Shown: positions 1 to 38,888, counted from the first letter of the stretch. The stretch is 38,888 nucleotides of DNA from Bacteroidota bacterium (GCA_040007375.1 JBDTVD010000002.1:1-38888); one strand, 5' to 3'. Program-made: numbers and translations. Notes: a model not told the origin generated them from the letters alone.

Positions 1-1172
1 GGACCTGCACAAGCAGTTGTTGTTAACGAAATGGCCGCAAGATTACTATAAACAGGGCCACCTGAACAAACCGTATTATTATAAGAATAGATTTTAAAAT
101 CATAAGTAGTAGAAGGAATCAACCCTGTAGATGTAAAAGAAGTTGAAGTACCATTAGCGATAACAGTACCGGCACCTAAAGCTGTTCCGATTGTATAGGA
201 TGTTCCGGTAGCTGGAGTAGTAACTGATCCACCTGAAGGATAACGAACAACTATATAACCGGTTGGGGGTGTCCCCGGGGCAGTGAATGATCCACTTACG
301 CTACTTGTTGTGAGAGCTCCCGCAACAGGTGATGTTGGATCACCAGGCGTTGTACAAGGAGGAGGAGGAGAAAATGTGAAAGTCTGACCTGAAGTAGCTA
401 AGTTAGTTGGACTGGTATTACAAACTGCAGCAACTGTTGCTCCGGTTATAGAAGTAGCCCATGTATGTGTTCCATTAGTAATTGTTCTAAGGTTAAAATC
501 AGCTGTTGTAGCACCCTTTAAACCAATTGATCCGGATTCGCCATTTGAATCAGCACATGTATTTGCACCTTGAGTAGTTGCACTTGCCCATGGCCCCATT
601 ACAACCTGAATGGTGTTAGAACCTTCGTTAAGTATTAATTGCACTGTATAGTCATCACCGCTGGTTGGACCACCGAAATGTCTAACATTTTTCCACTGAC
701 AAACTAACTGACGGTTAGGCGCTGAACCAATAGTCTGGTAACGTACCTCACCACTTGTTGTACTGAACGGAATAAAATCCGTCGCCCAGGCATTCAACTG
801 AAATGCGTTGGAACCCTGAGATCCACAATAGGTGTTTGTTTGAGATGCGGCTCCCATAATTATATATCCATTACAACTTATACCAAAAGTGGTATAGATT
901 GTACCCATATAATTAAAGTTGAAACCAATGCTTTGGGTTCCTAGAAACCCATCGTCCCAACCTGCACCAACTGCACCTAAAACAGTTCCTCCTGAAATCG
1001 GAGTAAAAGTTCCTGAGGAGAAGGCAAAGCTGTAACTCGAAGCTGGAAACTGCGCGGAGACCCGCTGCGTAGAAGTCAGACATAGTAGAAGTACCATGGC
1101 CAACAACGCTGTCATCCTCCGGAGCAATCGCAGACCGGGTGATGTACTTGTGAAGTTGTAGTTGTTTGTCAT
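1..1172 (-). CDS. Secreted cell-surface protein, N-terminal portion only (ORF continues past the left edge); signal peptide, Gly/Thr/Ser-rich region and an FN3-like module
   Basis: Absent from the supplied track because there is no stop inside the window. My minus-strand translation from ATG 1172-1170 (alternative ATG 1115-1113) is stop-free to base 1 (390 codons): MTNNYNFTSTSPGLRLLRRMTALLAMVLLLCLTSTQRVSAQFPASSYSF... The hydrophobic stretch ending VSAQ looks like a signal peptide. A later PPPPCTTPGDPTSP linker is followed by GYIVVRYPSGG...TTYDFKIYSYNN, a fibronectin-III-like pattern. Function cannot be assigned. Confidence 0.6.
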   Translation of the reverse strand, partial: MTNNYNFTSTSPGLRLLRRMTALLAMVLLLCLTSTQRVSAQFPASSYSFAFSSGTFTPISGGTVLGAVGAGWDDGFLGTQSIGFNFNYMGTIYTTFGISCNGYIIMGAASQTNTYCGSQGSNAFQLNAWATDFIPFSTTSGEVRYQTIGSAPNRQLVCQWKNVRHFGGPTSGDDYTVQLILNEGSNTIQVVMGPWASATTQGANTCADSNGESGSIGLKGATTADFNLRTITNGTHTWATSITGATVAAVCNTSPTNLATSGQTFTFSPPPPCTTPGDPTSPVAGALTTSSVSGSFTAPGTPPTGYIVVRYPSGGSVTTPATGTSYTIGTALGAGTVIANGTSTSFTSTGLIPSTTYDFKIYSYNNTVCSGGPVYSNLAAISLTTTACAG

Positions 1173-1562
1173 TGCTTTATATATAATTTGATTTATTTTT
1201 TTAATAAGGTAGGTGCAAAAAAAATTCCTGCTGCAATATATATGTTATATATATACTTCAGAGGAAAAACAGATTGATTGTAAGTACAATTTTATTCAAG
1301 TTTTTTTCTTTTAACTCTTAATTTGCACTAATTTCCTTTTCTTATTTTATTCCATTTTTCAGGCGATTATTTTTTCCCATTATTTTACAAATGGCTTAAA
1401 ACATTCTTTAACCTGCTTATCTGGATTTGAATCTGGGAGTACCAATTTCGTAGGGCAAGGTAAGATGAAAAGCTTTCACGTGCAAGTTTTTTTAGAAAAA
1501 AGCCAATTATTTTTTTTCAACACCGACTTTTGTTGGGTAAAAAATTAAAACCCAAAATAAAA

Positions 1563-1934
1563 ATGAGTTTAAAAGCAATTATGACACTACTATTACTTAC
1601 CGCTGCCAACATTTTCATGACTCTTGCCTGGTACGGTCACTTGAAAATCAAAGAGTTAGAGTGGGCCAAAAACTTCAACTGGCCTACCTTGATTTTCCTT
1701 AGCTGGTGTATTGCTTTCTTTGAGTATTGCCTGCAGGTTCCGGCAAACAGAATCGGGTTCCAGGAAAACGGAGGCCCCTTCTCATTGATACAGCTTAAAG
1801 TAATTCAGGAAGTAATAACGTTAATTGTCTTTGTGATTTTTTCACAGATTTTCTTCAAAAATGAAACTCTGCAATGGAATCATTACACAGCATTTCTGCT
1901 TTTGACAGGAGCTGTTTATCTGGTGTTTAAGTAA
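1563..1934 (+). CDS. Small DMT-superfamily (DUF486-like) integral membrane protein
   Basis: Track ORF 1530..1934. I moved the start to ATG 1563 (MSLKAIMTLLLLTAANIF...) because 1530 is a TTG inside a TAnnTTTG-like box (gacttttg, 1525-1532). The ~123 aa protein has four hydrophobic helices and LAWYGHLK / VPANRIG motifs, as in small DMT-family proteins. Confidence 0.6.
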   Translation: MSLKAIMTLLLLTAANIFMTLAWYGHLKIKELEWAKNFNWPTLIFLSWCIAFFEYCLQVPANRIGFQENGGPFSLIQLKVIQEVITLIVFVIFSQIFFKNETLQWNHYTAFLLLTGAVYLVFK

Positions 1935-2031
1935 CGTGCAATTATGATAAAAAAATAAAAAAATGAATTATAATTAATTTGAATGCAAATTGATAAATTT
2001 AAAAATTTTCAGAGGTAATTATATATATAAA

Positions 2032-2973
2032 TTATCTGGTAAATGAAAATCCGTTTGATGCTAACTCTTCAATTACTTTTGAAATTCCAGGTTCCAATTC
2101 TGTTGTATGTTTCCAGCCTAATGAATGAAGTTTTGAAACATCTAAAAGTTTACGCGGAGTTCCATCCGGTTTAGTGGAATCAAATTTAAGTTCACCATTA
2201 AATCCGATAATTTTCTTAACCAGCATTGCAAGATCTTTAATGGAAATGTCTACTCCGGTTCCGATATTAACGTGTTCCTGGCCATCGTAATTCTGCATCA
2301 GGTAATATGCTGCATCAGCAAGGTCGTCAACATATAAAAACTCCCTTTTAGGAGAACCGGTGCCCCATATTTCAACAACAGGCTTACTCTCTTCAACTGC
2401 TTCTCTGAATTTTCTTATAAAAGCTGGGAGAACATGAGAATTCTGTAAATCATAATTATCATTTGGTCCGTATAAATTTGTGGGCATAGCAGAAATAAAA
2501 TTACACCCATACTGCCTTTTATAAGATTCACACATTTTTAATCCTGCAATTTTAGCAATTGCGTACGGTTCGTTTGTTTGCTCCAGAAATCCGGTCAATA
2601 GATATTCTTCCTTAATAGGTTGAGGGCACATCTTCGGATAAATACATGACGAACCAAGAAATAATAATTTAGTTACCTTATTTAGATAACTCGCATGAAT
2701 AACATTATTCTGAATCTGCAGATTGTCGTACAGAAATTCCGCACGGTATATATTGTTCGCAACAATGCCTCCTACTTTTGCGGCTGCCAGAAAAACATAT
2801 TCTGGTTTTGCATCTTCAAAAAAATCAAAAACTTCCTGTTGATTTCTTAAATCAACTTCACTGGAAGTCCTGCTTATAATATTATCAAATCCTTCAGTTT
2901 TCAACTTTCTTACAATGGCTGATCCAACCATTCCTCGATGTCCTGCAACATAAACCTTACTGTTCTTATTCAT
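2032..2973 (-). CDS. fcl: GDP-L-fucose synthase (GDP-4-keto-6-deoxy-D-mannose 3,5-epimerase/4-reductase)
   Basis: 313 aa with Rossmann N-terminus [13 protein letters not shown] and a YxxxK catalytic motif (YAIAKIAG). Overall pattern resembles Fcl/WcaG. It lies directly downstream of gmd on the same strand. Confidence 0.9.
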
Positions 2974-2984
2974 AATATAATAAA

Positions 2985-4103
2985 TCAGCTTTCATGATAA
3001 TTAATAATTGTATGACCACCTTCTTTAAGATATTTATCCCTTTTGAAAAGATCAATATCAGAAGCCACCATTTCTTTTACAATAGCAGCAAGATCATATT
3101 TCGGTTTCCAACCCAGCTTTTCATTTGCTTTGGCAGGATCTCCAATAAGAAGTTCTACTTCTGCAGGACGGTAATATTTTTTATCGATGGAAAGCACTTC
3201 CTGTCCGACAGGCAACTGGTACTCCGGATTTGAACACGATTTTACAACAGCCTTTTCATTTTCTTCTTTTCCTGAAAATTCCAGTTCTATTCCTGCTTCG
3301 CGGAAAGCCATAATTATAAAATCACGAACAGATGTTGTCACTCCTGTCGCCACAACAAAATCTTCCGGAACGTCCTGTTGTAACATCAGGTACATGGCCT
3401 CCACATAATCCTTGGCATGTCCCCAATCACGTTTTGCATCAATGTTTCCCATAAAAACTTTATCCTGGAGTTTAAGTGCAATCCTTGCAACAGCTCTTGT
3501 AATTTTCCGGGTAACAAATGTTTCTCCTCTCAAAGGAGATTCATGATTAAATAAAATTCCGTTTACTGCATACATATTATATGACTCCCGGTAATTGATC
3601 ATAATCCAGTAAGCATAAAGTTTAGCCACAGCATATGGTGAGCGTGGGTAAAAAGGTGTGGTTTCCCGCTGAGGAATTTCCTGCACAAGACCATATAATT
3701 CAGAAGTAGAAGCCTGGTATATTCTGCACTTCTCAGTCAGATTCAACATACGCACAGCTTCCAGTATCCTCAATGCACCAATCCCATCAGCATTAGCTGT
3801 GTATTCAGGAGAGTTGAAACTAACATGTACATGCGACATGGCACCAAGATTATATATCTCATCCGGTTGAACTTCATTAATAATGCGGATGATATTAACA
3901 GAGTCAGTCAGATCTCCATAATGAAGTTTGAAACGGACATCCTTCTCATGCATATCACTATAAAGGTGATCAACACGCTGAGTATTAAATAAAGAACTTC
4001 TCCTTTTAATACCATGCACCATATAACCTTTGCTTAGAAGCAGTTCAGCGAGATAGGCTCCATCCTGCCCGGTTATACCGGTTATTAAAGCTGTTTTCAT
4101 CAT
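2985..4103 (-). CDS. gmd: GDP-mannose 4,6-dehydratase
   Basis: 372 aa with [26 protein letters not shown] and [10 protein letters not shown], the canonical Gmd signature blocks. Paired with fcl. Confidence 0.95.
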
Positions 4104-4220
4104 AATTAATTTAAATAGTTAGAAGGGATAATGACTTACAACGATTATACATCATCCTGAGTTTCATTTGAAAATACTAAATCAGCCGGCCAGTAACTTT
4201 TAAAAACCATTATTTACCCG

Positions 4221-4247
4221 GATTATAAATTTATTTGATCAGTGAAG
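4221..4247. repeat. Degenerate third copy of the 3' half of the 46-nt repeat, in the gmd/wzc divergent intergenic region
   Basis: gattataaatttatttgatcagtgaag versus gattataaatt-atttc-tcagcgaac at 35263-35287. There is an 11-nt exact core, with the attt, tcag and gaa blocks in the same order and orientation. Confidence 0.45.
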
Positions 4248-4456
4248 AAGCAATTCAACAGGTAAAATTACATTAATTGAAATTTCAAAATCTACAGATC
4301 TGTACAAACTATTAACAGTTCAATGCCTCATAAATTCTTTAATTGTCGTTTATGCAGTTGTTTACTTTTACGGGCTGAATTGACTTAACGGAATACACAA
4401 CAAAATGTTTGTACTAGCGTAAAAGGCAATCCACAGTATACTCACAATATTTCAGC

Positions 4457-6763
4457 ATGGAGCAAAAACTTATTTCCGGCAGCAACCTCATAGATCAGAA
4501 AGATCTCAGGAAAACATTTGTTACCGTTGGGAAAAACTGGTACTGGTTTGTAATTTTTCTGATTCTGGGAACAGGTGCGGCAATTACTTATCTTTATAAA
4601 GCAACCAATTACTATGGTGCTACCTGCGAAATACTGGTAAAGCCACCAAAGGATCCTTTTAAAGATGCACTATCTGAAGCATTGCCGACTCCTCCCAAGA
4701 AAGAAGATATCGCCAATGAAACTAAAATTCTCAAATCTACCCGAATGATTGAGGAGACTGTAATTAAGCTCAATCTCGATATTTCCTATTTTATCAAAGG
4801 GCGTTTGAAAACCGGTGAAGTATATAAACAGGTTCCGTTTTCTGTGGATGGTAAAGTATCTGACAGATCTTTATATAATGTGCCCTTCAGTATTAATATT
4901 CTTGATAAGGACCGTTATAAAATTGAAGTGATGATTGATGAAAAACCATATTCAAAAGTAGCACGCTTCGGTAATCCAGTTGTTCATGATAAGTTTTCAT
5001 TTATACTTTCCAGTGATTCCGGTGTTATCGAAAGAAACCCAAGAATTGCTGAAGTAAATTATTCTTTTGTGTTTAATGAAAGACAGGCTCTTGTTAAAAA
5101 ATATCAGAAAGCACTTATTGTAGAAAAAGCAGATGCAGCTTCAGTAATTGTAGCATCCATTGAAGATGAAGTTCCTGAAAAAGCAGTTGACTTCCTTAAC
5201 ACTCTTACATCTTTATATATAGAAAACAGTGTTGCAGTTAATGTTAAAGTAAATGAAAATACACTTGAGTTTATTCAAGGACAATTACGCGAAGTAGAAG
5301 GGCAACTGAATAATGTGGAAGGAAACCTGGAACAATATCAGAAGGAAAAAACCACTATTAATATTGGTGAAGAAGGAAATATGCTTTTTCAGCGTGCTAT
5401 GGATTTCGACTCAGAAAAAGCACGACTCAGTATTCAACTGCGTTCCATCGATCAGATGTATGAATATCTTACTGCAAGTTCTGCTGATAATATAGCTATC
5501 TCTCCGGCCATAATTACCGAAAGTCAGGATAATGCACTGGCGAATTCTTTCAATGAGCTTACTGCATTGCAGCAAAAAAGAGCGAATCTTCTTTACAGTA
5601 ATACACCAAGCAGTCCTCAGGTGCGCGAGGCAGACGGACAAATTGCATTGCTTAAAGCAAACATGCAGGCCATAGTACTTAACCTCCGGAAAAATCTGGT
5701 AAATAAGATAAACAGTCTCAGTTCACAGGTGGGAGAATACCAGGCTGTTTTGCGAACCATGCCGACTACACAACGTGGATTGGTAAACATTAACCGCAAC
5801 GTGGAAATATATAGTCAGATATATAAATTTCTTTTGGAAACACGTGCACAAACGATTATTGCAAAAGCTGGAATTGTTGCTGATAAATCAATTATTGAAC
5901 CTGCATATACAACTGGTCTCATCAGGCCATTGATGGCTAAAACACTTTTTACCGGAATAGGTGGAGGTATTGCACTTGCACTGATGGTAATATTTATGAA
6001 GGGTGTATTTATGAATTACATCCAGACGAAAGATGATCTGAAAGACATTACTAATTTACCAATCATCGGTGTAGTTGGAAAAAATAAAGAAGCTGATGAA
6101 GGATATCTTGTAGTAGATAAATTCCCACAATCACAAACGAGTGAAGCCTTCCGGGTTATTCGAACCAACCTGGCCTATTTTGCGCCAAAGGTTCAGAGTA
6201 AAGTGATACTGATTACTTCTTCTGTTGCCGGTGAAGGGAAAACCTTTTGCGCAGTAAATACCGCTTCCATTTTAGCAAAAGCAAAAAAGAAAGTTGTACT
6301 CATTGATCTTGATCTGCATAAACCCAAACAGGCAAATGCTTTTAATCTTACTAATGATGTTGGTGTTACATCTTATATCGTTGGTAAATCAACGCTGAAT
6401 GAAATTATAAAAGATACTTCAGTGGAAAATCTTCAGGTAATTTTAACAGGACCACGTACACCCAATGCATCAGAATTAATTCTTGATCCGATGATGGAGC
6501 AGCTTATTAAAGAGCTGAAGAATATATATGAATATATAATTATCGATACTCCGCCTGTAGGATTACTTTCAGATGCATTGGTAATTATGAAATACGCTGA
6601 CCTCAGTATGTATGTACTGAAAGCAGGTTACTCTAAGAAAGATTTCGTTGATATCGCTCATCAGATTGTTGAGAAGAATGAAGTGAAACATCTGACCTTT
6701 ATATTAAACAGTGTAAACAATAAAAATATCCCTGCCGGTTATGGCGGAGGATATTATGCATAA
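4457..6763 (+). CDS. wzc: Polysaccharide co-polymerase / tyrosine autokinase (Wzc/EpsG-like: Wzz chain-length domain fused to a CpsD/CapB-type ATPase)
   Basis: 768 aa with two TM segments (WYWFVIFLILGTGAAITYLY and LFTGIGGGIALALMVIFM) flanking a long coiled-coil-like periplasmic region. The C-terminal P-loop domain has SSVAGEGKTF and IIIDTPP. There is a short C-terminal Tyr cluster, GYGGGYYA. Confidence 0.85.
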   Translation: MEQKLISGSNLIDQKDLRKTFVTVGKNWYWFVIFLILGTGAAITYLYKATNYYGATCEILVKPPKDPFKDALSEALPTPPKKEDIANETKILKSTRMIEETVIKLNLDISYFIKGRLKTGEVYKQVPFSVDGKVSDRSLYNVPFSINILDKDRYKIEVMIDEKPYSKVARFGNPVVHDKFSFILSSDSGVIERNPRIAEVNYSFVFNERQALVKKYQKALIVEKADAASVIVASIEDEVPEKAVDFLNTLTSLYIENSVAVNVKVNENTLEFIQGQLREVEGQLNNVEGNLEQYQKEKTTINIGEEGNMLFQRAMDFDSEKARLSIQLRSIDQMYEYLTASSADNIAISPAIITESQDNALANSFNELTALQQKRANLLYSNTPSSPQVREADGQIALLKANMQAIVLNLRKNLVNKINSLSSQVGEYQAVLRTMPTTQRGLVNINRNVEIYSQIYKFLLETRAQTIIAKAGIVADKSIIEPAYTTGLIRPLMAKTLFTGIGGGIALALMVIFMKGVFMNYIQTKDDLKDITNLPIIGVVGKNKEADEGYLVVDKFPQSQTSEAFRVIRTNLAYFAPKVQSKVILITSSVAGEGKTFCAVNTASILAKAKKKVVLIDLDLHKPKQANAFNLTNDVGVTSYIVGKSTLNEIIKDTSVENLQVILTGPRTPNASELILDPMMEQLIKELKNIYEYIIIDTPPVGLLSDALVIMKYADLSMYVLKAGYSKKDFVDIAHQIVEKNEVKHLTFILNSVNNKNIPAGYGGGYYA

Positions 6764-6765
6764 TA

Positions 6766-8583
6766 ATGATTGAATTTAAAACAGCCGGTACGAACACCGA
6801 TCAGGATGCGATAGACAGGAGCGGCGCTTTACCTAAAGCAATTAAAAGTCTGGCATTACATCTCAGTGCTGCACAGAAAAAGCGCATGGGAGTGCAGATG
6901 TTATTGATTTTCGTTTCTGCTGTTCTGGATGTGTTCGGACTTGCTTCTATTCTTCCTATTGTACGTCTTGCGGGTGAGCCTGCTGTAATACACAGGCAAC
7001 CTGTATTAGAGTGGATTTATGTGAATCTGCATTTTGCAAGCGAAAAAAGTTTTCTTCTTTTTCTGATGATAGGTGTATTGGTGTTTTTTGTTCTGAAAAG
7101 TGCTTTCGGAATATTTGTAAACTGGTTGCAGGTGCGTTTTGCCGGAGGTGTTGCTATATATATTACGCAGCAGCAGTTTAAAAAGTATTTCAACCTGGAG
7201 TTCCACACTTTTACTTCTTTAAAAAGCAGTGTTGTAACGCATCATATAATTAATAACCCTGTTAGTTATGTAACATGGGTTGTTTTACCATTGATGTTGA
7301 TTATGTCGGAAGCAATTATTATTTTACTGATTGTTTGTGGTATTGCTTATTATGATTTTAAACTTTTTATTTTTATCATCTGCCTCATCGGTCCTGCTTC
7401 ATATATAATTTTTGCATTACTTAAAAACAGAAGCACACGCATTGGCCGTGAAATGAACCGGATATTTCCACTGGCATTAGGTACTTTATCTCAAACAATC
7501 AGTGGTTATATAGATATTGTTCTTGCCGATAAAACTACTTTTTACGAAAAAAGATTTCTTCGTCAGCAGGGTCATTATCAAAGACTAAGTATGATGGCTT
7601 ATCTGCAGAATCTGATTCCTATCCGCGCAAATGAACTCGTTGCATTATCTGGAATGGTGCTTATCTTTATATATGCCATTTTCCTTACTGATAATCAGCA
7701 ATCGGCACTGGTAATGGTAAGTTTGTTTGCGGCTGCGGCATATCGTTTAATGCCTTCCATCAACCGAATATTAAGTTCTCTGGTTTACATAAGAAAGAAT
7801 ATGGCGGCAATAGAAAATCTTTCTATGTACCGTGATGAACCGGGTTTAAAAAAGACAAAAATTCCGCAGGAAGAAATTACTTTTAATTCAAGCATTGAAC
7901 TCAGTAATCTCTATTACAGATTTCCGGGTAAAGAAAAATATGTGTTGAATGATATTGAGATCACTATAAGGAAAGGGGAGAAAATAGGTATTGTTGGCAG
8001 CTCCGGTTCCGGCAAAACCACACTTATGAATTTACTGCTGCGTTTTTATACGGAAGAAAAAGGTGGTATATATATCGACGGAAATAAAATCGGACCACAG
8101 CATCTTTCAGCATGGAGAAATAAAATCGGATATGTGAAGCAGGATATATTTCTTCTGGATGCATCCATACGTGAAAACATTGCTTTCGGTGAAGATTCAG
8201 CAGATGAAGCACGACTTCAGAATGCAGTTAAACAGGCATCACTGGAACAGTTAATTCAGTCTCTTCCGGAAGGACTGGAAACTCAAATTGGTGAACGCGG
8301 TTCTTTACTTTCAGGTGGTCAACGTCAACGGATAAGTATTGCACGCTCACTTTACAGAAATGCTGAGGTGCTTATATTTGATGAAGCCACAAGTGCTCTT
8401 GATACACAAACTGAACAGGAAGTAACAGAGGCTATAGATTCACTTTCAGAAGTACATAAAACAATTTTTATCATTGCTCACCGCGTTACCACTCTTAAGA
8501 ATTGTGATCGGATTTATGAATTGAAAGACGGAAAGGTAGAAGGAGTTTATTCATACAATGAGTTGATAGAAAAGGTGATTTAA
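6766..8583 (+). CDS. ABC exporter, fused permease/ATPase half-transporter (MsbA/PglK-like)
   Basis: 605 aa. The N-terminal half is a multi-helix transmembrane domain. The NBD has Walker A GSSGSGKTT, signature LSGGQRQR, Walker B LIFDEATSALD and H-loop IIAHR. The start is 3 nt after the wzc stop. Confidence 0.9.
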   Translation: MIEFKTAGTNTDQDAIDRSGALPKAIKSLALHLSAAQKKRMGVQMLLIFVSAVLDVFGLASILPIVRLAGEPAVIHRQPVLEWIYVNLHFASEKSFLLFLMIGVLVFFVLKSAFGIFVNWLQVRFAGGVAIYITQQQFKKYFNLEFHTFTSLKSSVVTHHIINNPVSYVTWVVLPLMLIMSEAIIILLIVCGIAYYDFKLFIFIICLIGPASYIIFALLKNRSTRIGREMNRIFPLALGTLSQTISGYIDIVLADKTTFYEKRFLRQQGHYQRLSMMAYLQNLIPIRANELVALSGMVLIFIYAIFLTDNQQSALVMVSLFAAAAYRLMPSINRILSSLVYIRKNMAAIENLSMYRDEPGLKKTKIPQEEITFNSSIELSNLYYRFPGKEKYVLNDIEITIRKGEKIGIVGSSGSGKTTLMNLLLRFYTEEKGGIYIDGNKIGPQHLSAWRNKIGYVKQDIFLLDASIRENIAFGEDSADEARLQNAVKQASLEQLIQSLPEGLETQIGERGSLLSGGQRQRISIARSLYRNAEVLIFDEATSALDTQTEQEVTEAIDSLSEVHKTIFIIAHRVTTLKNCDRIYELKDGKVEGVYSYNELIEKVI

Positions 8584-8642
8584 CATTAGTTGAAACCAAA
8601 ATTCTGTATGCTTCGTACGGAATACAATATAAAAAGCACTAC

Positions 8643-10103
8643 ATGCTCTTCAATTCATTTGATTTCATTATTTTTTTTCCTGTTGTAACAATTCTTTTCT
8701 TTTTGTTACCACATAAGTTCAGATGGTCGCTGCTGCTTACTGCAAGCTGCGTCTTCTATATGTATTTTATTCCTGTATATATACTCATTCTCTTCTTTAC
8801 CATTATCATTGATTATATAGCAGGGATTTATCTGGAAGATGCAAAAGATCACCGAAGGAAAAAGTTTTATCTCGCATGGAGTCTTGTAGCGAATATCGGT
8901 GTTCTTGCTGTTTTCAAATATTATAATTTCTTCCTCGACAATTTCAACATGGCATCTCTTACTATGTTTGAACATTATCTGCCGTTTCGTTATCTCGCCA
9001 TTGCATTACCAATAGGATTATCATTCCACACATTTCAGGCGATGAGTTATACGTTTGAAGTATATTATGGCCGACAGAAAGCAGAGCGCCATTTTGGATT
9101 GTATGCACTTTATGTAATGTTTTATCCGCAGTTGGTTGCAGGTCCTATTGAAAGACCACAAAATATATTACACCAGTTTCATGAAAAACAATATTTCAAT
9201 TATGCACGTGTGCGTGATGGTTTATCAATGATGTTGTGGGGATTGTTTAAGAAGGTGGTGATTGCAGATAATCTTTCCAACTACGTAAATCTTGCTTATC
9301 ATAATCCTGATGAAAAAACAGCGATGACATTATTACTTGCATCGTACTTTTTTGCGATTCAGATTTACTGCGATTTTTCAGGCTATTCAGATATTGCTGT
9401 TGGTGCTGCAAAAGTGATGGGCTTTAACCTGATGGAAAATTTCCGCACGCCTTATGCATCTTCCAGTATCAGGGAATTCTGGGGCAGATGGCACATATCT
9501 CTTTCTTCCTGGTTCCGTGATTATTTATATATTCCTCTTGGTGGAAACAGAGTGGCAAAATGGCGCTGGATGTTCAACCTGTTTCTTGTATTTATGATAA
9601 GTGGAATCTGGCATGGTGCAAACTGGACGTATGTAATTTGGGGAGCACTTCATGGTTTATATCTTGTGTTCGGAATACTAAAAGATGAAGCCTGCAAAAA
9701 ATGGAATATCACTTTTACAGAAGAACGATCGAAGTTTATTAAAGGACTGAATATTCTCATCACCTTCCATCTTGCATTGTTCGCCTGGATTTTTTTCCGT
9801 GCAAATACTGTTACAGATGCGTTTACTATCATTGAAAAAATTACTACTCAGCTCCATATCGGCGACTTCTTCAAAAGTCTTGTATTTTTTGTTGGCAACC
9901 CAAACTATGTTGGAAAAATTGTATTCCACCTGTTGTTGATTACCTTCTTCGTTGCTATTGATCCATTCCTCGATCAGGTGGTAAAACAGAAAATACAAAT
10001 GAAATCTTCTGTAGCGAAATTAGTCGTGTATTCTGTCATTCTTGCTTCCGTTATTCTATTCGGTTATTTTGGTGAAGTGCAGTTTATTTATTTTCAATTC
10101 TGA
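8643..10103 (+). CDS. MBOAT-family membrane-bound O-acyltransferase (AlgI/DltB/PatA-like)
   Basis: 486 aa polytopic protein with conserved blocks FWGRWHISLSSWFRDYLYIPLGGNR and ISGIWHGANWTYVIWG, including the invariant His region of MBOAT enzymes. Confidence 0.85.
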   Translation: MLFNSFDFIIFFPVVTILFFLLPHKFRWSLLLTASCVFYMYFIPVYILILFFTIIIDYIAGIYLEDAKDHRRKKFYLAWSLVANIGVLAVFKYYNFFLDNFNMASLTMFEHYLPFRYLAIALPIGLSFHTFQAMSYTFEVYYGRQKAERHFGLYALYVMFYPQLVAGPIERPQNILHQFHEKQYFNYARVRDGLSMMLWGLFKKVVIADNLSNYVNLAYHNPDEKTAMTLLLASYFFAIQIYCDFSGYSDIAVGAAKVMGFNLMENFRTPYASSSIREFWGRWHISLSSWFRDYLYIPLGGNRVAKWRWMFNLFLVFMISGIWHGANWTYVIWGALHGLYLVFGILKDEACKKWNITFTEERSKFIKGLNILITFHLALFAWIFFRANTVTDAFTIIEKITTQLHIGDFFKSLVFFVGNPNYVGKIVFHLLLITFFVAIDPFLDQVVKQKIQMKSSVAKLVVYSVILASVILFGYFGEVQFIYFQF

Positions 10104-10105
10104 TT

Positions 10106-11050
10106 ATGAAACTGCTTATAAAAAAAATATTTCTGTTCGGGCTGCTTGCACTCAGCATATATATAATAATGTTCGGTGCACTATATTTTATACGTATTGG
10201 AAATGTTCCTCTTGTTTATAGGAGTACGCAGGGAAATGTATTTAAGGGAGGGCTGACTTACAAGAAGTTTAAAGAGTTCAATCCTGCCGAAAAGTATGAT
10301 ATTATTGTGCTGGGTTCATCGCATGCATACAGAGGATATGATCCTGAAATTTTTGCATCTTACGGATATAAAATATATAACCTGGGAAGCAGTGCACAAA
10401 GTCTTCTTTCCAGTTATGTAATTGCACGAAATTATATTAACCGCGATAATTGCAACACCGTTATTATCGATCTGTACGACAGAATTTTCAGGTATAGCAG
10501 TATTGAATCATTGAGTGATATAACACAGAATGTCAGTTCCGACAAAGCAGCAGCTGAACTTTGTCTCCGTTCAAAAGATCTGCGTGCCATCAATATGTTT
10601 ACACTGCGTATGTTTTGTAAATTTGATAAGCCACTGAATAATGATACATTAAATCTGATGAGTGGATTTCAGGCAAGTAATAATCAGCTGGTGTTACCTG
10701 GTAATCCTAAAGATCCTGACTATACATCCAATAAAGAAACGTTGAACTCCTTTACAAAACTGATTCATTATCTGAATAACCAGGGCATTCATATTATTCT
10801 TGCCGAACATCCGCTTCCTGAAGTTTATACTATTTCCGAAAGTAAACACAGCAGATTCGTTACCGACATTAATAAAATCATTAAGCCGTATAATATTAAA
10901 TGGTATGATCTGATGAGAGACAGTACAATGACTGGCATTCAGTATTATGCTGATGAAAACCATCTGAATTACAGAGGAGTAAAAAAATACAATCATAAAC
11001 TCATTGAACTTTTAATTAAAGATCAACAGCTTCCTCCTAAAAGCCATTAA
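10106..11050 (+). CDS. Membrane-anchored SGNH/DltD/AlgJ-like partner of the MBOAT (putative extracytoplasmic acyl transferase)
   Basis: 314 aa with an N-terminal TM anchor (IFLFGLLALSIYIIMFGALYF), a block-I-like IIVLGSSHAYRG and a block-V-like YADENHLN (DxxH). It starts 3 nt after the MBOAT stop, the usual pairing seen in AlgI/AlgJ, DltB/DltD and PatA/PatB systems. The family call is by motif only. Confidence 0.5.
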   Translation: MKLLIKKIFLFGLLALSIYIIMFGALYFIRIGNVPLVYRSTQGNVFKGGLTYKKFKEFNPAEKYDIIVLGSSHAYRGYDPEIFASYGYKIYNLGSSAQSLLSSYVIARNYINRDNCNTVIIDLYDRIFRYSSIESLSDITQNVSSDKAAAELCLRSKDLRAINMFTLRMFCKFDKPLNNDTLNLMSGFQASNNQLVLPGNPKDPDYTSNKETLNSFTKLIHYLNNQGIHIILAEHPLPEVYTISESKHSRFVTDINKIIKPYNIKWYDLMRDSTMTGIQYYADENHLNYRGVKKYNHKLIELLIKDQQLPPKSH

Positions 11051-11098
11051 ACCTTTTCAGGTGTTTTGCCGTTAAATGCTTATATAATATCCATACTG

Positions 11099-12220
11099 AT
11101 GAATAACAGAATTCTGATCGTTGTTGGCACTCGTCCTAATTTCATAAAAATAACCCAGTTTAAAAATGCCAACAAGGCAATGGGAAATCCTTTTGAAATT
11201 AAAATTGTACATACAGGCCAGCATTACGATGATAAAATGGCTGCCGTTTTTTTCGAACAGTTTGAATTGGAACCGGATTTCTTTCTGAATATTCCACAGG
11301 CATCAGCAAACTCACAGGTTGCAGAAATTATGCTGCGACTGGAGAAAGTAATTCTTGATTATAAACCTTCAATGGTAATGGCTGTGGGAGATGTAAATTC
11401 CACTTTTGCTGCAGCCTTCACTGCACATAAACTGAATTGCAAAGTAGCACATATTGAAAGTGGTTTACGCAGTTTCGACAGAACGATGCCGGAAGAAATC
11501 AACCGTTTGTTAACTGATGAAATCAGTGATTATTATTTCATCACTGAACAAAGCGGAATGGATAACCTTTTAAAAGAAGGACGCAGAAAAGAACAGATGT
11601 TTTTTGTTGGTAATACGATGATTGATACTCTTGTTGCTTTTGATGATAAAATACAGAAGAATACTGTTTTGAATGATTACCATTTAAAAAGCAGAGAATA
11701 TGTATTAATGACAATGCATCGTCCTGCAACAGTGGATCACCAGGAAGGATTGAATAAACTGATTGACATAATAGATTATATAACGAAAAGTTACGATCTT
11801 GTTTTTCCTATTCATCCACGTACATTAAACAGGATTGAATCATTCGGATTAAGTCCAAGAATAAAAAGTAATTCACGACTTCATCTCACAGAGCCACTGG
11901 ATTATTTTGCATTTCAGAAACTCACTTCCGATTGTCGTTTTGTAATTACTGATAGCGGAGGAATACAGGAAGAAACAACATTCCGTCGTATACCCTGTTT
12001 AACGTTACGCCCGAATACAGAACGTCCTTCAACAGTATGGATCGGAACTAATGAACTTGTTCCATTTGATATTGGTGCAGTGCAGCAAAAGATAAATGAA
12101 ATAACAAGTGGTACATTTAAAAAAGGGGATATTCCACCTTGCTGGGATGGCCGTTCAACAGAACGTATACTGGAAGTGTGTACTCAACTTCTCCTAAAAA
12201 CACAGTCAGCTATTTTGTAG
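11099..12220 (+). CDS. wecB: UDP-N-acetylglucosamine 2-epimerase (non-hydrolysing)
   Basis: Track ORF 11066..12220 begins at a TTG. ATG 11099 gives MNNRILIVVGTRPNFIKI, the normal WecB N-terminus. Also present are HTGQHYD, HIESGLRSFD and ITDSGGIQEETT. Confidence 0.85.
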   Translation: MNNRILIVVGTRPNFIKITQFKNANKAMGNPFEIKIVHTGQHYDDKMAAVFFEQFELEPDFFLNIPQASANSQVAEIMLRLEKVILDYKPSMVMAVGDVNSTFAAAFTAHKLNCKVAHIESGLRSFDRTMPEEINRLLTDEISDYYFITEQSGMDNLLKEGRRKEQMFFVGNTMIDTLVAFDDKIQKNTVLNDYHLKSREYVLMTMHRPATVDHQEGLNKLIDIIDYITKSYDLVFPIHPRTLNRIESFGLSPRIKSNSRLHLTEPLDYFAFQKLTSDCRFVITDSGGIQEETTFRRIPCLTLRPNTERPSTVWIGTNELVPFDIGAVQQKINEITSGTFKKGDIPPCWDGRSTERILEVCTQLLLKTQSAIL

Positions 12221-12222
12221 TT

Positions 12223-13227
12223 ATGAAAATCTACAGCTATACGGACAAAAGTAACAGGTCACCGGAAAATATTTTTTCTATTGACAGTCCGTTGCAGTTT
12301 CAGAAAGGATTTTCAGTTTTCTACCAGAAGTATTTTAATAATGAAGTTAAAATTCTTCATTCAGAAAGATTCAATGCTTTTATTCCTATCCGTTATTTCA
12401 AATTAAAAGTATTTCATTTTGCACAGATATTACATGCACCTGTCTGCAACAATGTAGAGCTTGATGCAGAAACACAACAACTTTTTTTTGAAGACCTGGT
12501 AGAATATCATATCAAGCATGAATTATGTCAGCGTTTTATTCAGCCTCATCCGTACGGAATATTGAAAGCCGTTCCGCGTGGTGCTCAATCCTGCCCGTTC
12601 GGAACATATATAAATCATCTGGATAAAATGAATGACGAAGAATTGTTATTCAGTTTCGATCCTAAATACCGGAAGTCAGTAAATCACGCAGAAAAAAACG
12701 GTGCTGTAACACGTTTTGGAAGAGATCAGTTTGATGTGTTTTATCAACTCTACAAACAAACTACTGAGCGTGCCGGAATACATTGCGATACTGTTGCTTA
12801 CTTTGATGCTTTATATAAACACCTTGGTGAAGAATATATAGAAGTTGGTGTGGTTTACGATCAGGATCAACCGATAGGTGGAATTTTTTTACTCAATACT
12901 AATTACTCTGCATTATGTACACATGCAGGTTCAGGTGGAGAAAGTAAACTTTATGGCGGGATGAAAATGCTGCATTACCAGATGATGTTACGCTTGAAAA
13001 AACGCGGTGTTCGTTTATATGATCTTGTTGGAGTACGCATTAACAGTAATAATGAATCACTGGAAGGAATATTCCGGTTTAAGAAAGGATTTGGAGGAGA
13101 CCTAAAAGAAGGATATCTCTGGAAAATGGATATTGCACCAGTAAAGTCGCGTGTGTTTGATATGATGATGAAACTGCGTTACAGGAGTAATGCAACACGC
13201 GATATTATTGATGAAGAAAGTAATTAA
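12223..13227 (+). CDS. FemAB-family (GNAT-fold) aminoacyl/peptidyl transferase-like protein
   Basis: Track ORF 12139..13227 overlaps the wecB 3' end. ATG 12223 lies 3 nt after the wecB stop (MKIYSYTDKS...). The C-terminal half has YRKSVNHAEKNG, YGGMKMLHYQMMLRLKKRGVRLYDLVGV and FRFKKGFGG, resembling FemX/FemAB and the FemAB-related proteins of EPS loci. Confidence 0.7.
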   Translation: MKIYSYTDKSNRSPENIFSIDSPLQFQKGFSVFYQKYFNNEVKILHSERFNAFIPIRYFKLKVFHFAQILHAPVCNNVELDAETQQLFFEDLVEYHIKHELCQRFIQPHPYGILKAVPRGAQSCPFGTYINHLDKMNDEELLFSFDPKYRKSVNHAEKNGAVTRFGRDQFDVFYQLYKQTTERAGIHCDTVAYFDALYKHLGEEYIEVGVVYDQDQPIGGIFLLNTNYSALCTHAGSGGESKLYGGMKMLHYQMMLRLKKRGVRLYDLVGVRINSNNESLEGIFRFKKGFGGDLKEGYLWKMDIAPVKSRVFDMMMKLRYRSNATRDIIDEESN

Positions 13228-13257
13228 TAGAAATAGATAATCCTCCACCACCACATT

Positions 13258-14019
13258 ATGTTTTCATTATCAGGCTTCTTCTTCCGGCTGACTAATAACA
13301 GGCTTATAAATAATCTCCTCATACTTCTGCATATGGATGTATGGATGGTTGACCGCTTCGCTATATATAAACGTGTGGTTCCTGATGTACAGCTTTCTCC
13401 TCAGGAAATGGCAGGCTTCTCACGCAATAGAGAAGTACAGGAAGCAATTGATAAAACGCACGATGATCTTCAGCAGGTTGCTGCAGAAATGGTAAAACCA
13501 AACGGCAGCATACTTGATATTGGTTGTGGTGCCGGTGCTTATCTCACACACTTTGTAAAAAAATATACAGTTACCGGCATCGACCTGAACAGAACCATGA
13601 TTGAAAAAGGAAAAACGCTGTTTCCTGATGTGGAATTTATATATGATGATTTCCTTAAATATCAGTTCAGTAAAAAATTCGATTATATATACTCTATTAG
13701 TGTGCTCGAATTTATTCCGCCTGGCCGTCTTGCGGTTTTTTTTGCTAAAATTGCAGCGTTGTTAAATGAAAACGGCATTCTGTTTCTTCATTACCCTCAT
13801 GCATTAGATAAGAAGTCGCTTCATTTTCCTGATCTTTACTATATTGAATATTCTCCGGCTAAAATTGCTGCTGCTGCACTACCCTATTTCACCACCGTAA
13901 GTCATAACCATGCTTTCGACAATAGGATTATAGAGCACTTTGATGATAATCCGTATAACCCCGGAACACGTACCTTCAAAAACGGGTACCTGTTAATTGC
14001 CAGAAAAAAACAGAATTAA
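13258..14019 (+). CDS. Class I SAM-dependent methyltransferase
   Basis: 253 aa. Motif I is ILDIGCGAGAY, with an acidic post-I residue (GIDLN) and later FDYIYSISVLEFI...NGILFL. The exact start is uncertain because internal Met codons occur at residues 26 and 30. Confidence 0.75.
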   Translation: MFSLSGFFFRLTNNRLINNLLILLHMDVWMVDRFAIYKRVVPDVQLSPQEMAGFSRNREVQEAIDKTHDDLQQVAAEMVKPNGSILDIGCGAGAYLTHFVKKYTVTGIDLNRTMIEKGKTLFPDVEFIYDDFLKYQFSKKFDYIYSISVLEFIPPGRLAVFFAKIAALLNENGILFLHYPHALDKKSLHFPDLYYIEYSPAKIAAAALPYFTTVSHNHAFDNRIIEHFDDNPYNPGTRTFKNGYLLIARKKQN

Positions 14020-14033
14020 AGAAGCTATCAGTG

Positions 14034-15098
14034 ATGCCATCAAGAAAATTAATGTTTACGTTCGATTACGAACTTTTCCTGGGAAGGAGAAGTGGTACTG
14101 TGCATGATTGCATGGTCGATCCGACAAACAGACTTCTTGAAATTTTCCGTAATCAGCAGGTCTCAGCAATTTTCTTTGTTGACACTACATATCTTCTCCG
14201 GGTAAAAGAATATTGTAACAATCATCCCGGATGTAAAAAAGATTTTAATAATATAAGTGCTCAGTTGAAACAGATGGTTCGCGATGGCCATCACGTATAT
14301 CCTCATATTCATCCCCACTGGCTGGATGCTGTTTATCTTCCGGAAATCAATGAATGGGAACTTACTTCGGTGGAACGTTATCGCTTTCACAACATAACAG
14401 AAGCAGAACGTGAACTTGTATTTAAAGGATCCATTGATGTTCTGAATGAAATATTACTTCCTGAATTTCCCGATTATCATATTGATGGTTTCAGGGCAGG
14501 AGGATGGTCACTTCAACCTTTCTCTGATTTCAAACCATATTTTAAAAAATTCGGTATCCATTATGATTTTAGTGTGCTCCCTGGCACTTATCAGTTTTCA
14601 AATGCCCAGCATTTCGATTTCACAGTTGCACCTCAAAAACCGGTGTACCGGTTCGAAGATGATGTTAATATCGAGAATGTAAATGGAGATTTTATTGAGT
14701 TGGTGAGTTCTATTCTGCATGTTTCACCAACCATAAACTTCCTGCACAAAATGCATCTGCACTGGTTGCACCGTGTAAAAGGTGATCATACTTATGGCAA
14801 AGGACAGGGACAACGTTCGCAGGAAAATCCTTCTCTTAAACCTGCTGACAGTACAGGATCTTCCATTCATAATCCTCAGCATCAACCTGTTTCTATTGAG
14901 ACTATGAGCATGGTAAAGTTTGGAGTTTATCGTCGTTACCTGTCATCTCACTCTTACATGCAGTTTGTTTCTCACCCGAAAATGTTAAGTCTGCACAACA
15001 TGCGTACCCTGAATAGATTTTTAACTTTTGCAAAATGGAAATACCAATTGGATTACAACTTTAAATCGTTCATAAATTCCGCGAACGAACTATATTGA
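14034..15098 (+). CDS. Polysaccharide-deacetylase-like (CE4-type) protein, putative
   Basis: Has FTFDYE near the N-terminus, where CE4 enzymes carry TFDD, and a His-rich DGHHVYPHIHPHW resembling the H-x-x-x-H metal site. The pattern is similar to deacetylase-family proteins found in EPS loci. Weak, motif-level call. GTG 14031 is an alternative start. Confidence 0.45.
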   Translation: MPSRKLMFTFDYELFLGRRSGTVHDCMVDPTNRLLEIFRNQQVSAIFFVDTTYLLRVKEYCNNHPGCKKDFNNISAQLKQMVRDGHHVYPHIHPHWLDAVYLPEINEWELTSVERYRFHNITEAERELVFKGSIDVLNEILLPEFPDYHIDGFRAGGWSLQPFSDFKPYFKKFGIHYDFSVLPGTYQFSNAQHFDFTVAPQKPVYRFEDDVNIENVNGDFIELVSSILHVSPTINFLHKMHLHWLHRVKGDHTYGKGQGQRSQENPSLKPADSTGSSIHNPQHQPVSIETMSMVKFGVYRRYLSSHSYMQFVSHPKMLSLHNMRTLNRFLTFAKWKYQLDYNFKSFINSANELY

Positions 15099-15134
15099 TT
15101 GTTATTGGATGAATAGCTTTGCCATAAGGTCAAC

Positions 15135-16094
15135 ATGCACAACATTTCTATCTCTGTAATCATTCCCTGCTTTAATGTAGAAAATTATATAGCAGAAAAC
15201 CTGGATTCTGTTCTGGGTCAGGATCTGCTTCCATTAGAGATTATCTGTGTTGACGACGGATCAATAGATAATACGATCAGCATCATCGAATCATACAGGG
15301 AAAAACATCCCGGAATGATTACGTTGTTAAAAAACGACGTTAATAAAGGAGCTCCGTTCAGTAGAAACAGAGGCATGGAACATTCTTCCGGTGAGTACCT
15401 CCAGTTCCTGGATGCAGATGATATAATCTTTAAAAACAAATTCTCGCATCAGCAGGAAATTATTGCAGCTTCCCCATTACATCCTGATATTTTAGTTGGC
15501 AGCTTCACTAAGAAGTTTCTGAACGGCACTGAAAAAGAATATATAAACGAACAGGTAGATAAATGGGTGGCACTTATTGATAACAGGATCGGAGTTACAT
15601 CAGCCAACCTCTTTAAAAAATCGAAGGTGGAAGAAGTTGGTGGCTGGACAGAATTTTTAAAGAGCAGCCAGGAATATGATCTGATGTTCCGCATGATGCA
15701 AAAAAATGCTACTGTACTTTTTGATACTGTAAAAGTCAATTTCAACAGAGAACGTCCTTCAGGTTCCATTACCAAATCAGATCCGCGGGAAAAGTGGAAA
15801 AGATATATAAACCTCAGAGTGCGCATCTACGAACACTTGCTTGGGTTGAAAGAACTCAGCAGTGATAGAGAAGATGCATTTCTGTTGAACATGCTTATTG
15901 CAGTGCGCATTTTATACAGGTACGATAAGGAAGAAGCAGTGCAGTATTACAAACGTTACATGAAAGGAAAAGGTCTTCCTGCTGATGGGCCGTATATAAA
16001 TAAATTCTATCGCCTGATTTATGTCACGTTCGGTTTCGATATCGCACAAAGAGTGACACTTTTAATTAAAGGAAGAAAAGTGAATGAAACATAA
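15135..16094 (+). CDS. Family 2 glycosyltransferase
   Basis: SVIIPCFNVENYI, CVDDGSIDNT and FLDADD (DxD) form the typical GT-A/GT2 N-terminal domain. Confidence 0.85.
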   Translation: MHNISISVIIPCFNVENYIAENLDSVLGQDLLPLEIICVDDGSIDNTISIIESYREKHPGMITLLKNDVNKGAPFSRNRGMEHSSGEYLQFLDADDIIFKNKFSHQQEIIAASPLHPDILVGSFTKKFLNGTEKEYINEQVDKWVALIDNRIGVTSANLFKKSKVEEVGGWTEFLKSSQEYDLMFRMMQKNATVLFDTVKVNFNRERPSGSITKSDPREKWKRYINLRVRIYEHLLGLKELSSDREDAFLLNMLIAVRILYRYDKEEAVQYYKRYMKGKGLPADGPYINKFYRLIYVTFGFDIAQRVTLLIKGRKVNET

Positions 16095-16151
16095 ATTGCT
16101 GTTATCAGTATCCGGCAACTTCATTTCCCTGTTTTAAAAAAGTAGTTATTA

Positions 16152-17315
16152 ATGGCTGATAAAAAAATGATTTACCTTACTTATGGCGAACCACCTTCCG
16201 GAGTTTATTCAGGACAGGTTTGCGATGTGGTAAATCATCTGAAAAAAGAATTGCAGGTGCCGATAAAACTGGTAGCTTTTATTTCTATGCAGCAGTTTGG
16301 TGATAACAAAAAAAAGATTCTCATAGAATGTCCTGATGCCATAGTGTTTCCGATGTTGCCACGGGCAGTTTACTGGCGCTGTAATATTTTTTGGCTGTGG
16401 ATGATCTGCCTTTTCTTACAACCAAAAGCCATCATTGCAAGAAATGTGATTGCTGCGAACATGGCATTACGTGTAAAACCATTCAGCAGTGTAAAGAAAA
16501 TATGTTTTGATGGAAGAGGTGCTATTGCTGCGGAATGGAGTGAATACGAAGTAACAGTTGCGCCTCAATGGAAAAAAGAAATTAATACGCTGGAGAAAGA
16601 TGCAGTTTTAAAAAGTGATTGCAGAATTGCAGTTTCACAACATCTGGTAAATTACTGGAAAACGAATTATAATTATACAGGAAATCAACATGCAGTAATT
16701 CCCTGCACCATCAGCGCAAGCTTTATTTCCGTGTTGCCGGAAGATGATTTTATTGTTGCAAAAAGAAAAAGTATGGGTTATGAAAGTGATGATCTGCTTT
16801 TTGCTTATTCCGGTTCTACTGCAGGATGGCAGTCATTTAATCTCTTGAAAGAATTCCTGGATCCGTTATTAGGTTCCTCTGTAAAAAACAAAGTGCTTTT
16901 CCTCGCTAAAAGTGAAAGTAATATTGATGCACTGAAAGCCTCTTATCCAAATCAGGTAACGCAACAATGGCTGCAGCATAATGAGGTGAAAGAAGTTTTA
17001 AACTCCTGCGATTTCGGTGTGCTTATCAGAGAAAATACGGTTACCAACCAGGTGGCATCTCCCACAAAATTCGCCGAATACTTAGCCTGTGGTTTACCCG
17101 TTATTATCTCTGACAATCTGGGCGACTATTCCTCATTTGTGGAGCAGCACAACTGTGGCATCAAACTTAATGGTAATGCACAGAATCCAGGCTTTAACAG
17201 GCCAACAAAAAATGAAAAACTACGTATGACAGAGCTGGTAAGAAGTAATTTTACCAAACAAGCCTGTAATCCGCAATACAAACAGATTATTAACTGGTTA
17301 TCTGCAACAAACTAA
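16152..17315 (+). CDS. GT-B fold glycosyltransferase (GT4-like, divergent)
   Basis: 387 aa. The C-terminal half has a nucleotide-sugar binding-like block SPTKFAEYLACGLPVIISD. The N-terminal half is not recognisable. Located inside the GT run. Confidence 0.5.
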   Translation: MADKKMIYLTYGEPPSGVYSGQVCDVVNHLKKELQVPIKLVAFISMQQFGDNKKKILIECPDAIVFPMLPRAVYWRCNIFWLWMICLFLQPKAIIARNVIAANMALRVKPFSSVKKICFDGRGAIAAEWSEYEVTVAPQWKKEINTLEKDAVLKSDCRIAVSQHLVNYWKTNYNYTGNQHAVIPCTISASFISVLPEDDFIVAKRKSMGYESDDLLFAYSGSTAGWQSFNLLKEFLDPLLGSSVKNKVLFLAKSESNIDALKASYPNQVTQQWLQHNEVKEVLNSCDFGVLIRENTVTNQVASPTKFAEYLACGLPVIISDNLGDYSSFVEQHNCGIKLNGNAQNPGFNRPTKNEKLRMTELVRSNFTKQACNPQYKQIINWLSATN

Positions 17316-17330
17316 TTTTATAATAAACAC

Positions 17331-18257
17331 ATGAGTAAAATAATTGTAACAGGAGGCGCCGGTTTTATCGGTTGCGCTGTAATCAGCAAACTTCAGAAAG
17401 AAGGACATGAAATTTTTGTAATTGATAATTTATCTTTCGGTAAGCGGGAGTTTATTGAAGTGGATAACAATCATTTTTTTGAAGAAGATATTCTGAACAG
17501 GAAAACGATTTTCTCCATTTTCGAATCTGTTCGTCCGGATATGGTAGTTCATCTTGCGGCAATACATTTTATTCCATACTGTAATCAGCATCCATACGAA
17601 TCAAGCAATATAAATATTACCGGTACCATAAATATTCTTGATGCTGCTAAGAAATACCAGGCGAAGAAAGTTTTCTTTGCATCAACAGCAGCTGTTTATC
17701 CTATATATGATGAAGCAGTAAATGAAACGCATGATGTTGGTCCGATGGATATTTATGGATTGAGCAAACTTACCGGCGAACATTTATGCAATGAGTTTCA
17801 TCTGCAAACTAAAATCCCTGTAATCGTTTGCCGTTTCTTTAATGCATTCGGACCAAATGAAACCAATCCGCATCTCATCCCTGAAATACAACAACAGGTA
17901 AATGGTGGATTGCGTGTTATCAAGTTAGGTAACTTAACACCAAAGCGTGATTTTATTCATACCAGTGATATGGCAAATGCTGTTCATGTGTTGTTGAATA
18001 AAATTGATGATGGAATTCATATATATAATCTCGGTCGTGGTATTGAATATGCCGTAACAGAGATTGTAGAATCTTTCTCCCGCCAGATTGGTGAAGAGAT
18101 TAAAATTGAAGTGGATCCTGCACGTGTACGTAAAGTAGAAAGAATGCATTTGCTTGCTGATGTTTCAAAATTAAAGAAGCTGGGATGGGAACCATTGGTT
18201 GATATCGACGGTGGAATAAAAACACTGGTAAATCAATGGCAAACCGAAAACAGGTAG
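17331..18257 (+). CDS. NAD-dependent nucleotide-sugar epimerase/dehydratase (extended SDR)
   Basis: TGGAGFIGCAV Rossmann motif and a YGLSK (YxxxK) catalytic motif in 308 aa. Substrate cannot be determined from sequence alone. Confidence 0.85.
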   Translation: MSKIIVTGGAGFIGCAVISKLQKEGHEIFVIDNLSFGKREFIEVDNNHFFEEDILNRKTIFSIFESVRPDMVVHLAAIHFIPYCNQHPYESSNINITGTINILDAAKKYQAKKVFFASTAAVYPIYDEAVNETHDVGPMDIYGLSKLTGEHLCNEFHLQTKIPVIVCRFFNAFGPNETNPHLIPEIQQQVNGGLRVIKLGNLTPKRDFIHTSDMANAVHVLLNKIDDGIHIYNLGRGIEYAVTEIVESFSRQIGEEIKIEVDPARVRKVERMHLLADVSKLKKLGWEPLVDIDGGIKTLVNQWQTENR

Positions 18258-19348
18258 TCTTTTGTACTGATGGAATTTTTCCGCATGCAGTAGGCGGTAT
18301 GCAACGTCATTCAGCGCTTCTTATTGAAGAATTGGCGCGCATGAATGAAATGGATCTTATTGTGATTCATCAGCATCCTGCAAAAGTATTTCCTTCACAT
18401 TTAAACATTACGGAAATACCATTAAACTATCAGCCGGGAAAAGGAAATTACCTGCTGGAATGTTACCGCTATTCTAAAAAAGTAATGGAAGCAGTGGAGA
18501 AATATCCTGATGCAGTTATTTATTCGCAGGGACTTTCTGTATGGCATAACATCAGCAAAGTGGGCCACAGAGTTATTGTGAATCCACACGGACTGGAACC
18601 TTTTCAAACAATAGATCTTATCAATTACCTCAAAACGGCACCATTAAGAATGGCATTCCGTTATATATATAAGCGTGCTGCAAAAATTGTTTCCTTAGGA
18701 GGAAAGCTTACTCCGATCCTTCAGTCGATTGCTGGAAAAGAGAAAGTGGTGGTATTACCAAATGCAGTAACCATTGATAAATTCCCTGATCGTAATTATT
18801 CAGGTGAACATATGAATCTCTTATTCGTTGGCAGGTTTGCCGGAAATAAAGGCATTCACATTCTGATGAAAGCTGTGGAAGATCTCAACAAAGAAGGATA
18901 TTTAAAACGCCTGCATTTTCAACTTGCAGGAAAAGGGCCTCTTTACGAAGAATATATAAAGAAATATAATTTCCCTAATGTTACGTTTCACGGTTTTACC
19001 AGTGATGAAAAACTTAAGGAATTATACCTGGAAAATGATGCCTTTGTTTTTCCCACTCTTTATGAAGGTATGCCAACTGTTGTACTGGAAGCAATGGCAG
19101 CCGGCATGCCGGTAATTGTAAGTGATACCGGAGCAACTGCAGAACTGGTAGATCACAGTAATGGTTTTCTGATTGAAAAAAATAATGTGCGTGCGCTGAA
19201 ATGTGCCGTACAGGGTTTATACCAGATGACACCGCAACAACGGGCTCAACTTTCAGCAAACTCTTTTGAACGTGTTAAAAAACAATTCACCTGGCCTGTA
19301 GTTGCACAAATGCATACTCAACTTTTTAATACTTTCAGAGCCGGCTGA
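18236..19348 (+). CDS. Family 4 (group 1) glycosyltransferase
   Basis: GGMQRHS near the N-terminus and the E-x7-E block LYEGMPTVVLEAMAAGMPVIVSD. Overlaps the upstream gene by 22 nt. Confidence 0.85.
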   Translation: MANRKQVVFCTDGIFPHAVGGMQRHSALLIEELARMNEMDLIVIHQHPAKVFPSHLNITEIPLNYQPGKGNYLLECYRYSKKVMEAVEKYPDAVIYSQGLSVWHNISKVGHRVIVNPHGLEPFQTIDLINYLKTAPLRMAFRYIYKRAAKIVSLGGKLTPILQSIAGKEKVVVLPNAVTIDKFPDRNYSGEHMNLLFVGRFAGNKGIHILMKAVEDLNKEGYLKRLHFQLAGKGPLYEEYIKKYNFPNVTFHGFTSDEKLKELYLENDAFVFPTLYEGMPTVVLEAMAAGMPVIVSDTGATAELVDHSNGFLIEKNNVRALKCAVQGLYQMTPQQRAQLSANSFERVKKQFTWPVVAQMHTQLFNTFRAG

Positions 19349-20658
19349 TGAAAGAGTTTCTGAAAAAAAATCAACAGTTTATTTTCCTCATGTTATCGTG
19401 GATGATAGCAGGGCATATTCTTAAGGAGCTGGCAATGGGAGTTGTTATTTTATCATTCATCCTGCTTAAATATAAAAACAGGTATGAAGAAATAATTATC
19501 GCATTCTGCTTTCTGTTATTGCTTTCTGATAACAGACATCATGAATATGATTTTGCAAAAGACACAAAGGATATCATACTGGTATTACTCAGTGTATTTG
19601 CATTATTCGATTCAAAACATTTCAGGGAGAAAAATATGTTCTTCTATCCTTTCGTACCGTTTATTGTACTTGGATTTATTATGACTTCACGCCATCCTGT
19701 TATATTACTTTCATTTCAGAAAACATTGTCGTATGCATTGATGTTTGCAGTGATACCCAATTATTTTACAAAAGTTTTTTCTGAAAGACCGGAAAACTTT
19801 CTGCGCATGTTCTTTTTCTTTTTTACGTTGGTATTGTTCACCGGTTTAACAATGACGATCTGGAATCCACACGATGCTTATCTCGTTGGTCGTTTCAATG
19901 GTATGCTGGGAAACCCGAATGGTGTTGGAACATATTGTACAGTACTTGCACTTTTTCTGGGTGCTGCAATGTATCATTTCCCAACTCTGTTTACACGGAA
20001 TGAACTCATCACTATCATCGGCTGTATTGCACTTTCTGTATTATTATCCGGTTCGCGTAATGCTATTTTTTCAATTCTGATGTATCTGTTCTTCCGCAGA
20101 TTTTATAAGATTTCTTATTACTACGGATTTGTAATTGTAATTGTAGCAGCATTATTATTTCAACTGGTAAGTCAGTTTCTACCAATTATTATTGTTGGGC
20201 TTGGATTAGGAGATTACTTACGCGTTGAACATCTTGATGATGGTTCAGGACGTTTGATTGCATGGAATTATGCATGGGAAGAAATACAACGCAACCTGCT
20301 TTTTGGTCGCGGGTTTTCTTATGATGAACATTATTTTATGCTGCATAAAGATGAACTCAGTGCACTCGGACATCAGGGTGGTGTGCATAACACTTATCTT
20401 TCTATATGGATGAATACAGGTATTGCAGGATTGATATTGTTTCTTACAGGATTACTTCGCAGCATCTTCAAAGCATCTGCTAATTGTTACCTGGCATTGC
20501 CTGCATTATTTGCCATTCTGTTTTCCATCAGCTTCGAATCATGGTTGATGGGTTCATTAAATCCATTTACCATCGTTGCTATTTTAACTATTACGCTGAT
20601 GCAGATAAAAATATCTACTCATGAACAGGAAGAAAAAAATAGTATTCCTGTACTTTGA
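19348..20658 (+). CDS. Wzy_C / O-antigen-ligase-family polytopic membrane protein (polymerase or O-oligosaccharyltransferase-like)
   Basis: 436 aa with about 10-12 hydrophobic helices. Has RFNGMLGNPNGVGTYC, SGSRNAIFS and a periplasmic loop with GSGRLIAWNYAWEE...GRGF, as in Wzy/WaaL/PglL-type proteins. The start overlaps the upstream stop (TGATG). Confidence 0.7.
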   Translation: MKEFLKKNQQFIFLMLSWMIAGHILKELAMGVVILSFILLKYKNRYEEIIIAFCFLLLLSDNRHHEYDFAKDTKDIILVLLSVFALFDSKHFREKNMFFYPFVPFIVLGFIMTSRHPVILLSFQKTLSYALMFAVIPNYFTKVFSERPENFLRMFFFFFTLVLFTGLTMTIWNPHDAYLVGRFNGMLGNPNGVGTYCTVLALFLGAAMYHFPTLFTRNELITIIGCIALSVLLSGSRNAIFSILMYLFFRRFYKISYYYGFVIVIVAALLFQLVSQFLPIIIVGLGLGDYLRVEHLDDGSGRLIAWNYAWEEIQRNLLFGRGFSYDEHYFMLHKDELSALGHQGGVHNTYLSIWMNTGIAGLILFLTGLLRSIFKASANCYLALPALFAILFSISFESWLMGSLNPFTIVAILTITLMQIKISTHEQEEKNSIPVL

Positions 20659-21682
20659 GCTTGCAGGATATTTCCTGGCATGTGTGGATCGTCTCATAGA
20701 AATGACAGATGCAGAAGTGCATATTGTTAAGTATCCTGTTAATTCAGTAGCACCATTTAAATTCAAAATAAATCCTGAAGTAAAATTTTACGATTCTGAA
20801 AAATATAACAGGGAAGAACTGATCAGTCTGCTGCATTCTATTTCTCCTGATCTTCTTTATGTGTGCGGATGGAGTAATAAAGATTATGTGGCTGCTGCAA
20901 AATCATTTGATAAAAAAATTCCTGTGCTTCTTACTTTTGATAATCCCTGGAGAGGAACCTTGAAACAATATATAGCAACTCTGATTGGTGGTTTTTATTT
21001 GAAAAGAATTTATACTCACTGCTGGGTTCCGGGTGAGCCGAATGCTGCTTATGCACGACGACTTGGTTTTAAAGGCAAACAATTAATGCAGGGAATGTAT
21101 TCTGCAGATGTAGATCTTTTTAAAAGTTATTATGAATCATTAAAAGAAAAGAAACAACAGAATTTTCCGCATCGTTTTCTGTTTGCAGGAAGATATACTG
21201 CATTGAAAGGCATCAGTGAACTATGGCAGGCATTTGTAGAGTTGCAGAATGAAATGCCGAACGACTGGGAATTGTGGTGTTTAGGAAAAGGTGAATTGCT
21301 TGATCAGTTTCCTGTGCATGAAAAGGTTAAGAATTTCGGATTTATACAACCTTCTGAAATGTATTATTACCTGGAGAATACAGGTGTGTTTCTGCTACCT
21401 TCACATTATGAACACTGGGGAGTTGCTGTGCATGAATTTGCTGCAGCAGGTTTTCCAATGATCTGCACAAATACTACAAGTGCAGCATCAGCGTTTCTGA
21501 AAGATGGTGTTAATGGATTTACAATTGAACCGTACAGTATGGATGCAATAAAGGAAGCGATGAAAAAAATTATTCATCTGAATGATGCTGATCTGAATAA
21601 AATGGCGGTGAATGGTGTAGCACTTTCAACTGTTATTACACCAACAACATGGTCGCAAACAATTATTGATTTACTAAACTAA
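20621..21682 (+). CDS. Family 4 glycosyltransferase
   Basis: FAGRYTALKGI and an E-x7-E-like HYEHWGVAVHEFAAAGFPMICTN. 38-nt overlap with the upstream gene. Confidence 0.7.
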   Translation: MNRKKKIVFLYFELAGYFLACVDRLIEMTDAEVHIVKYPVNSVAPFKFKINPEVKFYDSEKYNREELISLLHSISPDLLYVCGWSNKDYVAAAKSFDKKIPVLLTFDNPWRGTLKQYIATLIGGFYLKRIYTHCWVPGEPNAAYARRLGFKGKQLMQGMYSADVDLFKSYYESLKEKKQQNFPHRFLFAGRYTALKGISELWQAFVELQNEMPNDWELWCLGKGELLDQFPVHEKVKNFGFIQPSEMYYYLENTGVFLLPSHYEHWGVAVHEFAAAGFPMICTNTTSAASAFLKDGVNGFTIEPYSMDAIKEAMKKIIHLNDADLNKMAVNGVALSTVITPTTWSQTIIDLLN

Positions 21683-21688
21683 AATGCT

Positions 21689-23563
21689 ATGTGTGGTATA
21701 AGCGGAATTTACGGACTGAGAGATAAAACGAAAGCAACTGCAATTGTTCAGAAGATGAATGACTGCATTGCACATCGTGGTCCTGATGATGATGGATTTT
21801 ATGTGGATGATGTGGTAGCATTAGGTCATCGTCGTCTTGCAATTCTTGATTTAAGTCCTGCCGGACATCAGCCCATGCATGATGCTGATGAAAACCTGGA
21901 AATTATTTTCAATGGTGAAGTATATAATTTTCTTTCTATACAAAAACTGATTCCTGAATATCAGTTTAAAACAAGAAGTGATACAGAAGTAATTCTTGCT
22001 GCTTATCGTAAATGGGGAAAAGAATGTCTGCATTATTTCAATGGCATGTTTGCCTTTGCAATCTGGGATAAACAAAAGCAGGAACTTTTTATTGCACGTG
22101 ACAGACTTGGAATTAAACCACTTTATTATAATTATAAAGATGGTGTTTTATTATTTGCATCCGAAGTGCGTGCATTGCTGGAAAGTAATCTGGTGCCAAG
22201 AAAAATTAATAAAGAAGCACTGCCTGATTATTTTACTTACCAGACTGTTCATGCTCCTGCAACTTTAATTAAAGATGTATGGATGCTGATGCCTGGTCAT
22301 CATGCTACTATTAATACCAGTGGAATGAAGATTGAAAAATGGTGGAGTCCGAAAGATAATTACAGTCATGAGTCGGAAGGAAAAACATATAAGCAGGTTT
22401 GTGATGATATATATAATCTGCTGGCACAGTCAGTAGAATTACGATTGATCAGTGATGTTCCTTTTGGGGCATTTTTAAGTGGAGGAATTGACTCCAGTGC
22501 CATCGTTGGATTAATGAGTCGTGTGCAGAAGCAACCTGTGAAAACATTTACCATTGTATTTGATGAAGAGCAATACAGTGAAGCTCCTTATGCACGACAG
22601 GTATCAGAACTTTTTAAAACAGATCATCATGAATTCCGTTTAACACCGGATGATTTTCTTAAAGAATTACCTGTTGCTATGGATGCATTAGATCATCCAA
22701 GTGGTGACGGACCGAATTCATATATAGTATCACGCATTACCCGTGAGAATGGAATTACCATGGCATTAAGTGGTTTGGGTGGTGATGAATTATTTGCAGG
22801 CTATCCTGTATTTAACAGATCACTGCAGATTGAATCGCAACGGTGGCTGTGGAAGATGCCTTCTGCATTAAGGAAAATGGCTGGTGTTGTTTACAGCAAT
22901 ATCAAACCCGGAATAACAGCAACAAAAACATTACAACTTCTGGAATTGGAAAACGGTGAACTGGAAAATACATTTCCTTTATCACGACAGGTAGGAAATC
23001 CTGATGTGTTGCGTGCATTACTTTCTTCCAACTATCATTCAACAGATGAAATAAAAAGAATTCTTAAGACGGAGATAAATGGTAAAGCAGTAAAACTTCC
23101 TTTATTAAGTCAGGTCAGCATTGCAGAAATTACTTCTTACATGCAGAATGTTTTGCTTCGTGATACAGACCAGATGAGTATGGCTGTTGCACTGGAAGTA
23201 CGAGTTCCTTTTCTTGATTATAAACTGGTGGAATATGTATTGGGTGTAAAAGATGAATTTAAAAAACCATTGTTCCCGAAAAAATTATTAGTTGATAGTC
23301 TGAATGGATTATTACCTGATTCAATTGTGCATCGTAAAAAAATGGGATTTGTTTTTCCCTGGGAAGTATGGTTGAAAAATGAATTACGTCCGTTATGTGA
23401 CAGCAGAATACAATCACTTGCAGAACGTAATATTGTTAATGGTGATGTGCTTCGTGATTTATGGAAACGTTTTTTACAGAATGATAAAAATGTACGCTGG
23501 CTCGACATCTGGCTTTGCGTAGTGCTGGAACACTGGATGGAGAAAAATAATATCACAGAATAA
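21689..23563 (+). CDS. Asparagine synthase (glutamine-hydrolysing) family amidotransferase
   Basis: 624 aa with the N-terminal nucleophile MCGISGIYG, an HRGPDD Ntn-amidotransferase domain and the PP-loop SGGIDSS. Confidence 0.9.
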   Translation: MCGISGIYGLRDKTKATAIVQKMNDCIAHRGPDDDGFYVDDVVALGHRRLAILDLSPAGHQPMHDADENLEIIFNGEVYNFLSIQKLIPEYQFKTRSDTEVILAAYRKWGKECLHYFNGMFAFAIWDKQKQELFIARDRLGIKPLYYNYKDGVLLFASEVRALLESNLVPRKINKEALPDYFTYQTVHAPATLIKDVWMLMPGHHATINTSGMKIEKWWSPKDNYSHESEGKTYKQVCDDIYNLLAQSVELRLISDVPFGAFLSGGIDSSAIVGLMSRVQKQPVKTFTIVFDEEQYSEAPYARQVSELFKTDHHEFRLTPDDFLKELPVAMDALDHPSGDGPNSYIVSRITRENGITMALSGLGGDELFAGYPVFNRSLQIESQRWLWKMPSALRKMAGVVYSNIKPGITATKTLQLLELENGELENTFPLSRQVGNPDVLRALLSSNYHSTDEIKRILKTEINGKAVKLPLLSQVSIAEITSYMQNVLLRDTDQMSMAVALEVRVPFLDYKLVEYVLGVKDEFKKPLFPKKLLVDSLNGLLPDSIVHRKKMGFVFPWEVWLKNELRPLCDSRIQSLAERNIVNGDVLRDLWKRFLQNDKNVRWLDIWLCVVLEHWMEKNNITE

Positions 23564-23565
23564 CG

Positions 23566-24714
23566 GTGGGTCAGAAAAAAATTGTTGTTCTCATCGACTG
23601 GTATCTTCCCGGTTATAAAGCCGGCGGACCGATACAGTCTGTTGCCAATATAGTGCAGCATTTAAAAACGGATTATGATATTGCAGTAATCACAACAGAT
23701 ACTGATCTGCATGAAACCACATCTTACTCAGCAGTAGAAAGTAATAAATGGACAGTTGCTCCTGATGGAACACGCACCTACTACTTTTCAAAATCTGCAT
23801 TGAATTTCGGTAATCTTAAAAAAATCATCCTTGGTGAGAGAGCTGACTTTATATATATCAACAGTTTGTTTTCCGTCAACTTCACCATACTTCCTTTACT
23901 GATCCGGAAATTATTTCTTCCCAACCGTAAAGTAGTTTTAGCACCAAGAGGCATGTTGGGAAAAGGTGCATTAAACATCAAACCAGGAAAGAAAAAAATA
24001 TTTCTATCAGCATCACGACTATTCGGCTTATTCAAAAACATTACCTGGCATGCATCTACCATTCTTGAAGAAGAAGAAATTAAAAGTGCATTTGGAAGTA
24101 ATTCAAAAGTGATCACTGCAGTAAATCTTACATCATCAAGAACACTGCAATTCATTTCAAAACCAAAAGAAGTAAATCAATGTAAGCTGGTATTTATATC
24201 ACGCATTGCATCAAAGAAAAATATATTACCAGTATTGCGTGCATTGTATAGATTGCCTGATTCTATGAATGTGGATTTTGATATATATGGTCCCATTGAT
24301 GAAGCTGATTACTGGAAACAATGTGAAGCAGTGATTCAACAGGCTCCCGGAAATATTAAAATCAATTATAAAGGACCTGTAGAAAATGCTCAGGTGCATG
24401 ATGTATTAACGAATTATCATTTCTCCGTTCTGTACACACAACATGAAAATTTTGGTCATTCTATTATTGAAGGAATGGCAGCAGGATGTCCGGCAATTAT
24501 CAGCGACCAGACACCGTGGCGAAATCTTGCAGAACAGAATGCAGGATGGGATGTGCCGGTAGATAATGAAAAAGCATTGCAACCGGTATTCACAGAAGCC
24601 TGTTTGATGAATCAGAATACTTATGACGAATGGAGCCGTGCAGCACTTACCTTTGCCTCCGGTATTATTAATGATGAAAAAGCATTAACTGCAAATAAAT
24701 CATTGTTCCAATGA
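23566..24714 (+). CDS. Family 4 glycosyltransferase
   Basis: GTG start 3 nt after the previous stop. Has WYLPGYKAGGPIQS and the E-x7-E block HENFGHSIIEGMAAGCPAIISD. Confidence 0.7.
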   Translation: MGQKKIVVLIDWYLPGYKAGGPIQSVANIVQHLKTDYDIAVITTDTDLHETTSYSAVESNKWTVAPDGTRTYYFSKSALNFGNLKKIILGERADFIYINSLFSVNFTILPLLIRKLFLPNRKVVLAPRGMLGKGALNIKPGKKKIFLSASRLFGLFKNITWHASTILEEEEIKSAFGSNSKVITAVNLTSSRTLQFISKPKEVNQCKLVFISRIASKKNILPVLRALYRLPDSMNVDFDIYGPIDEADYWKQCEAVIQQAPGNIKINYKGPVENAQVHDVLTNYHFSVLYTQHENFGHSIIEGMAAGCPAIISDQTPWRNLAEQNAGWDVPVDNEKALQPVFTEACLMNQNTYDEWSRAALTFASGIINDEKALTANKSLFQ

Positions 24715-25286
24715 GTGAGACACAAACGAAAATGCAGCATAAAACCGATCTGAGTTTGTACAACAACAGTTGGTTTAAACCTGGTGCAGGAAAACTGAAG
24801 CAGGTGATGTGGTATTTTACCAACGTGTTATTTTTTATAAATCCGTTAAATCCATCCAGTGGCATAAAAGTTTTTCTGTTACGTTTATTCAGTGCACAAA
24901 TAGGTAAAGGTGTTGTGATAAAACCATCAGTAAATATTAAATATCCCTGGAAACTGAAAGTTGGTGATCATTCCTGGATTGGCGAGAAAGTGTGGATTGA
25001 TAATCTTGCTGAAGTGGAAATTGCTTCGAACTGCTGTATCAGTCAGGGTGCCATGTTACTTACAGGCAATCATAACTTCCGCAAAACCACATTCGATTTA
25101 ATAACGAAGGGAATTATACTGGAAGAAGGTGCATGGATTGGTGCATTTGCTATTGTTTGTCCGGGAGTAACGGTAATGTCGCATGCAGTGCTTGCAGTAA
25201 ACTCCGTTGCAACTGAAACATTGCAGCCCTATTCTGTGTATAAAGGAAATCCTGCCCTTCTCATCCGCGAAAGAATAATTGATTAA
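24711..25286 (+). CDS. Hexapeptide-repeat O-acetyltransferase (WcaF-like)
   Basis: 191 aa with left-handed beta-helix repeats (IGEKVWIDNLAEVEIASNCCISQGAMLL...GAWIGAFAIVCPGVTVMSHAVLAVNSV). The N-terminal layout resembles colanic-acid WcaF. Confidence 0.8.
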   Translation: MSETQTKMQHKTDLSLYNNSWFKPGAGKLKQVMWYFTNVLFFINPLNPSSGIKVFLLRLFSAQIGKGVVIKPSVNIKYPWKLKVGDHSWIGEKVWIDNLAEVEIASNCCISQGAMLLTGNHNFRKTTFDLITKGIILEEGAWIGAFAIVCPGVTVMSHAVLAVNSVATETLQPYSVYKGNPALLIRERIID

Positions 25287-25305
25287 AACTCTGAACACAA
25301 ATTTT

Positions 25306-26079
25306 ATGAAAGTATCTATCATCACCATCACATATAACAGCGCACAGACTTTAGAGGATACACTACGCACAGTTGTGGAGCAGGATTATCCGAACCTGGA
25401 GTATCTTATTGTTGATGGAAAATCAAAAGACAATACCTTAAAGATTGTAGATAAATATAAAGACCGCATTACAAAAATTGTTTCTGAAAAAGACAAAGGT
25501 CTTTATGATGCATTGAATAAAGGAATCAAATTAGCAACAGGTGATATTGTGGGCATGTTGCATTCTGATGATTTATATGCACACAACAAAGTACTAAGTC
25601 GTATTGTAAAAAAGTTTGAAGAAGATCCAACTGTTGAAGGTGTATATGCTGATCTTGTTTTTGTAAACAGGAATGATGTAAACAAACCAATGCGTGTATG
25701 GGAATCCGGTGAATATAAAGAGGATTCATTTTTACAGGGATGGATGCCACCACATCCAACATTTTTTGTGCGTAAAGAAGTGTATGAAAAATTTGGTGGA
25801 TTTAATACAGGATTAAAATTATCTGCTGACTATGAATTAATGCTTCGGTTGATTCATAAAAATAAAATCAAAATTGCTTACCTGAAAGAAACCATTGTAA
25901 AGATGAGAATGGGTGGTGTGAGTAACGTTAGTTTTTTTGTAAAACTGAAAGCCAACCTGGAAGATAAAATGGCGTGGAAATTAAACGGACTGAAACCAAA
26001 ATTCGGAACGATGTTAATGAAACCACTCCGTAAAATCGGGCAATATTTTAAGAGAGCTTATACTGCTTTGTTTTTGTAG
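25306..26079 (+). CDS. Family 2 glycosyltransferase
   Basis: Track ORF begins at TTG 25279. ATG 25306 gives MKVSIITITYNSAQTLEDTLRTVVEQDYPNLEYLIVDGKSKDNT, followed by HSDD (DxD-like). Last gene of the co-directional block. Confidence 0.8.
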   Translation: MKVSIITITYNSAQTLEDTLRTVVEQDYPNLEYLIVDGKSKDNTLKIVDKYKDRITKIVSEKDKGLYDALNKGIKLATGDIVGMLHSDDLYAHNKVLSRIVKKFEEDPTVEGVYADLVFVNRNDVNKPMRVWESGEYKEDSFLQGWMPPHPTFFVRKEVYEKFGGFNTGLKLSADYELMLRLIHKNKIKIAYLKETIVKMRMGGVSNVSFFVKLKANLEDKMAWKLNGLKPKFGTMLMKPLRKIGQYFKRAYTALFL

Positions 26080-26080
26080 C

Positions 26081-26111
26081 TAGTATCTAGTATCAAGACA
26101 TAAGTATCAAG
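26081..26111. repeat. Short tandem repeat (t)agtatc(aag) x3 just after the last GT2 stop
   Basis: tagtatc tagtatcaag aca taagtatcaag, read directly from the sequence. Confidence 0.7.
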
Positions 26112-26140
26112 TATTGAAATTCTTTTTCGGAGAAAAATAT

Positions 26141-26168
26141 TTTACGATAGAAAAATGCTATTCGTAAA
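26141..26168. terminator. AT-rich hairpin between convergent genes (possible bidirectional terminator)
   Basis: tttacgatag-aaaaatg-ctattcgtaaa forms about 10 bp of stem with one bulged T. It sits between the GT2 stop (26079) and the beta-barrel gene stop (26194). There is no clean U-tract. Confidence 0.3.
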
Positions 26169-26192
26169 TTCGTACAGATTCGTATTTCGTAG
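26161..26192. repeat. Four TTCGTA units at 7-10 bp spacing
   Basis: ttcgtaaa ttcgtacaga ttcgtat ttcgtag. An inverted tacga lies just upstream at 26143-26147. Confidence 0.7.
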
Positions 26193-26193
26193 T

Positions 26194-27105
26194 TTACCAG
26201 CCTCCTTCCTTCGGAGCTTTATGTTTTTTCACGATGGTAAAAACGCGTGATATATTAAATCCAAAATGAATATCCCCTTTCTCCCACTTACCATCCGTTT
26301 CTGTTGTTAATACTCTTTCATTCATACCTAATGCATTGGTGAAGTGTAATTGAAATACGTGTCCTCCGGTTTCTATATCAACACCAAGAGATAATGGCAT
26401 TTGAATATTATCATTTAACTGGTTTGGCAACTGATAAAAATAATCTGCTGTTAATGCAAAACGTTTTGTCAGCTTCACTCTTGCTCCCACTCCAACGGAA
26501 TATATATCATGATTATCATCAGCAGTCTGTACAAGATTATTATGCACCATTGTGGGTGAAACCTGTAAAGAAAAAGCATCAGAGAATTTTCTTCCGATAA
26601 TCACCTGGTTAAAAAATGCCAGTCGTGAGGAATAATAATTAGTACGTTCCGGATCATCAAACTTCATCATGTTATCTGTCATCCCGGTTACCAGAACAAC
26701 AGAAAACGGAATAGCTTTTTCACCTGTCGACTGCCAGATCAAACGGTATTTTGCAAAAACATCCACTTCTTTTTTATAAGAACTTCTGCCAATACCAATC
26801 ATCAATCGCTTTGTAATACCATAATCAAAACCAATACGTATACGTGCTTCATCCAGACCGAATGCCTGATAAGAACCTGTGTTAACTCTACCGAAGCGAT
26901 GCAGTATCCGGAAATCAAGTACTCCGGCACCGAGAAATTCCAGCGACTGACTGCTGATCACACGCGTTGATTTAAACGCATTCTTCACATATTCCTTTGT
27001 TGGTTCATCCTTGCCCAGCTGATCCAGCAGATCCTTTTCCTGTGCATGAGCACTGTTGAAGGATGCAATAAGAAAAAGCAGTATATATATTAGTTGTTTA
27101 TTCAT
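26194..27105 (-). CDS. Outer-membrane beta-barrel protein, DUF5777-like
   Basis: Signal peptide MNKQLIYILLFLIASFNSAHAQ. Has an ILHRFGRVN motif and many alternating hydrophobic beta-strand-like segments (e.g. VFQLHFTNALG, IHFGFNISRVF). The family name is recalled from similar Bacteroidota proteins and was not searched. Confidence 0.5.
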   Translation of the reverse strand: MNKQLIYILLFLIASFNSAHAQEKDLLDQLGKDEPTKEYVKNAFKSTRVISSQSLEFLGAGVLDFRILHRFGRVNTGSYQAFGLDEARIRIGFDYGITKRLMIGIGRSSYKKEVDVFAKYRLIWQSTGEKAIPFSVVLVTGMTDNMMKFDDPERTNYYSSRLAFFNQVIIGRKFSDAFSLQVSPTMVHNNLVQTADDNHDIYSVGVGARVKLTKRFALTADYFYQLPNQLNDNIQMPLSLGVDIETGGHVFQLHFTNALGMNERVLTTETDGKWEKGDIHFGFNISRVFTIVKKHKAPKEGGW

Positions 27106-27115
27106 AAAGGTGGTG

Positions 27116-27670
27116 TTACAGGCTCATCTTTTCGTAAGCAGCAATGATATCAATTTTCACCGACTTGGAAATATTATCCTTCACCACATTAGGAACAACA
27201 ATATTATAGTCAGCCAGTAGAATTGTAAATGATGCTTTGCCTGTTGGCTTTCCTCCTTTCACTTCAATAGTTCCATCAGTTAAAACTTCTTTAGTAACTC
27301 CATGTAAAGTAAACTGACCCTTTAATTTTATTGGGTAAACACCGTCTTTCTGAAAATTAACAGCAGAAATATCATCAACTGTCCCTTTAAATGTTGACTT
27401 AGGATATTTATCTGACTCCACATAGTTTTCATTAAAGTGTTCCATCATTAATTCCTTTTCAAACTCAAATGCTTTTAACAACACTGCAAATTCCAACTGA
27501 CCGGTTTTTGTATCCAGCACACTGGTACCTTTTGTGTTTACCGCTTCAATATTCTCCATATCTGATTTTGAAAAAAAAGTAACCTTACCTGAACGGGTAA
27601 AAAATTTATCCTGCGCATTCACAGTAGCAGCAGCAAGCAACAGACAAACAACAACAACAATATTTTTCAT
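27116..27670 (-). CDS. YceI-family (polyisoprenoid/lipid-binding lipocalin-like) periplasmic protein
   Basis: Signal peptide MKNIVVVVCLLLAAATVNAQ. YceI blocks HFNENYVESDKYPKSTFKG and FTLHGVTKEV are present. Confidence 0.8.
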   Translation of the reverse strand: MKNIVVVVCLLLAAATVNAQDKFFTRSGKVTFFSKSDMENIEAVNTKGTSVLDTKTGQLEFAVLLKAFEFEKELMMEHFNENYVESDKYPKSTFKGTVDDISAVNFQKDGVYPIKLKGQFTLHGVTKEVLTDGTIEVKGGKPTGKASFTILLADYNIVVPNVVKDNISKSVKIDIIAAYEKMSL

Positions 27671-27694
27671 AGTATAAATTATTTTAGTATTTAT

Positions 27695-28096
27695 TTATTC
27701 AATTACACAACGTACCATCACCACATCCATCAGCATACCGGTACAAACGCCTTTTATTTTAATTTCATCTCCTGTCTTTAATGTCTTAACCTTAACATCA
27801 TCTGCTTCTATTTTACAGATCACACCAAACATATCCGATGCTGTTTTAAGAGTTACGATATTCAATCCATCTTCCACTGCAATATTGGTTACCACACCTG
27901 AAATAGAAATGATTTTATCAAGGTATTTTGCATTTGCTTTATTTTCATCTTTTGCAAATTCATTAAAAAGATCTTCCGACCGTATTCCAAGATCTGCACT
28001 TTTTGCAGCAGTACTTTTTACCGGTTTGTTGTAAAGATAAAAGCCAGTGATAGAACCCAGACAGGCAATCACTAAAAGGATTTTTACATATTTCAT
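27695..28096 (-). CDS. Membrane-anchored OB-fold protein (tRNA_anti-like family)
   Basis: 133 aa with N-terminal anchor MKYVKILLVIACLGSITGFYLY, then DLFNEFAKDENKANAKYLDKIISISGVVTNI...IVTLKT...VICKI...GDEIKIKGVCTG. This matches the pattern of the Bacteroidota tRNA_anti-like OB-fold family. Confidence 0.6.
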   Translation of the reverse strand: MKYVKILLVIACLGSITGFYLYNKPVKSTAAKSADLGIRSEDLFNEFAKDENKANAKYLDKIISISGVVTNIAVEDGLNIVTLKTASDMFGVICKIEADDVKVKTLKTGDEIKIKGVCTGMLMDVVMVRCVIE

Positions 28097-28113
28097 CTTG
28101 TTGTATTTTTAAT

Positions 28114-28467
28114 TTAATTATTCAATGAACCATTTTCAATCCATCGTTGAACAGCCAGTATATCACAGGCCGACATCGGTCCTGCAGGTGGCATATCCTT
28201 TTGCACAACTGCACGCGTCATGATCAATGCAGAATTAGCGGACACATTAGTATAATTTGTCAGATCCGGTGGATTTCCTCCAGCAACATGACAACCGGGA
28301 ATTGCACAGTTAGCCGACATAACAGGAGAAATCTTTGCAGCATAACCGGTAACTGTGGTATCACAATTTGCTGTTCCTCCATTACCAGGATATAATTCAT
28401 CAGCCACATCATAATAACATCCGCCAATCAGAACACAAGAACTCAGTATCAATATTAATTTTCTCAC
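28114..28467 (-). CDS. Lipoprotein with one PSCyt1-like (cytochrome-c-type) domain, non-canonical C-x4-CH motif
   Basis: Lipobox-like N-terminus MRKLILILSSCVLIGGC. The domain is ISPVMSANCAIPGCHVAGG...DMPPAGPMSACDILAVQRWIENGSLNN, with the pattern C..CH ... MPP ... WI..G. Confidence 0.5.
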   Translation of the reverse strand: MRKLILILSSCVLIGGCYYDVADELYPGNGGTANCDTTVTGYAAKISPVMSANCAIPGCHVAGGNPPDLTNYTNVSANSALIMTRAVVQKDMPPAGPMSACDILAVQRWIENGSLNN

Positions 28468-28497
28468 AGTATTATTTTTATGGCTAAGATAATTAAG

Positions 28498-29253
28498 TTA
28501 ATTGTTTTGTGTTCCTTCTGCTATCCAGTTTCGGATCACTCCAATTTCACATATTGATAACATAGCACTGTTCTTAGGCATCGGCGAATATCCTGTAAGA
28601 TGCTGTATCGTTCCCAACAGTTTTCCATTTGCAACCTGTGCAGCAACCGTAGCATAACTGTTTAATACTATTCCACCACCAGGATTAGCTCCTGAATGAC
28701 ATCCTTTACATTTATTATTTACAAGTGGTGTTACATCCGCAGTATAAGAAACAGTTGTTGAATCGCAGGTAGTGTTAGTACAGGAAAGATTTTGCGCACC
28801 CTGTTGTATCCAGGTTTGAATTAAATTTATCTGTTGTGATGTTAATGGTGAATTGGGTGCTGGTGGCATTCTATCATCAGGATCATTTGTAGTAAGTACT
28901 TCCATTAAATCACCTGCTGAAGGACGGAATGGTTCTACGTCTGCAGTGTTCATTACGTTTATATATGAATCGAGAATTATTCCTTCTTCATGTGATGCTG
29001 CATCATGACAACCACTTTTTGCACAGTTGGAAACCAGTAATGGCAAAACCTGTGAATTGAAATAAACTGTTCCCGGATCGCAGGAAGTACCGTTATTTCC
29101 GTTATTATTATTTCCGTTATTAGTGTTATTGTTATCCGTTCCTGTAGAAACAGAAGGTAACATCGGAAGATCATGTTTACAGGAAGTAATGAAAAGCAAT
29201 ACCAATATAATTACCACCATCAAACCTGCTTCCCTTGCTCCTGTTAATTTCAT
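28498..29253 (-). CDS. Lipoprotein with two tandem PSCyt1-like domains behind an Asn-rich linker
   Basis: The track start 29277 is a TTG. ATG 29253 gives MKLTGAREAGLMVVIILVLLFITSC (lipobox). Linker is TDNNNTNNGNNNNGNNGTS. Domain 1 is VLPLLVSNCAKSGCHDAASHEEG...RMPPAPNSPLTSQQINLIQTWIQQGAQN. Domain 2 is VTPLVNNKCKGCHSGANPGGG...SPMPKNSAMLSICEIGVIRNWIAEGTQNN, with a canonical CxxCH. Confidence 0.55.
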   Translation of the reverse strand: MKLTGAREAGLMVVIILVLLFITSCKHDLPMLPSVSTGTDNNNTNNGNNNNGNNGTSCDPGTVYFNSQVLPLLVSNCAKSGCHDAASHEEGIILDSYINVMNTADVEPFRPSAGDLMEVLTTNDPDDRMPPAPNSPLTSQQINLIQTWIQQGAQNLSCTNTTCDSTTVSYTADVTPLVNNKCKGCHSGANPGGGIVLNSYATVAAQVANGKLLGTIQHLTGYSPMPKNSAMLSICEIGVIRNWIAEGTQNN

Positions 29254-29260
29254 ATCAAAG

Positions 29261-29268
29261 CAAAAGTA
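29261..29268 (-). promoter_or_regulatory. Bacteroidota -7 box candidate (TACTTTTG) ahead of the PSCyt-like lipoprotein genes
   Basis: Exact TAnnTTTG on the minus strand, 7 nt upstream of ATG 29253, near the only sizeable gap (85 bp) of the eight-gene cluster. It would imply a very short or absent leader. Confidence 0.3.
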
Positions 29269-29362
29269 CTGTGACAAACAGAAGCTTCCCGACGAAATTA
29301 GCTGAATGAGAAAAACTACCTTCTGAGTTGGTACTATCCTTTCACACCATAATTTACAGTAA

Positions 29363-30124
29363 TCAGATTTCTTTCTTTCCTGTAAGCCATTCTTTAAAAT
29401 GAGGCGAGCGGTCAGTACTTACAATCGTCTCTATTTCAGATGCTGGTTTCAGTAAAATTTTCACTCGTGATTTACTCCATGCCAGCATTTTTTCTATGGA
29501 TGCAATGTTCACTATGAATTGTCTGTTGATGCGGAAAAATTCAGCAGGATCAACCAGTTGTTCCAGTTCATCAAGATTAAAATCTACAGGATAACGAAGA
29601 CTTTGATACGTACATAAATAATTAATTTTATCTTCTGTATAAAAATAGGCAACGTCTTTTACCTCTACCATTTTAATATTCTCACCAAACCTAATGATGA
29701 TTCTTTTCTGATAATCTTTTCTTCCATCCAGCAACTGATTAATGATCTTACTCATATCAGAAGATTCCGGTTTCATTCGTTTATACTTATCCAGTGCATT
29801 GCGCAGATCATCCTTTTTAACAGGCTTCAATATATAATCAATGCTGTTTACTTTAAATGCATCAATGGCATACTGATCAAATGCTGTTACAAAAATTATC
29901 GGACAGGTAATATTTATCTTTTTAAATATTTCAAAACTCGATCCGTCGGAAAGATTAATATCCATAAAAACGAGATCAGGCATTTTATTATCATTAAACC
30001 ATTTTATGGATGCATTTACAGAATTTAATGTTGCAATAATTTCTGCAGATGGTTCCATTTCACTGATCATGCGTATTAATCGTTCTGCAGCCAGTTCTTC
30101 GTCTTCAATAATAAGTGTTTTCAT
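29363..30124 (-). CDS. LytR/AlgR-family response regulator (receiver + LytTR DNA-binding domain)
   Basis: Receiver domain: MKTLIIEDEE...DLVFMDINLSDGSSFEIF...IIFVTAF. C-terminal LytTR domain: FFRINRQFIVNIASIEKM. Confidence 0.9.
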   Translation of the reverse strand: MKTLIIEDEELAAERLIRMISEMEPSAEIIATLNSVNASIKWFNDNKMPDLVFMDINLSDGSSFEIFKKINITCPIIFVTAFDQYAIDAFKVNSIDYILKPVKKDDLRNALDKYKRMKPESSDMSKIINQLLDGRKDYQKRIIIRFGENIKMVEVKDVAYFYTEDKINYLCTYQSLRYPVDFNLDELEQLVDPAEFFRINRQFIVNIASIEKMLAWSKSRVKILLKPASEIETIVSTDRSPHFKEWLTGKKEI

Positions 30125-30131
30125 AGTTTTT

Positions 30132-33026
30132 TTAAATTAAGGGAATTGTTATGGAGAAAAAATCCTGATCATAAGAGATCAATACTTTTTCTGTACTGAG
30201 TATTTTATAACGGTTAATGATATTCTGCAATCCTATGCCAGTAGAAATCTCCGGTGTAAGTTTAACATTTATATTATTTTTTACTGTGATGGCATTACCG
30301 CTTGCCTGAAATACTTCCACTGTTAACGGTGTTTCCCTGGATACTGCATTATGCTTTATGGCATTTTCAATGAGCAGTTGCAATGATAAAGGAGGAACTT
30401 TTCCACTGTCGAGCAACTTTTCACTCAGATTGATCTGCAACCTCAGATGTTCACCAAAACGTTTTTTCTGAAGATAGTAATATGTCTTCACCATTTCTAT
30501 TTCATCACGCAACATGATGGTTTCCTTTTCACGATGCTGAATCATATTGCGGAAATAATCAGAAAGTTTTTCTACATATTCAATCGCAACATCTTTATCT
30601 TTTTCGATGATAGCAATCAATGTATTAAAACTATTAAAAAGAAAATGCGGATTCACCTGACTCTTTAATGTTTCAAAACGATACTCAACACTTTCCTTTT
30701 TCAATGCTTCAATTCCTTTCAATCGCTTATCACGGTTTCTGATGATAATAATTCCGGCAATAATAATAAGGACAATAACAGAAGTGATAAACCAGTTTTC
30801 TTTCCATGCCGGTTTTCTGATGAAGAAACTATAGTCTGTAGTTTCAGAAACGGTGAAGCTCGGACTTAACGATGCCCTCACTTTAAAATCATATTTCCCG
30901 GGAGGAAGATTAGGAAAAACTACCTGTTTATCAGATGTTGAAATCCAGTTGGAGTTATATCCTTCGAGCATGTACTGGTAATTAATCCTTGCAGGATCAG
31001 TGTACCAGATGCCGGTAAAATCAAAAACAAAACTATTCTGGTTATAGGCAAACTCATGCTTTGAAACCTGGTTGTGCCTGCTTCCAATAAGTGTAACATT
31101 ACTTAACACTACTTCCGGTCCGGCAGGATTTATATTTAATATCGGATTATATATAACAATTCCTTTTTCAGTTCCAATCCATACGCTGCCTGACTGATCA
31201 ACAGTAATAGAATTCAGATCAGGATTTATTTCCGACAGATTATTTTCTGCACCATAGAAATCAATTTTACCGGTTGATGTATGCAGTATGTCAATACCCT
31301 TTTTATGCACCATCACAATCCTGTCGAATGATACATATTTCAAAGCAGTAATGGTAAGCTCTCTCAACCCCTCTGCTTTTCCATAATTATGAAAAGTACG
31401 ACCATCAAACCTGCAGATTCCTTCGCCGGGAGTGCTGAACCATATTGCTCCTTTATTATCTTCCGTTATGCTGTAAACGGTGTTGCTTCTTAATCCCTGT
31501 TCTGTAGAATAATTATAATACTTTCCGTTGGTATAACAGGTCAATCCTTTTTTATCCGTTCCAAACCATACTCTGTTGCGTGAATCGACAAAAACGGTAT
31601 ATATATAAAAGTTTCCAAGTGTTGCTTCTGTGTCTAGTTTAGTTATCTCCACATCTGGTTTATCTGTTAAACAGGATCCTTTGATCTTACAATAAAATGC
31701 ACCACCAAATGTAGCCAGCCATACTTCATCACCACTTCCATCAATAGATAAAATACTGGCATCATTCAGATCCGGATTACTGATGCGTTGTACAGTTCCT
31801 GTTATTGTATTAAGCCGGAATAAACCACCACCCATTGTACCAACCCACAGATACCCGCATTCGTCTTCATACAGACTTACAATATCAATTAAACTTGTAC
31901 CGGCAGTAATGGTATAATGCCTGATGTTACCACCTTTTGTATTGAAACTAAGCAGTCCCTGATCAGGAGTGAGATATATATCATTCGATCCACTGCAGTA
32001 AACGGTGTGTACATAATTAATTTTTTCTTTACCTATAGCATTCATAAAAGTAAGCCAGTGACTATGTGAACGAATGAGTCCTGTACCGGAAGCCATCCAG
32101 AGATTTTCTTCCGGATCGGAAATAACTTTTCTGATATCGTTAAAAGTAAATTCACCATAACCGGAATAATTAATCAGTGAAGAAGATGCTGTCATATCTA
32201 AATAAAATACACCGGATCCTTCTGTTCCTAACCACAATTCATTTTTATTAAAATATATATCCAGAACAGGACCATGTTTCCAGTTACGGCTCCATTGCGG
32301 CATTTCAATTCTTTTTTCCTGCATTATATATCTGCACACACCGCTATCCTGTAATCCTATCCATATGTTTCCGTTTTTATCTTTTGTGAGATCTCGTATA
32401 ATAACATCAGGAAGCTGCTTATTAAAATTTAAAGCAGCTACTTTATAGGAAGCGCTATCTTTTATGAGCAACGTAATTCCCTGGTCAGTGCCGATCCATA
32501 TCCTTCCGGTATTATCTTCTTCAACAGTATAACAATAATCATCCTTAAGGCCTTCATTCATTCCAAAATGCCGGAGATGTTTGCCTTGAAAAATATATAC
32601 ACCATCACCACCTGTAGTAAACCACAATACACCATTATGATCTTCAAACACAGAAGTAATTTTATCTTTCGGTTTCATTTCTGAAACAAGTGATGTCAAT
32701 CCTGAATCTGTAACAAATGCAATAGTGCCGGAATTATAACCTGTCCAAACAATGCCTTTACTGTCAGTAAAAACTGCTGTTGCTTCATCAGGAGTTCCGG
32801 ATGATTTTAGAGCGAAAGAAATATAATCTGTTCCGTTATATTTTAACAACCCTTCTGTTGATGCCAGCCACAAAATTCTGTTAGTATCAATACTGAGGGA
32901 ATTAAATCCGAGGTTCAGGTTCTCGCGGTTTACAATCACCTGCTTAAAAAAAGGCGTCTGCGAATATGCAGATGAAACCTCCACAATCATATATAATAAA
33001 AAGAGCCGGTAAAATTTTTGTTTCAT
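30132..33026 (-). CDS. Sensor histidine kinase with periplasmic two-component-regulator propeller repeats + Y_Y_Y domain and a LytS-type (His_kinase) transmitter
   Basis: 964 aa with signal peptide MKQKFYRLFLLYMIVEVSSAYSQ. It has many Reg_prop-like repeats (G.LW.GT..GL..Y). The Y_Y_Y region is INYQYMLEGYNSNW...PPGKYDFKVRA. One TM helix (WFITSVIVLIIIAGIIII) is followed by the H-box NPHFLFNSFNTL and an ATPase region (LIENAIKHN...GIGLQNI). Confidence 0.9.
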   Translation of the reverse strand: MKQKFYRLFLLYMIVEVSSAYSQTPFFKQVIVNRENLNLGFNSLSIDTNRILWLASTEGLLKYNGTDYISFALKSSGTPDEATAVFTDSKGIVWTGYNSGTIAFVTDSGLTSLVSEMKPKDKITSVFEDHNGVLWFTTGGDGVYIFQGKHLRHFGMNEGLKDDYCYTVEEDNTGRIWIGTDQGITLLIKDSASYKVAALNFNKQLPDVIIRDLTKDKNGNIWIGLQDSGVCRYIMQEKRIEMPQWSRNWKHGPVLDIYFNKNELWLGTEGSGVFYLDMTASSSLINYSGYGEFTFNDIRKVISDPEENLWMASGTGLIRSHSHWLTFMNAIGKEKINYVHTVYCSGSNDIYLTPDQGLLSFNTKGGNIRHYTITAGTSLIDIVSLYEDECGYLWVGTMGGGLFRLNTITGTVQRISNPDLNDASILSIDGSGDEVWLATFGGAFYCKIKGSCLTDKPDVEITKLDTEATLGNFYIYTVFVDSRNRVWFGTDKKGLTCYTNGKYYNYSTEQGLRSNTVYSITEDNKGAIWFSTPGEGICRFDGRTFHNYGKAEGLRELTITALKYVSFDRIVMVHKKGIDILHTSTGKIDFYGAENNLSEINPDLNSITVDQSGSVWIGTEKGIVIYNPILNINPAGPEVVLSNVTLIGSRHNQVSKHEFAYNQNSFVFDFTGIWYTDPARINYQYMLEGYNSNWISTSDKQVVFPNLPPGKYDFKVRASLSPSFTVSETTDYSFFIRKPAWKENWFITSVIVLIIIAGIIIIRNRDKRLKGIEALKKESVEYRFETLKSQVNPHFLFNSFNTLIAIIEKDKDVAIEYVEKLSDYFRNMIQHREKETIMLRDEIEMVKTYYYLQKKRFGEHLRLQINLSEKLLDSGKVPPLSLQLLIENAIKHNAVSRETPLTVEVFQASGNAITVKNNINVKLTPEISTGIGLQNIINRYKILSTEKVLISYDQDFFSITIPLI

Positions 33027-33044
33027 GGAGTTGCTCCGGCGGAT

Positions 33045-33593
33045 TTATTTCTTCTTAAGTGCTGCTTTAATTTCAATCTTTATTTCGGAAGCTATTTTTT
33101 CATGCACAACTTTTGGCACTCTGATGTTATGGTCTTTCAGTGATACAGTAAAATTCGACTCCAGTTCCACACCATCTTTACCTGTAGTAAGCTGTGCTCT
33201 TATGATTCTTTCTTTTACAATACCATGCACCGTAAGTAATCCTTTTGCTCTTACCTGGTAAACACCGGGCACATTAAAATCAACTTCTTCAATAATTTTT
33301 CCTTTAAATGAAGTCAATGGATAAATATCTGATTCCATATAGTTTTCATTAAAATGTACACGCTGCAGGGAATTGTTAAATCCCTGGAAGGAACTGTTAA
33401 GCACCGTAAATACAAATGTTCTTTTTTCCTGATCAATAACTCCCTGCATCCTGGATGACTCCGCAGAAATCACTTCCAATGGCGCTTCAGAGCGGAATTT
33501 TACCGAAGAAGTGGTAACATAAAATAAGTTCGATTCCGAACCGGGAAAAATAATAGCCAGGCAAGCAATAATGGTAACCAGAAATAACTTCAT
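33045..33593 (-). CDS. YceI-family periplasmic protein (paralogue of 27116..27670)
   Basis: The track start 33623 is a TTG inside a TATCTTTG promoter-like box. ATG 33593 gives MKLFLVTIIACLAIIFPG (signal/anchor). Blocks HFNENYMESDIYPLTSFKG and LTVHGIVKE align with the other YceI gene. Confidence 0.75.
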   Translation of the reverse strand: MKLFLVTIIACLAIIFPGSESNLFYVTTSSVKFRSEAPLEVISAESSRMQGVIDQEKRTFVFTVLNSSFQGFNNSLQRVHFNENYMESDIYPLTSFKGKIIEEVDFNVPGVYQVRAKGLLTVHGIVKERIIRAQLTTGKDGVELESNFTVSLKDHNIRVPKVVHEKIASEIKIEIKAALKKK

Positions 33594-33620
33594 CCGGCAA
33601 TAATTATCTTCAACATTTAA

Positions 33621-33628
33621 CAAAGATA
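33621..33628 (-). promoter_or_regulatory. Bacteroidota -7 box candidate (TATCTTTG = TAnnTTTG) for the YceI-kinase-regulator genes
   Basis: Exact match to the TAnnTTTG consensus on the minus strand, 27 nt upstream of ATG 33593, in the divergent intergenic region shared with cysC. Confidence 0.35.
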
Positions 33629-33737
33629 ATCGGTTGATATCACATGGATATTATTCAGTTGCCGGAATGGTATTCTGTAATTTCTCAAGTACCTTCGCAG
33701 CGCCTGATAAAAATACAGGTACACTACTTTTTTTAAG

Positions 33738-34331
33738 ATGTCAACAAACATAGTAAGGCAACACTACAAAATCAGCAAGGACGACAGGCTGAAATCGTTA
33801 AACCAGAAACCACTTATTGTATGGCTTACAGGACTTTCCGGTTCCGGGAAATCCACTATAAGCGACAGGCTGGAACAGATTCTTCAGGAAAAAGGTTTTA
33901 AAACCTACCTGCTTGATGGTGATAATATAAGGCATGGGCTTAATAAGGATATCGACTTCAGTGAAGCCGGAAGGAAGGAGAATATCCGTCGTATTGGTGA
34001 GGTGGCCCGCCTTTTTATAGATGCCGGAATTATTGTTATCACTGCATTTATTTCCCCTTTTCGCGAGGACAGGAGTTTTGTACGCGGACTGGTTGGTGAA
34101 CAGGAATTCCTGGAGGTTTTCGTAAGTTGCCCGATTGAAGTGTGTGAAGCACGTGATGTAAAAGGGCTTTATGCAAAAGCACGGAAAGGAGAGATCCCTG
34201 CCTTCACCGGAATCAGTTCTCCCTTTGAAGAACCGGTGCAGGCTGAGGTAATAGTGCAATCCGATTTGCTGGATATTGAACAATGTGCAAACAAAATATT
34301 TGAAGAAGCGTATAAAAGAATCAAAGTATAA
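33738..34331 (+). CDS. cysC: Adenylyl-sulfate (APS) kinase
   Basis: 197 aa with P-loop WLTGLSGSGKSTI, LDGDNIRHGLN and FISPFREDR. Confidence 0.9.
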   Translation: MSTNIVRQHYKISKDDRLKSLNQKPLIVWLTGLSGSGKSTISDRLEQILQEKGFKTYLLDGDNIRHGLNKDIDFSEAGRKENIRRIGEVARLFIDAGIIVITAFISPFREDRSFVRGLVGEQEFLEVFVSCPIEVCEARDVKGLYAKARKGEIPAFTGISSPFEEPVQAEVIVQSDLLDIEQCANKIFEEAYKRIKV

Positions 34332-35242
34332 TGGAAATGATCCTCTACAATCTAAATCACCTTCGCTCACTGGAAGCTGAGGCAATATATATTATCCGTG
34401 AAACGGCAGCACAGTTTGATCGCCCGGCATTGTTATTCAGTGGTGGTAAAGACTCCATCGTGATGGCACATCTTGCAAGAAAAGCATTTTATCCTGCCCG
34501 TATTCCTTTCCCTTTTTTACATGTTGATACAGGACATAATTTTCCTGAAACAATTGAGTTTCGTGATCAGCTTGTTGAAAAAACCGGAGCACAGTTAATT
34601 GTTCGTTATGTTCAGGATAGTATTGATAAAGGAAGAGCAAAAGAAGAAAAAGGACCGAATTCAAGTCGTAATGTTTTGCAGACTGTAACATTACTTGATG
34701 CATTGGAAGAACTGAAAGTTGATGCAGCATTAGGTGGTGCACGTCGTGATGAAGAGAAAGCAAGAGCTAAAGAAAGATTCTTTTCACATCGTGATGAATT
34801 CGGACAGTGGGATCCAAAGAATCAGCGTCCTGAATTATGGAATTTATTAAATGGCCGTAAAAATGTAGGTGAGCATTTCCGAGTGTTTCCATTAAGTAAC
34901 TGGACAGAAATGGATGTTTGGCAATATATAAAGCTGGAGAAGCTGGATATACCAACCATCTACTTCACACATCGCAGAGATTGCGTAGATCGTGATGGAA
35001 TGATATTATATGTTTCAGATTTTATTACTGTAAGAGCAGGAGAAGAAATCAGCAACCGTGTGGTGCGTTACCGTACAGTGGGTGATATGACCTGTACTGG
35101 TGCTGTTGAATCCCTTGCATCATCCATCGATGAAATTATTGATGAAATAGCAACCAGCAGAACAACAGAACGCGGAACAAGATCAGATGATAAGAGAAGT
35201 GAAACTGCAATGGAAGACAGAAAGAAAGCAGGATACTTTTAA
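34331..35242 (+). CDS. cysD: Sulfate adenylyltransferase subunit 2
   Basis: 303 aa with LESEAI-like LEAEAIYIIRE, PP-loop LFSGGKDSIVM, and RVFPLSNWTEMDVWQYI. The ATG overlaps the cysC stop (TAATG). Confidence 0.95.
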   Translation: MEMILYNLNHLRSLEAEAIYIIRETAAQFDRPALLFSGGKDSIVMAHLARKAFYPARIPFPFLHVDTGHNFPETIEFRDQLVEKTGAQLIVRYVQDSIDKGRAKEEKGPNSSRNVLQTVTLLDALEELKVDAALGGARRDEEKARAKERFFSHRDEFGQWDPKNQRPELWNLLNGRKNVGEHFRVFPLSNWTEMDVWQYIKLEKLDIPTIYFTHRRDCVDRDGMILYVSDFITVRAGEEISNRVVRYRTVGDMTCTGAVESLASSIDEIIDEIATSRTTERGTRSDDKRSETAMEDRKKAGYF

Positions 35243-35286
35243 ATTATAAATTCTAAATTATAGATTATAAATTATTTCTCAGCGAA
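35241..35286. repeat. 46-nt AT-rich direct repeat, copy 1 (cysD-cysN spacer)
   Basis: aaattataaattctaaattatagattataaattatttctcagcgaa. Identical at 42 of 46 positions to 35331-35376, exactly 90 bp downstream. Confidence 0.9.
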
Positions 35287-35330
35287 CTCATAAACACTGT
35301 TAGCTCTGCGTGAAAAAAAAAATAAAATAG

Positions 35331-35376
35331 AAATTATAAATTCAAGATTATAAATTAGAAATTATTTCTCAGCGAA
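35331..35376. repeat. 46-nt AT-rich direct repeat, copy 2
   Basis: aaattataaattcaagattataaattagaaattatttctcagcgaa. Mismatches to copy 1 occur only at repeat positions 14, 16, 23 and 28. Both copies are followed by a g(c/g)gtgaaaaa tail. Confidence 0.9.
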
Positions 35377-35415
35377 ATTTCGGGTGAAAAATAATATATA
35401 TAAAAGTTTGACAAA

Positions 35416-35446
35416 ATCGTAATTCATAAATCGTAAATCGTAAATC
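35416..35446. repeat. Heptamer tandem repeat (atcgtaa)n ending 3 nt before the cysN ATG
   Basis: atcgtaa ttcataa atcgtaa atcgtaa atc: four units in phase (one degenerate) plus a partial fifth. Confidence 0.8.
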
Positions 35447-35449
35447 AAA

Positions 35450-36724
35450 ATGAGTAATTTCAGCCAGGAGGGTTATCTGAATATGGAACTGTTACGTTTC
35501 ACCACTGCAGGAAGTGTGGATGATGGTAAGAGTACTTTGATAGGAAGATTATTGTACGATAGTAAATCCATTTTTGAAGATCAGCTCGAAGCAGTAAGAA
35601 GAACCAGTGTACAAAAAGGTTTTGAGCATGTGGATTTAAGTCTGTTGACTGACGGTCTTCGTGCGGAGCGTGAACAGGGAATTACTATTGATGTTGCTTA
35701 TCGTTATTTTGCAACACCACGTCGTAAATTTATTATAGCGGATACTCCTGGTCACATTCAATATACACGTAACATGGTAACAGGTGCAAGTACTGCAAAT
35801 GTTGCTTTGATTTTAGTTGATGCCCGTAAAGGTGTACTAGAGCAAACAATACGTCATTCATTTATTGCAGCATTACTTCAGATTCCTCACTTAATTATTT
35901 GCGTGAACAAAATGGATCTTGTTGATTATAGTGAAGAGCGATATTGGGAAGTAGTTGAAGAATATAAAAAGCTTTCTTCAAAACTGGAAATTAAAGATGT
36001 AACGTTTTTACCAATCAGTGCATTGCATGGTGACAATGTAGTTGATAAGTCAACCAACATGAACTGGTATCATGGAACAACATTAATGTATCTGTTAGAA
36101 AACATACACATCAGCAGCGATGAAAATCATATTGACTGCCGTTTTCCTGTTCAGTATGTTATCCGTCCTCAGCAAAAAGAATATCATGATTACAGAGGAT
36201 ATGCAGGACGTATTGCCAGCGGAATTTTTAAACCGGGTGATAAAATAAAAGTATTGCCAAACAGCGAAACTGCAGTAATTAAAAGCATCGAATTATTCGG
36301 TGAGCAGATAACTGAAGCCTTTGCACCGATGTCGGTTACCATGACACTTGACCGAGATGTAGATATCAGTCGCGGTGATATGCTTGTGCGTGAAAACAAT
36401 GTTCCGCACTCGGAAAGTGAATTTGATGTAATGATATGCTGGTTGAATTCCGGCAAGATGGAGTTGGGTGGAAAGTATGCTATCAAGCACACAACAAAAG
36501 AAGCACGCTGCATAATAAAAGACATTCGTTATAAAGTTGATATAAATACCCTGCATCGGAATGAAATTGATAAAAGCATCGGCATGAATGACATTGCACG
36601 TGTTACATTAAAAACAACAGTTCCACTTCATTTCGATCCATACCGTAAAAACAGAATTACAGGAAGTATTATTTTAATTGATGAAGGAACAAATGAAACC
36701 GTAGGTGCAGGTATGATCGTATAA
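35450..36724 (+). CDS. cysN: Sulfate adenylyltransferase subunit 1 (GTPase), without a fused APS-kinase domain
   Basis: 424 aa with G1 AGSVDDGKST, G3 DTPGH and G4 NKMD. Overall EF-Tu-like CysN layout. Confidence 0.9.
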   Translation: MSNFSQEGYLNMELLRFTTAGSVDDGKSTLIGRLLYDSKSIFEDQLEAVRRTSVQKGFEHVDLSLLTDGLRAEREQGITIDVAYRYFATPRRKFIIADTPGHIQYTRNMVTGASTANVALILVDARKGVLEQTIRHSFIAALLQIPHLIICVNKMDLVDYSEERYWEVVEEYKKLSSKLEIKDVTFLPISALHGDNVVDKSTNMNWYHGTTLMYLLENIHISSDENHIDCRFPVQYVIRPQQKEYHDYRGYAGRIASGIFKPGDKIKVLPNSETAVIKSIELFGEQITEAFAPMSVTMTLDRDVDISRGDMLVRENNVPHSESEFDVMICWLNSGKMELGGKYAIKHTTKEARCIIKDIRYKVDINTLHRNEIDKSIGMNDIARVTLKTTVPLHFDPYRKNRITGSIILIDEGTNETVGAGMIV

Positions 36725-36741
36725 AAGGTAAAACAAACACC

Positions 36742-37563
36742 ATGGAAAACTATCATCCTTATCTTTCACTTGCATTGAAGGCTGCAATAATGGCCGGCAA
36801 AGAAATTAAATCTGTTTATGCCAGTGGTAATTTTAATGTGGAACAGAAAGATGATAAAAGTCCTTTAACAGAAGCTGATAAACGTTCACATAAAAAGATT
36901 GCAGATATATTAAGTGAATCCACACTTCCTGTTTTAAGTGAAGAAGGAAAAGCAATTGATTTCGATGAAAGAAGTCACTGGAAATTATTCTGGATGGTGG
37001 ATCCATTGGATGGAACAAAAGAATTTATCAAACGCAATGGTGAGTTTACAGTCAATATTGCACTCATCAGAAGTGGTGAACCTATTTTAGGAGTTATTTA
37101 TGCTCCTGTAATTGATACATTATATTTCGGATGCGAGGATACAGGAAGCTATAAACTGGAAGCTGATGAAGAATATCTTTCACATCTTATGTTAGCACAA
37201 CATGCTGCTGACCGTATCATGCAGGCGGCAACAAAACTTCCGATAAAATATGAACAGAAAGCATTTACCGTTGTTGCAAGCAGAAGTCATATGAGCCCTG
37301 AAACGGAAGCATATATAGAAGACCTGCGTAAACAACATGGTGAAGTGGAACTGATCAGCAAAGGAAGTTCACTTAAATTATGTTTGGTTGCAGAAGGAAG
37401 TGCACAGGTATATCCACGTTTTGCTCCAACTATGGAATGGGATACTGCAGCAGGACAGGCCATTGCAAAGTATGCAGGATTTAATGTAGTAAATGCTGTG
37501 GATCATCAGCCTGTTATATATAATAAGTCAGAATTACTCAATCCCTGGTTTATTGTAGGTTGA
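36742..37563 (+). CDS. cysQ: 3'(2'),5'-bisphosphate nucleotidase (PAP phosphatase)
   Basis: 273 aa with inositol-monophosphatase-fold motifs WMVDPLDGTKEF and WDTAAGQAI. Located directly after cysN. Confidence 0.85.
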   Translation: MENYHPYLSLALKAAIMAGKEIKSVYASGNFNVEQKDDKSPLTEADKRSHKKIADILSESTLPVLSEEGKAIDFDERSHWKLFWMVDPLDGTKEFIKRNGEFTVNIALIRSGEPILGVIYAPVIDTLYFGCEDTGSYKLEADEEYLSHLMLAQHAADRIMQAATKLPIKYEQKAFTVVASRSHMSPETEAYIEDLRKQHGEVELISKGSSLKLCLVAEGSAQVYPRFAPTMEWDTAAGQAIAKYAGFNVVNAVDHQPVIYNKSELLNPWFIVG

Positions 37564-37614
37564 TTTTTTTATTGAGTGCAGTTTAATATATAATAACTTT
37601 CCGGTAATAATTAC

Positions 37615-37638
37615 GCAAACTCAATGAGTGAAGTTTGC
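37615..37638 (+). terminator. Hairpin downstream of cysQ
   Basis: gcaaact-caatgagtga-agtttgc has a 7-bp perfect stem and a 10-nt loop, 52 nt after the cysQ stop. No U-tract follows it. Confidence 0.2.
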
Positions 37639-37838
37639 ATGCATGAAATATCAACTTTCCGATCCTGAAATTTTTATCCGTACACTTACTGCAATAACTA
37701 TAACTATTGCTGCTTTGGCAATAACTTTCCTGGCGCATTTTTAAGATGATATTTTTTTACAGACAGTTTCATTCGGCTTCCCTTAAATTTTATTACAATA
37801 TCATGATGTAAGATTATATTCCTTCTACATTTTACCAT

Positions 37839-37846
37839 TATATTTG
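37839..37846 (+). promoter_or_regulatory. Bacteroidota -7 box candidate (TATATTTG) for the right-edge secreted protein gene
   Basis: Exact TAnnTTTG, 20 nt upstream of ATG 37867. Confidence 0.35.
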
Positions 37847-37866
37847 GTTCATCAACCCCATTTATA

Positions 37867-38888
37867 ATGAAATCATTACTCACTTTATTACTCCTTTCGT
37901 TTATTACATTTTCATACGGACAGCAGTTCACCATTCATCCCATGCCTTCGGGAACATTTACGGTTGTTGAGCTCCGTTACAAAAACGGTATTGCAATAGA
38001 TTCCGGCAATAATTATTGGGTGGCTTTTGATAGAGTTGGACTTGGAAAATATGATGGTTCTTCCTGGACCATGTACGACACCATTAATGGTTTACTTCCT
38101 TCACAAAAAGTAACAGATGTTATAATTGATAATCAGAACAGGATACTTGCTTCTACAGGAAAAGGATTATCAATATACGACGGAACCACCTGGCAGCATT
38201 TTAATAATAGTAATTCACCATTACCAATTGGCGGCGCTACAACAGTAACAAGCAGTGGAAATATAATCTGGGTGGGAACAAATTCCGGTATATATAATTA
38301 TGATGGAACCAACTGGACCTCTTATACAGTATCCACATCAGGACTTGTAAGTGATTCTATAACAGGAATTGCAGTTGGAAATAATGGTTCTGTATGGATT
38401 GGAACCAAACACGGTATTTCTAAATTTTTTAACACTTCATGGAATAACTATTCTTCCTCCAACACTTCTTTATCCAACGATAATATTAAAAGTATTAAAG
38501 CAGACAGTGCGAACGTTGCATGGATAATAAACGCAACCAGTAATTGTTATACTCTTAATAATACTGCAACTGATTTTATAGCACTTTCAGAAATACTGCC
38601 TGCTCCTTTAAATGGATGCAGTACATGGAATTCGCTGGTGTTTTCAGAACTTGCAGAAAATAACGGGTCTATATATGTTATTAAAGACAATCCAAATCCT
38701 GTCCCTTCAACTGCAGAATCAAACAGTATATTGCTTCAGATAACAGCAGATCACAAATTTAAATATACAGGCGCAGAGCATGGCTTAACCAGCGCAACAA
38801 CTCTCTTGCAGATTGATTACCGGAACGGAAAATTTGCTGATATTGGTTTTTATATTCAGTCTACTCAACCATCATTTTATATAGCATC
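37867..38888 (+). CDS. Secreted protein with two-component-regulator propeller (Reg_prop-like) repeats, N-terminal part (runs off the right edge)
   Basis: Absent from the track because there is no stop. My translation from ATG 37867 is stop-free to the window end (340 codons): MKSLLTLLLLSFITFSYGQQFTIHP... There are repeated G.YDG..W..Y / IW.GT..GI units like those in the sensor kinase ectodomain. Confidence 0.6.
   Translation, partial: MKSLLTLLLLSFITFSYGQQFTIHPMPSGTFTVVELRYKNGIAIDSGNNYWVAFDRVGLGKYDGSSWTMYDTINGLLPSQKVTDVIIDNQNRILASTGKGLSIYDGTTWQHFNNSNSPLPIGGATTVTSSGNIIWVGTNSGIYNYDGTNWTSYTVSTSGLVSDSITGIAVGNNGSVWIGTKHGISKFFNTSWNNYSSSNTSLSNDNIKSIKADSANVAWIINATSNCYTLNNTATDFIALSEILPAPLNGCSTWNSLVFSELAENNGSIYVIKDNPNPVPSTAESNSILLQITADHKFKYTGAEHGLTSATTLLQIDYRNGKFADIGFYIQSTQPSFYIA

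Follow-up and report, generated by a model that had tools for sequence, protein, structure and literature searches.

The closest described counterparts of the locus analysed here are extracytoplasmic proteins in which a YceI-like domain is combined with c-type cytochromes. Cbp2D of Cellvibrio carries a ubiquinone-8-binding YceI-like domain together with two c-type cytochrome domains (PMC8981238, PMC12542752). Binding of ubiquinone-8/polyisoprenoid has been demonstrated for Cbp2D and Cbp2E of Cellvibrio japonicus and for the X158 domain of Saccharophagus, and extracytoplasmic electron transfer has been proposed (PMC8981238, PMC12542752). In Shewanella, YceJ and YceI have been proposed to form an electron relay (PMC8981235). 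The precedent that the initial annotation of our locus had taken from E. coli holds, yceJ and yceI being adjacent there with a gap of 3 bp, and this proteobacterial pair resembles the present locus in that YceI is genetically paired with an envelope heme protein. Outer-membrane barrels genetically coupled to c-type cytochromes occur in the Cyc2 system, with rusticyanin and Cyc1, and in MtrCAB and PioAB; the Acidithiobacillus rus operon is a set comprising a barrel, a cupredoxin and a di-heme class-I cytochrome. We know of no YceI or OB-fold partners in the Cyc2, MtrCAB or PioAB systems. On the regulatory side, LytSR, BtsSR and AgrCA-type systems share with our locus a kinase core of the PF06580 family and a regulator made of a receiver and a LytTR domain.

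The initial annotation had placed eight packed minus-strand genes at 26194-33623 of the window (the whole 38,888-nucleotide stretch of DNA analysed). All eight open reading frames are present there, with gaps from gene 1 to gene 8 of 18, 7, 85, 30, 17, 24 and 10 bp, and Pfam searches confirmed the domains that had been named, with one correction concerning PSCyt1 (see below). Two of the frames are probably over-extended at their starts: the maximal frame of gene 1 reaches 33623, with a likelier start at the ATG at 33593 (MKLFLV...), and that of gene 4 reaches 29277, with a likelier start at the ATG at 29253 (MKLTGARE...). Because of this shift in gene 4, the gap between the regulator and the first cytochrome gene becomes 109 bp. 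The features are as follows.

33045..33593, minus strand: gene 1, YceI paralogue 'a' (YceI-a), first gene of the sensory triad; Pfam YceI (PF04264) 34.3 bits, cut-off 23.7
30132..33026, minus strand: gene 2, sensor histidine kinase; Pfam Reg_prop 112 bits, Y_Y_Y 51 bits, His_kinase PF06580 80.2 bits
29363..30124, minus strand: gene 3, response regulator with receiver and LytTR DNA-binding domain; Pfam Response_reg 56.6 bits, LytTR 65.6 bits
29302-29331, minus strand: putative LytTR operator CCAACTCAG-N12-CTCATTCAG; matrix score 22.3 bits
29261..29268, minus strand: candidate promoter element TACTTTTG, read from the sequence; fits the Bacteroidota -7 element
28498..29253, minus strand: gene 4, predicted two-domain class-I cytochrome c lipoprotein (259 aa); PSCyt1 35.4 bits in domain 1
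28114..28467, minus strand: gene 5, predicted one-domain class-I cytochrome c lipoprotein (117 aa); heme motif CAIPGCH (CX4CH)
27695..28096, minus strand: gene 6, OB-fold protein (tRNA_anti-like); Pfam PF12869 92.4 bits
27116..27670, minus strand: gene 7, YceI paralogue 'b' (YceI-b) of the core, predicted lipocalin-type ligand binder, with signal peptide; Pfam YceI 54.1 bits, cut-off 23.7
26194..27105, minus strand: gene 8, predicted DUF5777 outer-membrane beta-barrel; PF19089 315 bits

The eight genes form a genuine unit of Bacteroidota that is widely conserved and had not been described. Profile searches against Pfam and NCBIfam placed none of them in a characterised pathway and, as had been claimed, we found no described system with this combination; DUF5777 is not mentioned in the literature searched. 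The locus resembles Cbp2D and Cbp2E in its extracytoplasmic YceI-like and single-CXXCH c-type cytochrome domains. Cbp2D, however, is a single secreted multidomain protein with CBM2 and FN3, gammaproteobacterial and linked to cellulose and LPMOs, whereas the window encodes the domains in separate genes and adds to them a predicted outer-membrane barrel, an OB-fold protein and a sensor of its own; no CBM or FN3 domain was matched by Pfam in any of the eight proteins. In the yceJ-yceI pair the partner is an inner-membrane cytochrome b561, whereas in the window YceI is accompanied by c-type lipoproteins and the predicted outer-membrane barrel, and no cytochrome b561 gene was matched among the eight proteins or the flanking genes scanned. 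The rus operon parallels the barrel and cytochromes of the module and the cupredoxins of its relatives. No sequence relationship to Cyc2, MtrCAB or PioAB was found, and the window cytochromes are monoheme class-I lipoprotein domains and not multiheme wires. Assignment to the porin-cytochrome conduit class (Cyc2/MtrAB/PioAB) was considered and rejected, given a cysteine-free barrel of about 12 strands and monoheme cytochromes.

Conservation was assessed in a census of the 80 loci that best match the window barrel, a sample biased towards closer relatives, the testable set being the 66 species representatives that had 3 kb or more of sequence ahead of the barrel. The full core gene set is found upstream of the barrel and on the same strand in 54 of these 66 loci; taken singly, a cytochrome gene is present upstream in 66/66, YceI in 58/66 and the OB-fold gene in 55/66. 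Most loci keep on one strand the order two-domain cytochrome, one-domain cytochrome, OB-fold protein, YceI, barrel, and comparison of gene order in related genomes, a check that the initial annotation had proposed, shows it to be conserved across orders of Bacteroidota. The core occurs in Chitinophagaceae, Saprospiraceae, Lewinellaceae, Cytophagales, Flavobacteriales and Bacteroidales as well as in Ignavibacteriae and Kapaibacterium; an alternative, AraC-linked form is found in Chitinophagaceae. Its flanks vary between lineages, and in the window they are an exopolysaccharide cluster on one side and cysC/D/N on the other. That eight unrelated exported-protein genes had come together by chance or through an artefact of annotation has a negligible probability and is contradicted by comparison of the loci: those 54 keep gene set and order despite varied flanks, a common operator precedes the core, and one relative has a heme-motif domain joined to its barrel in a single protein. 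The eight genes had been taken for one block, and they do form a functional unit with conserved order, but one made of a five-gene core (genes 4-8) and a separable three-gene triad (genes 1-3). The initial annotation had also pointed to a precedent for pairing YceI with a heme protein. YceI is common in these loci, but the invariant pair is cytochrome plus barrel, and minimal forms with only these two and no YceI exist (L037, L038, L062, L065, L083 and the P0161 locus).

Export of the non-regulatory products could be read for genes 4-8, in the form of signal peptides, lipoboxes or an N-terminal helix. The two cytochrome genes encode lipoboxes (FITSC in gene 4, LIGGC in gene 5) whose cysteines are both conserved among orthologues. 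Gene 4 carries the heme motifs CAKSGCH (CX4CH) and CKGCH (CXXCH), an arrangement kept in 52 of 54 orthologues, in which the lipobox Cys, the heme motifs, an MP motif and W..G..NN are conserved. In gene 5 the residues C17, C35, C54, C59, H60, M92, P93 and W109 are invariant; its orthologues have a CXXCH motif in 52 cases and CX4CH in 18, and their profile aligns over its full length with solved class-I cytochromes c (c6, QcrC and CcoP, E about 1e-5). Three PSCyt1-like domains had been described. Domain 1 of gene 4 does pass the PSCyt1 cut-off (35.4 vs 22), but domain 2 of gene 4 and gene 5 do not, and both also stay below the Cytochrome_CBB3 cut-off of 27 (21.5 and 14.9, respectively). By their motifs all three domains are predicted class-I c-type cytochromes, the Cys...Cys-His motif and the Met ligand of the MP motif being invariant or nearly so. 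The redox character attributed to the module is supported by these conserved residues, which suggest that the predicted cytochromes are loaded with heme. Of the three heme motifs, CAKSGCH and CAIPGCH have the unusual CX4CH form.

Gene 6 combines a profile match to the tRNA_anti-like family with an OB fold behind an N-terminal anchor. In its AF2 model (pLDDT 83) residues 2-23 form the anchor helix and the OB fold has five strands, Cys94 and Cys118 (and Cys130) are conserved, and the best match by both Foldseek and sequence is 3f1z, a protein without known function. Gene 7 has a signal peptide with a cleavage site read as VNA/QD. Both YceI paralogues exceed the curated PF04264 cut-off, and matches to solved proteins are weak (3hpe and 5ixg, the latter representing the Burkholderia lipocalins BcnA/BcnB). 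The product of gene 8, with a signal peptide cleaved at AHA/QE as read from the sequence, had been called DUF5777-like and is in fact a full member, matching positions 1-247 of the 247 of the profile; the family as a whole comprises 2307 clusters at 50% identity. No other protein of the module is as conserved: an alignment of 20 sequences that are 57-88% identical has 81 invariant columns. Since the protein contains no cysteine, it carries no covalent heme. Its AF2 model (pLDDT 70) has about 12 strands and retrieves by Foldseek only generic barrels of 12-14 strands (FapF, OmpG and NanC, TM about 0.47), with hydrophobic channels of the FadL/TodX type far below them (TM about 0.3).

The triad unites YceI-a, 34% identical to the core YceI, with a kinase and a regulator. 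The kinase consists of a periplasmic double propeller of Reg_prop repeats and a Y_Y_Y domain followed by a LytS-type His_kinase core; the PF06580 core and the receiver-LytTR regulator, both present, make this a LytS/LytTR two-component system. Two differences set it apart from the LytSR/BtsSR class: its sensor is the large double propeller plus Y_Y_Y and not 5TM-Lyt, a multi-pass sensor domain for which there was no Pfam match at E <= 0.1, and in the loci compared a YceI gene is always attached upstream. In NCBIfam the regulator scores 101 and 97 bits against the LytR and BtsR equivalogs, far below their cut-offs of 375 and 246. The triad was found in about 20 loci, always complete and on either side of the core: in about 13 loci it precedes the core, and in L047, L056 and L061 it follows it. 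YceI-a lies directly upstream of the kinase wherever that side of a triad locus is present, and likewise in loci collected starting from the kinase. In this reverse search, kinase orthologues share 24-37% identity over their full length, and every full-length relative of at least 28% identity with enough flanking DNA has both YceI-a and the core beside it (L087, L089, L090 and L091). The triad thus moves as one unit, and YceI-a is likely to be a periplasmic ligand-binding co-sensor.

The putative operator consists of two 9-bp direct repeats resembling CCCGTTCAG, whose starts are 21 bp apart with a 12-bp spacer. This spacing is the one described for AgrA-type LytTR sites. The site at 29302-29331 is the only one above 13 bits within the 38.9-kb window, and in 23 loci the motif immediately precedes the first core gene; the sites that went into the matrix are of this same class, and an independent check comes only from the 13 of these 23 loci left out of it. 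Sites of at least 21 bits number 34, compared with 0-3 in shuffled sequences, and 27 of the 34 are at most 450 bp upstream of the first core gene. Elsewhere the operator precedes YceI-a (L064) and genes for type IX-secreted (T9SS) multi-cupredoxins (L053, L081). The Bacteroidota -7 promoter consensus is TAnnTTTG, and TACTTTTG, which fits it, lies 7 nt ahead of the likely ATG of the first cytochrome gene; a generic sigma-70 scan was uninformative for the core promoter. That expression is governed by the LytTR system, as the initial annotation had supposed, is supported by this conserved direct-repeat operator ahead of the first cytochrome gene, and judging from the sites the adjacent system very probably controls the core.

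Judging from accessory genes in relatives of the window, electrons would be transferred towards the cell surface, and lipid shuttling would not be the sole activity. A 'choice-of-anchor V' domain with a CXXCH motif and a T9SS tail is encoded within or beside the core in six loci, and in P0161 the same domain is fused N-terminally to DUF5777, small cytochrome genes again preceding the barrel gene. In four loci the core adjoins genes for T9SS proteins that contain 2-4 domains of the plastocyanin type. The barrel-fused CXXCH domain and the co-regulated cupredoxins recall Cyc2-rusticyanin-Cyc1. The window itself has neither cupredoxin nor choice-of-anchor V genes, and the link to the surface is drawn from its relatives. 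Of the envelope shuttle or redox module originally hypothesised, the redox part is supported, and the surface T9SS cupredoxins and the CXXCH domain speak for more than lipid shuttling alone.

We tentatively favour the reading that the region is a conserved, inducible electron-transfer module of the Bacteroidota envelope. YceI-a would bind a lipophilic signal and present it to the kinase, and the phosphorylated regulator would bind the two CCCGTTCAG-like repeats and activate the core promoter. The core products would all be exported, the lipoproteins providing three class-I c-type heme domains with His/Met ligation that could pass electrons one at a time, with periplasmic carriers at one end and the barrel or cell surface at the other. 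The barrel may act as docking site, anchor or conduit, and YceI may hold a polyisoprenoid quinone or other lipophilic redox ligand as cofactor or shuttle, in a chain that would resemble a small porin-cytochrome or Cbp2D-type extracytoplasmic electron-transfer chain. As terminal substrate we consider metal ions (Fe, Cu), or else redox proteins at the surface like the T9SS cupredoxins and CXXCH choice-of-anchor V proteins of relatives. Several points sit uneasily with electron transfer: a barrel of about 12 strands, modelled at pLDDT 70, is too narrow for an MtrB-like enclosure of a cytochrome and has no cysteine, the cupredoxin and choice-of-anchor V partners are absent from the window, the CX4CH form of two heme motifs is unusual, and the OB-fold protein is given no role. 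Moreover, Pfam searches of the eight proteins and the annotated flanks revealed no inner-membrane entry point for electrons (cytochrome b561 or quinol dehydrogenase) in the module. A bolder and unlikely form of the proposal is that the DUF5777 barrel, monoheme lipoprotein cytochromes and a quinone-loaded YceI make up a minimal trans-outer-membrane conduit without a multiheme cytochrome, widespread in Bacteroidota, Ignavibacteriae and relatives, switched on by a lipid-sensing YceI/propeller-kinase/LytTR circuit, and exchanging electrons with the surface proteins just named or with extracellular metals. If true, it would be an unrecognised route of extracellular electron transfer, in a phylum not known for one.

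Other functions have to be weighed against electron transfer. The module might traffic a lipophilic ligand, the main idea of the initial annotation, with an isoprenoid, quinone, fatty amide or xenobiotic passing through the barrel as a channel or lateral gate, YceI-b ferrying the cargo across the periplasm, the cytochromes only oxidising or reducing it, and YceI-a reporting it to the kinase. Two YceI paralogues, one of them tied to the sensor, and an inducible expression that suits a response to substrate would agree with this, as would the hydrophobic ligands bound by solved YceI relatives (3hpe, 5ixg) and by the ubiquinone-8-binding YceI-like domain (PMC8981238). We regard it as improbable, given that YceI is dispensable in the minimal forms while the cytochrome gene is never missing, that FadL/TodX-type channels are poor matches to the barrel, and that pure transport would have no use for surface partners of the cupredoxin and CXXCH kinds.

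The module could instead serve metal handling by shifting, at the outer membrane, the redox state of iron or copper that is to be taken up or detoxified. Fe(III) or Cu(II) would be reduced, or Fe(II) or Cu(I) oxidised, much as in ferric-chelate reductases or the Cyc2-rusticyanin-Cyc1 chain. In Chitinophagaceae, genes for DUF6660, a TonB-dependent receptor, a di-heme peroxidase-like protein, DUF4920, a second receptor and an HmuY-like protein are packed co-directionally with the core, with an AraC regulator and a small His/Cys-rich protein upstream of it, and these links fit metal or heme acquisition at least as well as electron transfer. A CzcA-type RND pump lies within 10 kb of the core in five loci, the operator recurs before genes for copper proteins, and the choice-of-anchor V domain weakly matches the Reeler domain, which is contained in eukaryotic ferric-chelate reductase 1. 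The metal-linked neighbours come from a single family, however, and so amount to few independent events. No metal genes adjoin the module in the window or in its closest relatives, and no recognised metal-binding family was matched in the core by Pfam or NCBIfam. We regard metal handling, too, as improbable. Less probable still is a defence against extracytoplasmic oxidants, with cytochromes supplying electrons to remove peroxide, superoxide or the like in the periplasm or at the surface and a sensor answering oxidised lipids. CybB, an E. coli cytochrome b561 related to the YceJ encoded beside YceI, has been described as a superoxide oxidase, and several Chitinophagaceae loci have the di-heme peroxidase-like gene behind the core. 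Yet that neighbour is lineage-restricted, no peroxidase, superoxide dismutase or thiol-peroxidase domain was matched in the conserved core by Pfam or NCBIfam, and the barrel and surface partners would be left unexplained.

Further signs of the redox character come from relatives, where expanded 4-heme versions of the cytochromes occur and, in L050, an 8-heme cytochrome adjoins the core.

The eight minus-strand open reading frames of the initial annotation are present at 26194-33623 with gaps of 7-85 bp, and a Pfam search of the eight proteins reproduced its domain calls. Genes 1 and 7 encode YceI proteins (YceI-a and YceI-b), gene 2 a kinase with Reg_prop, Y_Y_Y and His_kinase (PF06580) domains, gene 3 a receiver-plus-LytTR regulator, gene 6 a tRNA_anti-like (OB-fold) protein and gene 8 a full-length DUF5777 barrel (315 bits); the PSCyt1 match is confined to the first half of gene 4, the larger of two predicted cytochromes (genes 4 and 5). 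An NCBIfam search added nothing specific for the module proteins, and we attribute the sub-threshold PorZ match of the kinase (84 bits, cut-off 260) to propeller repeats in common. The starts of genes 1 and 4 are probably over-called, 33593 and 29253 being likelier; the latter would make the gap between the regulator and the first cytochrome 109 bp. The six non-regulatory products do appear to be exported as claimed, a signal peptide, lipobox or anchor helix being visible on each N-terminus.

The same annotation had read the eight genes as a single unit. We collected 80 loci around DUF5777 genes (numbered L), the best barrel matches in a one-genome-per-species collection, placed the eight window proteins on these loci and clustered all locus ORFs. 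The same-strand order large cytochrome, small cytochrome, OB-fold protein, YceI and barrel recurs in most of these 80 loci, although related genomes among them do not count as independent observations. Where the locus sequence extends 3 kb or more upstream of the barrel (66 loci), a cytochrome gene precedes it in all 66, YceI in 58 and the OB protein in 55, all three occurring together in 54. The loci span Chitinophagaceae, Saprospiraceae, Lewinellaceae, Cytophagales, Flavobacteriales, environmental Bacteroidales, Ignavibacteriae and Kapaibacterium, their flanks differ, and one cultured strain, Adhaeribacter terreus CGMCC 1.6961 (L032), carries the complete arrangement. Minimal forms (L037, L038, L062, L065 and L083) keep just cytochrome and barrel, and from this gene content the cytochrome/barrel pair is the module's invariant centre. 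The gene set thus recurs as proposed, but it splits into a five-gene core and a separable sensory triad of YceI-a, kinase and regulator.

The predicted cytochromes carry the motifs CAKSGCH and CKGCH in the two domains of gene 4, and CAIPGCH in the single domain of gene 5. Among orthologues drawn from 83 related loci, 52 of 54 large proteins show CX4CH first and CXXCH second, and the small ones carry CXXCH (52) or CX4CH (18) at the same alignment position. The lipobox Cys, the Cys...Cys-His, a Met-Pro pair and a C-terminal W..G..NN show little or no variation, and along its entire length a small-cytochrome profile can be aligned with solved class-I cytochromes c (E 4e-5 to 1e-3), including c6, the bc1 QcrC subunit and CcoP. 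Because of this motif conservation and profile match, we treat the two lipoproteins as carrying three predicted c-heme sites of the His/Met type. In some lineages the large cytochrome has grown to four heme domains, or an eight-heme cytochrome is added. The small lipoproteins (28114-28467 in the window, and orthologues) show an acidic CYYD.EE.LYP right after the lipidated Cys, which might be a Bacteroidota surface-export signal.

The barrel is better conserved than any other protein of the module: in tblastn of the window proteins on the loci it shows 48-68% identity, as against 39-71% (mostly 40-57%) for the core YceI, mostly 30-50% for the cytochromes and mostly 25-45% for the OB protein. 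An alignment of 20 barrel sequences at 57-88% identity has 81 invariant columns, an unusually high conservation for a predicted outer-membrane protein. The family is large, with 2307 clusters at 50% identity, more than 8000 clusters scored at 90% identity, and relatives encoded in at least 595 stretches of the species-representative genome set; one member, P0121 (615 aa), duplicates the DUF5777 barrel in tandem within one polypeptide. A search of the literature library for DUF5777 or PF19089 found no paper mentioning the family, and searches for YceI with tRNA_anti-like and YceI with LytTR found none either. The AF2 model of the barrel, of moderate confidence (pLDDT 70), has about 12 strands, and on it the conserved residues group at both strand ends, which suggests constraints on both membrane faces. 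Foldseek returned just generic 12-14-strand barrels (FapF, OmpG, NanC; TM ~0.47), FadL/TodX-type hydrophobic channels being merely low-ranking matches (TM ~0.3), and comparison of the sequence with solved structures gave nothing useful. The window barrel was not assigned to Cyc2, since it has no cysteine and no CXXCH; four of its histidines (His69, His188, His249 and His254) are candidate residues for binding a cofactor non-covalently. In its model (pLDDT 83) the OB-fold protein has a five-strand OB fold behind an N-terminal helix, and it resembles 3f1z, a structural-genomics protein whose function is not known, and the anticodon-binding OB folds of aminoacyl-tRNA synthetases. Against solved structures its single sequence gave no match and its profile a weak match to 3f1z alone. 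We dropped a CcmE-like heme chaperone and a CusF-like metal chaperone as candidates, neither being among the 50 structure matches listed.

The sensory triad occurs in about 20 loci, where its three members are never apart, mostly upstream of the core and downstream of it in L047, L056 and L061. A reverse search from the kinase returned mostly paralogues matching the kinase core alone, plus five full-length relatives with at least 28% identity; the four of these with usable flanks all have YceI-a upstream and the core nearby. For YceI-a, fixed as it is next to the kinase, a role as ligand-binding co-sensor is the best explanation. Alignment of the spacers between regulator and cytochrome revealed a putative operator of two 9-bp direct repeats (consensus CCCGTTCAG) whose starts lie 21 bp apart; LytTR regulator sites have this layout of paired repeats with 12 bp between them. 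Scanning 1.34 Mb of loci with a matrix, which was derived from the same class of sites as it is scored on, gave 34 sites at or above 21 bits, against 0-3 in shuffles keeping base composition only. Of these sites, 27 fall upstream of the first core gene at a distance of no more than 450 bp, a position in which the operator is found in 23 loci, 13 of them outside the matrix building set. The window has exactly one strong site, followed by TACTTTTG, a match to the Bacteroidota -7 element, and then by the gene 4 ATG. The operator also precedes YceI-a in L064 and occurs in loci without a regulator within 10 kb. A further copy follows the regulator gene in the three loci with a downstream triad; the positions of the window site and of these copies are as follows:

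29302-29331, minus strand: operator of the window
L047, 15270: operator after the regulator gene, preceding an ECF sigma gene
L056, 15185: operator after the regulator gene
L061, 11405: operator after the regulator gene, preceding an ECF sigma gene

The last arrangement in L047 and L061 hints at a regulatory cascade. The earlier proposal that the adjacent kinase/LytTR pair controls the module is thus supported by a conserved putative operator before the core, to which we infer that the regulator binds. In Chitinophagaceae loci with an upstream AraC regulator the motif was not found.

Further genes adjoin the core in relatives, whose surface partners are absent from the window itself:

L009, 7066-7908: choice-of-anchor V protein with a T9SS tail, inside the core
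L084, 959-2329, and L085, 540-1910: choice-of-anchor V domain with an N-terminal CXXCH, fused N-terminally to DUF5777 (family member P0161)
L053, 3580-7488, and L081, 166-4986 (also L054 and L057): giant T9SS-sorted protein with PKD and 2-4 plastocyanin-type domains, motif YYCIPHG.PGG.GM
L050, 1596-3839, minus strand: eight-CXXCH multiheme cytochrome with TPR and HEAT repeats, immediately upstream of the core
L011-L013, L019-L021, L023, L024, L026 and L030: AraC-linked Chitinophagaceae form

The choice-of-anchor V surface protein bears CXXCH or CX4CH at its N-terminus and ends in a T9SS sorting tail. In L005 and L007-L009 its gene sits inside the core, flanked by those for the OB protein and YceI, and in L033 and L037 it stands beside the core; two small cytochrome genes lie upstream of the P0161 fusion. 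The domain gave a weak Reeler match, and a literature search for 'Reeler domain' with bacteria and heme found tick and insect papers alone. The T9SS proteins with plastocyanin-type copper domains adjoin the core in four Saprospiraceae/Lewinellaceae loci, and the operator precedes their genes in both loci (L053, L081) where the upstream region is present. The core of L050 has a large cytochrome with four heme domains of its own. The core of the Chitinophagaceae form is preceded by an AraC-family gene and by the gene of a small protein of 125-138 aa, rich in His and Cys, that matches no family. Downstream of the core, some of these loci, as well as L040, continue with co-directional, tightly packed genes for DUF6660, a TonB-dependent receptor, a di-heme peroxidase-like protein, DUF4920, a second receptor and an HmuY-like protein. 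CzcA-type pumps lie within 10 kb in five loci. Proteins of about 520-680 aa with a cytochrome-like motif C.GSGCH are encoded directly downstream of the barrel in L011 (6845-8887) and, similarly, in L012, L022 and L030, and upstream of the core in L028; the L011 protein, the sole one scanned and read, has SprB-type repeats and carries the motif in a C-terminal cytochrome-like domain.

These comparisons establish that five genes form a conserved core, that the sensory triad is separable from it and that a shared operator links the two. Statements on function are drawn from sequence and gene context, and on these the most parsimonious interpretation is that the module encodes an inducible chain for electron transfer at the outer envelope, because the core products are all predicted to be exported, three c-heme sites are predicted, and surface-displayed single-electron carriers are partners elsewhere. 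The core YceI would play a part analogous to the ubiquinone-8-binding YceI-like domain that accompanies the c-type cytochrome domains of Cellvibrio Cbp2D (PMC8981238, PMC12542752), and would also parallel what has been proposed for the YceJ-YceI of Shewanella (PMC8981235). A purely lipid-trafficking role is weakened by YceI being dispensable while the cytochrome is never missing; a metal-redox role is left open by metal-related neighbours of the core, seen in one family, the Chitinophagaceae. In the features that define them, the module departs from Cyc2/MtrAB-type conduits, from Cbp2D/E-type proteins, from the yceJ-yceI pair and from canonical LytS sensors, and therefore resembles these systems functionally without being a member of any.

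The barrel is always coupled to predicted c-type cytochrome lipoproteins and usually to YceI and OB-fold proteins, under a defined putative operator, and several orphan families become one testable system. If electrons are indeed moved at the outer membrane, the Bacteroidota, major degraders in soil, freshwater and wastewater, would gain an envelope redox pathway bearing on metal cycling, oxidative polymer breakdown or surface redox enzymes, and YceI proteins would gain a functional context. The operator consensus opens the way to regulon reconstruction in any triad-carrying genome.

The flanks of the module are unrelated to its genes:

2032-26079, plus strand: exopolysaccharide/O-antigen cluster (GDP-mannose dehydratase, Wzz/tyrosine-kinase-like, ABC exporter, MBOAT, Wzy, asparagine synthase, glycosyltransferases)
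33738-37563: cysC, cysD, cysN and an inositol-monophosphatase-family gene

These surroundings suggest a sulfated polysaccharide product, and the same flanks are found in L005 and L007-L009. GC content gave no signal of horizontal transfer (module 0.34-0.38, flanks alike), and a generic promoter/terminator scan gave counts near those of shuffles, being uninformative for Bacteroidota sequence. Starting two bases past the barrel stop codon, TACGAA occurs four times in 31 bp (26161-26191, minus strand), out of 16 copies in the whole window, a total at chance expectation. This cluster is absent from relatives, several of which have clear intrinsic terminators after the barrel gene, ordinary hairpins occupying that place.
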